Shown here: positions 1-35,120 of the stretch, piece by piece | How the letters are laid out: the number at the start of each line of letters is the position of its first letter | How positions within the stretch are numbered: position 1 is the first letter of the stretch | Virus record (IMG/VR): IMGVR_UViG_2534681658_000013 | Strand: one strand, 5' to 3' | Source: a virus | Lineage: Duplodnaviria; Heunggongvirae; Uroviricota; Caudoviricetes | DNA: 35,120 nt | Program-made: the position numbers and the translations under genes | Notes under the pieces: generated by a model | Database searches by the model: none | Told to the model about the DNA's origin: nothing | What the model saw: the letters and a program-made list of their open reading frames with translations, nothing else

Positions 1-30
1 CGCGATGATGACGGGTTCTCGTTTCTGCAT
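1..30 (-). CDS. Start of a leftward gene running off the window (only about 10 codons visible, MQKREPVIIA...)
   Basis: ATG at 30..28 on the minus strand preceded by a GAGGAA Shine-Dalgarno-like motif; the frame stays open to the window edge. Far too short to assign a function. Confidence 0.2.
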   Translation of the reverse strand, partial: MQKREPVIIA

Positions 31-59
31 ACTGATTCCTCGCGGTGCTGTTTCGCTTA

Positions 60-188
60 TCAGCCGTTAGATTTTGCCGAACTGGAAAGCGCCTGTTTAA
101 ACTCACTGAAGCTGAGAACTTCTTCGCCTTCGGCAAGACCTTCGAAGTATTCTTCGTAAGCCTTTTCCATGATTGTGTCGAAATCCAT
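60..188 (-). CDS. Small acidic hypothetical protein (42 aa, MDFDTIMEKAYEEYFEGLAEGEEVLSFSEFKQALSSSAKSNG)
   Basis: Hand-translated minus-strand ORF below the 60-aa cutoff of the ORF track. Its ATG lies 1 nt after the TGA of the upstream 78-aa ORF (TGAtATG), which suggests coupled translation in the leftward early operon. Confidence 0.3.
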   Translation of the reverse strand: MDFDTIMEKAYEEYFEGLAEGEEVLSFSEFKQALSSSAKSNG

Positions 189-189
189 A

Positions 190-426
190 TCACTCACCTG
201 AGTTTCTTTCCAGCCAGCGACGGGCACCATTTTCGGTTTTAAACGTTTTGCTTTTGGTATACGTCATCGCGGTGAACGTACCGTCCTGGTTGGGGAACAC
301 GCCACATACCAGAGATTCGCTGTTGCCAAGATCGATAGTATCCATGCTGACCTCATTTCCCCTTAACGCCGGGGTAGCGGAACAAAAACCTGCTGCATAG
401 TTATTAAAGTTGAACCCTGCCGTCAT
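190..426 (-). CDS. Hypothetical early-left protein (78 aa)
   Basis: ORF track; same orientation as and downstream of the repressor gene (position analogous to lambda rex or early-left genes). No recognisable motif. Confidence 0.4.
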   Translation of the reverse strand: MTAGFNFNNYAAGFCSATPALRGNEVSMDTIDLGNSESLVCGVFPNQDGTFTAMTYTKSKTFKTENGARRWLERNSGE

Positions 427-642
427 GTTCTTACGCCTCGGGCTGGCTACTTAACCCCTGACCACTGCCTGGTAACTCGAAGTATTGCCCTGCATTCTGT
501 GGGGCGGGGTGGGTGGCAGGTATATAATGTACTTTGCGTTCATTGTTGTAAAGTACTTTTAGTACATTCTGTGTGTAAAAAAATGAGATGGGATAAAGTG
601 AAGCACAAACCCGGAGGAAGGCGCTACCGGATTTATGCTGGT

Positions 643-1062
643 TTAAGAGGCTTTTTGTTTTTTCTTTCGTGCTAACTCTTCGTAAATTGCATTGTACTTC
701 TGTTTTTTCTCTTCAAGAGTTTTTAAAAGTTCATCTGTCTCACTGTCAGGGAGCTCGTCCAGAAGGTCAATGATGATTTTTTGTCTTGGATTTAACTCCT
801 GATAGAAACGTACCTGTCCACTTTCTTCTGTATCCTCTCCCAAAAGATAGGTTGGTGTTGTTCCTATTAGTGTTGCTAATTCCCTTAATTTCTCCCGGCG
901 AGGAATTGTTTCGCCATTAAACCATTTGCTAACCGCTTTTGGTGTTAATTTCATTCGACGGGCAATTTCTGCCTGCCTTCCATGTTGTTCATAACCAGCG
1001 TTTTCACAGGCTAGCGCAAGCCTACTGGCGAACTCTTTACGCGCTTTATCTTCATGAACCAT
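643..1062 (-). CDS. Phage repressor, HTH (XRE/Cro-CI type) DNA-binding protein without an S24 peptidase domain (RacR-like immunity repressor)
   Basis: 139-aa ORF with a helix-turn-helix signature in the N-terminal half and an acidic/lysine-rich C-terminus; transcribed divergently from a Cro-like gene across a 79-bp operator-type region. Confidence 0.8.
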   Translation of the reverse strand: MVHEDKARKEFASRLALACENAGYEQHGRQAEIARRMKLTPKAVSKWFNGETIPRREKLRELATLIGTTPTYLLGEDTEESGQVRFYQELNPRQKIIIDLLDELPDSETDELLKTLEEKKQKYNAIYEELARKKKQKAS

Positions 1063-1141
1063 AAGTTCAATGATATTCGCTCTTGAATGTACTGTCAGTT
1101 CTGTTATAGCATGTACTCAAAGTTCACATTGTGAGGGTGAT
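1063..1141. promoter_or_regulatory. Divergent promoter/operator region between the repressor and Cro-like genes
   Basis: 79-bp intergenic region between divergent genes; contains repeated GTACT motifs and a TCACAtTGTGA inverted repeat immediately upstream of the Cro-like start. Specific -35/-10 boxes not assigned. Confidence 0.45.
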
Positions 1142-1396
1142 ATGAACCAGAAAACACTTGAAGATGTAATCAAAACTGTTCGCGTTGCTGTTGTGGCCGA
1201 CGTTTGTGGTGTCAGCCAAAGAGCAATCTATAAATGGATGGATAACGGAAAATTGCCTCGCACAGAATATACCGGCGAAACAAATTACGCTGAAAAAATC
1301 GCTCTTGCATCAAACGGATTATTTTCTGCCGATGCAATTTTAACTATTGGCAGGAATAAAACTACTACGAAAAAGCTGATGGGAGTTGATTCATGA
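1142..1396 (+). CDS. Cro-like / YdaS-family HTH regulator
   Basis: ATG at 1142 preceded by GAGGGTGA; HTH-like segment VADVCGVSQRAIYKWMDNGKLP; position directly opposite the repressor. The ORF track reports a longer frame from 1070, but the internal start is better placed. Confidence 0.7.
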   Translation: MNQKTLEDVIKTVRVAVVADVCGVSQRAIYKWMDNGKLPRTEYTGETNYAEKIALASNGLFSADAILTIGRNKTTTKKLMGVDS

Positions 1397-1818
1397 AAAT
1401 CAAGCATGAACACATCCGCATGGCGATGAATGCCTGGGCGCATCCGGACGGCGAAAAAGTACCGGCTGCGAAAATTACCAAAGCGTATTTCGAGCTGGGA
1501 ATGACGTTCCCGGAACTGTATGACGACAGCCATCCGGAAGCCCTGGCCCGTAATACCCAGAAAATTTTCCGTTGGCTGGATAAAGACACCCCTGATGCTG
1601 TTGAAAAAATGCAGGCTCTGTTACCGGCGATCGAAAAGGCGATGCCGCCTTTGCTGGTGGCCCGTATGCGCAGCCACAGTTCTGAATATTACCGTGAGAT
1701 CGTCGAACGGAGGGATCGGCTGGTGAAGGATGTCGATGATTTTGTTGCGTCAGCGGTTGTTTTGTATGACCAGATGAATCGCGGCGGCCCGGCAGGGAAT
1801 GCTGTGGTGATGCACTAA
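1393..1818 (+). CDS. YdaT-like (CII-position) regulatory protein
   Basis: 141 aa, begins MKIKHEHI, which I recall as the N-terminus of the Rac-prophage YdaT family; overlaps the Cro-like stop by 4 nt; occupies the cII position. Assignment is from memory and synteny. Confidence 0.55.
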   Translation: MKIKHEHIRMAMNAWAHPDGEKVPAAKITKAYFELGMTFPELYDDSHPEALARNTQKIFRWLDKDTPDAVEKMQALLPAIEKAMPPLLVARMRSHSSEYYREIVERRDRLVKDVDDFVASAVVLYDQMNRGGPAGNAVVMH

Positions 1819-1840
1819 AAGCACGGTGTTCGGGGGTTTT

Positions 1841-2803
1841 ATGAGCAGCAAGCTTCATGGTCTTGTCTGGGAAGGGTGCGCCTTCACCGGCATGATCTTA
1901 TCCAGGGTGGCGGTTATGGCCCGTCTTGCAGACTACAGCAATGACGAGGGCGTGTCATGGCCTGCCATTGAAACTATCCGGCGTCAGATCGGTGCAAGAA
2001 GTGAATCCACAGTGAAATCGGCTATTGCAGAACTGGCGAAAGAGGGCTGGCTGACGAAGGAAGAGCGTAAGGTCGGTGGGCGTAATGTAAGCAATATCTA
2101 TCGGCTTAATGTGGAAAAACTCGAAGCAGCTGCGGCGGCGGCGCGTGAGTCATATAAACCGAAAAGAAAAATTAGCCCGGCAAAAAATGACCCGTTAACA
2201 GTTGACCCGTCAAATATTGACCCCTCAACGGTTGACCCGTCAAATTTTGATGGATCAACCGTTGATAAAAAACTGCCGATTAGGGGGGCGATGATTGACC
2301 CCGATCCGTCAGTATTAAAACCTGATCCGTCAGATAAAAGATCTTCTTGTCCGGACGCTTCGCAACCGGACCCGCAGACGGCTGAACAGGATTTTTTAAC
2401 CCGACACCCTGACGCGGTTGTGTTCAGTGCGATAAAACGCCAGTGGGGAAGTCAGGAAGATTTGGTGTGCGCACAGTGGATCTGGGGACGAATCGTGAGT
2501 CTTTACGAGCAGGCGGCCAGCTATGATGGCGAGATCACTAGACCGAAAGAACCCAACTGGACAGCATGGGCCAATGACGTTCGCACAATGCGGATGCTGG
2601 ATGGCAGAACTCACAGACAAATTTGTGAAATGTTTGGGCGTCTCCAGCGGGATTCGTTCTGGGTAAAAAACATCATGAGTCCGGCAAAACTCCGGGAAAA
2701 ATGGGATGAACTGGTTATCCGCCTGGGGCGTTTGCCTGCGCAGCGTTGCGTGAATCACATTTCTGAACCGGACACTGAAATACCGCCGGGATTCAGGGGG
2801 TGA
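1841..2803 (+). CDS. Replication initiation protein (lambda O-like) with internal iterons
   Basis: N-terminal winged-helix-like segment; central region encodes repeated peptide motifs (DPLTVDPSNIDPSTVDPSNFDGSTVD) caused by direct DNA repeats; immediately followed by a DnaC-like gene. Start could instead be the GTG at 1826. Confidence 0.7.
   Translation: MSSKLHGLVWEGCAFTGMILSRVAVMARLADYSNDEGVSWPAIETIRRQIGARSESTVKSAIAELAKEGWLTKEERKVGGRNVSNIYRLNVEKLEAAAAAARESYKPKRKISPAKNDPLTVDPSNIDPSTVDPSNFDGSTVDKKLPIRGAMIDPDPSVLKPDPSDKRSSCPDASQPDPQTAEQDFLTRHPDAVVFSAIKRQWGSQEDLVCAQWIWGRIVSLYEQAASYDGEITRPKEPNWTAWANDVRTMRMLDGRTHRQICEMFGRLQRDSFWVKNIMSPAKLREKWDELVIRLGRLPAQRCVNHISEPDTEIPPGFRG
2188..2335. repeat. Iteron array / candidate phage origin of replication inside the O-like gene
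   Basis: Direct repeats of TGACCCGTCAA-like units (tgacccgttaaca, ttgacccgtcaaat, attgacccctcaacgg, ttgacccgtcaaat, ttgatggatcaaccg, tgattgaccccgatccgtcag, cctgatccgtcag) with an A-rich stretch in the middle, as in lambda ori within O. Confidence 0.6.
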
Positions 2804-2809
2804 CGTGTC

Positions 2810-3556
2810 ATGAAAAACATTGCGGCAGGCGGCGTTCTTGAACGTATCCGAAGACTGGCTCCGCCACATGTAACCGCCCCATTCAGAACGGTAGCGAAGT
2901 GGCACGAGTGGCAACTTGCTGAAGGCCAGAAACGTAGCGAGGAGATCAACCGCCTGAATCGCCAGTTGCGGGTGGAAAAAATTCTGAATCGCTCAGGCAT
3001 CCAGCCGTTGCACCGTAAATGCTCGTTTGCGAATTACCAGGTGCAGAACGACGGTCAGCGATACGCGTTGAGCCAGGCGAAATCTATCGCTGATGAACTG
3101 ATGACCGGATGCACAAATTTCGCGTTTAGCGGAAAACCTGGTACCGGGAAGAACCACTTAGCAGCAGCTATCGGGAATCGCCTGCTGAAAGACGGTCAGA
3201 CAGTGATTGTGGTTACCGTGGCTGATGTTATGAGTGCCCTCCCCGCCAGCTATGACGATGGGCAGTCAGGCGAAAAATTTTTGCGGGAACTGTGCGAAGT
3301 GGATCTGCTGGTTCTTGATGAAATTGGCATTCAGCGCGAGACGAAAAACGAGCAGGTGGTACTGCACCAGATTGTTGATCGCCGGACAGCGTCGATGCGC
3401 AGCGTGGGGATGCTGACAAACCTGAACTATGAGGCCATGAAAACATTGCTCGGCGAGCGGATTATGGATCGCATGACCATGAACGGCGGGCTATGGGTGA
3501 ATTTTAACTGGGAGAGCTGGCGTCCGAATGTCGTCCAGCCAGGAATTGCGAAGTAA
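2810..3556 (+). CDS. DnaC-like helicase loader / replication protein (IstB-like AAA+ ATPase)
   Basis: Walker [12 protein letters not shown] and Walker B LLVLDEIG motifs; 248 aa; follows the O-like gene as in Rac (YdaV-like) and other lambdoid prophages. Confidence 0.85.
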
Positions 3557-3578
3557 TTTTTACCGGGAGAAAAATTTA

Positions 3579-4340
3579 ATGGAGACTGTTTTTGACGCAC
3601 TGAAAGCAATGGGAAAAGCCACATCCATAGAACTTGCTGCGCGACTTGATATCAGTCGTGAAGAAGTGCTGAACGAACTATGGGAACTGAAAAAGGCTGG
3701 TTTTGTTGATAAAAGCGCGTACACCTGGCGTGTGGCTGATAACAACGTTCAGCAGGAACAGCCAGCGCAGGCAGAACTGCCGGAAGAAATCACCACAGCA
3801 ACAGTAGCGAAAATCTCAGAGTGCGATTTAACCGCGACGATTGAACAACGAGGACCACAAACGGCTGATGAGCTGGCTACATTGTTTGGTACCACATCAC
3901 GCAAAGTGGCTTCAACGCTGGCAATGGCAATCAGCAAAGGTCGTCTGATTCGCGTAAATCAGGGCGGTAAATTTCGTTACTGCATACCGGGCGATAATTT
4001 ACCAGCAGAGCCGAAAGCAGCATCGGTAGCGGAAACTGATGGTAAGGCCTTTCCTCATACCGCAGGTGTTGCGTTACCAGTACAGGAGGCTGCAACACAG
4101 GAAGATATTAAAACAGAAACTGTGGCGGACATTGTGCAGTCGCTGCCATCGTTTACTGAAACGCGAGCGGATGACCTGGTTTTACCATCACTGCATATGG
4201 CAAACCGCGAACTGCGTCGGGCGAAAAATCATGTCCAGAAGTGGGAGCGAGTCTGCGCCGCGCTGCGGGAGCTGAACAAGCACCGGGATATTGTTCGACA
4301 GATTACTGATTCTTCCCGCCGTGTTGTATCGGAAAAGTGA
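3579..4340 (+). CDS. Hypothetical phage protein, probably winged-helix DNA-binding
   Basis: ATG at 3579 with GGGAGA RBS; N-terminal wHTH-like segment ([30 protein letters not shown]). No family assigned. Confidence 0.55.
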
Positions 4341-4355
4341 TTGCCGGAGGCGCTT

Positions 4356-4787
4356 ATGGCAAAAGTATTTACACAAGAAGAGCGGGAAAAAATTAAAGGG
4401 CAGGTTGTTGAGCTAGTACGCCGGAGTGGGCGCGAGACGTTACGGCAACTGGAAGCCAAGACAGGTGCGACAAGATATCTGATGAGCGTTCTCGCCAGAG
4501 AGCTGGTTGCCAGTGGCGATGTATACAACTCTGGTTACGGGTTATTCCCGTCTGAACAGGCTCGTAAGGACTGGCAAAATGCCCGCAAAAAACTATCCAG
4601 GGCAAAGGTGAAGAAACCATCTGTGGTTGATCCGGACCTTATCTGGTCATTACCAGACGGAGAAATACGCCGCTACGACAGGCGTCTGAACATAATCTGT
4701 CGCGAGTGCCGGAAGAGCGAAGTTATGCAGCGTGTGCTGGCGTTTTATCAGAATGGTTTTCGAGAGAGGCTTGGAGATCAGGGATGA
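4356..4787 (+). CDS. Hypothetical phage protein
   Basis: ATG at 4356 with GGAGG RBS 7 nt upstream; 143 aa; last gene before the AT-rich island. Confidence 0.5.
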   Translation: MAKVFTQEEREKIKGQVVELVRRSGRETLRQLEAKTGATRYLMSVLARELVASGDVYNSGYGLFPSEQARKDWQNARKKLSRAKVKKPSVVDPDLIWSLPDGEIRRYDRRLNIICRECRKSEVMQRVLAFYQNGFRERLGDQG

Positions 4788-4980
4788 ATAGAACGATGAA
4801 GGATGGAAGCTACATATTCTCGGTACTAAGATTTATTTTTCTGACACAAAATGACCATTTGGCGTTACATAATCCCAAAAAAACGTATCAAAAATCTCAA
4901 AATGCGTTACGATTAGAGAGTATTTTGATTCTGCGTGCTCATTTTTTGATTGCTGTGGCTTTTTGTTGTGGGAGTGTTGA

Positions 4981-6135
4981 ATGGATTATTTATCAGAAGT
5001 GTTAAAAATCATTGAAGGTGCAACAAAGGCAAATGCTTCGATGGCTAGTAATTATGCTGGGTTGCTGGCAGATAAGCTCGAACAAAAAGGGGAGGTCAAG
5101 CAAGCCAGAATGATAAGAGAAAGGTTGCTTAGAGCTCCCCAGGCGTTGGCAGGAGCTCAAAGGGCTGGAGGTGGGATATCTCTGGGCTCATTACCGGTAG
5201 ATATTGATAGTCGACTCAACACTGTTGATGTCAGTTATCCTAAATTAGACAGTTCAGAGATTTTTCTGCCTGCAGCAATCAGTACCCGTGTTGAAGAGTT
5301 TATCACTAATGTTCAACGTTATGATGAGTTTGTTAAAGCTGATGCAGCATTGCCGAGTCGTATGCTCGTGTATGGAAAGCCAGGAACAGGTAAGACTATG
5401 TTATCTAAGTACATCGCTACCCGCTTAGATTTTCCACTTCTTACAGTGCGTTGCGATACTTTGATTAGTAGTTTATTGGGACAAACCAGCAAAAATCTTA
5501 GACAGGTTTTCGATTATGTAATGCAGAGGCCATCAGTGCTTTTTTTAGACGAATTTGATGCTTTAGCTGGAGCAAGAGGTAATGAGAGAGATATAGGTGA
5601 GCTTCAGCGAGTTGTCATTTCACTATTGCAGAATATGGATGCGGCATCAGAGGATACGGTAATTATTGCCTCAACTAACCATGAGCAACTTCTGGATCCT
5701 GCAATCTGGAGGCGATTTAGCTTCAGAATTCCAATGCCTCTGCCTGACATACATCAGAGAGAGTTAATTTGGAAAAATCGTTTAAAGAATATGATATGTA
5801 GCGATCTAGATTTAAGTGATTTATCAAGAAAATCGGAGGGATTATCCGGAGCAATAATTGAACAGGTGAGCTTGGATGCACGTAGGGATGCAGTTATTGA
5901 AGGTGCAAGTGTGATAAATCACCATAAATTGTATAGGCGTTTGTATCTTGCGCAATCGCTTATGGAAGGTGTAAATTTAAGCACTTACGAAGATGAAATT
6001 CGTTGGTTACGTTCTAAAGATAAAAAATTATTTTCTATCAGAGTTCTTGCTAATTTGTACAAACTTACATCAAGAGTAATTTCAAACATTCTGAAGGAGT
6101 CAGGAGCATATGAGCAGAAGGGGTACACAGTTTAG
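4981..6135 (+). CDS. AAA+ ATPase (classic AAA family), first gene of a candidate two-gene defence cassette (IetA-like?)
   Basis: Walker A GKPGTGKT (5374..5397), Walker B LFLDEFD (DE at 5548..5553), second region of homology STNHEQLLDPAIWRRF; GGGAGTG RBS before the ATG at 4981; AT-rich codon usage distinct from flanking phage genes. Confidence 0.85.
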   Translation: MDYLSEVLKIIEGATKANASMASNYAGLLADKLEQKGEVKQARMIRERLLRAPQALAGAQRAGGGISLGSLPVDIDSRLNTVDVSYPKLDSSEIFLPAAISTRVEEFITNVQRYDEFVKADAALPSRMLVYGKPGTGKTMLSKYIATRLDFPLLTVRCDTLISSLLGQTSKNLRQVFDYVMQRPSVLFLDEFDALAGARGNERDIGELQRVVISLLQNMDAASEDTVIIASTNHEQLLDPAIWRRFSFRIPMPLPDIHQRELIWKNRLKNMICSDLDLSDLSRKSEGLSGAIIEQVSLDARRDAVIEGASVINHHKLYRRLYLAQSLMEGVNLSTYEDEIRWLRSKDKKLFSIRVLANLYKLTSRVISNILKESGAYEQKGYTV

Positions 6136-8374
6136 TAACGCAAAAGTTACAAACCCAATGTTAAGAATCCCTTTTTCCAGTAGTGACTTGGGTGCAATAG
6201 TAAACGCTGGCGGTGGGGCAAAGGTATTGGTTGATGTAACAGCCGAATATAGACAAGGGCTAGTAAGAAATTTAACAACCAGTAAACATTATTTAGAATC
6301 CAAACTTTCAGAGTACCCTGGAAGCTTGGGTACTTTGGTTTTCAAATTAAGAGACCAGGGAATAGCCAAAACGCATAGGCCGAACAAAATTGCTCAAGAG
6401 GCTGGATTGCAAAATGCCGGTCATGCCAAAATAGATGAAATGTTGGTTGCTGCTCATGCCGGCTGTTTTGACGTATTAGAGTCAGTCATTTTACATCGGA
6501 ATATTAAAGCGATTTTGGCTAATCTAAGCGCGATTGAGCGCATTGAACCTTGGGATGAGAATAGGAAGGTTCCAGGAGGCACTGATGGTTTGTTTGAATC
6601 ATCAAACATCCTTGTACGACTATTTGAGTACACAGGTGAAGATGCAACTTACAACAACTATGAAAACGTTATTTCTATATTAGAACAACACGGAGTTAAA
6701 TATGATGAGATTAGACCAAAATGTGGTCTTCCCTTATTAAGGATAATGGATTTATCCCCAAATGATAGATATATATTAGACATTCTCATTGATTACCCGG
6801 GTATAAGAACGTTAATTCCAGAACCAAAATATTCAGCATTCCCGGTTAGTGTAAGTGATTCTGTTGGCATTGAAACAAATAGCTTTCCCGTACCATCAGA
6901 AGAATTACCCATTGTTGCTGTATTTGACACTGGGGTAAGCCCCATCGCGGCAACAATTACTCCTTGGGTAGTGAGTAGGGAAACATACGTAATTCCTCCT
7001 GATACGAGTTATGAACATGGGACTATGGTGTCTTCATTGATATCAGGCGCTCATTTTTTAAATGACAATCATCCATGGATTCCTGATACAAAATCTAAAA
7101 TCCATGATGTTTGTGCTTTAGATGGAAATGGATCTTATATATCAGATTTAATTCTGAGGCTAGCAGATGCTGTAAATAAAAGACCAGATATAAAAGTCTG
7201 GAATTTGTCTTTGGGAGGCGGACCATGTAATGAGCAGATGTTTAGTGATTTTGCGATGGAGTTAGATCGGCTCAGCGATAAATTTGGTATTTTGTTTGTA
7301 GTTGCTGCAGGTAATTATGTAGATGAACCTATACGTACATGGCCAAATCCTGATCCGCTTGGAGGTGCTGATTTAATTTCCTCTCCTGGAGAGTCAGTCC
7401 GAGCACTAACAGTTGGTTCAGTTTCTCATATGGAAGCTAATGATGCTTTAAGTGAAATTGGAACACCGACACCATATACTCGTCGTGGCCCTGGGCCTGT
7501 ATTTACTCCAAAGCCAGATATAATCCATGCTGGCGGTGGGGTTCATAGACCTTGGAATGTAGGAGCAAGCAGTTTAAAGGTCGTAGGGCCAGATAATAGG
7601 CTTTGCTCTAATTTTGGTACTAGTTTTGCTGCTCCAATTGTGGCAAGTTTAGCTGCGCATACATGGCAGAGAATAGCCACTAATTCAGACTTTAATGTTT
7701 CACCATCATTGATTAAAGCATTATTAATTCATTCCGCTCAATTATCTTCTCCTGATTACTCGCCAAGTGAAAGACGCTATTTGGGAGCGGGAATTCCTAA
7801 TGAGGTTATTGAGACCTTATATGATAGTGATGATAGGTTTACTCTGATTTTCCAAACATTCTTGGTTCCTGGGGTGAGGTGGAGAAAGGAAAACTATCCC
7901 ATACCATCGGCACTTATTCAAAATGGAAAATTTAAAGGTGAGATTGTAATTACTGCTGCATATGCACCACCACTGAACTCTAATGCCGGCAGTGAATATG
8001 TTCGCGCGAACGTAGAGCTAAGTTTTGGCTTAATTGAGAATAATACTATAAAAGGAAAAGTACCTATGGAAGGAGAAAACGGTCAATCTGGATATGAGAG
8101 AGCTCAAATTGAGCATGGTGGAAAGTGGTCACCAGTAAAAATTCATCGCAAGGCATTTAATAAAGGAATTACTTCGGGTAACTGGGCTCTTCAAGCTAAA
8201 ACAACGTTGAGAGCGAATGAACCGGCCTTAATGGAGCCTTTACCTGTAACTATTGTAGTAACTTTAAAATCATTAGATGGAAACACACAAGTTTATGCTG
8301 ATGGCGTAAGAGCTTTAAATGCTAATAACTGGGCTCACTATCCATTGCCTGCTCGTGTGCCAGTTTCCGTATAA
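6110..8374 (+). CDS. Subtilisin-like serine peptidase (MEROPS S8) with large N- and C-terminal domains of unknown function; second gene of the cassette (IetS-like?)
   Basis: Catalytic triad in subtilase order: Asp in VAVFDTGVS (codon 6926..6928), His in HGTMVS (7016..7018), Ser in GTSFAAP (7622..7624). No N-terminal signal peptide. AGGAG RBS; the start overlaps the ATPase gene by 26 nt. Confidence 0.85.
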   Translation: MSRRGTQFSNAKVTNPMLRIPFSSSDLGAIVNAGGGAKVLVDVTAEYRQGLVRNLTTSKHYLESKLSEYPGSLGTLVFKLRDQGIAKTHRPNKIAQEAGLQNAGHAKIDEMLVAAHAGCFDVLESVILHRNIKAILANLSAIERIEPWDENRKVPGGTDGLFESSNILVRLFEYTGEDATYNNYENVISILEQHGVKYDEIRPKCGLPLLRIMDLSPNDRYILDILIDYPGIRTLIPEPKYSAFPVSVSDSVGIETNSFPVPSEELPIVAVFDTGVSPIAATITPWVVSRETYVIPPDTSYEHGTMVSSLISGAHFLNDNHPWIPDTKSKIHDVCALDGNGSYISDLILRLADAVNKRPDIKVWNLSLGGGPCNEQMFSDFAMELDRLSDKFGILFVVAAGNYVDEPIRTWPNPDPLGGADLISSPGESVRALTVGSVSHMEANDALSEIGTPTPYTRRGPGPVFTPKPDIIHAGGGVHRPWNVGASSLKVVGPDNRLCSNFGTSFAAPIVASLAAHTWQRIATNSDFNVSPSLIKALLIHSAQLSSPDYSPSERRYLGAGIPNEVIETLYDSDDRFTLIFQTFLVPGVRWRKENYPIPSALIQNGKFKGEIVITAAYAPPLNSNAGSEYVRANVELSFGLIENNTIKGKVPMEGENGQSGYERAQIEHGGKWSPVKIHRKAFNKGITSGNWALQAKTTLRANEPALMEPLPVTIVVTLKSLDGNTQVYADGVRALNANNWAHYPLPARVPVSV

Positions 8375-8385
8375 CAACTATATAA

Positions 8386-8418
8386 ATCAAACCCGCTGTA
8401 GCGGGTTTGATTTATTTG
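8386..8418 (+). terminator. Rho-independent terminator after the peptidase gene
   Basis: Perfect hairpin aaacccgc-tgta-gcgggttt followed by a T-rich tract (gatttatttg); the palindrome could act in both directions. Confidence 0.6.
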
Positions 8419-8782
8419 TGGGTGTGTTTTATAAAAATACCGCCCATACACAACAAAATACAAAAAGTATTACAGATAAAAAAGGAGCGTAATGTGCAGA
8501 TTTGTTGTTTTCCATATTTACTCACCTTAATATGATTAATCCCGATAAGATTGTTATTTCAGCGGTTTTCAAATGAAATATTATGCTAATTTGGCAGATT
8601 TGCATAACATTAAAATTTAATTTATCTAACCGCTTTTAATAATAAGCGTTGTATTTTTATCCCAGCAATCTGTTGTTTGGTTTTTATTCCATTAAGGTGG
8701 GGCTTTACACTGGAGCCAGTTTATTTATACTTCATACGTCAGCCTGAACAACTGGCACCTGCTGCGCCAGCAGAGAAAACAG

Positions 8783-9061
8783 ATGGCGCACGATACCAAA
8801 TTTTACAATTCGGATAACTCTGCCGCCCCTGCCAGCAGGCACGGGCGGCGTTCTCATGCATTCAAATCTGACTGGTATCAGCACGACCCCTGCACCGAAG
8901 AACAGGCTGAATGGCTCATTCAGTGTTACCGCGGGCGCGGATGCGAGGTTAAAAAAGCCCTTAGCCTCGACTACCGTCACTGGATAATCTCCGTCAGGCT
9001 CCCTTACTCAGAACGGCCAGCGCGTCCGTCCCGCACATTCCAGCAACGGATCTGGAGGTAA
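8783..9061 (+). CDS. Hypothetical protein (92 aa), possibly a gene remnant
   Basis: ORF track; sits between the AT-rich 380-bp non-coding stretch and the DUF968 gene; no recognisable motif; unusual composition (Arg/Trp/His-rich). Confidence 0.3.
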   Translation: MAHDTKFYNSDNSAAPASRHGRRSHAFKSDWYQHDPCTEEQAEWLIQCYRGRGCEVKKALSLDYRHWIISVRLPYSERPARPSRTFQQRIWR

Positions 9062-9062
9062 T

Positions 9063-10121
9063 GTGCGGGTATTACTTCGATCTGTTCTGGTACCGGAACT
9101 CGGTCTGGTTATCGTTAAGCCAGGCCGTGAATCAATGTCAGCATTCCATAACGGCAGAATACTGGTGGAGCCGGAACCAAAAAGCATGCGTAATCTGCCG
9201 TCCGGGGTCGTTCCTGCCGCTCGCCAGCCGCTGGTGGAAGACAAAACATTGCTGCCGTTTTTCAGCGACGAACGAGTGATTCGTGCTGCTGGTGGCGCTG
9301 GCGCATTGTCTGACTGGTTACTGCGCCATGTTAAATCCTGCCAGTGGCCACACGGCGATTATCACCACAGTGAAACCGTCATTCACCGTTATGGTACCGG
9401 CGCAATGGTGTTGTGCTGGCACTGCGACAACCAGTTGCGTGACCAGACCTCAGAATCACTTGAGCAACTTGCTCACCAAAACTTGTCAGCATGGATGATT
9501 GACGTCATCCGTCACGCAATCAGCGGTACGCAGGAGAGGGAGTTATCGCTGGCCGAATTATCCTGGTGGGCGGTCTGCAATCAGGTGGCTGATGCGCTTC
9601 CGGAGTCTGTATCGTGTCGTTCACTGGGATTACCGGTGGAAAAAATCCGCTCCGTATACCGTGAGAGTGACATCGTACCGGGAGAACAGACTGCCACCAG
9701 CATACTGAAGCAGCGCACAAAAAATATTGCGCTGCCACTTCACGCCCACCAGCAACAGCCCCCACTCCAGGAAAAGACGTTAGTAAGCATCGCCGTTGAT
9801 CCGGAGTCTCCGGCTCAGTATCTCCAGCGCCAGAAACCACAACGGGAAGAGATGCCTGTATACACGCGCTGGGTAAAAACGCAGAAATGCATGACGTGCG
9901 GTAATCAGGCAGATGATCCGCATCACATCATTGGTCATGGCCTGGGAGGTATGGGAACAAAGGCTGATGATTTGTTTGTTATTCCGCTGTGCCGTAAATG
10001 TCATAACGAACTGCACGCCGGGGTAAAAGATTTTGAAGAAAAATACGGCAGCCAGCTGTTGTTGCTGATTCGTTTTTTAATGCACGCGAGAAATTCGGGT
10101 GTCCTGAAGTGGAAAGCATGA
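9063..10121 (+). CDS. DUF968-family protein (YdfU-like) with C-terminal HNH/zinc-finger-like Cys-His motifs
   Basis: C-terminal CMTCG...DPHHI...CRKCHNELH motif; GTG at 9063 with a GGAGG RBS (the alternative start is the ATG at 9135); position upstream of rusA in the nin-like region. Confidence 0.65.
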   Translation: MRVLLRSVLVPELGLVIVKPGRESMSAFHNGRILVEPEPKSMRNLPSGVVPAARQPLVEDKTLLPFFSDERVIRAAGGAGALSDWLLRHVKSCQWPHGDYHHSETVIHRYGTGAMVLCWHCDNQLRDQTSESLEQLAHQNLSAWMIDVIRHAISGTQERELSLAELSWWAVCNQVADALPESVSCRSLGLPVEKIRSVYRESDIVPGEQTATSILKQRTKNIALPLHAHQQQPPLQEKTLVSIAVDPESPAQYLQRQKPQREEMPVYTRWVKTQKCMTCGNQADDPHHIIGHGLGGMGTKADDLFVIPLCRKCHNELHAGVKDFEEKYGSQLLLLIRFLMHARNSGVLKWKA

Positions 10122-10502
10122 ATGACCGAACGCATAGAATTTGTTTTGCCTTACCCGCCAACGGTGAACACCTACTGGCGACGTCGTGGCAGCACATATT
10201 TTGTATCAAAAGCCGGTGAGCGTTATCGCCGTGATGTGGCGCTTATTGTTCGCCAGCAGCGGCTGAAATTAAGCCTGTCCGGAAGGCTGGCGATAAAGGT
10301 GATTGCAGAGCCACCGGATAAGCGTCGTCGCGACCTGGACAATATCCTGAAAGCACCGCTGGATGCGCTGACGCATGCGGGAGTGTTAATGGACGATGAG
10401 CAGTTTGATGAAATCAATATCGTTCGTGGTCAGCCAGTATCTGGTGGACGTATGGGGGTGAAGATTTACCCCATAATGCATGAAGAGCAGGTCAAAAAAT
10501 GA
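10122..10502 (+). CDS. rusA: Holliday junction resolvase RusA
   Basis: 126 aa, N-terminus IEFVLPYPPTVNTYWRRRG and acidic catalytic region typical of RusA; conserved position just upstream of Q in lambdoid phages. Confidence 0.85.
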   Translation: MTERIEFVLPYPPTVNTYWRRRGSTYFVSKAGERYRRDVALIVRQQRLKLSLSGRLAIKVIAEPPDKRRRDLDNILKAPLDALTHAGVLMDDEQFDEINIVRGQPVSGGRMGVKIYPIMHEEQVKK

Positions 10503-11320
10503 AACTGGAAGATTTACCGAAATACTACTCCCCAAAATCCCCTGGCCTGACCGATGCATCGGCCTCAACGTCAAAAGATGCGCTGAGTATCACTGATGTG
10601 ATGGCCGCGCAGGGCATGACACAGAATCGGGCTGAGATGGGTTTTTCTGCGTTCCTGGGGAAAATGGGCATCAGTATGAATGACAGGGCGCGGGCAACAG
10701 AATTACTGGCAGATTATGCACTCAGTCGGTGCGATCGTGTGGCGGCGTTGAGAAAACTTCCGGCAGAAATAAAACCGGTAGTGATGCGCATTATGGCTTC
10801 GTACGCTTTTGAGGATTATGCCCGCAGCGCAGCGAGTAAAAAGCAGTGCCCTTGTTGCTATGGGGAAAAATTTATTGAAAGCGTAGTTTTTACAAACAAG
10901 GTCCAGTATCCGGATGGTAAGCCGCCGGTATGGGCAAAGTGTACGAAAGGTGTGTATTCGTCTTACTGGGAAGAATGGAAAAAAGTCAGGGAGGGGGTAA
11001 AAGTTGCCTGTCCGGAGTGTGGCGGAAAGGGTGAGGTTTCCACCGCCTGTAAGGATTGCCGTGGGCGTGGTGTCGCCATTCATCGTGAAGAGTCGGTAAA
11101 ACGTGGTATGCCTGTTATCAGAGACTGCCAGCGTTGTGGTGGTCGTGGCTATGAAAGACTACCATCAACGGAGGCATTTAATGCTATATGCGAGGTGACA
11201 AACCAGATAACACGCGCGTCATGGGAAAAAACAGTTAAGAAATTCTATGATGCGCTGGTGACCCGGTTTGATGTTGAAGAAGCATGGGCTGAGCGGCAGT
11301 TAAAAAAGGTAACTAGGTAA
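10499..11320 (+). CDS. Putative late-gene antiterminator (Q-like) with CxxCxGxG zinc-finger repeats
   Basis: Synteny (after rusA, immediately before a pR'-like promoter, terminator and late genes); Cys-rich repeats CPECGGKG, CKDCRGRG, CQRCGGRG. Family assignment is by position and zinc motifs, not by recognised sequence identity. Confidence 0.55.
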   Translation: MKLEDLPKYYSPKSPGLTDASASTSKDALSITDVMAAQGMTQNRAEMGFSAFLGKMGISMNDRARATELLADYALSRCDRVAALRKLPAEIKPVVMRIMASYAFEDYARSAASKKQCPCCYGEKFIESVVFTNKVQYPDGKPPVWAKCTKGVYSSYWEEWKKVREGVKVACPECGGKGEVSTACKDCRGRGVAIHREESVKRGMPVIRDCQRCGGRGYERLPSTEAFNAICEVTNQITRASWEKTVKKFYDALVTRFDVEEAWAERQLKKVTR

Positions 11321-11325
11321 CAAGG

Positions 11326-11353
11326 TTGATTTTTCCGGAATCTGTGGTAAATT
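11326..11353 (+). promoter_or_regulatory. Candidate late promoter (pR'-like)
   Basis: TTGATT (11326..11331), 16-nt spacer, TAAATT (11348..11353), immediately downstream of the Q-like stop; mirrors the lambda pR' arrangement. Confidence 0.4.
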
Positions 11354-11400
11354 CGTCATAATAATGGGCTTTTTATGCCTGACGTTAGAAGAGTTTCTAC

Positions 11401-11426
11401 AACCCGCCGCCGAGCGGGTTTTTTAT
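11401..11426 (+). terminator. Rho-independent terminator (tR'-like) downstream of the late promoter
   Basis: Hairpin aacccgc-cgccga-gcgggtt followed by TTTTATT; lies about 50 nt downstream of the candidate -10, so it would give a short 6S-like leader RNA unless antiterminated. Confidence 0.5.
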
Positions 11427-11463
11427 TGCGGAATTAATTACGGACCGTTATTATTCTGCTCCC

Positions 11464-11539
11464 GGCCCTTTAGCTCAGTGGTGAGAGCGAGCGACTCATA
11501 ATCGCCAGGTCGCTGGTTCAAATCCAGCAAGGGCCACCA
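11464..11539 (+). tRNA. tRNA-Ile2 (anticodon CAU, lysidine type; ileX/ileZ-like)
   Basis: Hand-folded cloverleaf: acceptor GGCCCTT/AAGGGCC, D-stem GCTC/GAGC, anticodon loop CTCATAA, T-arm GCTGG-TTCAAAT-CCAGC, encoded CCA. Very close to my recollection of E. coli ileX, so more likely Ile2 than elongator Met. Confidence 0.8.
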
Positions 11540-11639
11540 TCACAAACCGCCATTAGCTTATCAGGAAGAGCAGACGACACGATAACAGGGTTGTTGGTGC
11601 GGGGGCGGGTCCCCGATGGCGGTCCATTATCGGTATTCA

Positions 11640-11713
11640 GCGTTGTTAGCTCAGCCGGACAGAGCAATTGCCTTCTAAGCAATCGGTCACTGGTTCGAAT
11701 CCAGTACAGCGCG
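11640..11713 (+). tRNA. tRNA-Arg (anticodon UCU, reads AGA)
   Basis: Hand-folded cloverleaf: acceptor GCGTTGT/ACAGCGC (one G-U pair), anticodon stem ATTGC/GCAAT with loop CTTCTAA, T-arm ACTGG-TTCGAAT-CCAGT; CCA not encoded. Resembles argN/argO-type tRNAs of lambdoid prophages. Confidence 0.75.
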
Positions 11714-11826
11714 CTATATTCATTCTTCCAGATTCCTTCCGGCAGAGCCTTATACTGAAATATACCTGGCTCAGGATATTGTTGAAAATATTTTATGTTT
11801 GTCAAAAATAAAAGTTCTGTTAAGTA

Positions 11827-12180
11827 TTGATTGAGTGTTTGTTATACGGTCTAATGGTTTTTTCAGCATTAAATATTTATCATTCATATGGTGTGGGTAG
11901 AGTGAATATTGATGAGGCGTCGGGGTGTTTCATCCTTAGGCAGCGTATTGATATAGTCAATGCAGGACGAGCAAAGGCCTTCAGCCGTTTGACAGTTTTG
12001 TTCTGTACTCCTGATCGTCTTTCGGGAAGAGACGTTATTATTCTGAATAGTGATGCTATACAGAGGGTTTGCGATGAGTTCATGGTTGCTAATTCAGAAT
12101 TATTTGCTCTTGTTCAGGAGTACAACAGAATAGCCAGGACCTGTGGTATGGATGAACTTCGGATTACTCATCTGGGGTAG
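11827..12180 (+). CDS. Hypothetical accessory (moron-position) protein
   Basis: ORF track; AT-rich; located between the tRNAs and the lysis cassette, where lambdoid phages carry cargo such as stx. No motif recognised. Confidence 0.35.
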   Translation: MIECLLYGLMVFSALNIYHSYGVGRVNIDEASGCFILRQRIDIVNAGRAKAFSRLTVLFCTPDRLSGRDVIILNSDAIQRVCDEFMVANSELFALVQEYNRIARTCGMDELRITHLG

Positions 12181-12571
12181 ATACATATCTGGATTATCAC
12201 TTGTTACGGTAAAAAGTGATTGCTTACTGTTTTTGTGAGTGGCATTGCAGCAGCCGGATAATGTCAGTGCTGGCTGACGGTGTGCTGGTGGCGGGTGTGG
12301 TGGTTGTTGCTTTCCCGTTGCTGAAAAAGAAAACGCCAGACTGTTAGCCGGGTATCAGTTAGCGGGAGAAATTTTTAAATACTTCACAATTCAGGCGGTT
12401 GACTGTTGTCTGGTTTGCGGGGAGTTTGTTAAAAGAAACTGGCATGGTGAATCCCCCTGTGCGGAGGGGCAATCAGCGAGTAGGTATATGGGATAATCGC
12501 GGATTCAGGTGCTGGTACTGAATTCACCGGGAGGCACCCGGCACCATGCAATGGCACATAGCGCCACTCTC

Positions 12572-12600
12572 CAGCCCCTCTCCGGAGGGGCTGTTTATAT
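12572..12600 (+). terminator. Strong intrinsic terminator hairpin
   Basis: 9-bp perfect stem cagcccctc-tccg-gaggggctg followed by TTTATATTGATTTT. Confidence 0.5.
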
Positions 12601-12627
12601 TGATTTTGTCAGATGTGAGTAAACTCC

Positions 12628-12963
12628 TTATGGACTTTGTTGTTTTAGTCCATAAGGACATATTTGCAGAGTGCAACGGTTATTAAAGCATTCATTCAAT
12701 ACGTTATCTGTATTTGTAGGACATTCCTGGCTGTTTTTGATTAAATTCCAGAATGTTTTATTGAATGGTACTACGTTGTAAATGGTTACAGGTAGCACTT
12801 TGTTATTGAGCATGATACCTGTGTGAGTCAGTGTAAATATACTTTCAGGAGGTAAGAAAGCATCCGATTGATACCAGATTATTAATTTTATTTTACTCCA
12901 TATGACTGAAAAAGATATTCCGCATGATGGCTGGATAACTGTATCAATCACAATCCACTTCAT
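12628..12963 (-). CDS. Hypothetical accessory protein, antisense to the late operon
   Basis: ORF track; very AT-rich; opposite orientation to surrounding late genes. Confidence 0.35.
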
Positions 12964-13223
12964 TTAGCTTCCTTGTTTATGCCTTGCTGGTGATGTTCTG
13001 AAAAGTATAAATGATATTTTTGAATATAAACCATAGAGCAGAATTATTTTTCTGATGTTGTTTATTGTTTATTTAAATGCAGGGTGGTTTATATCTCGTC
13101 TTGTAGTTTATCCATGCATATCTGCTTGATGATCAGGTTTCTATTTAAGGTATGGTTTTGTGTTTTTTCTGTGTTACATGTCTGGTATTTTAAAGAATTA
13201 TTTTTCAGATGGTGGAAAGAACC

Positions 13224-13412
13224 ATGGCATTTAAACACTATGATGTTGTCAGGGCGGCGCCGCCGTCAGATCTTGCGGAAAAGCTGACACATAAACTGAA
13301 AGAGGGCTGGCAGCCGTTTGGTAGTCCGGTGGCCATAACCCCTTATACCCTGATGCAGGCGATTGCAGCAGAAGGTGATGTGGTGGTCAGTGGTGCAACT
13401 GAGCCCGAGTGA
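13224..13412 (+). CDS. Small conserved lambdoid-prophage protein upstream of holin (possibly DUF1737-like)
   Basis: ATG at 13224 with GGAAAG RBS (the ORF track starts 5 codons earlier at 13209); 62 aa. Family name is from memory and uncertain. Confidence 0.45.
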   Translation: MAFKHYDVVRAAPPSDLAEKLTHKLKEGWQPFGSPVAITPYTLMQAIAAEGDVVVSGATEPE

Positions 13413-13719
13413 TACTACGTCATCGTACTGGCCCGGCATTCCAGGCCATAAAAGACAGTCTGGCAGTGGGACTAAATGTACTGACGCTGACGGATATTAC
13501 CAAAAATGCAACGTATGGCGTTGAGATAGAAAGTCTGGTGCTGGAGATAAATGCACCGGCATCATCATAAAAAGTGAGCCAGTCAAATGGAAGGTATCGT
13601 TAAACTCACCGGTAGTGTCAGTGGATCGTCTGAGACGCTTGCATGAGTTATCAGAGCCATCAGTAGTTAACTGGTGGCTTTTTTATTGTTGTCAGCTTCC
13701 GGATAACGGGAGACGGGGT

Positions 13720-13935
13720 ATGGACCAGATGGAAAAAATCACAACAGGTGTGTCATACACCACGTCAGCGGTGGGAACGGGCTACTGGTTCCTGCAGTTG
13801 CTGGACAGGGTTTCCCCGTCTCAGTGGGCGGCAATAGGCGTGCTGGGGAGTCTGCTGTTTGGGCTGCTGACATATCTGACTAACCTGTATTTCAAAATCA
13901 GAGAGGACCGTCGTAAGGCGGCACGGGGAGAGTAA
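13720..13935 (+). CDS. Class II holin / pinholin (phage 21 S-like) with dual-start motif
   Basis: 71 aa [26 protein letters not shown]...[15 protein letters not shown] closely resembles the S21 pinholin; Met1/Met4 dual start (antiholin/holin); GGAGACGGGG RBS. The ORF track extends it upstream to 13615 in frame. Confidence 0.8.
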
Positions 13936-13939
13936 TTCA

Positions 13940-14284
13940 ATGACTCAAAACTATGAACTGATTGTGAAAGGGATCCGCAATTTTGAGAATAAAGTTACGG
14001 TAACTTTAGCGTTACGGGACAAAAAACGCTTTGACGGTGAAATTTTTGACCTGGACATCTCGCTGGACCGTGTTGAAGGTGCCGCGCTGGAGTTTTATGA
14101 GGCAGCAGCCAGAAGGAGCATCAGACAGGTCTTCCTGGATGTTGCTGCCGGGTTATGTGAAGGGGATGAGCAGTCGCCGGAAAAGCGCCCCGTAATTTTA
14201 GAGGCGCAGGATGTGTTGATAACCTACAGAGGAAAACTACCGGGAATAATTACGGGTTCTCTGAAGAGTCCGCCGAAATGGTAA
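13940..14284 (+). CDS. Hypothetical protein inserted between holin and endolysin
   Basis: ORF track, 114 aa; starts 5 nt after the holin stop; no motif recognised. Confidence 0.45.
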   Translation: MTQNYELIVKGIRNFENKVTVTLALRDKKRFDGEIFDLDISLDRVEGAALEFYEAAARRSIRQVFLDVAAGLCEGDEQSPEKRPVILEAQDVLITYRGKLPGIITGSLKSPPKW

Positions 14285-14522
14285 TTTTACCAGCATATTT
14301 TTCATCCAGTAATACAGCAAGCCGCCTGAAAGAGTCTTGTTGTTCCTGAGACCATTTGGGATTGCATGATTCAAACTGGATTGATGCCAGCGTTGATTGC
14401 ATCTGTTCCCTTGGAATTGAGAATGCCAGATATGAGAAGGCGACGGTAAGGGTATTCACGTCTTCCCGAAGCCTGGAAATGCTGTCGAGCAACTCCTGTA
14501 GAGAAATGGTGTTATTGTCCAT
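14250..14522 (-). CDS. Hypothetical protein, convergent with and overlapping the previous ORF
   Basis: ORF track, 90 aa; its 3' end overlaps the 3' end of 13940..14284 by 35 nt. Confidence 0.35.
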   Translation of the reverse strand: MDNNTISLQELLDSISRLREDVNTLTVAFSYLAFSIPREQMQSTLASIQFESCNPKWSQEQQDSFRRLAVLLDEKYAGKITISADSSENP

Positions 14523-14627
14523 AAATAATCCTCATGATTGTATTGACCTGTTAGCAGCCTGAGGCAACAGGCTGGAACTGATAAACATATCCAGGGCTCA
14601 GAAACCGATAAATCCTGATAAATATCC

Positions 14628-15161
14628 ATGAACGCAAAAATCAGATACGGCCTGTCGGCTGCCGTTCTGGCGCTGATTGCCGCTGGTGCGCCTGCGCCTG
14701 ACATTCTCGACCAGTTTCTGGATGAAAAGGAAGGTAACCACACCACGGCATACCGTGATGGCGCGGGTATCTGGACCATCTGCCGCGGTGCCATCCTGGT
14801 GGATGGCAAACCTGTCGTTCCGGGCATGAAGTTGTCGAAGGAAAAATGCGACCGGGTTAACGCCATTGAGCGTGATAAGGCGCTGGCATGGGTGGAGAAA
14901 AACATCAAAGTGCCATTGAGCGAACCCCAGAAAGCGGGGATCGCGTCATTCTGTCCGTACAACATTGGTCCCGGTAAGTGTTTCCCGTCGACGTTTTATA
15001 AACGAATTAATGCAGGTGATCGCAGGGGAGCGTGTGAGGCGATTCGCTGGTGGATTAAGGACGGTGGCAGAGACTGCCGTATTCGTTCAAACAACTGCTA
15101 CGGTCAGGTATCCCGTCGTGACCAGGAGAGCGCGCTGGCGTGCTGGGGTATCGACAGATAA
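14628..15161 (+). CDS. SAR endolysin (T4-type lysozyme, R21-like)
   Basis: N-terminal Gly/Ala-rich signal-anchor-release segment (GLSAAVLALIAAGAPA) followed by a lysozyme-like domain (EGNHTTAYRDGAGIWTICRG); pairs naturally with the pinholin. Confidence 0.85.
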   Translation: MNAKIRYGLSAAVLALIAAGAPAPDILDQFLDEKEGNHTTAYRDGAGIWTICRGAILVDGKPVVPGMKLSKEKCDRVNAIERDKALAWVEKNIKVPLSEPQKAGIASFCPYNIGPGKCFPSTFYKRINAGDRRGACEAIRWWIKDGGRDCRIRSNNCYGQVSRRDQESALACWGIDR

Positions 15162-15250
15162 GCAGAATATTTTGCTGAAAAATGCGGTTTGCTTACACGG
15201 ACGGATAACACGAAATCCTGCGAACTGACAAAAACTAAGTGAATAAAAGT

Positions 15251-15290
15251 AAAAACCCCGTTTGTTGGCTGCAAGCGGGGTTTTGTGTTT
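15251..15290 (+). terminator. Intrinsic terminator between endolysin and spanin genes
   Basis: Hairpin aaaaccccgtttg-ttggctg-caagcggggtttt (9-bp stem including one G-U) followed by TTTTGTGTTT; preceded by an A-tract, so possibly bidirectional. Confidence 0.5.
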
Positions 15291-15359
15291 CCTGACTCTG
15301 GAAAAGTCAAAGGAGAAAGTGTGTTTGATTTTAGCAAACTGATTCGGGAGATTCGAGTG

Positions 15360-15458
15360 ATGGCTGAAAAATTATCCACCTGGAAGTTCATTCTTATCTG
15401 GCTGGTGTTTGTGATTATGGCCTCCGGTTATTTCATCGGTCAGATACGCTGGTGGTGA
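15360..15458 (+). CDS. Small hydrophobic ORF (32 aa from the ATG; 45 aa if GTG at 15321 is used), putative small membrane protein
   Basis: Hand translation: MAEKLSTWKFILIWLVFVIMASGYFIGQIRWW, one predicted transmembrane segment; the stop lies 1 nt before the Rz ATG; AGGAGAAAG precedes the upstream GTG. Below the ORF-track size cutoff. Confidence 0.3.
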   Translation: MAEKLSTWKFILIWLVFVIMASGYFIGQIRWW

Positions 15459-15459
15459 A

Positions 15460-15927
15460 ATGAACCGCGTACTGTGCGTGGTCATCATTGCCCTGCTGGT
15501 GGCCTGTGGTGCGCTTAGTCTGGGGCTGAATCATTACCGTGATAACGCCATAACCTACAAAGAGCAGCGCGATAAAAAAGTCAGTGAGCTGGAGCAGGCA
15601 AATGCAACCATTACTGATATGCAGCAGCGCCAGCGTGATGTTGCTGCACTTGATGCCAGATACTCGAGGGAATTAGCCGATGCGAGAGCTGAAAATGAAA
15701 CTCTGCGCGCTGACGTTGCCGCTGGTCGTAAGCGCCTGCGGATCAACGCCACCTGCCCCGGTACCGTGCGTGAAGCCCCCACCACCTCCGGCGTGGATAA
15801 TGCAACCGGCCCCCGACTGGCAGACACCGCTGAACGGGATTATTTCACTCTCAGAGAGCGGTTGATGCTGATGCAGAAGCAGCTGGAAGTGGCGCAGGAA
15901 TATATCCGCACTCAGTGCCTGAAATAA
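15460..15927 (+). CDS. Rz: i-spanin Rz
   Basis: N-terminal transmembrane anchor, coiled-coil-rich periplasmic domain, Rz1 embedded in the +1 frame; follows the endolysin. Confidence 0.8.
   Translation: MNRVLCVVIIALLVACGALSLGLNHYRDNAITYKEQRDKKVSELEQANATITDMQQRQRDVAALDARYSRELADARAENETLRADVAAGRKRLRINATCPGTVREAPTTSGVDNATGPRLADTAERDYFTLRERLMLMQKQLEVAQEYIRTQCLK
15695..15865 (+). CDS. Rz1: o-spanin Rz1 (outer-membrane lipoprotein) embedded within Rz
   Basis: MKLCALTLPLVVSAC lipobox signal followed by a proline-rich mature region; entirely inside Rz in another frame. Confidence 0.7.
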   Translation: MKLCALTLPLVVSACGSTPPAPVPCVKPPPPPAWIMQPAPDWQTPLNGIISLSESG

Positions 15928-16180
15928 GTTTTGCTGATGCGCGGTATTGTCGCCGTATCCCCGCATTAACAGAGACCGCAGCCCGACCGGGAGACTCCTC
16001 TGCGCGAGTGTGCGGGGATAATCAAAAACGATACACACCGGGGTTTACCGCGTTAACGGAGCGCGGCGTTGTCCCCTCATAGTCGCCTGTCCGGTGCGAT
16101 GGTGGAAGAAACTGGACTACATTGAAAATGATAACCATTATCGTTTTTGCGGGTCCTTTCCGGCGATCCGGGCCGTTACG

Positions 16181-16192
16181 GGGCGGCGACCT
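16181..16192 (+). other. cosN cohesive-end site (lambda type), with flanking cosQ/cosB in about 16140..16368
   Basis: GGGCGGCGACCT matches the lambda 12-nt cohesive end exactly; the flanking sequence (gggtcctttccgg...ttacg upstream, tcgcggtttttcactatttatgaaaattttt downstream) closely matches the lambda genome ends as I recall them; located about 180 bp upstream of Nu1. Confidence 0.75.
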
Positions 16193-16368
16193 CGCGGTTT
16201 TTCACTATTTATGAAAATTTTTCAGGGAAAATCGTGTCGGTACTTCTCGAATATAACTTTTTGTTTTTTTTTATATTGCATCCGTAAAGGTCCGACATGA
16301 AAGTGTCCGAAAATGCCTTTTTCTGGCGTTTTCATGTCGGGCCTTGTATTTGATAATGGGTTGTTTTC

Positions 16369-16917
16369 ATGAAGGTTAATAAAAAGAGGCTTGCCGAAAT
16401 TTTCAACGTGGACCCGCGGACGATTGAACGCTGGCAGTCTCAGGGACTCCCTTGCGCCTCCAAAGGTAGTAAGGGCATTGAATCTGTATTTGATACTGCC
16501 ATGGCAATTCAGTGGTATGCGCAGAGGGAAACTGATATCGAAAACGAAAAGCTCCGCAAAGAACTGGACGATTTGCGTGCGGCAGCGGAGTCAGATTTAC
16601 AACCCGGCACCATTGACTATGAACGCTACCGGCTCACAAAAGCGCAGGCAGATGCGCAGGAACTGAAAAATGCCCGTGAAGACGGAGTAGTGCTGGAAAC
16701 TGAACTGTTTACCTTCATTCTGCAACGTGTGGCACAGGAGATTTCGGGGATACTTGTGCGTGTGCCGTTGACATTACAGCGTAAATATCCGGACATTTCA
16801 CCATCACACCTTGATGTGGTGAAAACTGAAATCGCGAAAGCCTCCAATGTTTCAGCTAAGGCCGGTGAAAACGTGGGCGGGTGGATCGATGATTTCAGAC
16901 GCGCAGAAGGCAGCTAA
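16369..16917 (+). CDS. nu1: Terminase small subunit Nu1
   Basis: N-terminus [28 protein letters not shown] is near-identical in pattern to lambda Nu1 (MEVNKKQLADIFGASIRTIQNWQEQGMP); 182 aa. Confidence 0.9.
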
Positions 16918-18817
16918 TGCAGCCGGTGCGATAGCAACAGGGCTTTTATCTCTCATTATTCCTGTTCCACTGACGACAGTTCAGTGGGCCAATAAACATT
17001 ATTACCTTCCTAAAGAGTCGTCTTATACCCCGGGGCGGTGGGAAACACTGCCGTTTCAGGTTGGCATCATGAACTGTATGGGCAACGATTTGATTCGCAC
17101 TGTTAACCTGATTAAATCTGCCCGTGTTGGTTATACAAAGATGTTGCTGGGAGTGGAGGCTTATTTTATTGAGCATAAATCACGCAACAGCCTTCTTTTT
17201 CAGCCCACGGACTCAGCTGCTGAAGATTTTATGAAATCTCATGTTGAGCCAACGATAAGGGAGGTTCCTGCGTTGCTGGAGCTGGCTCCATGGTTCGGAA
17301 GAAAACACCGCGATAATACGCTCACCCTGAAGCGTTTTTCCTCCGGTGTGGGTTTCTGGTGTCTGGGGGGAGCGGCAGCAAAAAACTACCGTGAAAAATC
17401 CGTGGATGTGGTCTGTTATGACGAGCTTTCCTCGTTCGAACCGGATGTTGAAAAAGAGGGTTCGCCAACCCTGCTGGGGGATAAACGTATTGAGGGCTCT
17501 GTATGGCCCAAATCCATTCGCGGCTCGACTCCTAAAATCAAAGGCTCCTGCCAGATCGAAAAAGCCGCTAACGAGTCGGCACACTTCATGCGTTTTTATG
17601 TGCCCTGTCCGCACTGTGGGGAGGAGCAGTATCTGAAATTTGGCGATGAGTCCACGCCTTTTGGGCTTAAATGGGAGAAGGACAGCCCCGAAAGCGTTTT
17701 CTACCTCTGTGAGCATCATGGCTGCGTGATCCATCAGTCTGAACTGGACCAGAGTAACGGGCGGTGGATCTGTGAAAACACGGGCATGTGGACCCGTGAC
17801 GGCCTGACGTTTTTCAGCGCTGCGGGTAATGAAATTCCGCCGCCGCGCTCCATCACTTTCCATATCTGGACGGCGTACAGTCCGTTCACCACCTGGGTAC
17901 AGATTGTCTATGACTGGCTGGATGCACTGAAAGATCCCAACGGCCTGAAAACCTTTGTGAACACCACGCTGGGCGAGACCTGGGAAGAGGCTGTGGGCGA
18001 AAAAATCGATCACCAGGTACTGATGGATAAGGTTGTGCGTTACACGGCGGCGGTGCCTGCCCGGGTGGTTTATCTGACGGCGGGCATTGACTCGCAGCGA
18101 AACCGTTTTGAGATGTATGTCTGGGGATGGGCTCCGGGAGAGGAAGCCTTTCTGGTGGATAAAATCATCATTATGGGGCGTCCCGATGAGGAAGAGACGC
18201 TGTTACGTGTGGATGCGGCGATCAACAAAAAATACCGCCATGCAGACGGAACCGAAATGACTATTTCCCGTGTCTGCTGGGACATCGGGGGGATCGATGG
18301 CGAAATCGTTTATCAGAGGTCAAAAAAACACGGTGTTTTCCGGGTGCTGCCGGTAAAAGGCGCATCTGTCTATGGCAAGCCGGTGATCACCATGCCAAAA
18401 ACCCGCAATCAGCGGGGCGTGTATCTGTGTGAAGTGGGGACGGACACCGCAAAAGAAATTCTCTATGCCCGTATGAAAGCCGATCCCACGCCTGTGGATG
18501 AAGCCACGTCGTATGCCATCCGTTTTCCTGATGATCCGGAGATTTTTTCGCAGACAGAGGCGCAGCAACTGGTCGCGGAAGAGCTTGTGGAGAAGTGGGA
18601 AAAAGGAAAGATGCGTCTGCTGTGGGATAACAAAAAGCGGCGTAACGAAGCGCTGGACTGCCTGGTGTATGCCTACGCGGCATTACGTGTGTCCGTGCAA
18701 CGCTGGCAGCTTGATCTGGCTGTACTGGCAAAATCCCGGGAAGAAGAGACGACCCGGCCAACCCTTAAAGAACTGGCAGCGAAGCTGTCCGGAGGAGTGA
18801 ATGGTTACAGTCGCTGA
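16889..18817 (+). CDS. A: Terminase large subunit A
   Basis: Long blocks match lambda gpA as recalled ([20 protein letters not shown], KSARVGYxKMLLG, [19 protein letters not shown], [15 protein letters not shown]); start overlaps the Nu1 end. The ORF track starts 14 codons earlier at 16847. Confidence 0.9.
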
Positions 18818-19007
18818 ACTGCAGGCGCTGCGTCAGGCGCGCCTTGATTTATTAACCGGTAAACGGGTGGTGTCTGTCCAGAAAGATGGTCGCAGAATTG
18901 AATATACGGCGGCTTCTCTGGATGAGCTTAACCGGGCGATCAATGATGCGGAGTCGGTACTGGGGACAACCCGGCGTCGCCGTCGTCCGCTGGGAGTGAG
19001 GTTATGA
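18801..19007 (+). CDS. W: Head-tail joining protein W
   Basis: 68 aa, LLTGKRVVSVQKDGRRIEYTAASL resembles lambda gpW. Confidence 0.85.
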   Translation: MVTVAELQALRQARLDLLTGKRVVSVQKDGRRIEYTAASLDELNRAINDAESVLGTTRRRRRPLGVRL

Positions 19008-20596
19008 AACGAACGCCTGTCCTGATTGATGTGAACGGCGTTCCGCTTCGTGAGAGTCTCAGCTACAACGGGGGCGGTGCAGGATTTGGCGGGCAAATGG
19101 CTGAGTGGTTGCCACCGGCGCAGAGTGCCGATGCGGCCCTGCTACCCGCGTTGCGTCTGGGGAATGCCCGGGCAGATGATCTGGTGCGCAATAACGGAAT
19201 AGCGGCTAATGCGGTGGCTCTGCATAAGGATCACATTGTCGGGCATATGTTTCTGATCAGCTACCGTCCGAACTGGCGCTGGCTGGGGATGCGGGAGACC
19301 GCAGCAAAAAGCTTTGTCGATGAGGTGGAGGCGGCCTGGTCGGAATACGCCGAAGGGATGTTTGGCGAGATCGACGTGGAAGGAAAACGCACGTTCACGG
19401 AATTTATCCGTGAAGGTGTGGGCGTTCATGCGTTTAACGGCGAAATCTTTGTGCAGCCGGTCTGGGATACGGAAACCACGCAGTTATTCCGTACGCGTTT
19501 TAAAGCCGTGAGTCCGAAACGGGTGGACACGCCTGGACACGGTATGGGGAACCGTTTTCTGCGGGCCGGTGTGGAGGTCGATCGATATGGCCGTGCCGTC
19601 GCGTACCATATTTGTGAGGACGATTTTCCGTTCTCTGGTAGTGGACGATGGGAACGGATCCCGCGTGAACTTCCCACCGGGCGTCCGGCCATGCTGCATA
19701 TTTTCGAGCCGGTGGAGGACGGGCAGACCCGTGGGGCTAATCAGTTTTACAGCGTCATGGAACGGCTGAAGATGCTCGATTCCCTGCAGGCAACACAGCT
19801 TCAGTCGGCCATAGTGAAGGCGATGTATGCAGCGACGATTGAAAGTGAACTTGATACCGAAAAGGCCTTTGAATATATCGCCGGTGCGCCGCAGGGGCAG
19901 AAGGATAATCCGCTTATTAATATTCTGGATAAGTTCTCCACCTGGTATGACACGAATAGCGTGACGCTGGGCGGTGTCAAAATTCCGCACCTTTTCCCCG
20001 GTGATGATCTGAAACTTCAGACCGCGCAGGATTCAGACAATGGATTTTCGGCGCTTGAACAGGCGCTGCTGCGGTATATCGCCGCCGGTCTTGGCGTTTC
20101 CTACGAACAGTTGTCCCGTGATTACTCGAAGGTCAGTTATTCAAGTGCCCGCGCATCCGCCAATGAGTCGTGGCGCTATTTTATGGGGCGGCGAAAATTT
20201 ATTGCGTCCCGGCTGGCCACGCAGATGTTTTCCTGCTGGCTGGAAGAGGCACTTCTTCGGGGGATTATTCGTCCGCCACGGGCACGTTTTGATTTTTATC
20301 AGGCGCGATCAGCCTGGTCACGGGCTGAGTGGATTGGAGCCGGAAGAATGGCCATTGACGGGCTCAAGGAGGTTCAGGAATCAGTGATGCGCATTGAGGC
20401 CGGACTGAGCACGTATGAGAAAGAGCTGGCGCTGATGGGCGAGGATTATCAGGACATTTTCCGCCAGCAGGTCAGGGAATCTGCAGAGCGGGAAAAAGCC
20501 GGACTCTCACGTCCGGTGTGGATAGCGCAGGCGTATCAGCAGCAGATAGCGGAGAGTCGCAGGCCGGAAGAGGAGACAACACCACGTGAGACGTAA
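19004..20596 (+). CDS. B: Portal protein B
   Basis: 530 aa; size and position match lambda gpB; overlaps W and C. Confidence 0.9.
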   Translation: MKRTPVLIDVNGVPLRESLSYNGGGAGFGGQMAEWLPPAQSADAALLPALRLGNARADDLVRNNGIAANAVALHKDHIVGHMFLISYRPNWRWLGMRETAAKSFVDEVEAAWSEYAEGMFGEIDVEGKRTFTEFIREGVGVHAFNGEIFVQPVWDTETTQLFRTRFKAVSPKRVDTPGHGMGNRFLRAGVEVDRYGRAVAYHICEDDFPFSGSGRWERIPRELPTGRPAMLHIFEPVEDGQTRGANQFYSVMERLKMLDSLQATQLQSAIVKAMYAATIESELDTEKAFEYIAGAPQGQKDNPLINILDKFSTWYDTNSVTLGGVKIPHLFPGDDLKLQTAQDSDNGFSALEQALLRYIAAGLGVSYEQLSRDYSKVSYSSARASANESWRYFMGRRKFIASRLATQMFSCWLEEALLRGIIRPPRARFDFYQARSAWSRAEWIGAGRMAIDGLKEVQESVMRIEAGLSTYEKELALMGEDYQDIFRQQVRESAEREKAGLSRPVWIAQAYQQQIAESRRPEEETTPRET

Positions 20597-21995
20597 TCTT
20601 TCACACATTATTGCCGCAGCATTCAATGAACCGCTGCTTCTGGAGCCCGCCTATGCGCGGGTTTTCTTTTGCGCGCTCGGGCGCGAGATGGGGGCAGCAA
20701 GTCTTTCGGTACCACAACAGCAGGTACAGCTTGATGCTCCCGGAATGCTGGCTGAAACGGACGAGTACATGGCCGGAGGTAAACGACCGGCCCGTGTTTA
20801 CCGGGTGGTGAACGGTATTGCGGTACTGCCGGTGAGCGGCACGCTGGTGCACCGGCTGGGGGGGATGCGGCCATTTTCCGGAATGACTGGCTATGACGGC
20901 ATTGTCGCCTGTCTTCAGCAGGCAATGGCAGATAGCCAGGTGCGGGGCATACTGCTGGACATTGACAGTCCGGGCGGGCAGGCCGCCGGCGCGTTTGACT
21001 GCGCTGACATGATTTACCGCCTCCGGCAGCAGAAGCCGGTCTGGGCACTGTGTAATGACACGGCCTGTTCTGCGGCCATGCTGCTGGCGTCGGCCTGCTC
21101 CCGACGGCTGGTTACCCAGACATCCCGTATCGGTTCCATTGGCGTGATGATGAGCCATGTCAGCTATGCCGGTCATCTGGCGCAGGCCGGTGTGGATATC
21201 ACGCTGATTTACTCAGGGGCGCACAAGGTGGATGGCAATCAGTTTGAAGCGTTGCCGGCAGAGGTTCGCCAGGACATGCAGCAGCGGATTGATGCGGCGC
21301 GCCGGATGTTTGCCGAAAAAGTGGCGATGTTTACCGGTCTGTCTGTTGATGCAGTCACGGGAACAGAGGCCGCTGTTTTTGAAGGTCAGTCCGGCATTGA
21401 GGCCGGGCTGGCGGATGAATTAATCAATGCGTCGGATGCCATCAGTGTGATGGCCACGGCGCTGAACAGTAATGTCAGAGGAGGCACTATGCCGCAATTA
21501 ACTGCAACGGAAGCCGCCGTGCAGGAGAACCAGCGAGTGATGGGGATCCTGACATGCCAGGAAGCGAAAGGACGTGAACAGCTTGCCACGATGCTGGCAG
21601 GGCAACAGGGCATGAGCGTTGAACAGGCCCGGGCGATTCTGGCCGCGGCGGCACCGCAGCAGCCGGTGGCATCCGCGCAGAGTGAAGCCGATCGCATTAT
21701 GGCGTGTGAAGAAGCGAACGGTCGTGAACAACTGGCGGCAACGCTGGCGGCGATGCCGGAGATGACGGTGGAAAAAGCCCGCCCGATCCTGGCGGCCTGC
21801 CCGGGAATGACCGTGGAGAACGCCCGGGCTGTGCTGGCTGCGGGATCAGGTAAGGCCGAACCGGTCTCTGCATCCACAACCGCCCTGTTTGAACATTTCA
21901 TGGCGAATCATTCACCGGCAGCGGTGCGGGGTGGCGTGTCACAGACGTCAGCAGACGGTGATGCGGACGTGAAAATGCTCATGGCCATGCCATGA
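20586..21995 (+). CDS. C: Prohead protease C (S49/ClpP-like) with the in-frame nested scaffold Nu3 in its C-terminal part
   Basis: AFNEPLLLEPAYARVFFCAL, MNGIAVLPVSGTL, GILLDIDSPGG, RRLVTQTSRIGSIGVMM match lambda gpC; the C-terminal RIMGILTCQEAKGREQ and RIMACEEANGREQ repeats are Nu3-like. GTG start at 20586. The Nu3 internal start was not placed. Confidence 0.85.
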   Translation: MRRNLSHIIAAAFNEPLLLEPAYARVFFCALGREMGAASLSVPQQQVQLDAPGMLAETDEYMAGGKRPARVYRVVNGIAVLPVSGTLVHRLGGMRPFSGMTGYDGIVACLQQAMADSQVRGILLDIDSPGGQAAGAFDCADMIYRLRQQKPVWALCNDTACSAAMLLASACSRRLVTQTSRIGSIGVMMSHVSYAGHLAQAGVDITLIYSGAHKVDGNQFEALPAEVRQDMQQRIDAARRMFAEKVAMFTGLSVDAVTGTEAAVFEGQSGIEAGLADELINASDAISVMATALNSNVRGGTMPQLTATEAAVQENQRVMGILTCQEAKGREQLATMLAGQQGMSVEQARAILAAAAPQQPVASAQSEADRIMACEEANGREQLAATLAAMPEMTVEKARPILAACPGMTVENARAVLAAGSGKAEPVSASTTALFEHFMANHSPAAVRGGVSQTSADGDADVKMLMAMP

Positions 21996-22031
21996 AGTCA
22001 GTGCTGACCATCAATATGAGGTTTTAACAAA

Positions 22032-22379
22032 ATGGTGACGAAAACCATCACTGAACAGCGTGCGGAAGTACGTATTTTTGCCGGTAATGATCCGGCTCAT
22101 ACCGCCACAGGCAGCAGCGGGATTTCTTCTGCAACACCGGCTCTGACGCCCCTGATGCTGGATGAAGCCACCGGGAAACTGGTGGTCTGGGATGGACAGA
22201 AAGCCGGTAGTGCGGTTGGCATACTGGTACTGCCGCTTGAAGGCACAGAGACGGTGCTGACCTATTACAAGTCGGGGACCTTTGCGACGGAGGCAATCCG
22301 CTGGCCTGACAGTGTGGATGAACACAAAAAGGCAAATGCCTTTGCCGGCACAGCCCTGAGTCACGCGGCTCTGCCGTAA
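22032..22379 (+). CDS. D: Head decoration protein D
   Basis: DPAHTATGSSG...TPLMLDEATGKLVVWDG...GILVLPLEG...YYKSGTF matches lambda gpD. Confidence 0.85.
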   Translation: MVTKTITEQRAEVRIFAGNDPAHTATGSSGISSATPALTPLMLDEATGKLVVWDGQKAGSAVGILVLPLEGTETVLTYYKSGTFATEAIRWPDSVDEHKKANAFAGTALSHAALP

Positions 22380-22436
22380 CACGTTATCAGGCCACCATGG
22401 TGACCTGACTGATTTCTGAATGAAAGGAACTGATTT

Positions 22437-23465
22437 ATGGGATTGTTTACGACCCGCCAGTTACTCGGTTATACCGAACAAAAAGTGAAATTCCGTGCGC
22501 TGTTTCTGGAGCTGTTTTTCCGCCGTACGGTGAATTTCCACACCGAAGAGGTGATGCTGGACAAAATTACCGGAAAAACGCCGGTGGCGGCCTATGTCTC
22601 CCCGATCGTTGAAGGAAAAGTGCTTCGCCATCGCGGTGGTGAAACCCGCGTGTTACGTCCGGGCTACGTCAAGCCGAAACACGAATTTAATTACCAGCAG
22701 GCGGTTGAGCGCCTTCCTGGTGAAGATCCGGCTCAGCTGAACGACCCGGCCTACCGTCGTCTGCGTATCATTACCGATAACCTCAAACAGGAAGAGCACG
22801 CCATTGTCCAGGTGGAAGAAATGCAGGCGGTGAATGCCGTGCTGTATGGCAAATACACCATGGAAGGGGATCAGTTTGATACTGTCGAGGTGGATTTCGG
22901 GCGCTCTGAAGGAAATAACATTGAGCAGGCTGACGGTAAAAAATGGTCTGAGCAGGACCGTGATACGTTTGATCCGACGCATGATATTGACCTCTACTGC
23001 GATCAGGCCAGCGGCCTTGTGAATATCGCCATTATGGACGGTACGGTCTGGCGTCTGCTGAATGGCTTTAAGCTGTTCCGCGAAAAACTGGATACCCGTC
23101 GCGGCTCAAATTCACAACTCGAAACGGCAGTGAAAGATCTGGGCGCAGTGGTGTCCTTCAAGGGGTATTACGGCGATCTGGCCATTGTGGTGGCGAAAAC
23201 GTCTTATGTGGCAGAGGACGGTACCGAAAAACGTTATCTGCCGGAGGGCATGCTGGTGTTGGGGAATACGGCGGCAGAGGGGATTCGTTGCTATGGTGCC
23301 ATTAAGGATGCACAGGCGTTGTCTGAAGGAGTGGTGGCTTCTTCCCGTTACCCGAAACACTGGCTGACCGTGGGCGATCCGTCCTGTGAATTCACCATGA
23401 CGCAGTCCGCTCCGCTGATGGTGCTGCCGGATCCGGATGAGTTTGTGGTGGTACAGGTGAAATAA
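22437..23465 (+). CDS. E: Major capsid protein E
   Basis: 342 aa; YVSPIVEGKVLRHRGGE, PGYVKPKHE, EEMQAVNAVLYGKYTMEGD, SQLETAVKDLG, MTQSAPLMVLPDPDEFVVVQV match lambda gpE. Confidence 0.9.
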   Translation: MGLFTTRQLLGYTEQKVKFRALFLELFFRRTVNFHTEEVMLDKITGKTPVAAYVSPIVEGKVLRHRGGETRVLRPGYVKPKHEFNYQQAVERLPGEDPAQLNDPAYRRLRIITDNLKQEEHAIVQVEEMQAVNAVLYGKYTMEGDQFDTVEVDFGRSEGNNIEQADGKKWSEQDRDTFDPTHDIDLYCDQASGLVNIAIMDGTVWRLLNGFKLFREKLDTRRGSNSQLETAVKDLGAVVSFKGYYGDLAIVVAKTSYVAEDGTEKRYLPEGMLVLGNTAAEGIRCYGAIKDAQALSEGVVASSRYPKHWLTVGDPSCEFTMTQSAPLMVLPDPDEFVVVQVK

Positions 23466-23473
23466 TCCGTGAG

Positions 23474-23502
23474 CGGGGGCGAAATGCCCCCGTGTCTTTT
23501 TT
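23474..23502 (+). terminator. GC-rich hairpin with U-tract after the major capsid gene (terminator/attenuator)
   Basis: cgggggc-gaaat-gcccccg followed by TGTCTTTTTTC; sits between E and the FI RBS (AGGAGG). Confidence 0.5.
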
Positions 23503-23516
23503 CACAGGAGGCTGAG

Positions 23517-23900
23517 ATGGCAACAAAAGAAGAAAATCTGAATCGTCTTCGTCAACTGGCTGACCTGCTGGGGCGCGAGGCGGATATGTCGGGGAGTGCT
23601 GCGGATATTGCTCAACGTGTGTCTGAGTGGGAAGAGGAGCTTGCTGTTTCCCCGGAGGGCATTATGCACTCTGATGAGAGCGGGGCTGATCAAAATCACA
23701 CAGACGATGGTGAGCAGTTGAACAACACGGATGCTCCGGATGATGTTAAAGCCGTCCGGGTACGGAAGTGCCTGCAAGTAATGGGGTATTGCCCGGAGAC
23801 AGGTCGTCCCGTTGAGCTGGCGTTACGGGGTATGCGTGTTCTGGTGCCATCATCACTGGCAACGGCCATGATACAGCACGGAACGGCTGAATATGCGTGA
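23517..23900 (+). CDS. FI: DNA packaging protein FI
   Basis: Position and size match lambda FI; ATG at 23517 after an AGGAGG RBS. The ORF track begins at 23469 in the same frame, but that would overlap the hairpin. Confidence 0.75.
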   Translation: MATKEENLNRLRQLADLLGREADMSGSAADIAQRVSEWEEELAVSPEGIMHSDESGADQNHTDDGEQLNNTDAPDDVKAVRVRKCLQVMGYCPETGRPVELALRGMRVLVPSSLATAMIQHGTAEYA

Positions 23901-24246
23901 TTTTCAGAATGCCTTTGATGCTGCCCTCGCCGGGGTAGACAGTACGATCGTTGAAGTGATGGGGCTCTGTGCGCAGTTCACCTCGGGGGCACAGTGTGGC
24001 AGCGAAGTTCAGGGGGTTTTTGATGATCCGGAGTCGCTGGGGTTTGCCGGTGGCGGGGTCCGTATTGAAGGAAGCAGCCCGTCATTATTTGTGCGGACGG
24101 ATACGGTTCGTGCCGTGCGGCGTGGTGACACGCTGACCATTAATGGTGAGATATTCTGGGTGGATCGTGTTTCTCCGGATGACGGGGGCAGCTGTTATCT
24201 CTGGCTCAACCGTGGTCAACCACCCGCAGTTAACCGGCGACGATAA
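23893..24246 (+). CDS. FII: Head-tail connector FII
   Basis: 117 aa; GVFDDPE, GVRIEGSSPSLFVRTD, FWVDRVSPDDGGSC, PPAVNRRR match lambda FII. Confidence 0.85.
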   Translation: MRDFQNAFDAALAGVDSTIVEVMGLCAQFTSGAQCGSEVQGVFDDPESLGFAGGGVRIEGSSPSLFVRTDTVRAVRRGDTLTINGEIFWVDRVSPDDGGSCYLWLNRGQPPAVNRRR

Positions 24247-24261
24247 ACGCAGGGTGAAATT

Positions 24262-24795
24262 ATGGCGATAAAAGGGCTTGATCAGGCGATTGACAATCTG
24301 AGCCGGGTTCGTAAAAACGCCATTCCGGCGGCTTCAGCAATGGCCATTAACCGCGTGGCCACAACGGCGATTAATCAGTCTTCATCACAGGTTGCCCGGG
24401 AGACAAAGATTCGCCGGAAACTGGTTAAGGAACGGTCCAGACTGAAACGGGCGACGGTCAGAAATCCGAATGCCAGAATTATCGTTAACCGCGGTGATCT
24501 CCCTGTGATTAAGCTGGGGATCAGGATGCTGGGGCGTCGCCCGAACAGCATACTTAAAGCCGGTCAGCATCGGTATCAGCGGGCATTTATTCAGCGATTA
24601 AAAAATGGTCGCTGGCATGTCATGCAGCGTGTGGCCGGGAAAAACCGTTACCCCATTGATGTGGTGAAAATCCCGATGGCGGCCCCACTGAAACAGGCAT
24701 TTGATGAGAATGTTGACCGTATCCGGCGTGAACGCCTGCCTAAAGAACTGGCATACGCGCTGAAACAACAACTGAGGATTGCAATAAAACGATGA
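24262..24795 (+). CDS. Z: Tail completion protein Z
   Basis: MAIKGL...AMAINRVA...VARETK.RRKLVKER.RLKRATV...NGRWHVMQRVAGKNRYPIDVVKIPMA match lambda gpZ. Confidence 0.85.
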   Translation: MAIKGLDQAIDNLSRVRKNAIPAASAMAINRVATTAINQSSSQVARETKIRRKLVKERSRLKRATVRNPNARIIVNRGDLPVIKLGIRMLGRRPNSILKAGQHRYQRAFIQRLKNGRWHVMQRVAGKNRYPIDVVKIPMAAPLKQAFDENVDRIRRERLPKELAYALKQQLRIAIKR

Positions 24796-25187
24796 AACAC
24801 ACTGACATTCGTGCCGCAGTGCTGGATGCACTCGAGCAGCATGAACACGGGGCGACGCTGTTTGATGGTCGCCCCGTTGTTTTTGACGAAGAGGATTTTC
24901 CTGCGATCGCGGTTTATCTGACGGATGCAGAGTATACCGGTGAAGAGCTGGATGCAGATACCTGGCGGGCCACGCTGCATATTGAGGTGTTTTTACCGGC
25001 ACAGGTACCGGATTCAGAGCTTGATCAGTGGATGGAAAGCCGGATTTACCCGGCGATGACCGCGATCCCGGCACTGGCAGGACTGATTACCACGATGGTT
25101 ACGCAGGGCTATGAGTATCGTCGTGATGACGATATGGCGTTATGGAGTTCTGCAGATCTGACTTATTCCATTACATACGAGATGTGA
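24792..25187 (+). CDS. U: Tail terminator U
   Basis: 131 aa, [15 protein letters not shown]...[25 protein letters not shown] near-identical in pattern to lambda gpU. Confidence 0.9.
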
Positions 25188-25194
25188 GGACGAT

Positions 25195-25947
25195 ATGGCA
25201 ACACCAAATCCCCTTGAGCCGGTAAAAGGTGCCGGTACCACTCTGTGGGTTTACAACGGCAAGGGTGATGCTTATGCAAACCCGTTGTCAGACGATGACT
25301 GGCAGCGACTGGCTAAGGTGAAGGATCTGACGCCGGGCGAGATGACGGCAGAATCCTACGATGATAACTACCTGGATGATGAAGACGCGGACTGGACCGC
25401 GACCGGGCAGGGGCAGAAATCTGCAGGTGATACCAGTTTTACGCTGGCCTGGAAACCGGGAGAGGAAGGCCAGAAAGGGCTTATAGGCTGGTTTGAAAGC
25501 GGCGATGTCCGGGCCTATAAAATCCGTTTTCCGAATGGCACGGTGGATGTGTTTCGTGGCTGGGTCAGCAGTATCGGTAAGGCCGTGACGGCGAAAGAAG
25601 TGATCACCCGCACGGTGAAAGTCACTAACGTGGGTAAACCTTCTGTAGCGGAAGAACGCAGCAAAATTACGCCGGTCAGTGCGATTAAGGTGACGCCGAC
25701 ATCCGGTACGGTGGCAAAAGGGAAAACAACCACCCTGACGGTTTCTTTTGAGCCGGAAAGTGCAACCGACAAGACGTTCAGAGCGGTTTCCGCCGATCCG
25801 TCGAAAGCCACCATTAGTGTGAAAGATATGACAATTACGGTAAACGGCGTGGCGACAGGTAAGGTGCAGATCCCTGTGGTGAGCGGAAATGGTCAGTTCG
25901 CCGCAGTGGCTGAAGTCACCGTTACTGAAGCGGGCGCTGCAGGGTAA
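25195..25947 (+). CDS. V: Major tail tube protein V with C-terminal Ig-like domain
   Basis: [65 protein letters not shown] match lambda gpV. Confidence 0.9.
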
Positions 25948-25960
25948 ACGGAGGTAATAC

Positions 25961-26392
25961 ATGTTTCTGAAAACAGAACAATTTGAATATAACGGTGTGT
26001 CTGTCACGCTTTCCGAATTGTCTGCGCTGCAGCGTATCGAGCATCTTGCCCTCCTGAAACGGCGTGCAGAACAGGCAGAATCCTGCGGCAACCTGCAGGT
26101 AAGCGTGGAAGATCTCGTCAGAACCGGCGCGTTTCTGGTGGCGATGTCCCTGTGGCATAACCATCCACAGAAAACGCAGTCACCGTCAATGAATGAGGCC
26201 GTGATGAAGATAGAGCAGGAAGTGCTCACCACCTGGCCTGCCGATGCCATTGCCCGGGCGGAAGACGTGGTGTTGTGCCTGTCCGGGATGATCGAAGCTG
26301 TTCGTCCGGATACTGATATTACTGAAGTGGCGAAAAATAACACGCTGACTGATGATGATTTTTCTGCGGGAAAGTCTTCGACGGCGAGCTGA
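25961..26392 (+). CDS. G: Tail assembly chaperone G
   Basis: MFLKTEQFEYNGVSVTLSELSALQRIEHLALLKRRAEQAES matches lambda gpG; ends SAGKSSTAS with a slippery site just before the stop. Confidence 0.85.
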   Translation: MFLKTEQFEYNGVSVTLSELSALQRIEHLALLKRRAEQAESCGNLQVSVEDLVRTGAFLVAMSLWHNHPQKTQSPSMNEAVMKIEQEVLTTWPADAIARAEDVVLCLSGMIEAVRPDTDITEVAKNNTLTDDDFSAGKSSTAS

Positions 26393-26832
26393 ACTTTGCC
26401 CTCAGACTGGCGCGTGAGATGGGGAGACCCGACTGGCGCGCCATGCTTGCCGGGATGACATCCACCGAATATGCCGACTGGCACCGTTTTTACCGCACGC
26501 ATTATTTTCAGGATACCCAGCTGGATATGCATTTTTCCGGGCTGACGTACGCTGTACTCAGCCTGTTTTTTTGCGATCCGGATATGCATCCCTCTGATTT
26601 CAGTCTGCTTGTCCCCCGGCATGAGGAAGAGCAGGTGGAGAGGCCGGATGAGGACAAAATGCTGATGCAGAAAGCGGCAGGACTTGCCGGAGGCGTCCGG
26701 TTCGGTGGGGACGGAGGGCGCGATATTTTATCGTCTGCGGATGTGGCGGATGTCATGGTGGATGATGCCGCATTAATGATGGCTTCAGCGGGGATTCCGG
26801 GAGGTGTGAGATATGTCCCAGCCGGTTGGTGA
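25961..26832 (+). CDS. T: G-T fusion tail assembly chaperone produced by -1 frameshifting (T part from about 26374 to 26832)
   Basis: The T reading frame (ORF track 26419..26832) is open back to the slippery site and has no independent RBS; the arrangement is conserved in lambda-like tails. Confidence 0.65.
26368..26374 (+). other. Programmed -1 ribosomal frameshift slippery heptamer (G GGA AAG) for G-T
   Basis: GGGAAAG lies in the G frame as G-GGA-AAG; a -1 shift continues as GKVFDGELNFALRLAREMGRPDWRAM..., which matches lambda gpT. Confidence 0.7.
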
Positions 26833-29386
26833 TCTTGTTATTGACCTGAGTCTGGATGCTGTCCGTTTCGATGAGCAGATGAGCCGGGTAAGGCGTCATT
26901 TTTCAGGTCTGGATACCGACGCCAGAAAAACCGCCAGTGCTGTTGAACAGGGCCTGAGCCGCCAGGCGCTGGCTGCACAAAAAGCCGGGATTTCCGTCGG
27001 GCAGTATAAAGCGGCCATGCGAACCCTGCCCGCACAGTTTACGGATATCGCCACGCAGCTTGCCGGTGGTCAGAATCCCTGGTTGATCCTGCTGCAACAG
27101 GGCGGTCAGGTGAAGGACTCCTTCGGCGGGATGATCCCCATGTTCAGGGGGCTTGCCGGTGCGATCACCCTGCCGATGGTCGGGGTCACCTCGCTGGCGG
27201 TGGCGACAGGTGCGCTGGCGTACGCCTGGTACCAGGGCGACGCCACGCTTTCAGAATTTAATAAAACGCTGGTCCTTTCCGGCAATCAGGCCGGACTGAC
27301 TGCCGATCGTATGCTGACGCTCTCAAGAGCCGGGCAGGCAGCAGGGCTGACGTTTAACCAGGCGAGAGAGTCACTGGCAGCCCTGGTGAATGCCGGTGTG
27401 CGTGGTGGTGAACAGTTTGATGCCATCAACCAGAGTGTCGCGCGTTTTGCGTCTGCATCCGGTGTGGAGGTGGATAAAGTCGCTGAAGCCTTCGGGAAGC
27501 TGACCACTGACCCGACGTCGGGACTGATGGCGATGGCGCGCCAGTTCCGTAACGTGACGGCAGAGCAGATTGCGTATGTTGCACAGCTGCAGCGTTCCGG
27601 AGACGAGGCCGGGGCATTGCAGGCGGCGAACGATATCGCCACGAAAGGCTTTGATGAGCAGACCCGTCGCCTGAAAGAAAACATGGGAACACTGGAGACC
27701 TGGGCGGATAAAACAGGGAAGGCATTCAAATCGATGTGGGATGCCATTCTGGATATCGGTCGTCCGGAATCCTCAGCGGATATGCTCGCCAGTGCGCAGA
27801 AGGCATTTGATGAGGCGGATAAAAAATGGCAGTGGTACCAGAGCCGGAGCCAGCGCCGGGGAAAGACCTCCTCTTTTCGTGCGAACCTTCAGGGGGCATG
27901 GGATGACCGGGAAAATGCCCGTCTGGGTCTGGCAGCGGCCACGCTGCAGTCGGATATGGAAAAAGCCGGTGAACTGGCGGCAAGGGACAGGGCTGAGCGT
28001 GAGTCGTCACAGCTGAAGTATACCGGAGAGGCGCAGAAGGCGTATGAGCGCCTGCAGACGCCGCTGGATAAATATACCGCCCGTCAGAAAGAGCTGAATA
28101 AGGCCCTGAAAGACGGAAAAATCCTGCAGGCGGATTACAACACGCTGATGGCGTCGGCAAAAAAGGATTATGAATCGACGCTGAAAAAGCCGTCAGGTGT
28201 GAAGGTGTCTGCCGGTGAGCGCCAGGAAGACCGGGCGCATGCAGCCCTGCTGGCGCTTGAAACCGAGCTCAGGACGCTGGAAAAACACAGCGGTGTGAAT
28301 GAGAAAATCAGCCAGCAGCGCCGGGATTTATGGGAAGCGGAAAGTCAGTATGTGGTCCTGAAAGAGGCCGCCACGAAACGGCAGTTATCTGAGCAGGAAA
28401 AATCCCTGCTGGCTCATGAGAAAGAGACGCTGGAGTACAAACGCCAGCTGGCTGAGCTGGGAGACAAGATTGAACACCAGAAGCGGCTGAATGAGCTGGC
28501 ACAGCAGGCGGCGCGGTTTGAACAGCAGCAAAGCGCGAAGCAGGCGGCAATCAGCGCAAAAGCCCGCGGCCTCACCGACCGTCAGGCGCAGCGGGAGTCG
28601 GAAGAGCAGCGCCTTCGTGAGGTGTACGGTGATAATCCGGCTGCGCTGGCGAAGGCCACATCGGCACTGAAGAACACCTGGTCTGCGGAGGAGCAGCTTC
28701 GTGGAAGCTGGATGGCCGGGATGAAGTCCGGCTGGGGAGAGTGGGCGGAAAGTGCGACGGACAGTTTTTCGCAGGTTAAAAGTGTGGCCACGCAGACCTT
28801 TGACGGTATTGCACAGAATATGGCAGCGATGCTGACCGGCAGCGAACAGAACTGGCGTGGTTTCACCCGTTCTGTGCTGTCCATGCTGACAGAGATTTTT
28901 CTGAAGCAGGCGATGGTGGGGATAGTCGGGAGTATCGGCAGCGCCATTGGCGGGGCTGTTGGTGGCGGCGCATCCGCGTCAGGCGGTACAGCCATTCAGG
29001 CTGCGGCGGCGAACTTCCATTTCGCGACCGGGGGATTTACGGGGACGGGGGGTAAATATGAACCTGCGGGGATTGTTCATCGCGGGGAGTTTGTCTTCAC
29101 GAAGGAGGCGACCAGCCGGATTGGTGTCGGCAATCTGTACCGCCTGATGCGGGGCTATGCGGAAGGTGGTTATGTCGGCGGTGCCGGAAGTCCGGCGCAG
29201 ATGCGGCGGGCGGAAGGCATTAATTTTAATCAGAACAATCACGTGGTGATTCAGAACGACGGCCCCAACGGGCGGGCAGGGCCGCAGCTGATGAAAGCGG
29301 TGTATGAGATGGCCCGCAAGGGGGCACAGGATGAACTCCGGCTGCAGTTGCGTGATGGCGGTATGTTATCAGGGAGCGGTGGATGA
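26813..29386 (+). CDS. H: Tail tape measure protein H
   Basis: 857 aa; extensive blocks match lambda gpH (PVGDLV.DLSLDA.RFDEQM, AGISVGQYKAAMR.LPAQFTD, QNPWLILLQQGGQVKDSFGGMIPMFRGLAGAITLPMVG, C-terminal GIVHRGEFVFTKEATSRIGVGNLYRLMRGYA). Confidence 0.9.
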   Translation: MSQPVGDLVIDLSLDAVRFDEQMSRVRRHFSGLDTDARKTASAVEQGLSRQALAAQKAGISVGQYKAAMRTLPAQFTDIATQLAGGQNPWLILLQQGGQVKDSFGGMIPMFRGLAGAITLPMVGVTSLAVATGALAYAWYQGDATLSEFNKTLVLSGNQAGLTADRMLTLSRAGQAAGLTFNQARESLAALVNAGVRGGEQFDAINQSVARFASASGVEVDKVAEAFGKLTTDPTSGLMAMARQFRNVTAEQIAYVAQLQRSGDEAGALQAANDIATKGFDEQTRRLKENMGTLETWADKTGKAFKSMWDAILDIGRPESSADMLASAQKAFDEADKKWQWYQSRSQRRGKTSSFRANLQGAWDDRENARLGLAAATLQSDMEKAGELAARDRAERESSQLKYTGEAQKAYERLQTPLDKYTARQKELNKALKDGKILQADYNTLMASAKKDYESTLKKPSGVKVSAGERQEDRAHAALLALETELRTLEKHSGVNEKISQQRRDLWEAESQYVVLKEAATKRQLSEQEKSLLAHEKETLEYKRQLAELGDKIEHQKRLNELAQQAARFEQQQSAKQAAISAKARGLTDRQAQRESEEQRLREVYGDNPAALAKATSALKNTWSAEEQLRGSWMAGMKSGWGEWAESATDSFSQVKSVATQTFDGIAQNMAAMLTGSEQNWRGFTRSVLSMLTEIFLKQAMVGIVGSIGSAIGGAVGGGASASGGTAIQAAAANFHFATGGFTGTGGKYEPAGIVHRGEFVFTKEATSRIGVGNLYRLMRGYAEGGYVGGAGSPAQMRRAEGINFNQNNHVVIQNDGPNGRAGPQLMKAVYEMARKGAQDELRLQLRDGGMLSGSGG

Positions 29387-29712
29387 AAACCTTTCGCTGG
29401 AAAGTGAAGCCGGATATGGAGGTGAACTCGCAGCCATCGGTGCGTGAAGTGCGTTTTGGTGACGGGTACTCACAGCGTATGGCGGCAGGGCTGAATGCTG
29501 ACCTGAAAACATACAGGGTGACGCTTTCCGTGACCCGGGAGGAGGCCCGGCATCTGGAAGCGTTCCTGGCAGAGCACGGTGGCTGGAAGGCATTTTTGTG
29601 GAAGCCACCCTATGCATACCGGCAGATAAAGGTGACCTGTGCCGGGTGGTCTGCGCGGGTCGGGATGTTGCGCGTTGAGTTCAGCGCGGAGTTTAAGCAG
29701 GTGGTGAACTGA
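29383..29712 (+). CDS. M: Minor tail protein M
   Basis: 109 aa, MKTFRWKVKP...VRFGDGYSQR...LRVEFSAEF.QVVN matches lambda gpM. Confidence 0.9.
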   Translation: MKTFRWKVKPDMEVNSQPSVREVRFGDGYSQRMAAGLNADLKTYRVTLSVTREEARHLEAFLAEHGGWKAFLWKPPYAYRQIKVTCAGWSARVGMLRVEFSAEFKQVVN

Positions 29713-30410
29713 TGCAGGATATTCGCGAAGAAAGTCTGAACGAGTCGGTTAAGTCAGAGCAGTCACCGCGGGTGGTACTCTGGGAAATCGACCTGACGGT
29801 ACAGGGTGGTGAGCGGTATTTTTTCTGTAATGAGCTGAATGAAAAAGGGGAGCCGGTCACCTGGCAGGGGCGTAAGTATGAGGCGTACCCGATTGATGGC
29901 AGCGGCTTTGAAATGAACGGGAAAGGCAGCAGTGCCAGACCGTCGCTGACGGTGTCCAATCTGTTCGGCCTTGTCACCGGGATGGCGGAAGACCTGCAGA
30001 GTCTGGTGGGGGCCACGGTGGTCCGCCGCCGGGTGTATGCCCGTTTTCTGGATGCGGTGAATTTTGTGGCGGGCAATCCGGAAGCGGACCCGGAGCAGGA
30101 GCTGAGCGACCGCTGGGTGGTGGAGCAGATGTCGCAGCTGACAGCCATGACGGCCTCGTTTGTGCTGGCCACACCGACCGAGACGGACGGAGCGCAGTTT
30201 CCCGGTCGTATCATGCTGGCGAACACCTGTATGTGGACCTACCGCTCTGATGAGTGTGGTTACACGGGCGGGGCTGTGGCGGATGAGTTCGATAAACCCA
30301 CCACGGATATCCGTAAGGACAGATGCAGCAAGTGCATGCGCGGGTGTGAACTGCGCAGGAATGTCGGCAATTTTGGCGGTTTCCTTTCCATTAATAAACT
30401 TTCGCAGTAA
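29712..30410 (+). CDS. L: Minor tail protein L
   Basis: 232 aa, same size and position as lambda gpL; C-terminal cysteine cluster (CSKCMRGC). Confidence 0.85.
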   Translation: MQDIREESLNESVKSEQSPRVVLWEIDLTVQGGERYFFCNELNEKGEPVTWQGRKYEAYPIDGSGFEMNGKGSSARPSLTVSNLFGLVTGMAEDLQSLVGATVVRRRVYARFLDAVNFVAGNPEADPEQELSDRWVVEQMSQLTAMTASFVLATPTETDGAQFPGRIMLANTCMWTYRSDECGYTGGAVADEFDKPTTDIRKDRCSKCMRGCELRRNVGNFGGFLSINKLSQ

Positions 30411-30420
30411 ATCCCGGTTT

Positions 30421-31164
30421 ATGACACAGACTGAATCAGCGATTCTGGCGCATGCCCGGCGGTGTGCGCCTGCGGAGTCGTGCGGCTTCGTGATAAGCAC
30501 GCCGGAGGGGGAGCGGTATATCCCTTGTGTGAATATTTCCGCAGAGCCGGAGGCGTATTTTCGTATCGCACCGGAAGACTGGCTGCGGGCAGAGATACAG
30601 GGGGAGATTGTGGCACTGGTCCACAGTCATCCCGGTGAGCTGCCCTGGCTGAGCGAGGCTGACCGGCGGCTGCAGATAAAAAGCGCACTGCCCTGGTGGC
30701 TGGTCTGCCGGGGGGAAATTCATAAATTCTGCTGTGTGCCACATCTGACAGGACGGCGCTTTGAGCACGGGGTGACGGACTGTTACACGCTGTTCCGGGA
30801 TGCATACCATCTGGCGGGAATTGATATGCCGGATTTTCATCGCGAGGATGACTGGTGGCGCAACGGCCAGAACCTGTACCTGGACAATATGGCAGTCACC
30901 GGCTTTTACCGGGTGCCCCTGTCCTCTGCACAGCCGGGCGATATCCTGCTGTGCTGCTTCGGCGCATCGGTGGCTAATCATGCCGCCATTTACTGCGGCA
31001 ACGGTGAACTGCTTCACCATATTCCTGAACAACTGAGTAAACGGGAGAGGTATTCCGAAAAATGGCAACGACGAACGCATTCTGTCTGGCGTCACCGCCA
31101 CTGGCACACATCTGCCTTCACGGGGATTTACAACGATTTGGCCGCCGCCTCAGCCTGTATGTGA
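30421..31164 (+). CDS. K: Tail assembly protein K (MPN/JAB plus NlpC/P60-like)
   Basis: ATG at 30421, 10 nt after the L stop; HSHP metal-binding-type motif (VALVHSHPGE) and a downstream Cys/His region; the frame stays open until 31164, overlapping the I start by about 100 nt. The ORF track lists a longer frame from 30160 that would overlap L. Confidence 0.75.
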   Translation: MTQTESAILAHARRCAPAESCGFVISTPEGERYIPCVNISAEPEAYFRIAPEDWLRAEIQGEIVALVHSHPGELPWLSEADRRLQIKSALPWWLVCRGEIHKFCCVPHLTGRRFEHGVTDCYTLFRDAYHLAGIDMPDFHREDDWWRNGQNLYLDNMAVTGFYRVPLSSAQPGDILLCCFGASVANHAAIYCGNGELLHHIPEQLSKRERYSEKWQRRTHSVWRHRHWHTSAFTGIYNDLAAASACM

Positions 31165-31742
31165 ACACGGCAGCGGAAGCCATTCGCGCCCTGTCGATGC
31201 AGATGCCGGGCTTTCGCCTTCAGATGAACGAAGGCTGGTACCAGATACGTATTGCCGGTGAAGACACGGCACCGGAGGTGGTGTACGCCCGCCTTCACGA
31301 ACAGCTGGGTGAGGGAACGGTCATCCACATTGTGCCGCGACTGGCCGGGGCCGGAAAGGGTGGACTGCAGATTGTGTTGGGGGCGGCAGCCATCGTGGGC
31401 TCTTTCTTCACTGCCGGGGCATCAATGGCGTTATGGGGTTCAGCCCTGGCAGCCGGTGGTTTTTCTGCCACCACGATGCTGTTTTCACTTGGAGCCAGCA
31501 TGATTCTGGGCGGTGTGGCCCAGATGCTGGCCCCGAAGGCAAAAACACCGGATTACCGCGCAACGGATAACGGCAGACAGAACACGTACTTTTCCTCGCT
31601 GGATAACATGATTGCCCAGGGGAACTCGATGCCGGTGCCTTACGGGGAAATGCTGGTTGGCTCCCGCCGTATATCCCAGGACATCAGCACCCGTGATGAA
31701 GGCGGGGGCGGAAAGGTCGTGGTTATCGGGCGACAGGGATAA
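31062..31742 (+). CDS. I: Tail assembly protein I
   Basis: ICLHGDLQRFGRR, GWYQIRIAG, VIHIVPRLAGAGKGG.QIVLGAAAIVGSFFTAGA, FSLGASMILGGVAQMLAPKA, NTYFSSLDNMIAQGN match lambda gpI. Confidence 0.85.
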   Translation: MATTNAFCLASPPLAHICLHGDLQRFGRRLSLYVNTAAEAIRALSMQMPGFRLQMNEGWYQIRIAGEDTAPEVVYARLHEQLGEGTVIHIVPRLAGAGKGGLQIVLGAAAIVGSFFTAGASMALWGSALAAGGFSATTMLFSLGASMILGGVAQMLAPKAKTPDYRATDNGRQNTYFSSLDNMIAQGNSMPVPYGEMLVGSRRISQDISTRDEGGGGKVVVIGRQG

Positions 31743-31917
31743 AACATAAAAAAATCCCGCAGTGATCGCGGAGCTGCGGGGACAGACAAATGAAGATCAA
31801 TGTGAAGGAGTTGTTTTTGTTACTCGGGCAAAAAAACACTAACGCAGTGAAATTATACGCGCCACAGTCAGTGTGTGAAAATGTGAAGATATTCAGAAAT
31901 TTTATTCCGTCATGACG

Positions 31918-31947
31918 CAGGCACCCGGTGAGGTGCCTGTTGTTTTT
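31918..31947 (+). terminator. Intrinsic terminator-like hairpin immediately upstream of J
   Basis: Perfect 8-bp stem caggcacc-cggtga-ggtgcctg followed by TTGTTTTTGTG; about 35 nt upstream of the J start. Confidence 0.4.
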
Positions 31948-31982
31948 GTGAGTGAACAATTATCACGGTAAGAGGTGATGTA

Positions 31983-34900
31983 ATGGGCAAAGGTGGCGGC
32001 AAGGCGCACACACCGCGTGAGGCGAAAGACAATCTCAAATCCACGCAGATGATGAGCGTGATTGATGCGATTGGTGAGGGACCGATAGATGGCCCGGTGA
32101 AAGGCCTGCAGAGTATTCTGGTGAACAAAACCCCGCTGACGGACACGGACGGTAATCCCGTGATACACGGTGTGACCGCGGTCTGGCGTGCCGGGGAGCA
32201 GGAGCAGACACCACCGGAAGGCTTTGAGTCCTCCGGCTCTGAAACTGTACTGGGTGTCGAAGTGACCAGGGCAAAACCGGTAACACGCACCATTACGTCA
32301 GCGAACATTGACCGCCTGCGGGTGACCTTCGGGGTGCAGTCACTGGTGGAGACCACGTCAAAGGGTGACCGTAATCCGTCCTCTGTCCGTCTGCTGATTC
32401 AGTTACAGCGTAACGGTAACTGGGTGACAGAAAAGGATGTCACCATTAACGGCAAGACCACCTCACAGTTCCTGGCCTCGGTGATTCTGGATAATCTGCC
32501 TCCCCGCCCCTTTAACATCCGGATGGTCAGGGAGACGGCGGACAGCACCACGGACCAGCTGCAGAACAGAACGCTGTGGTCGTCATACACCGAAATCATC
32601 GATGTGAAACAGTGCTACCCGAACACGGCCATTGTGGGGATGCAGGTGGATGCGGAGCAGTTTGGTGGTCAGCAGATGACGGTGAACTACCATATCCGCG
32701 GTCGCATCATCCAGGTGCCGTCAAACTATGACCCGGAAAAACGCACGTACAGTGGTATCTGGGACGGCAGTCTGAAACCGGCATACAGCAACAATCCGGC
32801 CTGGTGTCTGTGGGACATGCTGACTCACCCGCGCTACGGCATGGGAAAACGTCTGGGGGCGGCGGATGTGGACAAGTGGGCGCTGTATGCCATCGGGCAG
32901 TACTGCGACCAGATGGTGCCGGATGGCTTCGGGGGCACCGAGCCGCGGATGACCTTCAATGCGTACCTGGCACAACAGCGTAAGGCGTGGGATGTTCTCA
33001 GTGATTTCTGCTCGGCGATGCGCTGTATGCCGGTATGGAACGGCCAGATGCTGACGTTTGTTCAGGACCGCCTGTCGGATGTGGTGTGGCCGTACACCAA
33101 CAGCGATGTGGTGGTGGATGATAACGGCGTGGGGTTCCGCTACAGCTTCAGTGCCCTGAAGGACCGGCACACGGCGGTGGAGGTGAATTACACCGACCCG
33201 CAGAACGGCTGGCAGACCTCCACGGAGCTGGTGGAAGACCCGGAAGCCATACTGCGCTACGGGCGCAATCTGCTGAAGATGGACGCGTTCGGCTGTACCA
33301 GCCGCGGTCAGGCCCACCGTGCCGGACTGTGGGTGATAAAGACCGAACTGCTGGAAACGCAGACGGTGGATTTCACGCTCGGGTCTCAGGGGCTGCGGCA
33401 CACACCCGGTGACATTATTGAAATCTGTGATAATGACTATGCCGGGACCCTGACCGGCGGACGTGTCCTGTCCATTGATGCTGCCACCCGCACCCTGACG
33501 CTGGACCGTGAGGTTACCCTGCCGGAGACCGGTGCCGCCACGGTGAACCTGATTAACGGCAGCGGTAAGCCGGTGAGTGTGGACATCACCGAACACCCCG
33601 CGCCGGACCGGATACAGGTCAGTACCCTGCCTGATGGTGTGGAGACATACGGGGTGTGGGGACTCTCCCTGCCGTCACTGCGCCGTCGCCTGTTCCGCTG
33701 TGTCTCCATCCGGGAAAACACGGACGGCACCTTTGCCATCACGGCGGTGCAGCACGTACCGGAAAAAGAAGCCATCGTGGATAACGGTGCCCGCTTTGAG
33801 CCGCAGTCAGGTTCCCTGAACAGCGTCATCCCACCGGCAGTGCAGCACCTGACGGTGGAGGTGAGCGCAGCTGACGGCCAGTATCTGGCGCAGGCGAAAT
33901 GGGACACGCCGCGGGTGGTGAAGGGTGTGCGCTTCAGTCTGCGCCTGACCAGTGGTAAGGGAACGGATGCCAGACTGGTGACCACCGCCATCACCGCAGA
34001 CACGGAGCACCGTTTCAGCGGCCTGCCGCTCGGGGAATACACCCTGACGGTGCGGGCGATAAACAGCTATGGCCAGCAGGGTGAACCTGCCACCACCACC
34101 TTCCGGATTGCCGCACCGGCAGCACCGTCGCGGATTGAGCTGACGCCGGGCTATTTTCAGATAACCGCCACGCCGCATCTTGCCGTTTATGACCCGACGG
34201 TACAGTTTGAGTTCTGGTTCTCGGAAAAGCGGATTGCGGATATCAGGCAGGTTGAAACCGCAGCCCGCTATCTTGGCTCGGCGCTGTACTGGATAGCTGC
34301 CAGTATCAATATCAAACCGGGCCATGATTATTATTTTTACGTTCGCAGTGTGAACACCGTTGGCAAATCGGCATTCGTGGAGGCTGTTGGTCAGCCGAGT
34401 GATGACGCATCCGGCTATCTGGATTTTTTCAAAGGCGAGATAGGGAAAACCCATCTGGCTCAGGAGCTGTGGACGCAGATTGATAACGGTCAGCTTGCGC
34501 CTGACCTGGCTGAAATCAGGACGTCCATTACGGATGTCAGCAATGAAATCACGCAGACCGTCAATAAAAAACTGGAAGACCAGAGTGCAGCGATCCAGCA
34601 GATACAGAAGGTTCAGGTTGATACAAATAATAACCTGAACAGCATGTGGGCTGTGAAGCTGCAGCAGATGCAGGACGGACGCCTTTATATCGCGGGTATT
34701 GGTGCCGGTATTGAGAACACCCCTGACGGCATGCAGAGTCAGGTGCTGCTGGCGGCAGACAGGATTGCGATGATTAATCCTGCAAATGGCAACACAAAGC
34801 CGATGTTTGTTGGTCAGGGCGATCAGATATTCATGAACGAAGTGTTCCTGAAACGCCTGACGGCTCCCACCATTACCAGCGGCGGTAATCCTCCGGTATT

Positions 34901-35120
34901 TTCCCTGACACCGGACGGGTGGCTGACGGCGAAAAATGCCGATATCAGCGGTAACGTGAATGCGAACTCCGGGACGCTCAACAACGTCACGATTAACGAG
35001 AACTGTCGGGTTCTGGGAAAACTGTCCGCCAACCAGATTGAAGGCGATCTCGTTAAAACAGTGGGCAAAGCTTTCCCCCGGGACTCCCGTGCACCGGAAC
35101 GGTGGCCATCAGGGACCATC
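31983..35120 (+). CDS. J: Central tail fibre / host specificity protein J (3' end beyond the window)
   Basis: [22 protein letters not shown]... and many later blocks match lambda gpJ; the frame is open for 1046 codons to the window edge (hence absent from the stop-delimited ORF track). Confidence 0.9.

What the first reader, a model, noticed from the sequence alone, without database searches (positions are those of the whole stretch)
520..1141. RacR/YdaS/YdaT-type immunity region with operator-like palindromes on both sides of the repressor gene
The repressor lacks an S24 autoprotease domain, so induction cannot proceed by lambda-like RecA-mediated self-cleavage and must use another route, such as an antirepressor or degradation. 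Downstream genes resemble the Rac ydaS/ydaT pair, whose products have been reported to be toxic when derepressed. Inverted repeats GTACTTT(N14)AAAGTAC and GTAC-tttta-GTAC at about 523..570, plus GTACT repeats and TCACAtTGTGA at 1063..1141, are candidate operators.
Basis: partly seen in the sequence, partly recalled or inferred. Interest (0 to 1): 0.45.

Follow-up and report, generated by a model that had tools for sequence, protein, structure and literature searches.

The report
HK022-type prophage immunity switch
This is the ordinary lysis/lysogeny control region of an E. coli lambda-like prophage: its operators and DNA-binding proteins match those of phage HK022, but its repressor is a short form that lacks the domain RecA-stimulated self-cleavage needs.

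Summary
The quoted sequences are present, and the region is a real lambdoid immunity region, but the family label and the operator parsing are wrong.

- **Operators:** there are five 17-bp sites, ATGWAC-N5-GTWCAT. OL1 and OL2 (527-543, 551-567) overlap a leftward PL. OR3, OR2 and OR1 (1054-1070, 1087-1103, 1111-1127) lie between the repressor and cro.
- **Match to HK022:** sequence, number and spacing (24 bp; 33 + 24 bp) match the annotated HK022 operators. A matrix built only from HK022 sites ranks these five first in the 35-kb window. The half-sites are invariant in six related loci.
- **Proteins:** the repressor N-domain is 47% identical to HK022 CI, and Cro is 60% identical to HK022 Cro. 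Neither is a RacR or YdaS homolog. Only YdaT fits the label; it is about 99% identical to CP-933P YdaT, and its published operator sits at 1386-1403.
- **No S24 domain:** confirmed. The C-terminus is a DicA-like helical hairpin.
- **Induction:** phage Tritos carries the identical repressor. It is released spontaneously, and ciprofloxacin and trimethoprim were not reported to raise its release.

Short non-cleavable repressors and YdaT as a CII analogue are already published. This is a new member of a known kind, of low interest.

The parts
527..543 (.). OL1 operator, ATGTACTTTGCGTTCAT; overlaps the -10 of PL
   Evidence: HK022-derived matrix score 14.9, top five in the window. Aligns to annotated HK022 oL site 2201-2215. 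Half-sites invariant in 7 loci.
551..567 (.). OL2 operator, AAGTACTTTTAGTACAT; abuts or overlaps the -35 of PL, 24 bp from OL1
   Evidence: Matrix score 19.2. Aligns to HK022 oL site 2225-2239.
524..552 (-). Predicted leftward promoter PL: TTTACA (552-547), 17 nt, CATTAT (529-524). It reads into the DUF1391/ydfB/ydfC/dicB/exonuclease/xis/int operon.
   Evidence: Consensus scan. Aligns to the region of HK022 that carries the annotated pL -35 and -10. TGTAAAGTAC is invariant in 7 loci. Left-arm genes are seen in the identical genome. Inferred, not mapped.
602..639 (-). Hairpin just after the repressor stop codon; candidate terminator of the repressor transcript
   Evidence: RNA fold -19.6 kcal/mol, z = -4.0 against shuffles. 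The U-tract is weak, so this is tentative.
643..1062 (-). Repressor, 139 aa: HK022-CI-like HTH domain (about residues 1-76), flexible linker (77-88), DicA-like helical hairpin (92-138). No S24 domain.
   Evidence: Pfam HTH_3 only. 47% to HK022 CI over residues 4-102. 62% to an S24-bearing Raoultella CI over residues 1-102. 29% to DicA over residues 30-137. AlphaFold model pLDDT 83, all helical. Identical protein annotated as CI repressor in phage Tritos.
1054..1070 (.). OR3 operator, ATGAACCATAAGTTCAA; covers the repressor start codon (1060-1062) and the predicted PRM start site
   Evidence: Best matrix score in the window, 20.6. Aligns to HK022 oR site 3000-3014, which also overlaps the cI start.
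1070..1098 (-). Predicted PRM: CTGACA (1098-1093), 17 nt, TATCAT (1075-1070). The start site falls at or 1 nt before the ATG, giving a leaderless repressor mRNA.
   Evidence: Consensus scan, 10 of 12 matches. The TATnnT pattern is conserved in 7 loci. No Shine-Dalgarno sequence upstream of the ATG. Leaderless cI and paaR2 are precedents (PMC8630535). Inferred.
1087..1103 (.). OR2 operator, ATGTACTGTCAGTTCTG; lies in the PR spacer, 33 bp from OR3
   Evidence: Matrix score 15.2. Aligns to HK022 oR 3033-3047.
1083..1110 (+). Predicted PR: TTGAAT (1083-1088), 16 nt, TG-n-TATAGC (1102-1110)
   Evidence: Aligns column for column with the annotated HK022 pR -35 (TTGACT) and -10 (CATAAT). Inferred.
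1111..1127 (.). OR1 operator, ATGTACTCAAAGTTCAC; just downstream of the PR -10, 24 bp from OR2
   Evidence: Matrix score 16.9. Aligns to HK022 oR 3057-3071.
1142..1396 (+). Cro, 84 aa, homolog of HK022 Cro
   Evidence: 60% identity, E 1e-33 to HK022 Cro. No significant similarity to K-12 YdaS or DicC. RefSeq start at this ATG.
1386..1403 (.). YdaT operator OM, TTGATTcatgaaAATCAA, at the cro stop / ydaT start overlap
   Evidence: Exact match to the inverted repeat footprinted for CP-933P YdaT (PMC9986795). Single occurrence in the window. Present in the five fetched loci that carry this cassette with a ydaT, absent from K-12 Rac.
1393..1818 (+). YdaT, 141 aa, CII-analogue transcription factor
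   Evidence: PF06254. E 2.7e-92, one substitution relative to PDB 8bt1, CP-933P YdaT. 31% to K-12 YdaT. phrog_163, CII-like activator.

Best explanation
Window 520-1820 is the lysis/lysogeny switch of a lambdoid E. coli prophage integrated next to ompW. It is of the phage HK022 immunity type. The 139-aa repressor, read leftward, is proposed to bind five 17-bp pseudo-palindromic operators (ATGWAC-N5-GTWCAT). OL1 and OL2 overlap the leftward early promoter PL. OR1 and OR2 overlap the rightward early promoter PR, which drives cro, ydaT and the replication genes. OR3 lies on the repressor's own start codon and predicted leaderless start site, which allows autoregulation. Cro, an HK022 Cro homolog, is expected to compete for the same sites. 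YdaT, the CII analogue, binds TTGATT-N6-AATCAA at the cro/ydaT junction and is expected to switch on a leftward establishment promoter, as shown for the near-identical CP-933P protein. The repressor differs from HK022 CI in its C-terminal half. The S24 self-cleaving domain is replaced by a short DicA-like helical hairpin, so RecA cannot trigger cleavage. Induction is therefore most likely independent of SOS. It would occur by stochastic flipping of the repressor/Cro bistable switch or by repressor lability, as reported for DicA and PaaR2, possibly helped by an antirepressor not found in this window. Shown here: the homologies, the sites, their enrichment, layout and conservation. Taken from published work on homologs: YdaT binding, HK022 operator function, and the behaviour of Tritos. 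Inferred: promoter positions, order of site occupancy, and the induction route.
For: Operators: a matrix built from the five annotated HK022 sites ranks the five window sites first, 14.9-20.6 against 11.1 for the next. GTAC-N5-GTWC gives 8 matches against 0.82 expected. The same layout, two sites 24 bp apart and three sites 24 + 33 bp apart, is found in HK022, Tritos, a metagenome contig, two Salmonella prophages and an S24-bearing Raoultella prophage, but not in Rac or Qin. Half-sites are invariant while the N5 cores and spacers vary. Proteins: repressor N-domain 47% to HK022 CI and 62% to an S24-bearing CI; C-terminal half like DicA; helical model without an S24 fold; Cro 60% to HK022 Cro; YdaT about 99% to PDB 8bt1, with its footprinted operator present (PMC9986795). 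Promoters. Non-SOS behaviour: Tritos encodes the identical repressor. It forms plaques and is released spontaneously at about 3e6 genomes/mL. It was not among the prophages reported as induced by ciprofloxacin, and trimethoprim lowered its yield slightly (PMC9928086). No LexA box and no Rem homolog were found in the window. Precedents: DicA, Rem, heat and urea lability, RecA-independent switching (PMC10448788); PaaR2/YdaS/YdaT bistability and PL/OL (PMC8630535); HK022 CI looping between OL and OR (PMC8053113).
Against: There are no binding data for this protein. The predicted PR -10 (TATAGC) lacks the conserved final T. The predicted PRM -35 lies inside OR2, so it is unclear whether bound repressor activates or represses PRM. 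How the short C-terminal domain oligomerises is unknown, so cooperativity and OL-OR looping are assumptions. The induction route is inferred from negative evidence: no antirepressor or LexA box in the 35-kb window plus about 6 kb of the left arm of an identical prophage. An antirepressor could lie beyond the window's right end or in another prophage, as in Gifsy phages. The published text does not give a ciprofloxacin fold-change for Tritos.
Confidence: 0.85

Rival explanations
1. One reading: a RacR/YdaS/YdaT-type module whose operators are the long palindrome GTACTTT-N14-AAAGTAC and the palindrome TCACAtTGTGA, and whose downstream genes are toxins held in check by an essential repressor.
For: The gene order matches Rac. 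A Rac-like phage, vB_EcoS-666R9, carries this very cassette in the racR/ydaS position next to a Rac-type YdaT that is 94% identical to K-12 YdaT. YdaT family membership is real. RacR is reported to be essential (PMC5700373, PMC5700377).
Against: The repressor shares only a 33-residue HTH stretch with RacR. The Cro-like gene matches YdaS at E 0.075. The HK022-type motif is absent from the Rac immunity region. The long palindrome and TCACAtTGTGA are no more than chance as units, and TCACAtTGTGA is not conserved beyond close relatives. CP-933P YdaT, about 99% identical, was not toxic, and the YdaS/YdaT toxin idea is disputed (PMC8630535, PMC5917428).
Confidence: 0.05
2. The 529-556 inverted repeat followed by TTTT is an intrinsic terminator rather than, or in addition to, a pair of operators.
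For: The consensus scan lists it as terminator-like on the + strand, with 10 pairs and a T-run.
Against: No rightward gene ends upstream of it; all genes to its left are on the - strand. Only 3 of the 10 pairs are G-C. One terminator-like site is the number expected by chance in this stretch. In relatives the stem arms are conserved as operator half-sites while the parts between them change without compensation.
Confidence: 0.04
3. Same switch, but induction works through a dedicated antirepressor, LexA-controlled or not, encoded outside the stretch examined or on another prophage. The antirepressor would bind the DicA-like C-terminal or HTH domain, as in Gifsy phages and in Qin (Rem).
For: Short repressors of this size are the class regulated by antirepressors (PMC3121763). 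DicA, which shares the C-terminal half, is antagonised by Rem (PMC10448788). Weak fold matches over both domains are to repressors with protein antagonists: SinR, the Salmonella phage repressor 5d4z, and the arbitrium repressor 9iaq. Their TM-scores are only 0.38-0.46.
Against: No Rem homolog, no PHROG antirepressor hit among the small ORFs tested, and no LexA box in the window or the left arm. SOS-inducing antibiotics were not reported to raise Tritos release (PMC9928086).
Confidence: 0.3

Closest known systems
Phage HK022 immunity region (cI, cro, OL, OR; GenBank X16093; Oberto et al. 1989 and Carlson & Little 1993, recalled from memory; summarised in PMC8053113)
   Same: Operator sequence (ATGWAC-N5-GTWCAT), number and spacing: two OL sites 24 bp apart; three OR sites at 33 + 24 bp, with OR3 over the cI start. 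PL and PR positions. CI N-terminal domain 47% identical. Cro 60% identical.
   Different: HK022 CI is 235 aa with an S24 self-cleaving C-terminal domain; this repressor is 139 aa with a helical hairpin. HK022 has an extra operator after cro (L005 3323-3339), absent here. A YdaT gene follows cro here, whereas the HK022 record annotates a pE promoter and oE sites downstream of cro; HK022 is recalled to carry a lambda-type cII.
DicA/DicC of cryptic prophage Qin, and the Gifsy GfoR/GtgR class of short non-cleavable repressors
   Same: Repressor of about 135-140 aa without an Ala-Gly/S24 cleavage module. The C-terminal half is alignable with DicA (29% over residues 30-137, E 5e-15). The left operon is the same: DUF1391, ydfB, ydfC, dicB. 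The switch is RecA-independent (PMC10448788, PMC3121763).
   Different: The DNA-binding domain and operators are HK022-type, not DicA-type; the motif is absent from Qin. Cro is unrelated to DicC. No Rem antirepressor homolog.
CP-933P (Sp12) PaaR2 / YdaS / YdaT switch of E. coli O157:H7
   Same: YdaT about 99% identical, with the footprinted OM operator conserved at the same place (PMC9986795). Short S24-less repressor. Predicted leaderless repressor mRNA. OL/PL on the far side of the repressor gene (PMC8630535).
   Different: The published PaaR2/YdaS operators have the consensus GTTTAGTAA; none lies in the immunity region here. There is no paaA2-parE2 toxin-antitoxin cargo: only about 75 bp separate the repressor stop from OL2.
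Rac prophage RacR / YdaS / YdaT
   Same: Gene order and YdaT family membership (31% identity). The cassette can occupy the racR/ydaS slot in a Rac-like phage.
   Different: Repressor and Cro are not homologous to RacR and YdaS beyond a generic HTH. The operators differ.

Membership tests
HK022-type lambdoid immunity region | Repressor DNA-binding domain homologous to that of HK022 CI | tested here: met
   47% identity over residues 4-102, E 6e-32. The recognition-helix stretch TPKAVSKWFNGET compares with TPKAISKWFNGES in HK022.
HK022-type lambdoid immunity region | Cro homologous to HK022 Cro | tested here: met
   60% identity over 73 residues, E 1e-33.
HK022-type lambdoid immunity region | Operators of HK022 sequence and layout (2 at OL, 3 at OR, OR3 on the cI start) | tested here: met
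   The HK022-only matrix ranks the five sites first. Spacings are 24 and 33 + 24 bp, as annotated in X16093.
HK022-type lambdoid immunity region | RecA-cleavable S24 C-terminal domain in the repressor | tested here: not met
   No Peptidase_S24 hit. The alignment with HK022 CI and P0021 ends at about residue 102. The model is all helical.
HK022-type lambdoid immunity region | Actual cross-immunity with HK022 | not testable with these tools
   Needs plating HK022 on a lysogen, or binding assays.
Rac RacR/YdaS/YdaT module | Repressor homologous to RacR | tested here: not met
   Only 12 of 33 residues identical, within the HTH, pairwise E 1e-4.
Rac RacR/YdaS/YdaT module | First rightward gene homologous to YdaS | tested here: not met
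   Pairwise E 0.075 over 18 residues.
Rac RacR/YdaS/YdaT module | Second rightward gene a YdaT (PF06254) | tested here: met
   PF06254 E 2.8e-10, above the curated cut-off. 31% identical to K-12 YdaT, E 1e-15.
Short non-cleavable prophage repressors (DicA / Gifsy GfoR class) | About 135-150 aa, HTH domain, no Ala-Gly/S24 cleavage module | tested here: met
   139 aa, HTH_3 only. Best PHROG is the 133-position phrog_5736, matched to its end.
Short non-cleavable prophage repressors (DicA / Gifsy GfoR class) | C-terminal half homologous to that of DicA | tested here: met
   29% identity and 59% positives over residues 30-137, E 5e-15, extending through the C-terminal helices.
Short non-cleavable prophage repressors (DicA / Gifsy GfoR class) | Cognate antirepressor (Rem / GfoA type), often LexA-controlled | tested here: inconclusive
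   No Rem homolog by tblastn and no LexA box in the window or the left arm. GfoA was not available for comparison. An antirepressor could lie elsewhere in the genome.
CP-933P PaaR2/YdaS/YdaT switch | YdaT of CP-933P type with its TTGATT-N6-AATCAA operator | tested here: met
   E 2.7e-92, one substitution relative to 8bt1. Exact operator at 1386-1403.
CP-933P PaaR2/YdaS/YdaT switch | PaaR2/YdaS operators (GTTTAGTAA repeats) and paaA2-parE2 cargo | tested here: not met
   No GTTTAGTAA-like site within 1-5000. No ORF between the repressor stop (643) and OL2 (567).

The most novel reading that the evidence does not exclude
The same HK022-type DNA-binding domain and operator set exists in nature with two interchangeable C-terminal modules. 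One is an S24 self-cleaving domain (HK022, Klebsiella and Raoultella prophages). The other is a DicA-like helical hairpin (this prophage, Tritos, Salmonella prophages). This would be a natural domain swap that keeps immunity specificity but uncouples induction from SOS. The short form would then be induced by a signal not yet identified, for example repressor lability to heat or chaotropes as in DicA, or a new antirepressor. A lysogen could also be immune to SOS-inducible HK022-type phages.
Probability: 0.3. Interest if true: 0.4.

Novelty: new member of a known kind. Interest (0 to 1): 0.2.

Why it matters
The practical value is mainly in annotation. This cassette occurs in about 410 of 5,426 complete E. 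coli genomes at 80% coverage or more and in active phages such as Tritos. It can now be labelled as an HK022-type immunity region with five defined operators, a non-cleavable repressor, a Cro and a CII analogue. That is more accurate than 'toxin YdaT family' or 'RacR-like'. It predicts which prophages should be hetero- or homo-immune. It also predicts that SOS-inducing antibiotics should not mobilise this prophage and its IteA/IteS defence cargo. The pairing of one DNA-binding domain with either an S24 or a DicA-type C-terminal module gives a clean natural pair for asking how the induction mode is exchanged without changing specificity. None of this overturns current understanding.

Tried and rejected
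- **RacR/YdaS homology.** Tested by pairwise BLASTP against K-12 proteins and rejected. DicC homology of Cro was also rejected.
Their counts are no higher than in shuffles, or they are common in the window. TCACAtTGTGA is not conserved in Salmonella, Raoultella or HK022.
- **LexA-controlled antirepressor.** The exact CTGT-N8-ACAG search gave one hit, inside a large ORF at 28877. Relaxed searches gave no site with intact CTG/CAG and an AT-rich spacer in an intergenic position.
- **Rem homolog.** tblastn found nothing. ORF 8783-9061, which occupies the Qin rem position upstream of the DUF968 gene, is unrelated to Rem and belongs to a PHROG of unknown function.
- **PaaR2-type operators.** None lies in the immunity region.
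- **Solved-structure search of the repressor.** It hits only HTH domains (P22 C2, 434). Foldseek matches covering both domains are weak, with TM-scores 0.38-0.46, and were not used as evidence of mechanism.
- **Extra operator after cro.** A counterpart of the HK022 site was looked for. Only a degenerate ATGCACTAAAAGCACGG was found at 1810-1826, score 9.0, within chance range.

Full report
**Source and context.** Window 430-1900 is 100% identical to a prophage in the E. coli strain 602354 chromosome. At least 80% of it is present in 410 of 5,426 complete E. coli genomes. In that genome the prophage sits next to ompW. Leftward from the region lie DUF1391, ydfB, ydfC, dicB, a DUF1482 gene, an exonuclease VIII-like gene, xis and int. 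Rightward lie an HTH replication-initiator gene, a DnaC-like ydaV, DUF1627, DUF977 and the iteA/iteS defence genes. The active siphovirus Tritos, from strain LF82, shares the region at 95.7% DNA identity and encodes an identical repressor.

The window contains 9 perfect inverted repeats with 7-nt arms and a 14-nt loop, and 49 with 5-nt arms and a 1-nt loop, close to or within shuffle ranges.
- The repeat finder showed a different unit: a roughly 15-17-bp element present twice at each side, with 24-bp phasing.
- GTAC-N5-GTWC gives 8 matches on the two strands (6 loci), four of these loci in the two intergenic regions. The expectation is 0.82 matches.

**Identity of the operators.**
- A tblastn search showed that the repressor's N-terminal 100 residues match CI of HK022 (47%), 933W-type CI, and S24-bearing CI proteins of Klebsiella and Raoultella (62-72%).
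- GenBank record X16093 annotates two oL and three oR sites for HK022, with the third oR site lying over the cI start codon.
- The HK022 sites read ATGTACTTAAAGTTCAT, AAGTACCAATAGTACAT, TTGAACCATAAGTTCAA, CTGTACTATCAGTTCCG and ATGAACCATAAGTTCAC.
- The window has ATGTACTTTGCGTTCAT (527), AAGTACTTTTAGTACAT (551), ATGAACCATAAGTTCAA (1054), ATGTACTGTCAGTTCTG (1087) and ATGTACTCAAAGTTCAC (1111). The spacings are the same: 24 bp at OL, and 33 + 24 bp at OR.
- A weight matrix built from the HK022 sites alone ranks these five as the top five positions of the whole window. Their scores are 14.9-20.6 and the next best is 11.1. The mean best score in shuffles is 12.6.
- The same layout recurs in Tritos, a metagenome contig (repressor 89% identical), two Salmonella prophages (62-65%) and a Raoultella prophage whose repressor has an S24 domain. 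Rac and Qin lack it.
- In alignments of these loci the half-sites are invariant, while the central N5 and the inter-operator spacers vary.

- GTACTTT-N14-AAAGTAC is the left halves of OL1 and OL2.
- GTAC-tttta-GTAC is the core of OL2.
- The GTACT repeats are the left halves of OR2 and OR1.
- TCACAtTGTGA is the right half of OR1 plus the cro ribosome-binding site. It is lost in Salmonella, Raoultella and HK022.
- OR3 was missed.

**Promoters (inferred).**
- The scan finds leftward TTTACA-17-CATTAT at 552-524. This is PL, and OL1 and OL2 overlap it.
- It also finds leftward CTGACA-17-TATCAT at 1098-1070. This is PRM. It places the start site at the repressor ATG, so the mRNA would be leaderless. 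No Shine-Dalgarno sequence precedes the ATG. Leaderless mRNAs are known for lambda cI and paaR2 (PMC8630535).
- PR is TTGAAT-16-TGtTATAGC (1083-1110). It aligns column for column with the annotated HK022 pR hexamers.
- A stable hairpin follows the repressor stop codon on the minus strand at 602-639 (z = -4.0). It may terminate the repressor transcript.

**Proteins.**
- Repressor: Pfam finds only HTH_3. Similarity to S24-bearing relatives stops at about residue 102. The rest aligns with DicA of Qin, 29% over residues 30-137. The AlphaFold model (pLDDT 83) shows a five-helix HTH domain, a disordered linker at 77-88, and a helical hairpin at 92-138. RacR shares only a 33-residue HTH stretch.
- Cro-like protein: 60% identical to HK022 Cro. 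It is unrelated to YdaS and DicC.
- Third gene: a true YdaT. It hits PF06254 and is 31% identical to K-12 YdaT. It has one substitution relative to PDB 8bt1, the CP-933P YdaT.
- YdaT operator: the published high-affinity site TTGATT-N6-AATCAA lies exactly at the cro/ydaT overlap, 1386-1403 (PMC9986795). In CP-933P, YdaT activates a PRE-like promoter there (PMC8630535).

**Mosaicism.** The Rac-like phage vB_EcoS-666R9 carries this same repressor/Cro cassette joined to a Rac-type YdaT (94% identical to K-12 YdaT). The joint lies just after the YdaT operator. This explains why the region looks Rac-like by position although repressor and Cro are not RacR or YdaS homologs.

**Induction.**
- The inference that RecA-mediated self-cleavage is impossible is sound, but it is not new. 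Short repressors of this class were described as non-cleavable and widespread in E. coli (PMC3121763).
- DicA is antagonised by the antirepressor Rem. Its switch also flips spontaneously, and on heat or urea, independently of RecA (PMC10448788).
- PaaR2 lacks the peptidase motif, and its switch is bistable (PMC8630535).
- Tritos is released spontaneously at about 2.8e6 genomes/mL and forms plaques. It was not among the prophages reported as induced by ciprofloxacin, and trimethoprim lowered its yield slightly (PMC9928086).
- I found no LexA box, no Rem homolog and no PHROG antirepressor among the small ORFs I tested, in the window or the left arm.
- I therefore favour SOS-independent switching by bistable flipping or repressor lability. 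An antirepressor encoded elsewhere remains a live alternative, at about 0.3.

**Toxicity.** CP-933P YdaT, about 99% identical to this one, was not toxic. YdaS and YdaT are argued to be Cro and CII analogues (PMC8630535, PMC5917428). The toxin framing should be dropped.

**Verdict.** This is a real, well-defined but ordinary lambdoid immunity region. It is HK022-type in its operators, DNA-binding domain and Cro. It is DicA/Gifsy-type in the repressor's non-cleavable C-terminal half. It is CP-933P-type in its CII analogue. It is a new member of a known kind. Its main value is correct annotation, plus a neat natural example of one DNA-binding specificity paired with either a cleavable or a non-cleavable C-terminal module.

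Noticed in passing
window 4981-8374 (+): Two-gene defence cargo between the replication genes and the late-regulation genes: an AAA ATPase (384 aa) followed by an S8 subtilase-family protein (754 aa). RefSeq annotates them as anti-phage IteA/IteS in the identical genome. A G+C-rich hairpin and an AT-rich stretch without ORFs of 70 aa or more on the + strand follow (8375-8780).
   Followed up: partly
window 11464-11539, 11640-11714 and 12413-12602 (+): tRNA-Met (CAT) and tRNA-Arg (TCT) genes lie downstream of the Q antiterminator gene, followed by a full-length match to the sRNA family STnc100 (132 bits).
   Followed up: no
L007 3553-4220 and L008 3588-4255 (Salmonella); L012 3808-5250 (Raoultella): In relatives the slot between the repressor gene and OL holds cargo: higB-like and HTH (higA-like) genes in Salmonella, and a 480-aa AAA_15/AAA_21 ATPase in Raoultella. 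This parallels paaA2-parE2 in CP-933P. In the window this slot is empty.
   Followed up: partly
window 1810-1826: ATGCACTAAAAGCACGG spans the ydaT stop codon and resembles an operator with T-to-C changes in both half-sites (matrix score 9.0, within chance range). HK022 has a true extra operator just after cro (L005 3323-3339). The window site is probably coincidental, since its left half encodes the conserved YdaT C-terminus.
   Followed up: partly
L002 4641-4967 (Tritos Cro) and P0015 / L008 3001-3456: These look like start-codon mis-annotations. The Tritos Cro CDS uses the long ORF that begins inside the operator region (equivalent to window 1070). The 151-aa Salmonella repressor start lies upstream of OR3, and the ATG within OR3 gives 138 aa.
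   Followed up: partly
L014 (phage vB_EcoS-666R9) 2713-3885: A Rac-like phage (racC, ydaE, kil, sieB) carries this HK022-type repressor/Cro cassette fused to a Rac-type YdaT. The mosaic joint is at the conserved MKIKHEH start of ydaT, and the CP-933P-type YdaT operator is retained next to a different YdaT allele. Whether that allele recognises the site is unknown.
   Followed up: partly
window 8783-9061 (+): A 92-aa ORF of unknown function (phrog_1212) lies immediately upstream of the DUF968 gene, the position that rem occupies in Qin. It is not similar to Rem.
   Followed up: partly

What the first reader, a model, noticed from the sequence alone, without database searches (positions are those of the whole stretch)
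2188..2335. Iteron array inside the O-like replication gene, candidate ori
At least six direct repeats of a TGACCCGTCAA-like unit lie inside the replication initiator ORF, giving the repeated DPS.VDPS peptide, with an A-rich stretch embedded. This is the lambda-ori architecture, but the iteron sequence differs from what I recall for lambda, implying a distinct initiator specificity.
Basis: seen in the sequence. Interest (0 to 1): 0.4.

Follow-up and report, generated by a model that had tools for sequence, protein, structure and literature searches.

The report
Prophage replication origin inside initiator gene
The repeats are real and are almost certainly the replication origin of an E. coli lambda-like prophage, sitting inside the gene for the protein that binds them; this layout is well known from phage lambda, here with a different DNA-binding domain and a different repeat sequence.

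Summary
Observation confirmed. Five copies of the 12-bp palindrome TTGACCCGTCAA lie at exact 15-bp spacing (2187-2258). They are followed by a half-site plus A6 tract, a decayed inverted site pair, and two 21-bp GATC-bearing AT-rich repeats (2303-2345). No other match with two or fewer mismatches occurs in the 35 kb.

The host gene (1841-2803) encodes a three-part initiator: an N-terminal winged-helix domain (Pfam HTH_36, not lambda's Phage_rep_O), a lambda-O-like C-terminal domain (36% identity, E 1e-25), and a DnaT-like tail. A DnaC-like loader gene follows.

The array starts at codon 116; lambda's annotated iterons start at codon 117 of O.

Relatives from Erwinia, Mixta and Edwardsiella keep the same motif, phase and GATC element. 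Synonymous sites are preserved there (79-97% same codon versus 41-45% in the flanking domains, 62% for the SfIV C-domain), although amino-acid identity is lower. More distant N-domains carry different palindromic repeats at the same place, one with a 23-bp period that cannot be a peptide repeat.

Verdict: a lambda-type origin with its own specificity, inferred by comparison and not shown experimentally. It is an ordinary kind of element and a new, apparently undescribed member. Interest is low to moderate.

The parts
1841..2803 (+). Initiator gene (320 aa; RefSeq start 1841, longest ORF from GTG 1826). It contains the whole candidate origin.
   Evidence: ORF list. RefSeq annotation of an allele 100% identical over 1826-2803. 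PHROG 391 'replication initiation O-like' matches both halves.
1841..2152 (+). Coding region for the N-terminal winged-helix DNA-binding domain (aa 1-104), the presumed iteron reader.
   Evidence: Pfam HTH_36, 27.8 bits against a cut-off of 25; relatives score 35-45 bits. The AlphaFold model (pLDDT 81) is a winged helix-turn-helix resembling MarR/ArsR/PadR/PaaX dimers.
2153..2186 (.). A-rich leader directly before the array (68% AT, 56% A on the + strand).
   Evidence: Composition and duplex stability.
2187..2198 (+). Iteron 1, ATGACCCGTTAA (2 mismatches). Absent, as a clean 15-bp deletion, in two other E. coli alleles.
2202..2213 (+). Iteron 2, TTGACCCGTCAA (perfect; internal dyad TTGAC-NN-GTCAA).
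2217..2228 (+). Iteron 3, TTGACCCCTCAA (1 mismatch).
2232..2243 (+). Iteron 4, TTGACCCGTCAA (perfect).
2247..2258 (-). Iteron 5, TTGATGGATCAA, with an inverted centre (2 mismatches on the minus strand). With iterons 3-4 it forms a 41-bp near-palindrome, 2225-2265.
2262..2275 (.). Half-site TTGA followed by an A6 tract (TTGATAAAAAACTG). A half-site followed by an A-rich run recurs at this position in relatives (GGTAAAAAC in Edwardsiella, GGCAAAAAA in SfIV, phiP27 and L012).
2279..2302 (.). Decayed inverted site pair, AGGGGGGCGATGATTGACCCC. It corresponds to the palindrome GGGGTCAA-TGG-TTGACCCC in the Erwinia, Mixta and Edwardsiella relatives L005-L009 (variants in L010 and L011).
2303..2345 (.). 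Two 21-bp repeats with three GATC sites (GATCCGTCAGTATTAAAACCT / GATCCGTCAGATAAAAGATCT). Candidate DNA-unwinding element.
   Evidence: Repeat D4. Overlaps the least stable 40-mer of the gene, 2309-2348. With the GATC at 2253 this is the densest GATC cluster in the window, 4 sites within 100 bp, P about 2e-4. Conserved across different iteron classes. A 21-bp unit deletion occurs in 1 of 80 IMG/VR alleles.
2346..2385 (.). GC-rich segment (33% AT) with a short inverted repeat, GTCCGG (2349-2354) / CCGGAC (2366-2371). The sequence, including its synonymous sites, is highly conserved in most relatives that share this C-terminal domain (diverged in L010 and L011).
2334..2766 (+). Coding region for the lambda-O-like C-terminal domain, a separate mosaic module.
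   Evidence: BLASTP against lambda O: 36% identity over 141 aa, E 1e-25. Breakpoints at 2334 against HannyBb and at 2767 against phage 666R9.
2750..2800 (+). DnaT-like C-terminal tail, VNHISEPDTEIPPGFRG. It travels with the DnaC-like gene.
   Evidence: phmmer against PDB DnaT chains and NCBIfam DnaT, tail only. Breakpoint at 2767. Relatives followed by a lambda-P gene lack it.
2810..3556 (+). DnaC-like helicase loader gene (248 aa).
   Evidence: Pfam IstB_IS21 3.7e-19 and Bac_DnaA ATPase 1.6e-8. PHROG 50 'DnaC-like helicase loader'.

Best explanation
The segment from about 2153 to 2372 is the replication origin of a lambdoid E. coli prophage, embedded in the linker-coding part of its own initiator gene.

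Proposed mechanism:
- Inferred, by analogy with lambda: after derepression, rightward early transcription makes the initiator and the DnaC-like loader.
- Inferred from fold, site symmetry and co-variation: dimers of the initiator's N-terminal winged-helix domain bind the five to six 12-bp palindromic iterons (TTGA-SSSS-TCAA) packed at 15-bp phase. They also bind the site pair next to the AT-rich element, building an O-some-like nucleoprotein complex.
- Inferred from stability and conservation: the strain opens the adjacent AT-rich, GATC-bearing repeats (2303-2345).
- Inferred from homology and tail-loader co-variation: the lambda-O-like C-terminal domain with its DnaT-like tail brings in the DnaC-like loader with host DnaB.

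Shown here:
- The array is non-random.
- It is under DNA-level rather than protein-level constraint.
- It is conserved together with the N-domain across genera.
- It is replaced by other repeats wherever the N-domain is replaced.
- It occupies the same place in the gene as ori-lambda.
For: 1. Non-random array: five sites in 72 bp at exact 15-bp phase and none elsewhere in the window; simulations give a maximum cluster of 2.
2. DNA-level constraint: against homologues from Erwinia, Mixta and Edwardsiella and from phage SfIV, identical amino acids use the same codon in 79-97% of cases in the origin segment (aa 105-180). The figure is 41-45% in the flanking domains (62% for the SfIV C-domain). 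Amino-acid identity is lower in the origin segment, about 51-54% against about 75% in the N-domain and 54-63% in the C-domain. Fisher P is 1e-6 to 5e-5.
3. The motif survives orientation flips that change the peptide (DPS/DPP to EGS/EGL/DGS) while TTGA....TCAA is kept.
4. Co-variation with the N-domain:
   - N-domains 63-74% identical keep the TTGA-SSSS-TCAA or CTGAC-NN-GTCA type at 15 bp.
   - phiP27 (49% identical) has TTCAGAATCTGAA at 15 bp.
   - L012-L014 (49-61% identical) have CCTCCAGAATCTGGAGG at 30-33 bp.
   - HannyBb has an unrelated N-domain and the same C-domain, and carries five 23-bp repeats. That period is not a multiple of 3, so it cannot be a peptide repeat.
5. Same position as ori-lambda: codon 116 against 117. 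The C-domain is homologous to lambda O. The least stable 40-mer lies directly after the sites, with a lambda positive control.
6. Cassette exchange: phage vB_EcoS-666R9 shares flanks at 94-96% identity but has a different initiator between 1417 and 2767. The cognate origin must therefore travel inside that block.
7. Unit-sized indels among E. coli alleles: 15 bp for an iteron, 21 bp for a GATC repeat.
Against: - There is no experimental evidence for this initiator type. I found no paper describing these iterons.
- The AT-rich element is only 63% AT, against 79% in lambda, and is less unstable (-46.9 against -43.0 kcal/mol per 40-mer).
- The site pair next to it is decayed in every E. coli allele examined, relative to Erwinia and Edwardsiella.
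- The 15-bp phase puts neighbouring sites about 154 degrees apart on the helix. This differs from lambda's 20-24 bp spacing, so the complex geometry cannot simply be copied from lambda.
- The prophage may be defective. An allele 100% identical over the initiator gene sits in a prophage with an IS66-family element (ISCro1) inserted in its terminase gene.
Confidence: 0.8

Rival explanations
1. The repeats only encode a flexible, repetitive (V/I)DPS(N/T) linker peptide that arose by slippage. The DNA sequence as such has no function.
For: The 15-bp period equals five codons and gives an in-frame peptide repeat. The region lies between two folded domains. Unit-sized indels show that slippage happens.
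Against: - Synonymous sites are conserved about twice as well here as in the flanking domains, while amino acids are conserved less well than in the N-domain.
- The peptide changes radically (P to G, D to E, S to L or P) where the unit is inverted, yet TTGA....TCAA is kept.
- Each unit is a DNA palindrome, which a peptide repeat does not require.
- The HannyBb array at the same place has a 23-bp period, out of frame.
Confidence: 0.05
2. The sites are genuine initiator-binding sites but serve mainly for autoregulation or copy control (a roadblock to early transcription, or handcuffing). The site where replication starts lies elsewhere.
For: Iterons in plasmids do double duty in control. The AT-rich element here is only moderately AT-rich.
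Against: - No second cluster of the motif exists in the 35-kb window.
- The adjacent GATC/AT-rich element is conserved even across iteron classes, and it overlaps the least stable stretch of the gene.
- The arrangement and gene position copy ori-lambda, where the same sites are the origin.
Confidence: 0.08
3. The TTGAC repeats are -35-like promoter elements, an internal promoter cluster, and not initiator sites.
For: TTGAC is five-sixths of the sigma-70 -35 consensus.
Against: The consensus scan finds no promoter-like site on either strand of 1700-2900, against 1.0 expected by chance. Related arrays with CCAGAATCTGG or TCAGAATCTGA cores have no -35 resemblance yet occupy the same place.
Confidence: 0.02
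4. It is an origin of the right kind but a dead one, a relic in a decaying prophage that no longer fires.
For: The inverted site pair next to the AT-rich element is degenerate in E. coli alleles compared with Erwinia and Edwardsiella. An allele 100% identical over the initiator gene lies in a prophage with an IS66-family element in its terminase gene.
Against: - The initiator and loader ORFs are intact.
- The origin segment is nearly invariant in 80 IMG/VR contigs, and full-length alleles occur in 1514 of 5426 complete E. coli genomes.
- In an allele 87% identical overall, the origin segment differs by only about six substitutions in 220 bp apart from the one-iteron deletion.
All of this points to continuing selection.
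Confidence: 0.12

Closest known systems
ori-lambda within gene O of phage lambda, and its Stx-phage variants with six iterons
   Same: - An iteron array with internal dyad symmetry lies inside the initiator gene at the junction of the N- and C-domains: codon 116 here, 117 in lambda.
- An AT-rich, least stable stretch lies immediately downstream.
- The initiator's C-terminal domain is homologous (36% identity, E 1e-25).
- Iteron number varies between relatives, as with 4 against 6 in lambda and Stx phages (PMC7466680).
- Relatives in Erwinia and Edwardsiella even pair with a lambda-P-family loader.
   Different: - The N-terminal DNA-binding domain is Pfam HTH_36, not Phage_rep_O.
- The iteron is a 12-bp TTGA-SSSS-TCAA at 15-bp phase and in both orientations. 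Lambda has 18-bp ATCCCTCAAAACGAGGGA sites at 20-24 bp.
- The AT-rich element is weaker (63% against 79% AT) and built from GATC-containing 21-bp repeats.
- The loader here is DnaC-like, and the initiator ends in a DnaT-like tail.
Origins of other lambdoid phages with exchanged initiator specificity (434, phi80, 82, 21, P22 gene 18). Recalled from the classical literature, not tested here.
   Same: The general rule is that the N-terminal half of the initiator and the iterons are exchanged together as one specificity module. Here the breakpoints are at 1417, 2334 and 2767.
   Different: tblastn with this N-domain recovered no phi80 or P22 record in the phage collection. It recovered SfII, SfIV, phiP27, YeP2 and Klebsiella phages. 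This is therefore a different specificity family from the classical ones, as far as that search shows.
Iteron-type plasmid origins (P1 oriR, pSC101, R6K, F) and oriC 13-mers. Recalled from general knowledge.
   Same: A winged-helix initiator binds repeated sites next to an AT-rich unwinding element. GATC sites are concentrated in the unwinding element, as in P1 oriR and the oriC 13-mers.
   Different: - Plasmid iterons are typically 17-22 bp spaced about 22 bp apart, on one face of the helix. Here the sites are 12 bp at 15-bp spacing.
- There is no conserved DnaA box. The single match at 2110-2118 is at chance level and absent from relatives.
- The origin lies inside the initiator's coding sequence.
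E. coli DnaT-DnaC (replication-restart primosome)
   Same: The last 17 residues of the initiator match the DnaT C-terminus (VNTVSEPDSQIPPGFRG). As in the dnaT-dnaC operon, the next gene is a DnaC-type loader.
   Different: Only the tail matches: 16 bits against a family cut-off of 201. The rest of the protein is unrelated to DnaT. The function of this tail is not established in the DnaT papers I read (PMC13377028).

Membership tests
Lambda-type phage origin (origin embedded in initiator gene) | Three or more repeated sites (iterons) inside the initiator's own coding sequence, at the boundary between the N- and C-terminal domains | tested here: met
   Five sites lie at 2187-2258, starting at codon 116 of a 320-codon gene. 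Lambda's annotated iterons start at codon 117 of 299.
Lambda-type phage origin (origin embedded in initiator gene) | Each iteron has internal dyad symmetry (a dimer binding site) | tested here: met
   TTGAC-NN-GTCAA. Across 52 units from 10 loci the outer TTGA and TCAA positions are the conserved ones.
Lambda-type phage origin (origin embedded in initiator gene) | AT-rich, easily melted region directly downstream of the last iteron | tested here: met
   The least stable 40-mer of the gene is 2309-2348, at the 96th percentile of the window. The same calculation picks lambda's known AT-rich region. The element is weaker than lambda's, at 63% against 79% AT.
Lambda-type phage origin (origin embedded in initiator gene) | Iteron sequence co-varies with the initiator's N-terminal domain (specificity module) | tested here: met
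   Four iteron classes track the N-domain subgroups. An unrelated N-domain on the same C-domain has an unrelated 23-bp array.
Lambda-type phage origin (origin embedded in initiator gene) | The fragment supports initiator-dependent replication, and the initiator binds the iterons | not testable with these tools
   This needs cloning, EMSA or footprinting. The only natural hint is a 16-kb circular record made of this early region, which has homopolymer errors and may be an assembly artefact.
Lambda O protein family | N-terminal domain belongs to Pfam Phage_rep_O (PF04492) | tested here: not met
   Lambda O hits PF04492 at 5.7e-36. The window protein hits HTH_36 (PF13730) and not PF04492. BLASTP finds no N-terminal similarity.
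Lambda O protein family | C-terminal domain homologous to lambda O (the loader-interaction domain) | tested here: met
   BLASTP gives 36% identity over 141 aa, E 1e-25.
Lambda O protein family | Partner is a lambda P-family helicase loader encoded immediately downstream | tested here: not met
   The downstream gene is IstB/DnaC-like. Erwinia and Edwardsiella relatives of the same initiator do have PF06992 lambda P.
Iteron plasmid origins (Rep/iteron type) | Iterons of about 17-22 bp spaced about two helical turns apart, with DnaA box(es) beside the AT-rich region | tested here: not met
   The sites are 12 bp at 15-bp phase, a 154-degree rotation per site. The single TTWTNCACA match is at chance frequency and not conserved.
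DnaT (primosomal protein I) | Full-length match to the DnaT family model | tested here: not met
   NCBIfam NF002770 scores 16.3 bits against a cut-off of 201. Only the last 20 residues align.

The most novel reading that the evidence does not exclude
This initiator family may build a different kind of origin complex from lambda's. TTGA and TCAA half-sites alternate every 7-8 bp over about 75 bp, so winged-helix dimers would coat the DNA almost continuously on alternating faces. The unwinding element is a conserved GATC repeat, which would place firing under Dam/SeqA control. The DnaT-like tail (IPPGFRG) may be the peptide that recruits DnaC-type loaders, which would also give a testable role for the unexplained C-terminus of E. 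coli DnaT. It would also suggest that dnaT-dnaC descends from such a phage cassette.
Probability: 0.2. Interest if true: 0.55.

Novelty: new member of a known kind. Interest (0 to 1): 0.3.

Why it matters
- It gives a concrete, testable origin for a prophage replication module found full-length in about 28% of complete E. coli genomes (1514 of 5426). RefSeq labels the gene only 'helix-turn-helix domain-containing protein', with no origin annotated.
- It provides a natural set of matched initiator-iteron pairs, four specificity classes on related winged-helix domains. These could be used to work out a recognition code or to build orthogonal replicons.
- The co-variation between the C-terminal tail and the loader type (lambda P against DnaC-like) points to which part of the initiator recruits the helicase loader.
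- None of this overturns current understanding. It extends the lambda paradigm to another DNA-binding domain.

Tried and rejected
- DnaA box: one TTWTNCACA match at 2110-2118, at chance frequency in the window and absent from all relatives. Rejected.
- Internal sigma-70 promoter or terminator in 1700-2900: none found.
- Rfam families in 1-6000: none found.
- Rac oriJ: Rac has a known active origin (PMC3945230; Potrykus 2000, cited in PMC11014345). However, the Rac-type YdaU initiators fetched (L001, L002) are unrelated apart from the tail and show no comparable array. No link could be made.
- Literature search for the 12-mer and for iterons in DnaC-type or non-lambdoid Stx phage replication regions: no description found. 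The Stx phage 'P27' in PMC7466680 has lambda-like iterons. It does not appear to be the phiP27 record (AJ298298) used here, whose initiator is HTH_36-type.
- Plasmid collection: a 16-kb circular record (NZ_CP148542) consists only of the early-right region of such a prophage. This would resemble a lambda-dv plasmid, but the record has homopolymer indels and may be an assembly artefact. It was not used as evidence.
- IMG/VR scan for diverse relatives: it returned only 80 loci with N-domains 100% identical. These were useful for population variation but not for diversity.
- The role of the DnaT tail in the recent preprimosome structure paper: not addressed there.
Full report
**Context**

The window is a lambdoid prophage of E. 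coli. Positions 1826-2803 are 100% identical to a prophage in strain 602354 that is integrated beside ompW. The first 17.8 kb of the window differ from that record at only 8 positions.

The early-right operon reads as follows:

| Coordinates | Strand | Product |
|---|---|---|
| 643-1062 | - | repressor |
| to 1396 | + | Cro-like protein |
| 1393-1818 | + | YdaT-family protein |
| 1841-2803 | + | 320-aa 'helix-turn-helix domain-containing protein' |
| 2810-3556 | + | DnaC/IstB-like ATPase |
| 3528-4340 | + | DUF1627 protein |

**The observation**

The 12-mer TTGACCCGTCAA occurs at 2187, 2202, 2217, 2232 and 2247.
- The mismatch counts are 2, 0, 1, 0 and 2. The last site fits better on the minus strand.
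- The spacing is exactly 15 bp.
- Tandem Repeats Finder reports period-15 and period-30 arrays over 2167-2265.
- Every match with two or fewer mismatches in the 35 kb lies in this 72-bp stretch.
- 200 Markov-1 simulations never gave more than 2 sites within 75 bp.

Each unit is itself a palindrome (TTGAC-NN-GTCAA). The junctions between units (TCAA-NNN-TTGA) are also palindromic, so TTGA and TCAA half-sites alternate every 7-8 bp.

Downstream of the array come four further elements:
- a half-site plus A6 tract (2262-2275);
- a degenerate inverted pair (2279-2302);
- two 21-bp repeats, GATCCGTCAGTATTAAAACCT and GATCCGTCAGATAAAAGATCT (2303-2345);
- a GC-rich segment with a short inverted repeat (2346-2385).

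The description and coordinates are otherwise correct.

**The gene**

The N-terminal 104 residues hit Pfam HTH_36. The AlphaFold model (pLDDT 81) is a winged helix-turn-helix. Its nearest solved folds are dimeric MarR/ArsR/PadR/PaaX-type DNA binders, although those matches are weak (E about 1e-3, TM about 0.5).

Residues 153-293 align to the C-terminal domain of lambda O at 36% identity, E 1e-25. Lambda O's own N-domain belongs to a different Pfam family, Phage_rep_O.

The last 17 residues, VNHISEPDTEIPPGFRG, match the C-terminus of E. coli DnaT. PHROG 391, 'replication initiation O-like', covers both halves of the protein.

**Is the repeat a DNA element or a peptide repeat?**

The 15-bp period is in frame and encodes (V/I)DPS(N/T), so this needed testing. 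Four results favour a DNA element.

1. Synonymous-site conservation. I compared the gene codon by codon with homologues from Erwinia, Mixta and Edwardsiella and from phage SfIV.
   - Among identical amino acids, the same codon is used in 41-45% of cases in the N- and C-terminal domains (62% for the SfIV C-domain). Synonymous sites there are close to saturation.
   - In the segment aa 105-180 the figure is 79-97%.
   - Amino-acid identity in that segment is about 51-54%. That is lower than in the N-domain (about 75%) and similar to or lower than in the C-domain (54-63%).
   - Fisher P is 1e-6 to 5e-5.
2. Inverted units. In the relatives the units occur in both orientations (TTGACCCC..., TTGAGGGG...). 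The peptide flips from DP(S/P) to (E/D)G(S/L) while TTGA....TCAA is kept.
3. An out-of-frame array. Phage HannyBb has the same C-terminal domain (85% DNA identity from 2334 onwards) joined to an unrelated N-domain. At the same place (codon 115) it has five copies of a different repeat with a 23-bp period, which cannot be a peptide repeat.
4. Within E. coli. Alleles 94% and 87% identical overall differ from the window by the clean loss of one 15-bp unit. Apart from that deletion they differ at only two and about six positions in the 220-bp origin segment. One of 80 IMG/VR alleles has lost exactly one 21-bp GATC repeat.

**Co-variation with the DNA-binding domain**

| Locus or phage | N-domain identity to window | Repeat | Period |
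|---|---|---|---|
| Erwinia, Mixta, Edwardsiella (L005-L011) | 63-74% | TTGA-SSSS-TCAA, 3-9 in-phase copies | 15 bp |
| SfIV | 66% | TCTGACCCGTCAAAA, 4 copies | 15 bp |
| Klebsiella phage Kp4866-6 | 67% | TTTGAGGGGTCAAA type | 15 bp |
| phiP27 | 49% | TTCAGAATCTGAA | 15 bp |
| Citrobacter, Symbiopectobacterium and a soil MAG (L012-L014) | 49-61% | 17-bp palindrome CCTCCAGAATCTGGAGG | 30-33 bp |

The element GATCC-N5-TA..AAAAC-NT-GATCC-N5-..AAAA-GATCT follows the last site in all these classes, although the encoded peptides differ (DPSV against DPQV). In the window its three GATC sites, together with the one at 2253, form the densest GATC cluster in 35 kb: 4 sites within 100 bp, P about 2e-4.

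**Comparison with ori-lambda, tested and not recalled**

The GenBank record of lambda annotates four 18-bp iterons starting at codon 117 of O, spaced 20-24 bp apart. A 42-bp stretch of 79% AT follows them. The window's array starts at codon 116.

A nearest-neighbour stability scan picks lambda's known AT-rich region as the least stable 40-mer of gene O. The same scan picks 2309-2348 as the least stable 40-mer of the window's gene. The window's element is weaker, at 63% AT and -46.9 against -43.0 kcal/mol.

**Mosaic structure**

BLAST breakpoints divide the region into three exchangeable blocks:
- Positions 1417-2766 are replaced by a Rac-YdaU-type initiator in phage vB_EcoS-666R9, whose flanks are 94-96% identical to the window.
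- Within that block, 2334-2766 (the lambda-O-like core) is shared with HannyBb and mEp460.
- Position 2767 onwards comprises the DnaT-like tail plus the DnaC-like gene.

Because the initiator can be swapped between near-identical flanks in an isolated phage, its cognate origin must travel inside the swapped block.

The Erwinia and Edwardsiella homologues keep the N-domain, the iterons and the C-domain core. They end in a different tail (...EAWENTL and ...QGWEDVL) and are followed by a lambda-P-family gene (PF06992, E 3e-58 and 2e-51). The tail therefore co-varies with the type of helicase loader.

**Most likely mechanism**

Only the sequence anatomy, its constraint and its co-variation are shown here. 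Every other step is inferred.
1. Early rightward transcription produces the initiator and the loader.
2. Winged-helix dimers occupy the closely packed iterons and the site next to the GATC element.
3. The resulting complex melts the AT-rich GATC repeats.
4. The lambda-O-like C-domain and the DnaT-like tail deliver the DnaC-like loader with host DnaB.
5. The GATC sites may put firing under Dam/SeqA control. This step is speculation by analogy with oriC and P1 oriR, recalled from general knowledge.

The 15-bp phase rotates successive sites by about 154 degrees. The geometry must therefore differ from the lambda O-some.

**Rivals**

- Peptide-linker-only: contradicted by the synonymous-site and frame evidence above.
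- Promoter cluster: finds no support.
- Control sites with the origin elsewhere: cannot be excluded without experiments. It is disfavoured because there is no second motif cluster in the window and because the unwinding-type element is conserved next to the sites.
- Origin of the right kind but inactive in this particular prophage: this remains possible. It is set against intact ORFs and strong conservation, with 1514 of 5426 complete E. coli genomes carrying a full-length allele.

**Novelty**

The kind of element is textbook: an origin inside the initiator gene, with the N-domain and the iterons exchanged as one module. Variation in iteron number among lambdoid phages is also documented (PMC7466680).

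I found no description of this particular iteron, or of the origin of HTH_36-type O-like initiators, in the searchable literature. That library is incomplete.

I file it as a new member of a known kind with some variant features:
- a different DNA-binding domain family;
- 12-bp sites at 15-bp phase in both orientations;
- a GATC-built unwinding element;
- a DnaT-like tail with a DnaC-type loader.

Interest is low to moderate.

Noticed in passing
window 2750-2800 (also L001, L002, L003, L013-L015, L017): The initiator ends in VNHISEPDTEIPPGFRG, which matches the C-terminus of E. coli DnaT. The same tail sits on otherwise unrelated initiators such as Rac YdaU, usually upstream of a DnaC-like gene. 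Relatives followed by a lambda-P gene lack it. SfIV and HannyBb have the tail but no phage loader gene directly downstream, so they may recruit host DnaC.
   Followed up: partly
window 2225-2265: The switch in iteron orientation creates a 41-bp near-perfect palindrome (20-nt arms, 90% complementary). The single strand of 2180-2350 folds better than all 200 shuffles (z = -3.9), mostly through this hairpin, so a cruciform at the origin is possible.
   Followed up: partly
window 1417, 2334 and 2767: There are sharp mosaic breakpoints against other phages (vB_EcoS-666R9, HannyBb/mEp460). They split the replication region into three exchangeable blocks: the YdaT-like gene with the initiator up to its tail, the lambda-O-like core, and the tail with the loader.
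   Followed up: yes
L021 (NZ_CP148542.1, whole record): A 16-kb circular 'plasmid' record from a dog E. coli consists only of the early-right region of such a prophage, from repressor to lysis genes, with this initiator and origin. It could be a lambda-dv-like replicon or an assembly artefact. The origin region carries two homopolymer indels.
   Followed up: partly
window 4981-8374: The RefSeq annotation of a near-identical prophage labels these genes iteA (anti-phage ATPase, 4981-6135) and iteS (S8 peptidase, about 6110-8374). This is a defence system carried in the prophage's early region.
   Followed up: no
window 11464-11539 and 11640-11714: Two phage-borne tRNA genes. ARAGORN calls the first tRNA-Met (anticodon CAT), whereas RefSeq annotates the equivalent gene as tRNA-Ile, which would be the lysidine-modified type. 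The second is tRNA-Arg (TCT).
   Followed up: no
window 2110-2118 (minus strand): A DnaA-box-like sequence, TTTTCCACA, lies about 70 bp upstream of the iterons. It occurs at chance frequency in the window and is not conserved in any relative, so it is probably meaningless.
   Followed up: yes
L001 2794-3582 and L002 1228-2016 (Rac YdaU-type initiators): No iteron-like array was detected inside these initiator genes at the sensitivity used, so the origin of the Rac-type module (oriJ in the literature) is organised differently or lies elsewhere.
   Followed up: partly

What the first reader, a model, noticed from the sequence alone, without database searches (positions are those of the whole stretch)
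4790..8780. Compositionally distinct (AT-rich) island with its own terminator and flanking non-coding DNA
From about 4790 to about 8780 the sequence is visibly more AT-rich than the flanking phage genes (exact GC not computed). About 190 bp of AT-rich non-coding DNA precedes the ATPase gene and may hold a promoter. After the peptidase stop there is a perfect palindromic terminator (8386..8418) and then about 360 bp with no ORF of 60 aa or more. This looks like a horizontally acquired module with its own transcription unit rather than part of the phage early operon.
Basis: seen in the sequence. Interest (0 to 1): 0.5.

Follow-up and report, generated by a model that had tools for sequence, protein, structure and literature searches.

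The report
IetAS anti-phage cassette in prophage hotspot
The AT-rich stretch is real and is a known two-gene anti-phage defence cassette (IetA ATPase plus IetS protease) with its own promoter-like motif and terminator, sitting in a swap-in/swap-out cargo slot of an E. coli lambda-like prophage; it is an ordinary example of a known kind.

Summary
Window 4790-8780 has GC 0.39 against 0.51-0.53 in the flanks, and it is the lowest 4-kb stretch in the window. The two genes are IetA (4981-6135) and IetS (6110-8374), the IetAS/IteAS defence and toxin-antitoxin system. Both score above NCBIfam's curated cut-offs, and identical DNA is already annotated iteA/iteS in RefSeq. The cassette is accessory: 78 of 5426 complete E. 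coli genomes carry it.

It sits between lygF (DUF977) and the nin/Q genes of an ompW-integrated lambdoid prophage. In relatives the same slot holds at least 20 other cargos, including Tmn, CBASS, RosmerTA, AbiH-like and PD-Lambda-2 components, and nearly always hok.

A 30-nt promoter-like motif (4884-4913) and a terminator just after ietS accompany ietAS in Citrobacter, Klebsiella and Morganella. The motif, but no comparable terminator, is also present in Salmonella. These loci include different genomic positions, which supports an own transcription unit.

It is conserved prophage backbone, present in 742 genomes, mostly without ietAS. Low GC is a stable trait of the gene family and does not indicate recent arrival. 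Known system, low novelty.

The parts
4341..4787 (+). lygF-like DUF977 gene, the left anchor of the cargo slot. Homology to ietAS-less relatives ends at 4751-4762, inside its last codons.
   Evidence: Pfam DUF977 E 2e-28. BLAST end points are 4751, 4762 and 4717, supported by the alignment. In IMG/VR loci, LygF matches full length (1-148) only next to ietAS and only to residue 141-144 next to other cargos.
4763..4858 (+). Junction segment specific to the E. coli version: the variant lygF 3' end plus about 70 nt of AT-rich spacer. It is not shared with the Citrobacter cassette.
   Evidence: Homology to L008 starts at 4859, and homology to ietAS-less phages ends by 4762.
4878..4913 (+). A-tract plus conserved promoter-like motif CGTATCAAAAATCTCAAAATGCGTTACGAT. 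The inferred -35 is GTATCA (4885-4890), followed by a 17-nt spacer and a -10 of TACGAT (4908-4913). The inferred transcription start is near 4920.
   Evidence: The motif is conserved upstream of ietA in 7 aligned contexts: E. coli, Citrobacter, Klebsiella, Morganella, Salmonella and two viral contigs. The degenerate pattern occurs once in the window, with 0 expected by chance. It occurs once in each of 40 loci, all on the ietA strand, and not in the other 104 loci, which include the two Pseudomonas ietAS loci. Promoter function is inferred, not shown.
4970..4974 (+). Shine-Dalgarno-like GGGAG, 6 nt before the ietA ATG.
   Evidence: Read from the sequence.
4981..6135 (+). ietA (iteA), an AAA+ ATPase of 384 aa. 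Walker A is GKPGTGKT (132-139), Walker B is LFLDEFD (187-193), and an RRF arginine motif lies at 244.
   Evidence: PADLOC IetA E 8.9e-143. NCBIfam NF042959 scores 526.6 bits against a cut-off of 510. Pfam AAA E 2.6e-30. The AAA domain (99-307) is most like p97/Cdc48.
6110..8374 (+). ietS (iteS), a subtilisin-like S8 serine protease of 754 aa. It overlaps ietA by 26 nt, and SD-like AAGGAG/AGGAG lies at 6094-6106. The catalytic residues are D273, H303 and S505, with oxyanion N402. The protein has an N-terminal alpha/beta region of about 250 aa and a C-terminal beta domain.
8382..8415 (+). Intrinsic, bidirectional-looking terminator: ATAAATCAAACCCGC-TGTA-GCGGGTTTGATTTAT followed by TTTG. It is also the right recombination junction of the cargo.
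   Evidence: dG -23.9 kcal/mol, z -6.5, with the inverted repeat found. Equivalent AAACCCGC-N4-GCGGGTTT hairpins follow ietS in Citrobacter, Klebsiella and L025, and a similar one follows it in Morganella. hokD-bearing relatives have a near-identical hairpin at the same place, and homology resumes at 8390-8401.
8428..8767 (+). Conserved AT-rich non-coding backbone element. It is the right anchor of the slot and NOT part of the ietAS cassette. It holds a promoter-like site TTTACA-16-TATACT (8704-8731), a small hairpin with a T-run (8631-8648), and a 12-codon mini-ORF (8492-8530) with SD AAGGAG at 8482.
   Evidence: It is covered at 80% or more in 742 of 5426 E. coli genomes and is unannotated there. 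It lies downstream of hokD in ietAS-less prophages. A copy at 76% identity occurs in phage 666R9. There are 106 IMG/VR stretches. It has no Rfam match, and its overall fold is no better than shuffles, z -0.94.
8783..10121 (+). A 92-aa ORF and the DUF968 (ydfU-like) gene, the first nin-region genes to the right of the slot. They are followed by rusA and Q.
   Evidence: Pfam DUF968 E 2.7e-63, RusA and Antiterm Q, and the RefSeq annotation of the identical prophage.

Best explanation
The island is a self-contained IetAS (NCBI: IteAS) cassette, a 'moron'-type insert. It sits in the cargo slot between the replication-module gene lygF and the nin/Q region of an intact-looking lambdoid prophage integrated at ompW in E. 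coli.

Shown here:
- Gene identity, intact catalytic motifs, and an overlapping two-gene operon.
- Low GC relative to the flanks.
- Accessory distribution among E. coli genomes.
- A conserved promoter-like motif in every enterobacterial context examined, and a predicted terminator after ietS in all of them except Salmonella.
- The same slot holds many alternative defence cargos in related prophages.
- The boundaries fall inside conserved flanks, with no transposon-like repeats.

Inferred:
- The cassette is transcribed from its own weak sigma-70 promoter (-10 TACGAT at 4908-4913, start near 4920) in the lysogen.
- It is additionally transcribed by read-through from the early-right operon after induction.
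- Transcription stops at the hairpin at 8382-8415.
- Cassettes are exchanged between related prophages by recombination in the conserved flanks (the lygF 3' end, and the terminator plus the 340-bp element).

Taken from the literature on homologues, not tested for this allele:
- The IetS protease is the toxic effector and the IetA AAA+ ATPase restrains it, acting as an antitoxin.
- A phage-encoded trigger releases protease activity, causing growth arrest or abortive infection that protects the lysogen population.
- The protease substrates and the way IetA controls IetS are unknown.
For: - Identity. RefSeq annotates 100%-identical DNA as iteA/iteS.
- Motifs.
- Composition.
- Accessory status: 78 of 5426 genomes.
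- Slot diversity: 58 IMG/VR loci with both anchors fall into 21 cargo clusters. These include Tmn, AbiH-like, PD-Lambda-2_C, CBASS cyclase plus 2TM effector, RmrT/RmrA and an LmuA-like domain.
- Same slot in other genera: Citrobacter, Klebsiella and other lambdoid prophages with different replication genes.
- Other positions: next to int at icd in Morganella and near proA in Salmonella, both still carrying the upstream motif.
- Motif specificity.
- Terminators after ietS in homologues.
- No flanking direct or inverted repeats.
- Literature: IetAS was described as a serine protease toxin with an ATPase antitoxin. Protease activity is needed for defence, ietA could not be inactivated, and the mechanism is unknown (PMC13069673). 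A B. cereus ietAS acts by abortive infection triggered by SPbeta yosG (bioRxiv 10.1101/2022.08.27.505566). [quoted passage not shown]
Against: - There are no expression or phenotype data for this allele.
- The inferred -35 matches the consensus at only 3 of 6 positions, and the simple promoter scan did not call the site.
- The motif pattern was derived from 7 of the loci in which it was then counted, so that count is partly circular.
- No terminator was predicted between lygF and ietA, so the cassette is not insulated from early-operon transcription.
- The terminator core (CCCGC/GCGGG) is a very common motif. Its likeness to the hok terminator could therefore be shared ancestry, a recombination joint, or chance.
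- In published EOP tests an E. coli ietAS alone gave limited protection.
Confidence: 0.85

Rival explanations
1. The cassette acts mainly as an addiction (toxin-antitoxin) module that stabilises the prophage. In this reading it takes over the role of the hok/sok locus that nearly all other cargo variants keep at the right end of the slot, and anti-phage defence is secondary.
For: IetAS was first described as a plasmid-stabilising toxin-antitoxin pair (cited in PMC13069673). Among 21 cargo clusters, 19 carry hok, in 18 of them about 107 nt from the conserved element. The ietAS cluster is one of only two without hok, and its right joint lies at the position of the hok terminator. E. coli ietAS alone protected weakly in EOP assays (bioRxiv 10.1101/2022.08.21.504612).
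Against: Homologues defend against phage in a protease-dependent way (PMC13069673; bioRxiv 10.1101/2022.08.27.505566). In Klebsiella and Citrobacter prophages ietAS is followed by dinI, so no hok replacement is implied there. The two roles are not mutually exclusive.
Confidence: 0.2
2. The cassette has no promoter of its own. It is expressed only as part of the early-right operon after induction or infection, and it serves the phage's lytic programme, for example exclusion of co-infecting phages or host takeover.
For: The cassette has the same orientation as the replication genes, and no terminator was predicted between lygF and ietA. The consensus scan did not call a promoter in 4788-4980.
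Against: The 30-nt upstream motif, with a -10-like TAC(G/A)AT and an A-tract, stays with ietA where the cassette lies next to int (Morganella) or in a chromosomal island (Salmonella), and no early operon lies upstream there. Non-coding conservation exceeds that of the surrounding spacer.
Confidence: 0.12
3. The compositional contrast marks a recent one-off acquisition by this prophage from a low-GC donor, with the whole of 4790-8780 as the inserted unit.
For: There are sharp GC steps at about 4790 and about 8780.
Against: 8428-8767 is shared backbone in 742 genomes. ietAS homologues at 69-81% DNA identity occupy the same slot in other lambdoid prophages and have the same low GC. The block from DUF1627 to 8767 is 99% or more identical in the 60 ietAS genomes listed (of 78 carriers), so it travels as a mosaic segment rather than as a fresh insertion.
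Confidence: 0.05

Closest known systems
IetAS / IteAS defence system (Gao et al. 2020; PADLOC IetA/IetS; NCBIfam NF042959/NF042956). It was first described as the ietAS toxin-antitoxin pair of an Agrobacterium Ti plasmid (Yamamoto et al. 2009, as cited in PMC13069673).
   Same: Both proteins match full length above curated cut-offs. The order is ATPase then protease, with overlapping genes, and the Walker motifs and Asp-His-Ser triad are intact. Identical DNA is annotated iteA/iteS in RefSeq.
   Different: Nothing at the sequence level. Activity of this allele is untested, and it is carried by a prophage rather than a plasmid.
Morons of lambdoid phages (Juhala/Hendrix concept; recalled from my own knowledge, not from a tool).
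   Same: The extra genes have deviant base composition, their own promoter-like element and their own terminator. They are set co-directionally into an operon of a mosaic lambdoid genome.
   Different: No 'empty' site was found in which lygF abuts the right anchor. The slot always holds some cargo, of 1.35 kb or more. Promoter activity is inferred only.
Prophage and satellite defence hotspots (P2/P4 hotspots: PMC9122126, PMC9519451).
   Same: Conserved flanking sequences bracket highly variable cargo enriched in known defence systems. Cargo is AT-rich and 1.4-5 kb long.
   Different: The phage family differs (Rac/Qin/PPompW-type lambdoids) and so do the anchors (lygF on the left, hok plus a 340-bp non-coding element on the right). 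I did not find this particular slot described in the papers searched, and that search was not exhaustive.
relBE-hokD cluster of the E. coli K-12 Qin prophage.
   Same: It occupies an equivalent position: right of the dicA/dicC immunity and replication remnants, left of rem/ydfU/Q. It contains hokD at the right end of the cargo.
   Different: Qin carries relBE and rem. It lacks ietAS and the 340-bp element, and homology to the window resumes only at 8766.

Membership tests
IetAS (IteAS) defence / toxin-antitoxin system | An AAA+ ATPase matching the IetA family model over its full length. | tested here: met
   PADLOC PDLC02196 E 8.9e-143, covering residues 1-374. NCBIfam NF042959 (equivalog) scores 526.6 bits against a cut-off of 510.
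IetAS (IteAS) defence / toxin-antitoxin system | An S8 subtilisin-like protease matching the IetS family model over its full length. | tested here: met
   PADLOC PDLC02197 E 8.4e-300. NCBIfam NF042956 scores 1039.4 bits against a cut-off of 900.
IetAS (IteAS) defence / toxin-antitoxin system | The two genes are adjacent and co-directional, with ietA upstream of ietS. | tested here: met
   ietA is 4981-6135 and ietS is 6110-8374, a 26-nt overlap, with an SD before the ietS ATG.
IetAS (IteAS) defence / toxin-antitoxin system | Catalytic residues are intact: Walker A and B in IetA, and the Asp-His-Ser triad in IetS. | tested here: met
   GKPGTGKT at 132 and LFLDEFD at 187. D273, H303, S505 and N402 are invariant in 37 homologues.
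IetAS (IteAS) defence / toxin-antitoxin system | Protease-dependent protection against phage, and toxicity of IetS relieved by IetA. | not testable with these tools
   Known only from homologues in the literature (PMC13069673; bioRxiv 10.1101/2022.08.27.505566).
Moron of a lambdoid phage | Base composition distinct from the surrounding phage genes. | tested here: met
   GC 0.39-0.40 against 0.51-0.53, and GC3 0.27-0.33 against 0.44-0.62.
Moron of a lambdoid phage | Its own promoter. | tested here: inconclusive
   A conserved -10-like/-35-like motif travels with ietA in 7 contexts. It is a weak consensus match and there are no expression data.
Moron of a lambdoid phage | Its own terminator. | tested here: met
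   The strong hairpin with a T-tract at 8382-8415. Equivalent terminators follow ietS in four other contexts. These are predictions only.
Moron of a lambdoid phage | Inserted between genes that are adjacent in related phages. | tested here: inconclusive
   The flanks are conserved, but every relative examined has some other cargo in the slot. No empty site was found.
Prophage defence hotspot | Conserved anchors with variable cargo enriched in defence systems. | tested here: met
   21 cargo clusters in 58 loci. PADLOC hits include Tmn, AbiH, PD-Lambda-2_C, CBASS cyclase plus 2TM effector, RmrT/RmrA and LmuA-like.
hok/sok type I toxin-antitoxin (considered for the terminator and downstream DNA) | Presence of a hok/mok reading frame. 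| tested here: not met
   tblastn with Hok finds nothing in the ietAS cargo, while 19 of 21 other cargo clusters have it. There is no Rfam hit in 4600-9100.
Transposon or insertion-sequence-borne cassette | Terminal inverted repeats or target-site duplications at the boundaries. | tested here: not met
   There are no boundary repeats in 4700-8480.

The most novel reading that the evidence does not exclude
The slot from lygF to hok plus the 340-bp element in Rac/Qin/PPompW-type lambdoid prophages may be a defence hotspot that has not yet been catalogued. This backbone matches in about 88% of complete E. coli genomes. Two features would make it interesting.

First, the ietAS cassette has displaced the otherwise near-universal hok/sok locus there. 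That suggests functional equivalence: an addiction or abortive-infection module swapped for another.

Second, several cargos have no hit in the defence-system library and little or none in Pfam. Examples are the 370+333 aa pair in L031, the 465-aa protein next to the AbiH-like gene in L087, the 834-aa protein in L088 and the DUF5677 protein in L039. These would be candidate new defence systems.

The conserved 340-bp element could also be a functional regulatory or recombination anchor. It has a promoter-like site, a mini-ORF, and a hairpin whose two observed substitutions both keep G-U pairing on the plus strand.
Probability: 0.3. Interest if true: 0.45.

Novelty: already known. Interest (0 to 1): 0.2.

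Why it matters
For the finding itself the value is mainly correct annotation. The AT-rich island is a known defence cassette and not a new element, its right-hand 340 bp belongs to the phage backbone, and low GC here is a family trait rather than a clock.

Three modest points may be useful to others:
- A conserved 30-nt promoter-like motif marks enterobacterial ietAS cassettes and gives a concrete target for promoter mapping.
- The cassette occurs in at least three kinds of position: the replication/nin slot, next to int, and a chromosomal island.
- The surrounding slot is a rich place to mine for further defence candidates. The mechanism of IetAS itself remains unknown in the literature.

Tried and rejected
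- Rfam found nothing in the island at gathering threshold. At E<=1 there was only a chance-level Leu_leader hit over the terminator.
- Folding the 357-nt downstream region gave no structure beyond shuffles, z -0.94. A long structured RNA was therefore dropped.
- A repeat search found no transposon-like ends.
- ORF 4706-5005, annotated 'kinase (fragment)' in ON470595, was not scanned against any family library and overlaps both neighbouring genes. I treated it as spurious.
- A PDB sequence search found no solved IetA or IetS, only generic p97-type AAA domains and subtilases.
- The single genome-contig scan returned only 3 loci, because it relies on exact peptide words. Contexts in other genera were recovered through the look-up of encoding contigs instead.
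- The Gao 2020 and Yamamoto 2009 papers are not held, so their content is cited second-hand from PMC13069673.
- Literature searches for a description of this particular lambdoid slot found only general P2/P4 and prophage hotspot papers.


Full report
OBSERVATION. The sliding GC profile drops from 0.52 to about 0.40 at roughly 4750 and returns to 0.55 at roughly 8780. Computed directly, 4790-8780 has GC 0.392. The adjoining 2 kb are 0.513 (left) and 0.525 (right), and the whole window is 0.517. It is the lowest 4-kb stretch of the window: the minimum is 0.391 at 4741, and 0.35% of such windows are as low. Third-position GC is 0.325 for the ATPase gene and 0.27 for the protease gene, against 0.44-0.62 in eight neighbouring genes.

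The 193-bp upstream spacer (4788-4980, GC 0.352) and the downstream stretch without a long ORF are as described. The palindrome is real. Its arms are 8382-8397 and 8400-8415, they are perfectly complementary, and the RNA dG is -23.9 kcal/mol with z = -6.5.

IDENTITY. ORF 4981-6135 (384 aa) matches PADLOC IetA (E 8.9e-143). It also matches NCBIfam 'anti-phage ATPase IteA' at 526.6 bits against a cut-off of 510. ORF 6110-8374 (754 aa) matches PADLOC IetS (E 8.4e-300) and NCBIfam 'S8 family anti-phage peptidase IteS' at 1039 bits against a cut-off of 900.

The genes overlap by 26 nt, and an SD precedes the ietS ATG. IetA has Walker A and B motifs and an arginine motif. IetS has D273, H303 and S505 plus N402, and these columns are invariant in 37 homologues spanning Enterobacterales, Pseudomonas, Aeromonas, Burkholderia, Comamonas and Ralstonia.

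SETTING. In those genomes the element is a lambdoid prophage integrated next to ompW. Its gene order is as follows:
- int and xis
- exonuclease
- dicB, ydfA, ydfB and ydfC
- repressor, Cro-like gene and YdaT
- O-like gene, DnaC-like gene, DUF1627 and DUF977 (lygF)
- iteA and iteS
- a 92-aa ORF, DUF968, RusA and Q
- tRNAs, lysis genes and terminase

The window's copy has an uninterrupted terminase gene, whereas strain 602354 has an IS66 insertion there.

ACCESSORY STATUS AND BOUNDARIES. Only 78 of 5426 complete E. coli genomes carry this ietAS, whereas parts of 4000-9600 match in 4789 genomes.

On the left, homology to ietAS-less relatives ends at 4751-4762, inside the last codons of lygF. On the right it resumes at 8390-8401, inside the terminator hairpin.

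The 364 bp after the terminator are covered at 80% or more in 742 genomes, nearly ten times the number with ietAS, and are unannotated there. In ietAS-less prophages this segment lies about 107 nt downstream of hokD, after a terminator (AACCCGC-TTCG-GCGGGTTTATTTTAT) that closely resembles the one after ietS. The segment ends at 8767, whichever genes follow it (the 92-aa ORF with DUF968, or DUF1367).

No direct or inverted repeats mark the cassette ends, so exchange by recombination in the conserved flanks is the simplest reading. That reading is an inference.

THE SLOT IS A HOTSPOT. A 24-nt pattern from the backbone element retrieved 106 IMG/VR stretches. Among 58 loci that also hold lygF, the intervening DNA falls into 21 clusters of 1.35-5 kb with GC 0.36-0.48.

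The cargos include:
- ietAS (10 loci)
- a Tmn/YobI-type NTPase
- an AbiH-like protein with a 465-aa partner
- PD-Lambda-2_C plus a 'cll' protein
- a CBASS cyclase with a 2TM effector
- RosmerTA (RmrT/RmrA)
- an AAA/Cap4-nuclease/LmuA-like protein
- a DUF5677 protein
- several proteins with no defence-library hit and little or no Pfam support

Nineteen clusters keep hok, in 18 of them at a fixed 106-109 nt from the element. The ietAS cluster is one of two that lack it. The relBE-hokD cluster of K-12 Qin lies in the equivalent position.

OWN PROMOTER AND TERMINATOR. More distant ietAS copies occupy the same post-replication slot in lambdoid prophages that have different replication genes. These are Citrobacter at 81% DNA identity, two viral contigs at 69-71%, and Klebsiella. 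In Morganella the cassette lies between icd and the prophage int gene. In Salmonella it lies beside proBA.

Homology between the E. coli and Citrobacter copies runs from 4859 to the ietS stop codon. In all seven contexts aligned, an A-tract and the motif CG...CAA.A.....A...T.CG.TAC.AT precede ietA. In the window this motif is 4884-4913, with a -10-like TACGAT and a weak -35 GTATCA at a 17-nt spacing.

The pattern occurs once in the window, with 0 expected by chance. It occurs once in each of 40 loci, all on the ietA strand, and not in the other 104 loci, which include the two Pseudomonas ietAS loci. This count is partly circular, because the pattern came from seven of those loci.

Hairpin terminators of the type AAACCCGC-N4-GCGGGTTT follow ietS within 8-70 nt in E. 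coli, Citrobacter, Klebsiella, L025 and (in variant form) Morganella.

No terminator was predicted between lygF and ietA, so read-through from the early-right operon remains likely as well.

COMPOSITION IS A FAMILY TRAIT. The ietAS genes are 0.38-0.42 GC in E. coli, Citrobacter, Klebsiella, Morganella and Salmonella, and 0.54 in Pseudomonas. They sit about 6-15 GC points below the adjoining prophage or chromosomal DNA in six of the seven loci, although several flanks are themselves AT-rich, despite 19-31% DNA divergence among the enteric copies. The contrast marks foreign-type accessory DNA and not a recent event in this phage.

MECHANISM. The following points come from the literature:
- IetAS was described as a toxin-antitoxin pair, with the protease as toxin and the ATPase as antitoxin.
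- Protease activity is required for defence.
- ietA could not be inactivated in a related system.
- The anti-phage mechanism 'remains unknown' (PMC13069673).
- A B. cereus ietAS works by abortive infection, and expression of SPbeta yosG is enough to trigger it (bioRxiv 10.1101/2022.08.27.505566).

My best account is as follows. The lysogen expresses IetA and IetS from the cassette promoter. The p97-like AAA+ IetA keeps IetS inactive. An infecting phage's product breaks this control, and IetS proteolysis stops the cell. The first step is inferred here and the rest is carried over from homologues. A prophage-addiction role, replacing hok/sok, is a live alternative and is not exclusive of the first.

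VERDICT. The finding is a correct observation of a known system in a known kind of place. Novelty is low. The corrections are the boundaries, the status of the 340-bp segment, and the meaning of the low GC.

Noticed in passing
window 8428-8767: An AT-rich non-coding element that is conserved and unannotated. It is present at 80% coverage or more in 742 of 5426 E. coli genomes and always lies at the right edge of the cargo slot. Strongly conserved blocks are 8475-8525, 8605-8645 and 8695-8765. It contains a promoter-like site TTTACA-16-TATACT (8704-8731) pointing towards the nin/Q genes. Its function is unknown.
   Followed up: partly
window 8482-8530 and 8631-8658: A 12-codon mini-ORF (ATG at 8492, TAA at 8528-8530) with a strong SD, AAGGAG, at 8482. 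Its length is not conserved: the 76%-identity copy has 9 codons. There is also a small hairpin, CGCTT-TTAATAAT-AAGCG, followed by a T-run. The two substitutions seen in variant copies both give G-U pairs on the plus strand only. A second promoter-like site (8509-8536) could give a transcript of about 110 nt ending at this hairpin. The evidence is thin.
   Followed up: partly
L031, L087, L088, L039 (cargo between lygF and hok): Alternative cargos in the same slot have no hit in the defence library and little or none in Pfam. They are a 370+333 aa pair (weak HEPN/RES-NTD and GNAT hints), a 465-aa protein beside an AbiH-like gene, an 834-aa protein, and a 345-aa DUF5677 protein. All are candidate defence genes.
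   Followed up: partly
L008 8340-8362; L025 8582-8602; L138 8497-8658: In Citrobacter, Klebsiella and other lambdoid prophages, ietAS is followed by a DinI-like gene. In L008 and L025 (sequence read) it is preceded by LexA-box-like palindromes (TACTGTATAAATATACAGT in L008; TACTGTATGAATATACAGT, one mismatch, in L025). An SOS-regulated gene therefore sits directly after the cassette.
   Followed up: no
L141 (Morganella) 4860-8265; L143 (Salmonella) 4932-8259: ietAS occurs at other positions. In Morganella it lies between icd and the prophage int/xis genes. In Salmonella it lies beside proBA in the chromosome. Both copies keep the same upstream motif.
   Followed up: partly
L137 (E. coli K-12 Qin prophage) 3652-4873: The classical relBE-hokD-rem cluster of Qin lies in the slot equivalent to the one holding ietAS here. 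Homology to the window resumes only at window 8766.
   Followed up: partly
window 11464-13250: Downstream of Q there are two tRNA genes (11464-11536 and 11640-11713) and the sRNA STnc100 (12413-12602, 132 bits). There is also a second low-GC patch (0.32-0.45), which in the identical RefSeq prophage holds a DUF3927 gene and an IraM-like anti-adapter gene. This is another moron-type region.
   Followed up: no
[not shown]
   Followed up: no
window 4706-5005: A 99-aa ORF spans the lygF end, the spacer and the ietA start. Its shorter form is annotated 'kinase (fragment)' in phage record ON470595. It was not scanned against any family library, and the annotation is probably an artefact.
   Followed up: partly
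window 16847-18817 vs L007 25007-27707: The terminase large-subunit gene is intact in the window. In the otherwise 99.96%-identical prophage of strain 602354 it is split by an IS66-family element. The window's prophage therefore looks potentially functional.
   Followed up: partly

What the first reader, a model, noticed from the sequence alone, without database searches (positions are those of the whole stretch)
4981..8374. Overlapping AAA+ ATPase and intracellular S8 subtilase cassette in a prophage cargo island: candidate anti-phage defence system (IetAS-like?)
Two genes with a 26-nt overlap encode a classic AAA ATPase (intact Walker A and B and second region of homology) and a 754-aa subtilisin-like protease with an intact Asp/His/Ser triad and no signal peptide. 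Neither has an obvious role in a lambda life cycle, and both sit in an AT-rich block between the replication and nin-like modules, a typical place for phage-borne defence cargo. An ATPase plus S8 peptidase pair was reported as the IetAS defence system (Gao et al. 2020, recalled from memory); this could be a member or a distinct relative. The mechanism of any such pair is essentially uncharacterised, so it is the most promising locus in the window.
Basis: partly seen in the sequence, partly recalled or inferred. Interest (0 to 1): 0.85.

Follow-up and report, generated by a model that had tools for sequence, protein, structure and literature searches.

The report
Known IetAS defence pair in prophage
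The two overlapping genes are a textbook copy of IetAS (IteA/IteS), an already catalogued ATPase-plus-protease toxin-antitoxin/anti-phage system carried as cargo by a lambda-like E. coli prophage, so the locus is real but ordinary, even though nobody yet knows what the protease cuts.

Summary
Window 4981-6135 encodes a 384-aa classic AAA+ ATPase and 6110-8374 a 754-aa cytoplasmic S8 subtilase. They overlap by 26 nt and lie in a 39% GC block inside a 53% GC lambdoid prophage.

Both proteins match the PADLOC IetA/IetS models end to end (E 9e-143, 8e-300). Both pass the curated NCBIfam equivalog cut-offs for IteA/IteS. RefSeq annotates the same cassette, at least 99.5% identical, as iteA/iteS in 78 of 5426 complete E. 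coli genomes. The primers used by Wu et al. to clone the ECOR52 ietAS system fit this cassette type: the forward primer matches the window exactly, the reverse primer a 99.3%-identical phage copy.

Most likely mechanism, from the literature on homologues plus the anatomy here: IetS is a toxic protease held in check by the IetA ATPase. A phage cue releases it and infection aborts. The substrate and the sensing step remain unknown in the field.

Minor additions from this work:
- The slot after the Ren-like gene is a variable cargo hotspot.
- The gene overlap is conserved across genera.
- A conserved upstream element (GTATCA-N13-GCGTTACGAT) travels with the cassette.
- IetA ends in a possible helix-turn-helix, which hints at autoregulation.

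Novelty: already known. Interest: low.

The parts
4788..8390 (+). Whole cargo cassette (AT-rich, about 39% GC), between the stop of the Ren-like/DUF977 gene and the shared terminator/backbone sequence
   Evidence: On the left, homology to other prophages ends at the 3' end of the DUF977 gene. On the right, homology to the sequence 3' of hok in other prophages resumes at about 8391. The ECOR52 cloning primer starts exactly at 4788.
4885..4913 (+). Conserved promoter/operator-like element GTATCA-N13-GCGTTACGAT, 96 to 68 nt upstream of the iteA ATG
   Evidence: The element is identical or nearly so upstream of iteA in Citrobacter, Klebsiella, P. aeruginosa and Burkholderiales. The 10-mer SCGTTACRVT occurs in 22 of 75 upstream regions against 3 hits in 1.1 Mb of background. 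It can be read as -35 GTATCA / 17 nt / -10 TACGAT, which falls below the consensus scan threshold.
4970..4974 (+). Shine-Dalgarno GGGAG for iteA, 6 nt before the ATG
   Evidence: Read directly from the sequence.
4981..6135 (+). iteA/ietA: 384-aa AAA+ ATPase, the antitoxin/regulator. It has an N-terminal helical region (res 1-62), a classic-clade AAA module (res about 98-330) and a C-terminal three-helix HTH-like module (res 336-372, nt 5986-6096).
   Evidence: Family matches: PADLOC IetA E 8.9e-143 at full length; NCBIfam IteA equivalog 526.6 bits against a cut-off of 510; Pfam AAA E 2.6e-30. The AF2 model has pLDDT 78. Foldseek hits are to FtsH, PAN, p97 D2 and Vps4. The HTH evidence is weak.
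6093..6106 (+). Shine-Dalgarno region for iteS (GAAGGAG ... AGGAG), lying inside the 3' end of iteA. This suggests translational coupling.
   Evidence: Sequence read. The overlap is conserved in most of 70 loci from other genera.
6110..8374 (+). iteS/ietS: 754-aa cytoplasmic S8 subtilase, the toxin/effector. It has an N-terminal alpha/beta domain of unknown fold (res 1-260), the S8 catalytic domain (res about 265-560; D273, H303, N365, S505) and a C-terminal beta-sandwich (res about 570-754).
8382..8415 (.). Stem-loop 7 nt after the iteS stop, with a 15-bp stem (GC core AACCCGC / GCGGGTT) followed by TTTATTTG on the + strand. It is a probable intrinsic terminator. Its core is shared with the terminator after hok in other prophages.

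Best explanation
This is a canonical two-gene IetAS system (NCBI names IteA/IteS), carried as non-essential cargo (a moron) by a lambda-like E. coli prophage. It sits right after the Ren-like gene and before the nin-like genes.

Proposed working. The two genes are made together from an overlapping, translationally coupled operon, probably with its own weak promoter and terminator. IetS is a cytoplasmic subtilisin-like protease that is toxic when free. IetA is a classic-clade AAA+ ATPase of the kind that forms hexamers and remodels or unfolds proteins, and it uses ATP to keep IetS harmless.

When another phage infects the lysogen, a phage protein or the disturbance it causes breaks this restraint. 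IetS then cleaves one or more essential proteins, and the cell stops growing or dies before the invader completes its cycle (abortive infection). This protects sister lysogens and the resident prophage. The same toxin-antitoxin logic would also penalise loss of the element.

Basis for each step:
- Shown here: identity, anatomy, context and conservation.
- Shown in the literature for homologues: toxin/antitoxin roles, the need for protease activity, the abortive phenotype, and a phage protein trigger.
- Inferred: the way IetA restrains IetS, the identity of the substrate and trigger for this E. coli copy, expression in the lysogen, and possible autoregulation through a C-terminal HTH and the conserved upstream element.

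Confidence that it is IetAS is about 0.97. Confidence in the mechanism as sketched is about 0.5.
For: Identity. Both proteins match the PADLOC IetA/IetS models at full length. Both pass the NCBIfam equivalog cut-offs. RefSeq annotates the cassette as iteA/iteS at 100% identity in strain TW10722 and at 99.5% or more in 78 genomes.

Enzyme competence. All ATPase and protease catalytic motifs are intact and invariant. The proteins are soluble and cytoplasmic.

IetA kind. Its closest sequence and fold relatives are protein-translocating AAA modules: p97 D2, Cdc48, PAN/Rpt, FtsH and Vps4. The pore-loop-1 position reads L165-L166-G167 and is invariant or nearly so.

Operon logic. The ATPase-then-protease order with overlapping genes is seen in most of 70 loci from many genera, and in the founding Rhizobiaceae plasmid type.

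Cargo status. The cassette is AT-rich. Related prophages carry other cargo in the same slot: DUF262 plus an AAA ATPase, other genes, and hok. Homologues in Klebsiella occupy the same slot of lambdoid prophages. Full-length PHROG families exist for both proteins.

Literature:
- IetS is a toxin and IetA an antitoxin on pTiC58. Protease activity is needed for defence. ietA mutants could not be built (PMC13069673).
- In mycoplasma, losing the ATPase is lethal unless the protease is also lost (PMC8562856).
- B. cereus IetAS acts by abortive infection and is triggered by SPbeta YosG (bioRxiv 2022.08.27.505566).
- The ECOR52 ietAS was tested against 29 phages and synergises with Zorya II against T3. 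Its cloning primers fit this cassette type.
Against: Nothing was measured for this copy, neither expression, toxicity nor protection.

The ECOR52 version gave only limited protection on its own, and it was expressed from pBAD rather than from its native promoter.

The consensus scan found no promoter in the 193-nt upstream gap at its threshold. Expression in the lysogen therefore rests on a conserved but weak-looking element.

Pore loop 1 lacks the usual aromatic residue (LLG instead of aromatic-hydrophobic-Gly). Substrate threading by IetA is therefore not assured.

The trigger known for the Bacillus homologue need not apply here. That homologue is only distantly related.
Confidence: 0.85

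Rival explanations
1. The pair serves mainly as an addiction (post-segregational killing) module that stabilises the prophage in its host, as IetAS does for plasmid pTiC58. On this view any anti-phage effect is secondary.
For: IetAS was first described as a plasmid-stabilising toxin-antitoxin pair (cited). Other prophages carry a hok toxin in the same slot. The ECOR52 system alone gave only limited phage protection.
Against: Homologues do protect against phage, and one acts by abortive infection with a defined phage trigger. An integrated prophage is rarely lost by segregation, so stabilisation offers less benefit. The neighbouring alternative cargo includes defence-like gene sets. The two roles are not mutually exclusive.
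Confidence: 0.12
2. The protease and ATPase work for the resident phage itself, for example in virion maturation, lysis timing or host takeover during induction. They are transcribed from pR as part of the early operon.
For: The cassette lies on the pR-transcribed strand between the replication genes and the Q antiterminator. No strong consensus promoter was called upstream.
Against: The prophage has its own head-maturation protease (S49 family) and a full lambda-like late region. Closely related prophages lack the cassette or carry unrelated genes in the slot. The same pair occurs on plasmids, on ICEs and in non-phage chromosomal sites. It carries its own conserved upstream element and terminator.
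Confidence: 0.02
3. The cassette is an inert or decaying passenger with no current function.
For: Two of the 78 E. coli copies have a broken iteS, and one has an IS3 insertion.
Against: Both ORFs are intact here with every catalytic residue in place. Copies are 99.5% identical or more in 76 intact instances. Orthologues at 50-85% identity keep full length, the motifs and the overlap across many genera.
Confidence: 0.01

Closest known systems
IetAS anti-phage system (Gao et al. 2020; PADLOC IetA/IetS; NCBIfam NF042959 IteA and NF042956 IteS)
   Same: Same two proteins, same order and same strand. Both give full-length profile matches above the curated cut-offs. RefSeq gives this very sequence those names.
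   Different: Nothing detectable. This is a member. Whether the exact clone tested by Gao et al. is this lineage could not be checked, because the paper is not in the held library.
ietAS of E. coli ECOR52, tested by Wu et al. (Synergistic anti-phage activity of bacterial defence systems)
   Same: The forward cloning primer matches window 4788-4810 exactly. The reverse primer matches the 99.3%-identical copy in phage vB_EcoS-683R6, 393 nt after iteS. It is therefore the same cassette type with the same upstream region.
   Different: The backbone downstream of the AT-rich spacer differs: DUF1367-type nin genes there, DUF968/RusA here. The ECOR52 sequence itself was not available for comparison.
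IetA/IetS toxin-antitoxin pair of Agrobacterium Ti/Ri plasmids (Yamamoto et al. 2009, the founding members)
   Same: Same ATPase-then-protease order. IetA is 39% identical over residues 4-307, including the N-terminal region. IetS is 28% identical over the protease and C-terminal domains. Both IetA types end in an HTH-like segment.
   Different: It is a distant subfamily. The IetS N-terminal 260 residues do not align. The genes are separated by 52 nt rather than overlapping. The pair is plasmid-borne and was described for plasmid stability and incompatibility.
ietHAS (Liu-DS4; NAR 2026, PMC13069673), as in E. coli E24377A
   Same: AAA ATPase plus S8 protease core. Protease activity is required, and the ATPase behaves as an antitoxin.
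   Different: ietHAS has an essential SNF2 helicase upstream and sits next to type III restriction-modification-like genes. Its proteins are only 42% (ATPase core) and 25% (protease) identical to those here. The window has a Ren-like phage gene upstream and no helicase.
Mycoplasma AAA-ATPase/subtilisin-like protease TA module (TA132/133; PMC8562856) and B. cereus m1293 IetAS (Stokar-Avihail et al.)
   Same: Same two-component logic. The protease is the toxin and the ATPase the antitoxin. The Bacillus system shows an abortive infection phenotype with a phage-protein trigger.
   Different: Both come from distant lineages (Firmicutes/Mollicutes). Their sequences were not compared here. The trigger (SPbeta YosG) comes from a Bacillus phage.

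Membership tests
IetAS (IteA/IteS) defence system | An AAA+ ATPase that matches the IetA family profile over its full length | tested here: met
   PADLOC PDLC02196 gives E 8.9e-143 over residues 1-374 of 384. The NCBIfam NF042959 equivalog scores 526.6 bits against a cut-off of 510.
IetAS (IteA/IteS) defence system | An S8 subtilase that matches the IetS family profile over its full length | tested here: met
   PADLOC PDLC02197 gives E 8.4e-300 over residues 12-753. The NCBIfam NF042956 equivalog scores 1039.4 bits against a cut-off of 900.
IetAS (IteA/IteS) defence system | The two genes are adjacent, on the same strand, with the ATPase first | tested here: met
   The genes overlap by 26 nt. 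The same order and an overlap are seen in most of 70 loci elsewhere.
IetAS (IteA/IteS) defence system | Catalytically competent ATPase (Walker A/B, sensor 1, Arg fingers) and protease (Asp/His/Ser triad) | tested here: met
IetAS (IteA/IteS) defence system | Protects cells against phage infection | not testable with these tools
   The only evidence is from the literature on homologues. The published ECOR52 primers fit this cassette type, and that system gave limited protection alone.
IetAS as a toxin-antitoxin pair | IetS is toxic alone and IetA neutralises it | not testable with these tools
   This has been reported for pTiC58, ietHAS and mycoplasma homologues. It was not measured for this copy.
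ietHAS three-gene variant | An SNF2-family helicase gene (ietH) in the operon | tested here: not met
   The upstream gene is DUF977/Ren-like and the downstream genes are nin-like. The E24377A ietHAS proteins are only 25-42% identical.
CBASS-associated TRIP13/HORMA regulators | A TRIP13-like AAA ATPase next to HORMA and CD-NTase genes | tested here: not met
   The TRIP13 profile hits are weak (E 2.4e-16) and far below the IetA hits. No HORMA or cyclase gene lies nearby.

The most novel reading that the evidence does not exclude
IetA may be more than an ATPase antitoxin. It may also be a DNA-binding autoregulator. On this reading its C-terminal three-helix module is an HTH that binds the conserved upstream element (two CGnnAC-like half sites 21 bp apart, ending in CGTTACGAT, overlapping the -10). 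Transcription of the toxin-antitoxin operon would then be coupled to the state of the AAA+ ring, and the same element would serve as promoter and operator from enterobacteria to actinobacteria. No paper seen here's searches describes such an element or domain for IetAS.
Probability: 0.3. Interest if true: 0.35.

Novelty: already known. Interest (0 to 1): 0.14.

Why it matters
For genome annotation the matter is settled. This is a catalogued defence/toxin-antitoxin system in a typical prophage cargo slot.

The system class is still worth study. The protease substrate, the way an AAA+ ATPase restrains a subtilase, and the phage cue for the enterobacterial type are all unknown, and no structure exists. 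Protease-based abortive infection also has parallels in eukaryotic immunity.

This particular copy adds little beyond a convenient natural context: a lambdoid prophage with a defined promoter/operator-like element and terminator.

The small points found here could guide construct design for mechanistic work. They are the conserved upstream element, the conserved gene overlap, the HTH-like tail on IetA, and the unmatched N-terminal domain on IetS.

Tried and rejected
1. Reading Gao et al. 2020 and Yamamoto et al. 2009 directly. Neither is held. Their content is cited only through papers that quote them.

2. Searching papers for the RefSeq protein accessions and for the names IteA/IteS. No hits. 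A whole-word search for IetA/IetS returned mostly unrelated acronyms.

3. Searching for a solved IetS or IetA structure. None exists, only generic subtilases and AAA proteins.

4. A consensus promoter scan of the upstream gap found nothing at threshold. The conserved element was found by comparative alignment instead.

5. Pfam on the isolated IetA N- and C-terminal segments found nothing, even at E 10. A profile of the C-terminus against PDB sequences hit only mitoribosomal proteins (E 3e-4). hhalign to the pRi IetA HTH aligned the expected helices but with only 10% probability. The HTH reading therefore stays a hypothesis.

7. A regular expression meant to relate recognition-helix variants to upstream-motif variants failed to match, and I did not pursue it.

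8. The rivals considered and rejected are a secreted protease, a phage maturation protease, a TRIP13-like CBASS regulator and the ietHAS variant. Reasons are given in the rival explanations and the membership test.
Full report
**Observation**

The ORF list shows two + strand genes, 4981..6135 (384 aa) and 6110..8374 (754 aa), overlapping by 26 nt.

The first protein carries an intact Walker A (G132-T139), Walker B (D190/E191), sensor-1 N233 and paired arginines R244/R245. The second carries D273, H303, oxyanion N365 and S505 in the usual subtilase motifs. All of these are invariant or nearly so in alignments of 57 and 65 homologues.

Neither protein has a hydrophobic stretch that would make a signal peptide or membrane segment.

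The cassette and its flanking spacers are 39% GC against 53% for the rest of the window.

ATG 6110 is preceded by GAAGGAG and AGGAG. The alternative ATG 6158, used in one phage record, has no Shine-Dalgarno sequence.

**Identity**

- Against PADLOC, the ATPase hits IetA (PDLC02196, E 8.9e-143, residues 1-374) and the protease hits IetS (PDLC02197, E 8.4e-300, residues 12-753).
- Against NCBIfam, both pass the curated equivalog cut-offs: IteA 526.6 bits against 510, and IteS 1039.4 bits against 900.
- Pfam sees only the generic AAA and Peptidase_S8 domains.
- Megablast against 5426 complete E. coli genomes finds the 3.4-kb cassette in 78 of them. It is always single-copy, chromosomal, 99.5% identical or more, and annotated iteA/iteS. 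Strain TW10722 is 100% identical. A more sensitive blastn adds only one distant copy.
- One deposited phage, vB_EcoS-683R6, carries it at 99.3%.
- Both proteins also fall in full-length PHROG families of unknown function.

**Context**

In TW10722 the window is a lambda-like prophage integrated beside ompW. It has integrase, exonuclease, repressor/Cro-like genes and O-like/DnaC-like replication genes. Then come DUF1627, DUF977 (a Ren-like exclusion protein in PHROGs), iteA-iteS, and the nin-like set (DUF968, RusA, Q). These are followed by two tRNAs, lysis genes and a full lambda-type head and tail module with its own S49 head protease.

The slot after the Ren-like gene is a cargo hotspot. Strain AQ15 holds DUF262 plus an AAA ATPase plus a hypothetical gene plus hok there. 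Strain UID2309220031 holds other genes plus hok.

The AT-rich spacer after iteS (about 8391-8765) is backbone sequence. It is homologous to what follows hok in those prophages. The junction falls within the terminator stem-loop 8382-8415.

On the left, homology between prophages ends at the 3' end of the DUF977 gene.

Klebsiella orthologues (74% identical) occupy the same slot of lambdoid prophages with the same 26-nt overlap. A P. aeruginosa orthologue lies at a prophage edge with a 44-nt overlap.

**What is known**

Papers held in the library state the following:

- IetAS was first found as a plasmid-stabilising toxin-antitoxin pair on pTiC58, with the protease as toxin and the ATPase as antitoxin.
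- Gao et al. 2020 showed anti-phage activity that depends on the protease.
- ietA mutants cannot be constructed.
- The anti-phage mechanism remains unknown (PMC13069673).
- A mycoplasma homologue behaves the same way (PMC8562856).
- A B. cereus IetAS acts by abortive infection and is triggered by the SPbeta protein YosG.
- Wu et al. cloned ietAS from ECOR52, found limited activity alone, and found synergy with Zorya II against T3. They also noted that ietAS is often prophage-borne.

The Wu et al. forward primer matches window 4788-4810 exactly. Their reverse primer matches the 683R6 copy 393 nt after iteS. The published ECOR52 primers therefore fit this cassette type, although the ECOR52 sequence itself was not available for comparison.

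The commoner E. coli 'ietAS', as in E24377A, is the three-gene ietHAS form. It has an SNF2 helicase and sits beside type III restriction-modification-like genes. Its proteins are only 25-42% identical to those here.

The founding Rhizobiaceae plasmid type is 39% (IetA) and 28% (IetS) identical and has the same gene order.

**Structure-based anatomy**

The IetA model (pLDDT 78) has three parts: an N-terminal helical region, a classic-clade AAA module and three short C-terminal helices. The AAA module is closest to FtsH, PAN/Rpt, p97 D2 and Vps4.

At the pore-loop-1 position IetA has an invariant or near-invariant L165-L166-G167. The placement of this motif is by my own alignment to p97 D2.

**Small additions**

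1. The overlap between the genes is conserved. In about 60 of 70 loci from many genera, the first in-frame ATG of the protease lies 20-83 nt before the ATPase stop. This fits translational coupling.

2. A conserved element lies upstream of iteA: GTATCA-N13-GCGTTACGAT at 4885-4913. The 10-mer SCGTTACRVT occurs 44-77 nt upstream of iteA in 22 of 75 loci, including Pseudomonas, Burkholderiales and two actinobacteria. It occurs only 3 times in 1.1 Mb of background. It can be read as a -35/-10 pair with 17-nt spacing, or as two CGnnAC-like half-sites 21 bp apart.

3. The IetA C-terminus (FSIRVLANLYKLTSRVISNILKE) looks like a helix-turn-helix. The corresponding tail of the pRi IetA gives sub-threshold hits to several Pfam HTH families (HTH_23 E 1.3e-4). 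hhalign aligns the two tails helix for helix, but with low probability. Pfam finds nothing on the E. coli tail itself. I rate autoregulation by IetA as a hypothesis at about 0.3.

**Mechanism and rivals**

The best-supported account is a toxin-antitoxin/abortive-infection system:

- IetS is the effector protease.
- IetA is the ATP-dependent restraint.
- A phage cue releases IetS.

The steps concerning restraint, trigger and substrate are inferred.

The main rival is a primary role in stabilising the prophage. It is compatible with the same biochemistry and I give it about 0.12. A role in the resident phage's own cycle, or an inert passenger, are both unlikely for the reasons listed under the rival explanations.

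**Verdict**

The locus is a known, annotated member of a known system. Its novelty is nil and its interest is low, apart from the general open question of how IetAS works.

Noticed in passing
window 4788-8390 versus L004 5777-6400, L005 1941-6400 and L006 2401-6340: The slot between the Ren-like/DUF977 gene and the nin-like genes is a variable cargo hotspot in lambdoid E. coli prophages. Alternatives include a DUF262 + AAA ATPase + hypothetical set (possibly another defence system), a Q-like gene plus a 477-aa hypothetical plus a nucleoid-associated protein, and a hok toxin.
   Followed up: partly
window 8391-8765: This AT-rich non-coding spacer is phage backbone, not cassette. It is homologous to the sequence just 3' of hok in other prophages and is present in 390 genomes, against 78 with iteAS. 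The window itself lacks hok. The junction falls inside a shared terminator core (AACCCGC...GCGGGTT).
   Followed up: partly
window 12413-12602 (+): Rfam gives a full-length match to the sRNA STnc100 (132 bits; gathering score 47), downstream of the Q antiterminator and the tRNAs.
   Followed up: no
window 11464-11539 and 11640-11714 (+): Two phage-borne tRNA genes follow the Q gene. One has anticodon CAT (called Met by ARAGORN, annotated tRNA-Ile in RefSeq). The other is tRNA-Arg (TCT).
   Followed up: no
window 5986-6096 (IetA residues 336-372): The C-terminal three-helix segment of IetA resembles a helix-turn-helix. The equivalent tail of the Agrobacterium pRi IetA gives sub-threshold hits to several Pfam HTH families. 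The support is weak.
   Followed up: partly
[not shown]
   Followed up: partly
hits H142, H143 and H16 (NZ_AP040205.1, NZ_CP196120.1, NZ_CP043542.1): In two of the 78 E. coli genomes iteS appears broken, being annotated as an S8 peptidase plus a hypothetical protein. In one genome an IS3-family element is inserted in the cassette region.
   Followed up: no
L088 (E. coli E24377A, NC_009801.1 3331500-3338000): The locus that PADLOC-based surveys call ietAS in E24377A is the three-gene ietHAS form (SNF2 helicase + AAA + S8). It lies directly beside a DNA methyltransferase and a DEAD/DEAH helicase. This would explain the reported co-localisation of ietAS with type III restriction-modification. RefSeq does not name those genes iteA/iteS.
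   Followed up: partly
L002 8085-11675 (phage vB_EcoS-683R6, ON470595): The deposited phage record mislabels iteA as 'cell division protein FtsH'. It calls a doubtful upstream ORF 'kinase (fragment)', which corresponds to window ORF 4706-5005. It starts iteS at the internal ATG that lacks a Shine-Dalgarno sequence.
   Followed up: partly

What the first reader, a model, noticed from the sequence alone, without database searches (positions are those of the whole stretch)
6110..8374. S8 peptidase has about 270 aa N-terminal and about 250 aa C-terminal regions with no recognisable motifs, likely sensor/regulatory domains
The catalytic triad occupies only the middle third (Asp near residue 272, His near 302, Ser near 504). 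The flanking regions are large and, by eye, match nothing I recognise. In ATPase-coupled proteases the extra domains usually gate activity or bind a trigger, so these are candidates for phage-sensing or ATPase-docking modules. A cytoplasmic subtilase would need tight control to avoid self-toxicity.
Basis: inference. Interest (0 to 1): 0.6.

Follow-up and report, generated by a model that had tools for sequence, protein, structure and literature searches.

The report
IetS protease of known IetAS defence
The gene is IetS (IteS), the protease half of the already described two-gene IetAS anti-phage system, carried by an E. coli prophage. Its "featureless" flanks fold like ordinary subtilase accessory domains (two propeptide-like domains in front, a beta-sandwich behind), but the protein has no secretion signal.

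Summary
ORF 6110-8374 (+) is real. It encodes a 754-aa S8 peptidase with invariant D273, H303, N402 and S505.

- **Identity.** It passes NCBI's curated cut-off for the anti-phage peptidase IteS (1039 bits against 900). The overlapping upstream gene (4981-6135) passes the cut-off for the AAA ATPase IteA. The DNA is 100% identical to a RefSeq E. coli prophage where both genes are already annotated. The system is known (Gao 2020 IetAS; Yamamoto 2009 toxin-antitoxin).
- **Observation.** It holds at sequence level: Pfam and PDB profiles match only residues ~268-578.
- **Folds.** The flanks are not new folds.
  - Residues 74-147 and 167-242 are two tandem beta-alpha-beta-beta-alpha-beta domains that best match subtilase and sedolisin propeptides.
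  - Residues ~576-750 form a beta-sandwich placed like the C-domain of KP-43.
  - The best whole-protein match is ProN-Tk-SP (propeptide + S8 + jelly roll).
- **Location.** There is no signal peptide or membrane segment, so this is a cytoplasmic, zymogen-like subtilase.
- **Family-specific parts.** These are the conserved N-terminal peptide, the distal domain with an invariant AK(S/T)HRP loop, and helical insertions in the C-domain.
The sensor or docking idea is neither shown nor excluded.
- **Mechanism.** Unpublished and inferred here: propeptide-type self-inhibition plus ATP-dependent restraint by a p97-like IetA.

Low novelty, modest interest.

The parts
4981..6135 (+). iteA / ietA: 384-aa classical AAA ATPase, partner (antitoxin) of the peptidase. 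Walker A GKPGTGKT, Walker B LFLDEFD, SRH DPAIWRRF; pore-loop-1 position reads S-L-L-G.
   Evidence: NCBIfam NF042959 IteA_antiphage 526.6 bits against cut-off 510; PADLOC IetA E 9e-143; Pfam AAA 128-253. Nearest solved relatives are p97/VCP/Cdc48 D2. Motifs were read from the translation.
6110..8374 (+). iteS / ietS: 754-aa S8 peptidase (toxin/effector), the ORF of the finding
   Evidence: NCBIfam NF042956 IteS_antiphage 1039.4 bits against cut-off 900; PADLOC IetS PDLC02197 E 8e-300 over residues 12-753. RefSeq annotates the identical gene as iteS.
6137..6241 (+). Conserved N-terminal peptide (aa ~10-44): N15-P16, I-P-F 20-22, D26-L27, G34-G-G, K38. Family-wide pattern: short strand, then Asp, then Gly-rich loop, then K.hh.V.
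   Evidence: Invariant and near-invariant columns. pLDDT is 83/80 with strand 18-20 in the full-length model, but 51-59 and unstructured when residues 1-165 are modelled alone. It therefore packs on something outside 1-165.
6242..6313 (+). Long helix, aa 45-68
   Evidence: DSSP on both models, pLDDT >90.
6326..6553 (+). N-distal ferredoxin-like (beta-alpha-beta-beta-alpha-beta) domain, aa 73-148. Conserved (64% mean identity), with an invariant R81, A86-K87-x-H89-R90-P91 loop between strand 1 and helix 1, and invariant E110, N138-L-S140 and W148.
6602..6844 (+). N-proximal ferredoxin-like domain, aa ~165-245. Fast-evolving (36% identity). Ends in the conserved tail P230-G-x-R-x-[IL]-x-P-E238-P239-x-[YF]241. 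Proposed I9-type propeptide equivalent.
6845..6907 (+). Hypervariable linker, aa 246-266 (27% identity, indel hot spot, low pLDDT). Candidate processing or flexible segment.
6908..7789 (+). S8 catalytic domain, aa ~267-560. D273 (6926-6928), H303 (7016-7018), N402 (7313-7315), S505 (7622-7624). Contains a low-confidence insertion 404-423 carrying invariant R409, W411 and D421.
7790..8371 (+). C-terminal beta-sandwich domain, aa ~561-754 (65% identity). The most conserved blocks of the whole protein, 621-640 and 661-680, lie in or next to helical insertions.
8382..8415 (.). 15-bp-stem GC-rich hairpin 8 nt after the iteS stop; likely operon terminator
   Evidence: consensus scan only.
4752..8723 (+). 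Low-GC (~0.40) cargo cassette holding iteA-iteS, in a lambdoid (Rac-like) prophage between the DUF977/LygF gene and ydfU-rusA-Q
   Evidence: GC profile. Homology to phage vB_EcoS-813R8, which lacks the pair, stops at 4751 and resumes at 8724. Induced phage vB_EcoS-683R6 carries the pair with a different right flank.

Best explanation
**What it is.** The ORF is IetS (NCBI spelling IteS), the subtilase effector/toxin of the known two-gene IetAS anti-phage abortive-infection / toxin-antitoxin system. It is carried with its AAA ATPase IetA as a ~4-kb cargo cassette in an E. coli lambdoid prophage.

**Anatomy (shown).** N-terminal peptide, long helix, conserved ferredoxin-like domain (74-147), fast-evolving ferredoxin-like domain (167-242), hypervariable linker, S8 catalytic domain (267-560), and a ~190-aa beta-sandwich. 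The two N-domains have the fold of subtilase/sedolisin propeptides. One of them superposes on the propeptide of pro-subtilases together with the catalytic domain. The C-domain sits where the jelly-roll or beta-barrel C-domain of KP-43 sits. There is no secretion signal, so the protein is a cytoplasmic, zymogen-like subtilase.

**How it most likely works (inferred).**
- The proximal propeptide-like domain acts as an intramolecular chaperone and temporary inhibitor. Its PEPxY tail lies ~26 residues before the first catalytic strand, the same spacing as in subtilisin.
- This self-inhibition is leaky, because published work finds IetS alone toxic.
- The p97/Cdc48-like hexameric ATPase IetA therefore keeps IetS harmless in an ATP-dependent way, by holding or repeatedly remodelling it.
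- IetA probably acts through the family-specific conserved surfaces: the N-peptide, the distal domain's AK(S/T)HRP loop and the C-domain insertions.
- A phage product disturbs that restraint. SPbeta YosG does so for a Bacillus homologue.
- The freed protease then cleaves cellular or phage proteins and aborts the infection.
For: **Identity.**
- Curated HMM cut-offs are passed for both genes, and PADLOC gives full-length IetS/IetA hits.
- The region is 100% identical to RefSeq loci annotated iteA/iteS, in 78 of 5426 complete E. coli genomes.
- IetA lies directly upstream in 42 of 42 related loci that have upstream DNA, from Enterobacterales to Burkholderiales.

**Anatomy.**
- The AlphaFold2 model has pLDDT 81.7 and pTM 0.85, meaning a compact multi-domain body.
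- Foldseek independently ranks ProN-Tk-SP first (E 1e-21, alignment spanning the whole 505-507-residue target), then KP-43.
- The isolated distal domain hits at least 10 protease propeptides among its top 31 matches.
- There is no hydrophobic N-terminal stretch and no TM segment: maximum Kyte-Doolittle 19-residue window 1.48.

**Conservation.** Triad and oxyanion residues are invariant. Identity is 64% in the distal domain, 36% in the proximal domain, 27% in the linker and 65% in the C-domain.

**Function, from papers.**
- IetS is a toxin and IetA an antitoxin. An ietA mutant could not be cloned, and protease activity is needed for defence (PMC13069673).
- Deleting the ATPase alone is lethal in Mycoplasma (PMC8562856).
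- The system is abortive infection, triggered by SPbeta YosG (bioRxiv 10.1101/2022.08.27.505566).
- IetA is closest to p97/Cdc48 D2 among solved structures.
Against: - No sequence model of the I9 propeptide, PPC or P-domain matches in any of 45 members, so homology to those families is not shown, only fold and position.
- Model coordinates could not be inspected. Which N-domain occupies the propeptide site, whether the 240-242 strand lies in the active-site cleft, and where the N-peptide docks are therefore all inferred.
- Nothing here tests autoprocessing, IetA-IetS contact, or the trigger.
- Papers held in the library say the anti-phage mechanism is unknown.
Confidence: 0.75

Rival explanations
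1. One reading: the flanks are dedicated sensor modules. In particular, the conserved distal ferredoxin-like domain would be an ACT-like ligand- or trigger-binding domain. Its invariant basic loop (R81, K87, H89, R90) would bind a phage protein, nucleotide or other signal and directly switch the protease on. The fast-evolving proximal domain would be the specificity determinant.
For: - The invariant AK(S/T)HRP motif lies in the strand-1/helix-1 loop. From my own knowledge of the ACT family, that is where ACT domains bind ligands.
- The proximal domain and linker evolve much faster than the rest (36% and 27% identity against 63-65%), as sensor surfaces of defence proteins often do.
- The phage trigger known for a Bacillus homologue is a protein of unknown function.
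Against: - Propeptides outnumber ACT-like hits and include the top hit.
- From my own knowledge, subtilase propeptides generally evolve faster than catalytic domains, so the rate difference does not discriminate.
- The most conserved domain is an odd candidate for sensing diverse phages.
- No ligand-binding family model matches.
- The genetics in the literature place control in IetA.
Confidence: 0.2
2. The family-specific conserved parts (N-peptide, distal domain, C-domain insertions) are mainly docking or engagement sites for the IetA hexamer. For example, the N-terminal peptide would be the tail that the AAA pore grips.
For: - These parts are as conserved as the catalytic domain.
- The C-domain occurs only in IetS-architecture proteins among the 150 listed of 459 representative hits.
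- IetA always accompanies IetS.
- IetA is a p97/Cdc48-type ATPase. From established knowledge of that family, these enzymes thread polypeptide tails.
- The N-peptide is ordered only in the full-length context.
Against: - The mirror-tree test gave no specific signal for these parts. Partial correlations with IetA, controlling for S8, were 0.04-0.18. The highest (0.40-0.47) was for the fast-evolving proximal domain and may be a rate artefact.
- IetA's pore-loop position is aliphatic (S-L-L-G) rather than aromatic.
- No complex model could be made.
Confidence: 0.35
3. An ordinary secreted subtilase with a pro-domain and a C-terminal pre-peptidase-type domain, unrelated to defence.
For: Fold-level resemblance to secreted ProN-Tk-SP and KP-43.
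Against: - No signal peptide or TM segment.
- Passes the IteS equivalog cut-off.
- Obligate pairing with IetA.
- Prophage cargo position.
- Published toxicity and defence phenotypes of the family.
Confidence: 0.02

Closest known systems
IetAS / IteAS defence system (Gao et al. 2020; originally the pTiC58 IetA-IetS toxin-antitoxin pair, Yamamoto et al. 2009)
   Same: Both genes pass NCBI's equivalog models and PADLOC's IetA/IetS models. Gene order, overlap, intact triad and Walker motifs all match. The locus is identical to RefSeq loci already named iteA/iteS.
   Different: Nothing at the level of membership. The domain anatomy of the flanks described here was not found in any paper in the held library.
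Pro-Tk-SP of Thermococcus kodakarensis (PDB 3afg): N-propeptide + subtilisin domain + beta-jelly-roll
KP-43 / SubHal oxidatively stable alkaline proteases (PDB 1wmd, 5fax)
   Same: Catalytic domain plus C-terminal beta-barrel both superpose (364 of 434 residues aligned; Foldseek E 3e-17).
   Different: These are secreted enzymes with no retained propeptide in the structure and no ATPase partner.
PCSK9 and other pro-form subtilases in which the propeptide stays bound and inhibits
   Same: A covalently encoded propeptide-fold domain lies next to the catalytic domain. PCSK9 pro-forms align 300 or more residues.
   Different: IetS alone is toxic according to the literature, so its inhibition is not permanent. 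Processing was not tested here.
Mycoplasma TA132/133 AAA-ATPase / subtilisin-like TA module (PMC8562856) and the three-gene ietHAS variant (PMC13069673)
   Same: Same two-protein logic: a ~750-aa S8 toxin and a ~350-390-aa AAA antitoxin upstream.
   Different: These are distant subfamilies, and ietHAS adds an SNF2 helicase. No third gene is present here: the cassette holds only the two genes.
Bacillus intracellular subtilisin proteases (ISP) with an N-terminal LIPY/F plug
   Same: Both are cytoplasmic subtilases. The E. coli clade of IetS has a conserved I-P-F at residues 20-22 in an N-terminal strand.
   Different: The motif is not family-wide: 5 of 89 diverse relatives carry it, against 5.6 expected by shuffling. 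IetS has full propeptide-fold domains, which ISPs lack.

Membership tests
IetAS / IteAS anti-phage system | S8 peptidase matching the IetS/IteS full-length model above the curated cut-off | tested here: met
   NF042956 1039.4 bits against cut-off 900, residues 15-752 on model positions 1-747; PADLOC PDLC02197 E 8.4e-300.
IetAS / IteAS anti-phage system | AAA ATPase matching IetA/IteA above the cut-off, adjacent upstream on the same strand | tested here: met
   NF042959 526.6 bits against cut-off 510. The stop codon overlaps the iteS start by 26 nt. Same arrangement in 42 of 42 related loci with upstream DNA.
IetAS / IteAS anti-phage system | Intact catalytic residues in both proteins (Asp/His/Ser + oxyanion Asn; Walker A/B) | tested here: met
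   D273, H303, N402 and S505 are invariant. GKPGTGKT and LFLDEFD were read in the IetA translation.
IetAS / IteAS anti-phage system | Protects against phage by abortive infection; protease toxic without the ATPase | not testable with these tools
   Known only from papers on homologues.
Subtilase propeptide, inhibitor I9 (Pfam PF05922) | beta-alpha-beta-beta-alpha-beta fold | tested here: met
   [not shown]
Subtilase propeptide, inhibitor I9 (Pfam PF05922) | Docked on the catalytic domain as in zymogens, directly N-terminal of it | tested here: inconclusive
   Pro-forms align ~70-80 residues more than mature enzymes, so one N-domain occupies the propeptide position. Which one it is, and whether the tail enters the cleft, could not be read without coordinates.
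Subtilase propeptide, inhibitor I9 (Pfam PF05922) | Sequence match to the family model | tested here: not met
   No I9 hit in any of 45 members at E<=10. Only a tail motif (PGxRx[IL]xPEPx[YF]) that, from memory, resembles the I9 C-terminus.
Subtilase propeptide, inhibitor I9 (Pfam PF05922) | Autocatalytic cleavage at the propeptide-mature junction | not testable with these tools
   Needs protein chemistry.
C-terminal beta-sandwich domains of subtilases (KP-43 C-domain, Tk-SP jelly roll, PPC PF04151, P-domain PF01483) | beta-sandwich fold following the S8 domain, packed on it | tested here: met
   [not shown]
C-terminal beta-sandwich domains of subtilases (KP-43 C-domain, Tk-SP jelly roll, PPC PF04151, P-domain PF01483) | Sequence match to PPC or P_proprotein models | tested here: not met
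   No such Pfam hit in 45 members. The C-domain profile finds nothing in the PDB. Among the 150 listed representative hits, every long protein has IetS architecture.
Secreted subtilases | N-terminal Sec/Tat signal peptide | tested here: not met
   The first 44 residues are polar or Gly-rich: maximum 10-residue hydropathy 1.15. No TM-grade segment anywhere (maximum 19-residue window 1.48). SignalP itself was not available.
Intracellular subtilisin proteases (ISP) | Conserved N-terminal LIPY/F active-site plug | tested here: not met
   [LIVM]P[FYW] occurs in the first 60 residues of 5 of 89 diverse relatives, against 5.6 expected by shuffling.

The most novel reading that the evidence does not exclude
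IetS would be a cytoplasmic subtilase zymogen whose tandem propeptide-fold module is a reusable, ATPase-operated safety catch. The p97-like IetA would grip the conserved N-terminal peptide and keep re-setting or holding the inhibitory module. The conserved distal domain, through its invariant AK(S/T)HRP loop, or the fast-evolving proximal domain would read the phage trigger. That would be a propeptide turned into an immune sensor and switch, and a new way of coupling an AAA unfoldase to a subtilase.
Probability: 0.2. Interest if true: 0.65.

Novelty: already known. Interest (0 to 1): 0.3.

Why it matters
IetAS is a validated defence system whose mechanism the literature still calls unknown (PMC13069673).

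The flanks of IetS turn out to be propeptide-type and beta-sandwich-type domains without a secretion signal. A vague "unknown sensor domains" idea therefore becomes concrete experiments:
- Is IetS autoprocessed after Y241?
- Does IetA act on the N-terminal peptide or on the propeptide module?
- Do the invariant AK(S/T)HRP loop and the C-domain blocks 621-640 and 661-680 mediate ATPase docking or trigger sensing?

For genome annotation nothing changes, because the genes are already correctly named in RefSeq.

Tried and rejected
1. **Fused N+C construct.** I tried to model both flanks without the S8 domain. The C-domain was never searched on its own.
2. **afdb50 fold search.** Tried for the distal domain; the library was not installed.
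3. **ISP-like LIPY/F plug.** The E. coli clade has a conserved I-P-F at residues 20-22, but the motif occurs at chance frequency across the family (5 of 89 against 5.6 expected). Rejected.
4. **Lenient Pfam scan.** All 45 members at E<=10, looking for weak I9, PPC or P-domain hits: none.
5. **PDB profile searches.** Residues 1-165 and 556-754 searched alone: nothing.
6. **Mirror-tree and partial-correlation test.** Asked which IetS region co-varies with IetA across 40 paired loci. All raw correlations were 0.68-0.92 because of shared phylogeny. The partials were small except proximal domain against the IetA C-terminus (0.47), which may only reflect that both evolve fast. Inconclusive.
7. **Secreted-enzyme reading.** Rejected for lack of a signal peptide.
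8. **Literature.** Looked for an IetAS structure or mechanism paper and found none in the held library. Gao 2020 and Yamamoto 2009 are not held, so statements about them rest on citing papers and on my own knowledge.
9. **IetA clade.** The RRF-x-x-RI-x-x-PLP stretch reminded me of the Vps4/katanin clade, but the nearest solved sequences are p97/Cdc48 D2. I claim only "classical AAA clade".
Full report
**1. Observation**

The ORF at 6110-8374 (+) exists as described: ATG start, 754 codons. An AGGAG Shine-Dalgarno sequence precedes the start, and the ORF overlaps the stop of the upstream ORF 4981-6135 by 26 nt.

- Pfam recognises only Peptidase_S8, residues 268-544 (E 1.1e-25).
- The catalytic residues are D273, H303 and S505 with oxyanion N402. 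All four are invariant in an alignment of 45 homologues of 50-84% identity (A1; codon positions).
- No other Pfam family is matched consistently by any of the 45 members, even at E<=10.
- A profile of the whole family matches PDB sequences only over ~265-578. Separate profiles of residues 1-165 and 556-754 match nothing.

At sequence level the statement "large flanks that match nothing" is therefore correct. One correction applies: the S8 fold extends to about residue 560, so the C-terminal extra region is ~190-195 aa rather than ~250.

**2. Identity**

The protein scores 1039.4 bits on NCBIfam NF042956, "S8 family anti-phage peptidase IteS" (equivalog, cut-off 900). It scores E 8e-300 on PADLOC's IetS model over its full length. 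The upstream 384-aa protein scores 526.6 bits on NF042959, "anti-phage ATPase IteA" (cut-off 510), and E 9e-143 on PADLOC IetA.

The 4.6-kb region is 100% identical to E. coli TW10722, where PGAP already annotates iteA and iteS. In all, 78 of 5426 complete E. coli genomes hold at least 80% of the region. This is the IetAS system of Gao et al. 2020, first described as the IetA/IetS toxin-antitoxin pair of pTiC58.

I could not read those two papers. Citing papers state the following:
- IetS is the toxin and IetA the antitoxin.
- Protease activity is needed for defence.
- An ietA mutant could not be cloned.
- A Mycoplasma homologue pair behaves the same way (PMC8562856).
- A B. cereus ietAS acts by abortive infection and is triggered by SPbeta YosG (10.1101/2022.08.27.505566).

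**3. Context**

The window is a lambdoid, Rac-like prophage. The annotated neighbours are dicB, ydfC, a cI/cro-like pair, ydaT, O/P-like replication genes, a DUF977 gene, then iteA-iteS, then ydfU (DUF968), rusA, Q, two tRNAs and the lysis genes.

- GC falls to 0.39-0.41 across 5000-9000, against 0.48-0.6 around it.
- Compared with a related phage that lacks the pair, homology stops at 4751 and resumes at 8724. That phage holds small genes, including a hok-type killer, in the slot.
- An induced phage, vB_EcoS-683R6, carries the same pair with a different right flank.
- A 15-bp-stem hairpin follows the stop codon.

The pair is therefore a ~4-kb cargo cassette in a variable prophage slot. This agrees with the remark of Wu et al. 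that E. coli ietAS tends to be prophage-borne. In 45 related loci from Citrobacter, Enterobacter, Pseudomonas, many Burkholderiales and Dyella, IetA lies directly upstream in all 42 loci that have upstream DNA.

**4. What the flanks are**

AlphaFold2 on A1 gave a confident, compact model (mean pLDDT 81.7, pTM 0.85). Its secondary structure reads as follows:

| Residues | Element |
|---|---|
| 18-20 | short strand |
| 45-68 | long helix |
| 74-147 | beta-alpha-beta-beta-alpha-beta unit |
| 167-242 | second beta-alpha-beta-beta-alpha-beta unit |
| 243-267 | poorly predicted linker |
| 268-560 | S8 fold |
| 576-750 | nine strands and three helices |

Foldseek independently ranks ProN-Tk-SP first (E 1e-21, alignment spanning the whole target). 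KP-43, SubHal, Tk-SP, PCSK9 and pro-subtilisin E follow.

- ProN-Tk-SP, 5.9
- CspB propeptide chain, 5.5 (83 of 92 residues)
- TPP1, 5.5
- POIA1 and fervidolysin, 5.3
- PCSK9 and subtilisin BPN' propeptide chains, 5.1
- PC1/3 and Tk-subtilisin propeptides, 4.7-4.8

Ferredoxin-like regulatory and ACT domains score in the same range (DAHP synthase 6.1, AHAS small subunit 5.1).

*Reading.* The N-flank is a tandem of two propeptide-fold domains preceded by a helix and a conserved peptide. The C-flank is a beta-sandwich in the position of the KP-43 C-domain. These are the classical accessory folds of subtilases.

*What is missing.* The secretion signal is absent. The first 44 residues are polar and glycine-rich (maximum 10-residue hydropathy 1.15), and no segment anywhere reaches TM grade (maximum 19-residue window 1.48).

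**5. Conservation pattern**

| Region | Mean identity to the query across A1 |
|---|---|
| Distal domain (73-148) | 64% |
| Proximal region (149-245) | 36% |
| Linker (246-267), with most of the indels | 27% |
| S8 domain | 63% |
| C-domain | 65% |

- Among 94 diverse full-length representatives, region HMMs recognise the distal domain in 89 and the proximal domain in only 23. The spacing between distal domain and S8 is nevertheless kept.
- The distal domain carries an invariant R81 and an invariant A86-K87-x-H89-R90-P91 loop between its first strand and first helix.
- The proximal domain ends in the conserved tail P-G-x-R-x-[IL]-x-P-E-P-x-[YF]241. A hypervariable stretch follows, then L-P-x-VAVFD273TG.
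- Y241 therefore lies ~26 residues before the first catalytic strand. From my own knowledge, that is the spacing between the Tyr at the subtilisin propeptide cleavage site and the strand carrying Asp32. This is why I assign the proximal domain to the canonical propeptide position. It is an inference, because coordinates could not be inspected.
- The N-terminal peptide (N15-P16, I-P-F 20-22, D26-L27, G34-G-G, K38) is confident and partly strand in the full-length model, but disordered when residues 1-165 are modelled alone. It must therefore pack against the proximal, catalytic or C-domain.
- The most conserved 20-residue blocks of the whole protein are 621-640, 461-480 and 661-680. Two of the three lie in the C-domain, next to its helical insertions.
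- A profile of the C-domain finds only 459 representative clusters among 1.84 billion proteins. Among the 150 listed, every long protein carries the domain at the C-end of a ~650-825 aa (mostly 740-780 aa) protein. This version of the beta-sandwich is therefore specific to IetS.

**6. The partner**

IetA is a classical-clade AAA ATPase. It has Walker A GKPGTGKT, Walker B LFLDEFD and the second region of homology DPAIWRRF. Its nearest solved relatives are p97/VCP/Cdc48 D2, AFG2, Rix7 and proteasomal Rpt subunits. NCBIfam lists PAN, CDC48 and FtsH as next-best families. At the pore-loop-1 position it reads S-L-L-G, where p97 D2 has W-F-G and p97 D1 has L-A-G.

**7. Mechanism**

Shown here:
- identity of both genes;
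- the operon arrangement;
- intact catalytic sites;
- the fold classes of the flanks;
- the absence of a signal peptide;
- the conservation pattern.

Taken from papers on homologues:
- the protease is toxic alone;
- an active ATPase neutralises it;
- protease activity is needed for defence;
- the phenotype is abortive infection;
- a phage protein can trigger it.

Inferred:
- The proximal propeptide-fold domain acts as an intramolecular chaperone and temporary inhibitor, as in other subtilases.
- That block is not sufficient, so IetA keeps IetS harmless by ATP-dependent holding or remodelling.
- IetA probably engages the family-specific conserved parts.
- A phage product that inhibits, occupies or bypasses IetA frees the protease.

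It is not excluded, above all for the distal domain with its invariant basic loop and for the fast-evolving proximal domain. A mirror-tree analysis on 40 paired loci did not discriminate.

**8. Comparison and verdict**

The pair is a member of IetAS by every feature testable here. The flanks work like, and look like, subtilase propeptides and C-terminal beta-sandwich domains. They do not pass the sequence models of I9, PPC or P-domain, so I do not file them as members of those Pfam families.

An ISP-type LIPY/F plug was considered because of the I-P-F at residues 20-22. It was rejected because the motif is at chance frequency across the family.

The finding is correct as an observation and reasonable as a question, but it concerns an already named and annotated system. 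At fold level the "unknown" regions turn out to be largely ordinary. What remains of interest is:
- the tandem propeptide arrangement;
- the conserved N-peptide and the AK(S/T)HRP loop;
- the enlarged C-domain;
- how a p97-like ATPase restrains a cytoplasmic subtilase.

Novelty: already known. Interest: about 0.3.

Noticed in passing
window 7319-7378 (IetS aa 404-423): Low-confidence loop (pLDDT 42-46) directly after the oxyanion-hole motif AAGN402Y. It is an indel hot spot, yet it carries invariant R409, W411 and D421. It could be a mobile gate near the active site.
   Followed up: no
window 8382-8415 and 8416-8782: A 15-bp-stem hairpin lies 8 nt after the iteS stop. It is followed by ~370 bp without a long ORF that contains two promoter-like sites (8509-8536, 8704-8731). 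The right edge of the cargo cassette lies at ~8724-8767.
   Followed up: partly
window 11464-11539, 11640-11714 and 12413-12602: Two prophage tRNA genes lie downstream of the Q-like antiterminator gene. ARAGORN calls the first tRNA-Met (anticodon CAT), while RefSeq annotates the identical gene as tRNA-Ile. The second is tRNA-Arg (TCT). An Rfam STnc100 sRNA match (132 bits) follows.
   Followed up: no
L048 (uncultured Pseudomonas MAG, CAUQIJ010000008.1), locus 4001-4472: Only the last ~158 residues of an IetS homologue (65% identity) are present, with 4 kb of upstream DNA and no IetA. This looks like a remnant or an independently used C-domain fragment.
   Followed up: no
E. coli F2_81, NZ_CP043542.1 2591177-2596756 (hit H15): In this strain an IS3-family transposase interrupts the iteA-iteS region: the match is in two pieces and an IS3 is annotated under it. 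This would be an example of the system being disrupted.
   Followed up: no
window 1393-1818 and neighbours (L001 2144-3319): The prophage immunity region holds a divergent HTH repressor pair followed by a 'toxin YdaT family' gene. dicB, ydfC and ydfB lie to the left. This is typical Rac/Qin-type cargo and was not examined.
   Followed up: no
[not shown]
   Followed up: no
IetA, window 4981-5310 and 5941-6132 (aa 1-110 and 321-384): IetA also has ~110 N-terminal and ~60 C-terminal residues outside the AAA and lid domains, with no family match. Its C-terminal part is its fastest-evolving region (p-distance 0.54). It gave the highest partial correlation with the IetS proximal domain (0.47).
   Followed up: partly

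Follow-up and report, generated by a model that had tools for sequence, protein, structure and literature searches.

The window analyzed here, a 35,120 nt stretch of virus DNA (IMGVR_UViG_2534681658_000013) given as one strand with positions counted from its first letter, carries between its phage tRNA genes and its lysis cassette a 92-codon gene (orf92), a gene for a small DUF3927 protein, the sRNA STnc100, the anti-adaptor gene iraL on the minus strand, and the remnant of a nanS-p gene (Table 1). A preliminary description of this DNA had reported two oppositely oriented ORFs at this place, 11827-12180 (plus strand, 117 aa, TTG start) and 12628-12963 (minus strand, 111 aa, ATG start). Both ORFs were found at these coordinates, and their location between the tRNAs and the lysis cassette was confirmed, with the tRNA genes at 11464-11714 upstream and the holin, lysozyme and Rz-like genes from 13720 downstream. 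The DUF3927 gene, STnc100 and the nanS-p remnant lie in the same interval and had been missed. We are highly confident in the overall explanation that the interval belongs to a lambdoid E. coli prophage and is the accessory region of its late operon, made up of five elements rather than two. The locus is a correct yet ordinary example of such a region, real and largely known.

Table 1. Genes and other features of the accessory region and its flanks, in window coordinates.
Feature	Position	Strand	Basis
Q-type antiterminator gene	10499-11320	+	Pfam Antiterm 5.6e-54
Intrinsic terminator just 3′ of the Q gene	11401-11427	+	Terminator scan
Phage tRNA, CAT anticodon	11464-11539	+	ARAGORN tRNA-Met (CAT); Rfam tRNA 72.5 bits
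Phage tRNA-Arg (TCT)	11640-11714	+	ARAGORN, PGAP annotation, Rfam
5′ extension of the 117-aa ORF	11827-11901	+	dN/dS 0.6, frameshift haplotype, low pLDDT
orf92, 92 aa, GTG start	11902-12180	+	phrog_2873, homolog starts, dN/dS, AF2
DUF3927/TciB-like small hydrophobic protein, 43 aa	12216-12347	+	Pfam PF13064, phrog_1470, WP_000562553.1 (PGAP)
sRNA STnc100	12413-12602	+	Rfam RF02076
iraL cassette, 631 bp, 32% GC	12593-13223		blastn breakpoints vs L053, L056, L006, L026
iraL CDS, RssB anti-adaptor, IraM family, 111 aa	12628-12963	-	CFT073 identity, NCBIfam NF007393
iraL 5′ UTR, start, -10 (TATACT) and -35 region	12964-12996, 12996, 13004-13009, 13025-13032	-	5′-RACE sequence mapped
nanS-p remnant (sialate O-acetylesterase): DUF1737 N-terminus and C-terminal fragment	13224-13570	+	Pfam, phrog_143
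Class II holin (downstream lysis cassette)	13720-13935		RefSeq annotation of identical genomes
Lysozyme (lysis cassette)	14628-15161		RefSeq annotation of identical genomes
Rz-like gene (lysis cassette)	15460-15927		RefSeq annotation of identical genomes

Comparison with lambda and 933W suggests that the hairpin following the Q gene is the late operon's tR′. For the first phage tRNA, ARAGORN reported tRNA-Met (CAT), and PGAP annotated the identical gene as tRNA-Ile. The ileZ-type tRNAs of Stx phages have a CAT anticodon that is modified and reads AUA. The names of the lysis genes were taken from RefSeq genomes 100% identical to the window over 11750-13300. The GC content was 52% for the whole window, 32% for the iraL cassette, 44% for orf92, 52% for the DUF3927 gene and 55% for STnc100, and the low-GC stretch (31-34% GC vs 52%) was confined to about 12600-13200. 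The AT-richness noted before is real yet uneven. Among 1000 dinucleotide shuffles, an ORF of 111 aa was reached 7 times and one of 117 aa never. The ORF lengths by themselves are moderately unusual, and homology is the deciding evidence. Homology searches of both proteins, the check that had been proposed, led to IraL for the minus-strand product and to PHROG 2873 for the plus-strand product, so that the view of both ORFs as unrecognizable had to be given up.

The backbone of the region resembles that of the Stx2-converting phages, in which Q, tRNAs, cargo, STnc100, nanS-p and holin follow one another, with DNA similarity at STnc100 and at the start of nanS-p. In contrast to these phages, the window carries orf92 and the DUF3927 gene instead of stx, has an extra iraL cassette after STnc100, and its nanS-p is internally deleted. 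The absence of Shiga toxin genes had been noted before and was confirmed: there was no ORF longer than 117 aa in 11715-13600 and no toxin-domain match among the eight ORFs scanned with Pfam, and neither the A-subunit gene (about 319 aa, RIP domain) nor the B-subunit gene was found between the tRNAs and nanS-p. Taken strictly, the slot equivalent to that of stx runs from the tRNAs to STnc100 and is occupied by orf92 and the DUF3927 gene, whereas iraL lies in the next slot, between STnc100 and nanS-p. The assignment of the locus to the stx-equivalent position therefore stood for the former pair and not for iraL, which is one slot beyond.

The small elements around the two ORFs were identified from family models. 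The DUF3927 gene matched PF13064 at 1.7e-27 (95.6 bits vs a gathering score of 25) and phrog_1470, "TciB-like", at 7.8e-13, and its product has a GRAVY of 0.95. Its annotated GTG start was changed to GTT (window 12218) in 6 of 26 haplotypes, and codon 8 was a stop in one haplotype, which could mean either a misannotated start or a dispensable gene. STnc100 was matched by RF02076 over its full length (model positions 1-206, 132.4 bits vs a gathering score of 47, E=4e-31), and the terminator scan placed its 3′ intrinsic terminator at a stem at 12572-12593 followed by a T tract. STnc100 has been described before as a prophage sRNA and a relative of PasD (bioRxiv 10.64898/2026.05.13.724894). In Stx2 phages, its position is 75 nt downstream of stx2B (PMC12370729). 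The family is transcribed in EHEC lysogens, as seen in EDL933 cultures, where a Northern blot confirmed one copy (PMC5331693). Four STnc100 copies (4575-4787, 6547-6742, 6806-7005 and 7067-7256) were seen in the Stx-type prophage of STEC1585 (L006), three of them head to tail between an orf92 homolog and nanS-p. In the IMG/VR loci L037 and L084, STnc100 was about 2.1-3.1 kb further from the DUF3927 gene than in the window, indicating an insertion in that spacer.

PGAP annotated a partial "hypothetical protein" pseudogene at window 12433-12558 on the minus strand of identical genomes. Because it is antisense to STnc100 and lies inside it, this is probably a spurious protein call. The nanS-p remnant showed a DUF1737 match at 4e-17, and its two small ORFs corresponded to positions 1-58 and 582-632 of the 634 positions of phrog_143; the first was flagged by PGAP as a partial pseudogene. 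An intact NanS-p esterase is a single protein of about 630 aa with DUF1737 at its N-terminus and a SASA esterase domain, and here only the first ~58 and the last ~50 residues were found, in two ORFs. The gene is an internally deleted esterase gene whose body is gone. No defence model of PADLOC-DB was matched by orf92, DUF3927, IraL or the nanS-p fragments.

The coding extent of the plus-strand ORF was examined through its relatives, which were collected from 1.8 billion representative proteins by profile search. These were 91-106 aa in length, and most aligned from residue 26-39 of the 117-aa reading; the aligned span opens at the GTG at 11902, where homologs of 91-99 aa also have their start. 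A second profile search added homologs from Citrobacter, Salmonella, Morganella, Serratia and Xenorhabdus. Among the phage protein families PHROG 2873 and 4827, orf92 matched phrog_2873 (E=5.1e-58, profile positions 17-108 of 108), as did all nine aligned relatives; the family has no assigned function, Pfam model or solved structure. Over the 92 codons, three pairwise comparisons at 62-76% nucleotide identity gave dN/dS values of 0.25-0.27, and changes at third positions outnumbered those at first or at second positions about two to one. For the 25-codon extension, on the other hand, dN/dS was 0.6, and the differences per codon position were 11/10/12. A 1-nt deletion lay inside the extension in haplotype L043, the L008 homolog had in-frame stops upstream and an AGGAG ahead of its GTG, and AF2 modeling of the 117-aa form gave pLDDT below 50 at residues 1-23. 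The 117-aa reading was rejected in favor of 92 aa on the basis of the homolog starts, the dN/dS of the extension, the deletion, the upstream stops and the low pLDDT. The 117-aa ORF is thus a real conserved gene that had been over-extended at its 5′ end, with conservation and coding potential holding for the 92 codons and not for the extension; 11827-11901 is most likely a non-coding, untranslated leader.

The 92-aa form was modeled by AF2 with a mean pLDDT of 84.5 as a two-helix hairpin (helices 3-34 and 50-81), and the hairpin protein is predicted to be soluble. The check for a signal peptide or transmembrane segment in the plus-strand product, also proposed earlier, revealed neither in the hairpin model. 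Foldseek searches against PDB and BFVD returned only generic helical hairpins (prefoldin and designed hairpins) at E of at least 0.15, and these were dismissed as uninformative. No match at E of 10 or below was obtained for orf92 in a PDB sequence search, and a tblastn search of GenBank phages gave a single near-identical record.

Prophages of Salmonella (L093), Serratia (L096, L097) and Citrobacter (L009) carry their orf92 family member after the Q gene and phage tRNAs and just ahead of the holin. In Morganella (L094, L095), the homolog also follows Q and precedes the holin, with no tRNA detected there. The place ahead of the holin was kept across five genera at 22-43% identity. Such constancy of position speaks for a late gene of the phage and against swappable cargo, and suggests that orf92 serves an accessory role in late or lytic development, not in host conversion. 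The plus-strand ORF, previously taken for cargo, is therefore better read as a late gene, since other genera's prophages keep it at the same place, Q - tRNAs - gene - holin. It may be an unrecognized late-development gene of Enterobacterales lambdoid phages (PHROG 2873), with a part in late transcription, lysis timing or phage-tRNA use.

Other members of the family were seen in different surroundings. In a Stx-type E. coli prophage, a copy 56% identical to orf92 lies after an AraC-family gene, between the tRNAs and nanS-p; in STEC prophages, this regulator gene (HTH_18; phrog_1450; L004 164-889 and L006 5164-5889) ends 21 nt before the homolog, suggesting a two-gene unit that is missing from the window. 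In a Citrobacter braakii prophage (L009, 6477-7051), a TerB-domain gene and a DUF3927 gene come after the orf92 homolog, just upstream of the lysis-gene region, so the link between orf92 and DUF3927 recurs at 43% identity. A further branch (34% identity; L090-L092, gene 5001-5276) was found on Rep3-type plasmid contigs of E. coli, by a K88-like chaperone-usher fimbrial operon. This plasmid-borne branch stands outside the phage context and weakens a strictly lytic role.

These surroundings also bear on a different reading, in which orf92, together with the DUF3927 gene, would be host-directed cargo in the stx slot, such as a toxin, an exclusion factor or a fitness factor. Its place between the tRNAs and STnc100 is exactly that of stx2AB, DUF3927 is labeled in PHROG as a moron, TciB-like, and both the AraC-family gene ahead of the STEC homolog and the fimbrial genes beside the plasmid branch fit such a role. 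However, a pre-holin position that is maintained at such low identities is unusual for swappable cargo, and the soluble hairpin model, free of signal peptide and transmembrane segment, and the lack of a defence-system match in orf92 also argue against it. We regard cargo as a possible though rather unlikely reading, and a phage late gene as the preferred one.

The reading of the plus-strand ORF as decayed or arisen by chance, with no protein product, as its absence from RefSeq implies (PGAP leaves 11715-12215 unannotated in identical RefSeq genomes), is hardly credible: the TTG and GTG starts, the weak Shine-Dalgarno of the window's GTG, the lack of a Pfam family match, and in-frame deletions or frameshifts in some alleles would agree with it, but dN/dS rises to 0.8-1.2 in shifted frames, the homologs from several genera, though only 22-63% identical, agree in length and position, and the PHROG match and the confident AF2 model stand against it as well. 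Within the population, 6 synonymous and 5 non-synonymous changes were counted in orf92. Orf92 is a conserved gene of a catalogued family without assigned function, not a spurious one.

The minus-strand protein was identical over 111 of 111 residues to IraL of CFT073 (WP_000871291.1), which is encoded in the potB prophage. It scored 162 bits against the NCBIfam model NF007393, "anti-adapter protein IraM" (cutoff 121), over residues 1-110 of 111. The gene of CFT073 was named iraL by Hryckowian et al. [quoted passage not shown] In that work, deletion of iraL in CFT073 lowered the level of RpoS in log phase and cut its half-life from about 5 min to about 2.5 min, and K-12 given iraL with its native promoter showed raised RpoS (PMC4045071). 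[quoted passage not shown] Later work counted IraL as a known paralog of IraM (PMC10844676), and IraL was raised in a fur mutant of CFT073 (PMC7157518). The minus-strand gene is iraL, a characterized and already known prophage gene that protects RpoS from degradation. The copy in the window would be expressed and active as in CFT073, judging from its sequence.

The iraL prophage of CFT073 also shares the order Q - tRNAs - DUF3927 - [iraL] - DUF1737 - holin, the transcription start and the -10 element with the window. [quoted passage not shown] This sequence maps to the minus strand of the window from 12996, with the TATACT upstream of it (Table 1). The gene therefore has the features by which the IraL subtype is recognized, namely at least 95% identity to CFT073 iraL (100% for the protein and about 98% for the cassette), a sigma-70 promoter and the mapped start. 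In the alignment, the promoter region was about 98% identical to that of CFT073, and the promoter and 5′ UTR differed at a few single positions: the probable -35 was altered once (TTTACA to TTTATA), position -1 once, and two substitutions lay beside the Shine-Dalgarno. The substitutions in the promoter and the Shine-Dalgarno flank could change the output. CFT073 differs further in an IS200 and a third tRNA upstream. Two small ORFs inside the iraL promoter region, 13084-13287 (plus strand) and 13089-13238 (minus strand), were unannotated in the identical RefSeq genome and were taken as chance ORFs rather than genes; Pfam and NCBIfam searches with the first gave no match.

The same substitutions could be taken to mean that iraL in the window is silent or weakened, so that the cassette would be a passenger without effect on RpoS in the strain. 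The degraded state of the adjoining nanS-p would agree with this, as a sign that the prophage region is decaying. However, the CDS is intact and the protein identical, the -10 and the transcription start are unchanged, and the same allele occurs in many ETEC genomes. We therefore consider a silent copy improbable and favor an expressed one.

K-12 IraM (b1160), a member of the same NF007393 family, has a crystal structure in complex with RssB, 8TWD (PMC10844676). A match to the IraM chain (8twd_A) was obtained at E=9e-32 over IraL residues 1-78, of which 51 of 78 were identical, so the N-terminus of IraL is predicted to carry the PmrD-like beta-barrel domain seen in 8TWD. All five cysteines (Cys14, 81, 92, 97 and 102) are conserved at the same positions, whereas the proteins as a whole are only 62% identical. 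Mg2+ starvation is the signal for IraM, which contacts both RssB domains; IraL works in log phase and binds the N-terminal domain alone (PMC4045071). Nucleotide similarity to the K-12 iraM locus was restricted to the CDS and ended at its edges, indicating that the promoters of the two genes are unrelated, which agrees with the published regulatory difference. A PhoP box upstream of iraL was considered but looked unlikely: by eye, there was only a single GGTTTA half-site overlapping the -35, and there was no homology to the K-12 iraM promoter. K-12 iraM was placed on e14 in the earlier work (PMC4045071); the annotated e14 prophage, however, ends at 1211412, a short way before iraM at 1211680-1212003. 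That the minus-strand gene functions as K-12 iraM does, under PhoP/PhoQ control and with induction by Mg2+ starvation, rather than being of the log-phase IraL type, is very improbable: the common NCBIfam family, the overall likeness with its conserved cysteines and the RefSeq name "IraM" favor it, but the full identity is to IraL, the promoter is unrelated, and IraL differs in expression conditions and RssB-binding pattern (PMC4045071).

The iraL gene is part of a discrete cassette. Homology with iraL-less prophages broke off at the STnc100 terminator stem (about 12592) and returned at the DUF1737/nanS-p ATG (13224), and these breaks define the cassette as 12593-13223. Where the cassette stands in the window, the iraL-less relatives L053, L051 and L056 have a 233-bp spacer between STnc100 and nanS-p. 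In L026, also without iraL, two genes with TolA C-terminal domains (6813-7241 and 7392-7787) occupy the slot after STnc100, indicating that this slot exchanges cargo. The cassette was present or absent among otherwise near-identical prophages. Of 80 IMG/VR prophage loci with the shared upstream module, 59 carried it. Among complete E. coli genomes, it was present in 1428 of 5426 (~26%), almost always at 95% identity or more. The best matches of the window are ETEC, and its allele was 100% identical in many ETEC genomes.

Taken with the published work, the locus would operate as follows. IraL would bind the adaptor RssB, upon which RpoS would no longer be handed to ClpXP and would accumulate during growth. 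The gene would be transcribed from its own sigma-70 promoter on the AT-rich cassette, against the late operon, and because of this promoter and orientation its expression in the lysogen would be independent of the Q antiterminator. The earlier suggestion of an independently expressed lysogenic-conversion gene is thereby borne out for minus-strand iraL, with its sigma-70-type promoter opposing the late operon, although the gene had already been published. Orf92 and the DUF3927 gene lie downstream of Q, the likely pR′/tR′ and two tRNAs, where Stx2 phages carry stx2AB, and they would most likely be co-transcribed with the lysis genes after Q-dependent antitermination, like stx2 in those phages. 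Late transcription and iraL transcription would then converge.

The terminator scan did not find an intrinsic terminator after iraL on the minus strand, so its transcript may run antisense across STnc100. Such an overlap is a speculation; it would link the RpoS-stabilizing iraL with a prophage sRNA, and the two of them with the convergent late transcription that depends on Q. Joined with orf92 as an unrecognized conserved late-development gene, this composite picture is tentative, and we think it unlikely to hold as a whole.

These results call for three corrections of the annotation: the RefSeq label "IraM" should give way to the true subtype, IraL; the conserved 92-aa gene is missing from RefSeq; and the PGAP "pseudogene" is antisense to STnc100. 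The prophage is an RpoS-modulating converting phage, not a carrier of unknown cargo. Since iraL raises RpoS in growing cells, its carriage means changed stress resistance, and possibly niche adaptation, in about one quarter of complete E. coli genomes.

What the first reader, a model, noticed from the sequence alone, without database searches (positions are those of the whole stretch)
13940..14522. Convergent, 3'-overlapping gene pair inserted between pinholin and SAR endolysin
Canonical lysis cassettes run holin to endolysin directly. Here a 114-aa plus-strand ORF and a 90-aa minus-strand ORF, overlapping by 35 nt at their 3' ends, are inserted between them. Convergent overlap allows antisense interference; the pair could be a lysis-timing regulator, a toxin-antitoxin-like module, or a moron.
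Basis: seen in the sequence. Interest (0 to 1): 0.45.

Follow-up and report, generated by a model that had tools for sequence, protein, structure and literature searches.

The report
Prophage ydfR plus convergent small gene
Between the holin and endolysin genes of this E. coli prophage lie ydfR, a common lysis-cassette gene of unknown function, and a real 90-codon gene on the opposite strand; the two travel together in several bacterial genera, but what they do is untested.

Summary
A 114-aa + ORF (13940-14284) and a 90-aa - ORF (14250-14522) overlap by 35 nt, between a P21-type class II holin and a SAR-type lysozyme.

The + ORF is ydfR (Pfam DUF1327, 145 bits). It is a regular resident of this cassette type: K-12 Qin, Stx phages, about 80% of complete E. 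coli genomes. Only the - ORF ("ORF90", phrog_2411) is a presence/absence insert of about 275 bp. It accompanies roughly 1 in 6 ydfR copies.

ORF90 is a genuine coding gene. dN/dS is 0.1-0.37 and the frame is open in seven lineages. It has a good Shine-Dalgarno site, a conserved -10-like box and a 5' hairpin, and is predicted to form three helices. It has no detectable relatives of known function.

In Citrobacter, Yersinia and two viral contigs, ORF90 homologues again converge on and overlap a late-strand ORF. These partners share only a C-terminal (K/R)I(T/I/F)G(S/E)LxxP motif with YdfR. They lie upstream of a holin or among tail genes.

So the pair looks like a conserved convergent two-gene moron module. 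It is not lysis-specific and not toxin-antitoxin-like. The mechanism I propose is inferred: ORF90 is expressed when late genes are silent, is shut off by late transcription, and acts on the partner's tail. Moderate interest.

The parts
13720..13935 (+). P21-type class II holin (pinholin-type S gene), 71 aa, with a Met1/Met4 dual start
   Evidence: PF04971 E 9e-33. PGAP 'class II holin family protein' in an identical genome.
13940..14284 (+). ydfR, 114 aa, DUF1327/YdfR family. Late-strand partner gene of the module.
   Evidence: PF07041 E 7e-43, 145 bits against a cut-off of 25. phrog_406 E 4e-68. 65% identical to K-12 YdfR over the N-terminal two thirds.
14249..14272 (+). Codons I104-P111 of ydfR: the C-terminal motif IITGSLKSP. 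It is shared by all convergent partners of ORF90 homologues.
   Evidence: 11 occurrences in 709 mechanical ORFs, and all 11 are partner C-termini. Synonymous codon differences between lineages.
14250..14284 (.). 35-nt 3'-3' overlap of ydfR and ORF90. It encodes the poorly conserved, low-confidence tail of ORF90.
   Evidence: (pLDDT below 50 for residues 80-90).
14250..14522 (-). ORF90, 90 aa, phrog_2411 family. Predicted three-helix cytoplasmic protein of unknown function.
   Evidence: phrog_2411 E 1e-58. dN/dS 0.10-0.37 and no stop codons in 7 lineages. AF2 helices at 8-35, 38-52 and 59-77. Family limited to 19 representatives among 1.84 billion proteins.
14529..14533 (-). Shine-Dalgarno GAGGA, 6 nt before the ORF90 ATG
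   Evidence: Read from the sequence. (A/G)AGGA lies at the same spacing in all lineages.
14555..14574 (-). Hairpin CAGCCTG-N6-CAGGCTG in the presumed ORF90 5' leader. In other genera the homologous position carries a longer nested hairpin.
   Evidence: 5 of 14 pairs have compensatory changes, and the G.U pairs fit only the ORF90-sense strand; hairpin kept with different sequences in E. coli variants.
14584..14596 (-). Conserved box CCCTGGATATGTT, containing a -10-like TATGTT at 14584-14589, 9 nt upstream of the hairpin. Putative ORF90 promoter, with a weak -35-like TTTATC at 14607-14612.
   Evidence: the box CCTGG(A/T)TAT(G/T)NT is conserved in Escherichia, Citrobacter and viral-contig lineages. 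It is below the threshold of the consensus scan, so this is inferred only.
14628..15161 (+). SAR-type lysozyme (rrrQ-like endolysin), 177 aa
   Evidence: PF00959 E 5.5e-24. PGAP 'rrrQ lysozyme'.
15460..15927 (+). Rz-type i-spanin, with the embedded Rz1-like lipoprotein ORF at 15680-15865
   Evidence: PF03245 E 8e-49. ORF list.

Best explanation
The plus-strand ORF is ydfR, a late-operon accessory gene that normally sits between the P21-type holin and the lysozyme in E. coli lambdoid prophages. The minus-strand ORF (ORF90) is a real protein-coding gene for a small acidic three-helix cytoplasmic protein.

Together they form a conserved convergent two-gene module. One gene is a late-strand protein whose only constant feature is a C-terminal (K/R)I(T/I/F)G(S/E)LxxP tail. 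The other is ORF90, on the opposite strand, with its own promoter-like box, a stem-loop at or near the predicted mRNA 5' end and a Shine-Dalgarno site. The module behaves as a moron that can sit at different places in late operons.

Proposed mechanism (inferred, not shown):
- ORF90 is made from its own weak sigma-70 promoter while the late operon is silent, that is, in the lysogen or early in infection.
- After induction, Q-antiterminated late transcription runs head-on through it. This shuts it off by transcriptional interference and by pairing of the overlapping 3' ends.
- The ORF90 protein works on, or is neutralised by, the ITGSL tail of its late-expressed partner.

The 35-nt overlap itself is probably a by-product. 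It covers only ORF90's unconserved tail.
For: Shown:
- ydfR identity and its ubiquity in this position.
- ORF90 is coding. dN/dS is 0.10-0.37 in all 28 pairwise comparisons that gave a finite value. The frame is open in all 7 lineages, while the other frames have stops or pN/pS of 1 or more; the codon-3-matched antisense frame shows a mirror signal but has stops. Variable sites by codon position are 44/33/71.
- ORF90 is a roughly 275-bp indel ending inside the last two ydfR codons when compared with phage PhiR40_1.
- Module conservation. Among the 164 ORF90-family ORFs found in 166 loci, every locus with intact flanks has a convergent overlapping partner ending in the motif. This includes Citrobacter (L006, L013), Yersinia (L014), a metagenomic contig (L007) and viral contigs (L095, L096), where ORF90 identity falls to 38-60%. 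In those loci the partner is not recognisably DUF1327.
- Different contexts: upstream of a lambda-S-type holin, after tail gene I, and between gpM and gpL.
- The motif is kept through synonymous codon changes and occurs nowhere else in 63,832 residues of background ORFs.
- A conserved -10-like box, hairpin and SD lie upstream of ORF90 in all lineages.
- The ORF90 tail is unconserved and modelled at low confidence.
Against: - No expression data of any kind were available.
- The promoter box does not reach the consensus-scan threshold, and no terminator was found for ORF90.
- Partner similarity is only an 11-residue motif. It is individually weak: HMM E 0.016-0.5 against 709 ORFs, and about 5 for L095/L096; hhalign E 0.009.
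- Most ydfR copies that carry the same tail lack ORF90, so the tail does not need ORF90.
- ORF90 survives as an intact orphan next to iha and on a plasmid, so it may not need a partner.
- Only about 5 independent lineages exist.
- Fold and profile searches give no functional clue.
- The YdfR model is too poor to use (pLDDT 46).
Confidence: 0.45

Rival explanations
1. Two unrelated neighbours. ORF90 is a stand-alone moron that happens to land at the 3' end of late genes. The overlap and the shared tail are by-products: the mobile segment extends a few dozen bases past ORF90's functional end, and upstream ORFs simply read into it.
For: - ydfR occurs without ORF90 in about 84% of copies.
- ORF90 orphans stay intact without a partner.
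- E. coli YdfR variants diverge exactly after GSLKTPP into KW*, ESQP*, EF* or a 65-aa in-frame extension. This marks a recombination junction.
- The mosaic locus L043 carries only the last 113 nt of ydfR together with ORF90.
- The overlapped ORF90 tail is unconserved.
Against: - The tail motif is kept at the amino-acid level through synonymous changes in the partner's frame.
- In the Citrobacter lineages the motif lies outside the overlap with ORF90.
- Convergent orientation is kept in every intact locus across three genera and four genomic contexts.
Confidence: 0.3
2. Lysis-timing regulator. YdfR and/or ORF90 modulate pinholin triggering or SAR-endolysin release.
For: - In E. coli, DUF1327 genes sit between holin and lysozyme. 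In K-12 the ydfR stop overlaps the rrrQ start.
- The discussion of PMC13232886 cites a screen linking ydfR to envelope integrity.
Against: - Neither protein has a transmembrane segment (sequences; models).
- The homologous module occurs among tail genes and upstream of an unrelated holin.
- Many P21-type cassettes work without ORF90.
Confidence: 0.12
3. Toxin-antitoxin-like or abortive-infection pair. One protein is toxic, and the other protein or its antisense transcript neutralises it.
For: - Two small genes are inherited together.
- The convergent overlap could give antisense control.
- ORF90 is acidic and the YdfR C-terminal part is basic (residue counts).
Against: - The genes are not an operon.
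- There are no TA or defence family hits.
- Each gene is found without the other.
- PMC13232886 reports growth arrest for YegJ only, not for K-12 YdfR. That YdfR lacks the tail, so this point is weak.
Confidence: 0.08
4. The minus-strand ORF is not translated. The conserved feature is an antisense RNA or a mirror of selection on the plus strand.
For: The antisense frame whose third codon positions coincide also shows a low pN/pS of 0.43. A 68-aa plus-strand ORF (14356-14562) exists in the window.
Against: - That plus-strand frame carries stop codons in 6 of 7 lineages, while the ORF90 frame has none.
- ORF90 has a conserved SD and start codon.
- Homologues at 25-40% identity keep the helical pattern and motifs.
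- PHROGs holds it as a 90-aa family.
Confidence: 0.03

Closest known systems
YdfR of the E. coli K-12 Qin cryptic prophage (b1555; Pfam DUF1327 / PF07041)
   Same: The N-terminal roughly 70 residues are homologous (65% identity overall). The position between a class II holin (essQ) and the lysozyme (rrrQ) is the same. K-12 YdfR residues 1-72 were reported to bind the catalytic half of RNase E and to co-purify RNA (PMC13232886), which gives a testable lead for the window protein.
   Different: K-12 YdfR has an unrelated C-terminus after about residue 70. It lacks the ITGSL tail, overlaps the rrrQ start and has no convergent ORF90. No function is established for any family member.
Morons of lambdoid phages, such as lambda bor (opposite-strand gene next to the lysis genes, expressed in the lysogen). 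Recalled from general knowledge, not tested here.
   Same: An extra gene is present in some phages and absent in close relatives. It is embedded in a late operon, faces against late transcription, and has its own promoter-like element.
   Different: ORF90 is cytoplasmic and helical, not a lipoprotein. No terminator was found. It is linked to a specific late-strand partner motif across genera, which classical single-gene morons are not.
Lambda OOP RNA / cII 3'-end antisense overlap. Recalled from general knowledge.
   Same: Convergent transcripts of a lambdoid phage overlap at the 3' end of a protein-coding gene. This allows duplex-dependent down-regulation.
   Different: Here both strands encode proteins. 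The overlap length varies from 7 to 47 nt between lineages. No RNA data exist.
Type II toxin-antitoxin modules
   Same: Two small adjacent genes are inherited together on mobile elements.
   Different: The genes are convergent rather than co-transcribed. No family hits were found, and each partner is found alone.

Membership tests
YdfR / DUF1327 (PF07041) | Match to the Pfam model above the gathering score | tested here: met
   145.2 bits against a cut-off of 25. Residues 1-111 match profile positions 1-91 of 93.
YdfR / DUF1327 (PF07041) | Location between a class II holin and the lysozyme of a lambdoid lysis cassette | tested here: met
   The same layout occurs in K-12 Qin, PhiR40_1 and YYZ-2008.
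YdfR / DUF1327 (PF07041) | Binding to the RNase E N-terminal domain, reported for K-12 YdfR | not testable with these tools
   Known only from PMC13232886. The window protein shares the N-terminal region.
phrog_2411 (ORF90 family) | Full-length match to the PHROG profile | tested here: met
   E 1.1e-58, residues 1-90 against profile 1-90 of 90. The Citrobacter and Yersinia homologues also match.
Moron (independently transcribed extra gene in a phage operon) | Present between genes or sequences that are contiguous in related phages | tested here: met
   A roughly 275-bp indel against PhiR40_1. In L095/L096 the module sits between gpM and gpL.
Moron (independently transcribed extra gene in a phage operon) | Own promoter | tested here: inconclusive
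   A conserved -10-like box lies 7-9 nt before a conserved hairpin in all lineages. It scores only 7 of 12 to the consensus and is missed by the scan. No transcript data exist.
Moron (independently transcribed extra gene in a phage operon) | Own factor-independent terminator | tested here: not met
   No convincing terminator lies downstream of ORF90 on the minus strand.
Type II toxin-antitoxin module | Co-directional, co-transcribed gene pair | tested here: not met
   The genes are convergent with a 3' overlap.
Type II toxin-antitoxin module | Obligate co-occurrence and membership of known toxin or antitoxin families | tested here: not met
   ydfR has 8,614 places against 1,354 for ORF90. ORF90 orphans exist. 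No Pfam, NCBIfam or PADLOC hits.
Antiholin / holin-associated lysis regulator | Membrane association or a holin-derived sequence, and restriction to lysis cassettes | tested here: not met
   No hydrophobic segment of transmembrane length in either protein. The module is found among tail genes.
Known RNA families (Rfam 15) | Covariance-model match in 13000-16000 | tested here: not met
   Only one sub-threshold rimP-leader hit, at 15228-15317 and outside the finding.

The most novel reading that the evidence does not exclude
The pair is a previously undescribed kind of phage switch module. A small helical protein is made only while late genes are silent. It is paired head-on with a late protein that carries a portable C-terminal ITGSL tag, and the tag is what the small protein recognises. 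Examples would be a lysogen-expressed exclusion or defence factor with a built-in late-expressed antidote, or a safety lock on a late effector that engages RNase E. The convergent layout would enforce mutually exclusive expression.
Probability: 0.2. Interest if true: 0.65.

Novelty: new member of a known kind. Interest (0 to 1): 0.35.

Why it matters
ydfR is among the commonest prophage genes of E. coli (about 80% of complete genomes, up to 10 copies each) and still has no function. ORF90 is present in about 22% of genomes and has never been studied.

ORF90 is a real gene. It travels with a tail motif of its convergent partner across genera and across lysis and tail contexts. This turns two 'hypothetical proteins' into a defined two-component unit that can be tested: deletion, tail truncation, interaction assay and strand-specific transcript mapping.

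It also shows that the holin-endolysin junction of P21-type cassettes is a hot spot for cargo. If the module only adds one more moron, the gain is modest.

Tried and rejected
- Sequence and profile searches for ORF90. Pfam, NCBIfam and PADLOC gave nothing; a 15-residue Mip-like hit at E 0.037 was dismissed. PDB sequences gave nothing. The HMM against 1.84 billion representatives found only 19 family members, plus one repetitive 971-aa protein judged spurious.
- YdfR structure. The AF2 model has pLDDT 46, so no fold search was run on it.
- A protein search with the YdfR C-terminal 46 residues returned only YdfR fragments.
- The idea that the 65-aa in-frame extension of the 176/183-aa YdfR variants is an inverted or fused ORF90 was rejected (hhalign E 0.29).
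- The idea that the divergent partners are full-length DUF1327 proteins was rejected. There is no Pfam hit, and hhalign aligns only the last 11 residues.
- tblastn of the divergent partners against GenBank phages found no match.
- Viral-contig scans with distant ORF90 members P0222, P0224 and P0215 found nothing. One alignment was too divergent to scan with.
- A terminator search downstream of ORF90 found nothing convincing.
- Literature: no paper mentions ORF90 accessions or ybl58, and DUF1327 appears in a single paper.

Full report
**1. Observation.** The ORF list gives a 114-aa ORF at 13940-14284 (+) and a 90-aa ORF at 14250-14522 (-). They share 35 nt at their 3' ends (sequence).
- Upstream lies a 71-aa P21-type class II holin (13720-13935; PF04971, E 9e-33) with the Met1/Met4 dual start.
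- Downstream lie a phage lysozyme (14628-15161; PF00959) with a G/A-rich SAR-like N-terminus, and an Rz/Rz1 pair.
- The 1.6-kb region is 100% identical to chromosomes of several human E. coli isolates, including ETEC strains.
- In those genomes PGAP annotates: holin, 'YdfR family protein', 'hypothetical protein' (minus strand), lysozyme.
- The window is therefore a lambdoid E. coli prophage, and the description is accurate.

**2. The plus-strand ORF is ydfR.** It matches Pfam DUF1327 at 145 bits against a cut-off of 25 and phrog_406 over its full length.
- Holin-ydfR-lysozyme is a standard layout. Examples are K-12 Qin essQ-ydfR-rrrQ-rzpQ, phage PhiR40_1 and the Stx1 prophage YYZ-2008. There are 101 GenBank phage records in total, mostly Stx converting phages.
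- ydfR DNA is found at 8,614 places in 4,349 of 5,426 complete E. coli genomes. The premise that cassettes run directly from holin to endolysin does not hold for this cassette type.
- The only functional work found is on K-12 YdfR. Residues 1-72 interact with the catalytic half of RNase E in two-hybrid and co-purification tests, and RNA co-purifies. Overproduction changes few transcripts, and growth arrest is reported only for another protein, YegJ (PMC13232886).
- The window protein shares that N-terminal region but has a different C-terminus from about residue 70.

**3. The minus-strand ORF (ORF90) is a real gene.**
- It matches phrog_2411 end to end (E 1e-58).
- Eight homologues were compared: E. 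coli phages, E. coli B, an iha island, a plasmid, Citrobacter and a metagenomic contig. They give dN/dS of 0.10-0.37 in every comparison with a finite value.
- Across seven lineages the ORF90 frame has no stop codon and a pN/pS of 0.38. Four other frames have ratios of 1 or more.
- The frame that mirrors ORF90's third positions shows 0.43 but carries stops in six of the seven lineages. Variable columns fall 44/33/71 on codon positions 1/2/3.
- A GAGGA Shine-Dalgarno lies 6 nt before the ATG.
- AF2 predicts three helices (8-35, 38-52, 59-77; mean pLDDT 71) and a low-confidence tail at 80-90. That tail is the part encoded in the overlap, and it is poorly conserved.
- The family is tiny. It has 62 clusters at 90% identity, nearly all Escherichia/Shigella, and 19 representatives among 1.84 billion proteins.
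- No Pfam, NCBIfam, PADLOC, PDB or structural relative gives a functional clue.

**4. What is inserted.** Alignment with PhiR40_1 shows a block of about 275 bp present only in the window.
- PhiR40_1 has a 92-93% identical YdfR but no ORF90.
- The block runs from the last two ydfR codons to the distal arm of a hairpin upstream of ORF90.
- E. coli YdfR variants diverge exactly after ...GSLKTPP. The alternatives are KW* (with ORF90), ESQP* or EF* (without it), or an in-frame 65-aa helical extension giving 176/183-aa forms. That extension is not related to ORF90.
- ORF90 DNA occurs at 1,354 places in 1,221 genomes, which is about one ydfR copy in six.

**5. The pair is a conserved module.**
- I searched fetched loci from species-representative genomes, IMG/VR and metagenomes with an ORF90 HMM. 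It found 164 ORFs in 166 loci.
- Every locus with intact flanks has a convergent, 3'-overlapping partner.
- The exceptions without a listed partner are contig ends, frameshifts and one mosaic locus. That locus carries only the last 113 nt of ydfR next to ORF90.
- The other exceptions are orphan copies in IS-rich remnants, next to iha or a plasmid autotransporter gene.
- The layout holds in lineages where ORF90 identity drops to 38-60% and the partner is not recognisably DUF1327:
  - Citrobacter: a 238-aa or 63-77-aa partner, 14-nt overlap. The pair lies upstream of a lambda-S-type holin, CHAP endolysin and Rz/Rz1.
  - Contig L007: 20-nt overlap.
  - Yersinia massiliensis: a 71-aa partner, 47-nt overlap, after a lambda tail-I-like gene.
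  - Two viral contigs: an 85-aa coiled-coil partner, 7-nt overlap, between tail genes M and L.
- The only feature common to all partners is the C-terminal motif (K/R)I(T/I/F)G(S/E)LxxP.
  - It is kept through synonymous codon changes in the partner's frame.
  - It occurs 11 times in 709 mechanical ORFs (63,832 residues), and all 11 are partner C-termini.
  - By itself the similarity is weak (HMM E 0.016-0.5; hhalign E 0.009). The argument therefore rests on position and recurrence.

**6. Expression signals of ORF90 (inferred).**
- A box CCTGG(A/T)TAT(G/T)NT lies upstream of ORF90 in nearly all lineages. In the window it is at 14584-14596 on the minus strand and contains a -10-like TATGTT. Contig L007 and the Yersinia locus keep only the -10-like hexamer.
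- The box lies 7-9 nt before a conserved hairpin (window 14555-14574).
- In Citrobacter, Yersinia and the viral contigs the hairpin is longer and nested, closed by CAGCC/GGCTG. Five of 14 pairs have compensatory changes. The G.U pairs only work on the ORF90-sense strand.
- An (A/G)AGGA Shine-Dalgarno site follows.
- A start about 7 nt after the box would place the stem-loop at or near the 5' end of the mRNA.
- The box is too weak for the consensus scan. No terminator was found and there is no Rfam match.

**7. Interpretation.**
- Shown: gene identities, coding status, the indel, and the conserved convergent layout with the tail motif in several genera and contexts.
- Inferred:
  - ORF90 is transcribed from its own promoter when the late operon is off.
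  - Head-on, Q-antiterminated late transcription and the 3' overlap silence it after induction.
  - Its protein acts on, or is neutralised by, the ITGSL tail of the late partner.
- The module occurs among tail genes, so a lysis-specific role for the pair is unlikely. ydfR itself may still act in lysis or on RNase E.
- A TA-like reading is disfavoured. The genes are convergent, each gene is found alone, and there are no family hits.
- The main rival is that ORF90 is an independent moron and the tail and overlap are by-products of where the segment recombines.

**8. Verdict.**
- The moron reading holds for ORF90. Antisense interplay is possible but untested. TA and lysis-timer readings are not supported.
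- Both genes are already in databases as families of unknown function. The new element is the conserved two-gene convergent module with a shared tail motif.
- I rate it a new member of a known kind (a phage moron or accessory module). Interest is 0.35. I give a 0.2 chance that it is a new type of lysogeny/late-phase switch module.

Noticed in passing
window 15162-15459: A 298-bp unannotated spacer separates the lysozyme stop from the Rz start. These two genes overlap in E. coli B and PhiR40_1. The spacer holds a strong 14-bp hairpin with a T-rich tail (15252-15284, +) and a 57-aa ORF with a hydrophobic segment (15285-15458). It is present at 80% coverage or more in 871 E. coli genomes, always without annotation. 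YYZ-2008 carries an ant gene at the same junction.
   Followed up: partly
window 15228-15317 (-): A sub-threshold Rfam hit to the rimP leader (29.9 bits against a gathering score of 47, E 0.039). It coincides with the hairpin in the R-Rz spacer and is probably chance.
   Followed up: no
window 13653-13690 (+): A terminator-like hairpin (12 pairs) followed by TTTTATTG lies about 30 nt before the holin start. It would need Q antitermination to be read through.
   Followed up: no
window 12628-12963 (-) and upstream: Another opposite-strand gene lies just upstream of the lysis cassette: the anti-adaptor IraM. In the identical genome, tRNA-Ile and tRNA-Arg genes, a Q antiterminator and an IteS anti-phage peptidase lie further upstream (annotation of L001). 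The Q-to-S interval is packed with cargo.
   Followed up: no
proteins P0121, P0125, P0149, P0178: The 176/183-aa YdfR variants carry an in-frame 65-70-aa helical extension that starts exactly at the GSLKTPP junction where ORF90-bearing and ORF90-less variants diverge. P0121 alone was seen on 463 contigs. The end of ydfR is a recombination junction with at least four alternative continuations.
   Followed up: partly
L043 (IMG/VR contig), about 2362-4707: A mosaic lysis region: holin - ydfR - lysozyme (85% id) - last 113 nt of ydfR - ORF90 - lysozyme (98% id). The ydfR 3' end plus ORF90 was duplicated or recombined as a unit.
   Followed up: partly
L008 2446-2718 (chromosome, next to iha); L009 2467-2736 (plasmid pTK3896_2, next to an autotransporter gene): Intact orphan ORF90 homologues (about 72% DNA identity) survive in IS-rich remnants next to virulence-type genes. 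L008 still keeps the promoter-like box and traces of the lysozyme start. dN/dS against the phage copies is 0.2-0.37.
   Followed up: partly
L131 477-1077: A variant with a 12-nt duplication inside the overlap. Both reading frames stay open: ORF90 ...ISAELTAASSENQ, and YdfR ...GSLKMPPSTPPKW.
   Followed up: no
L003 (phage phiSTEC1575-Stx2k) 1285-3303: The P21-type holin - ydfR - ORF90 block is followed by a second, unrelated lysis set (two holin-family genes and an M15 peptidase) instead of a lysozyme. The holin-ydfR-ORF90 block recombines as a unit with different endolysins.
   Followed up: no
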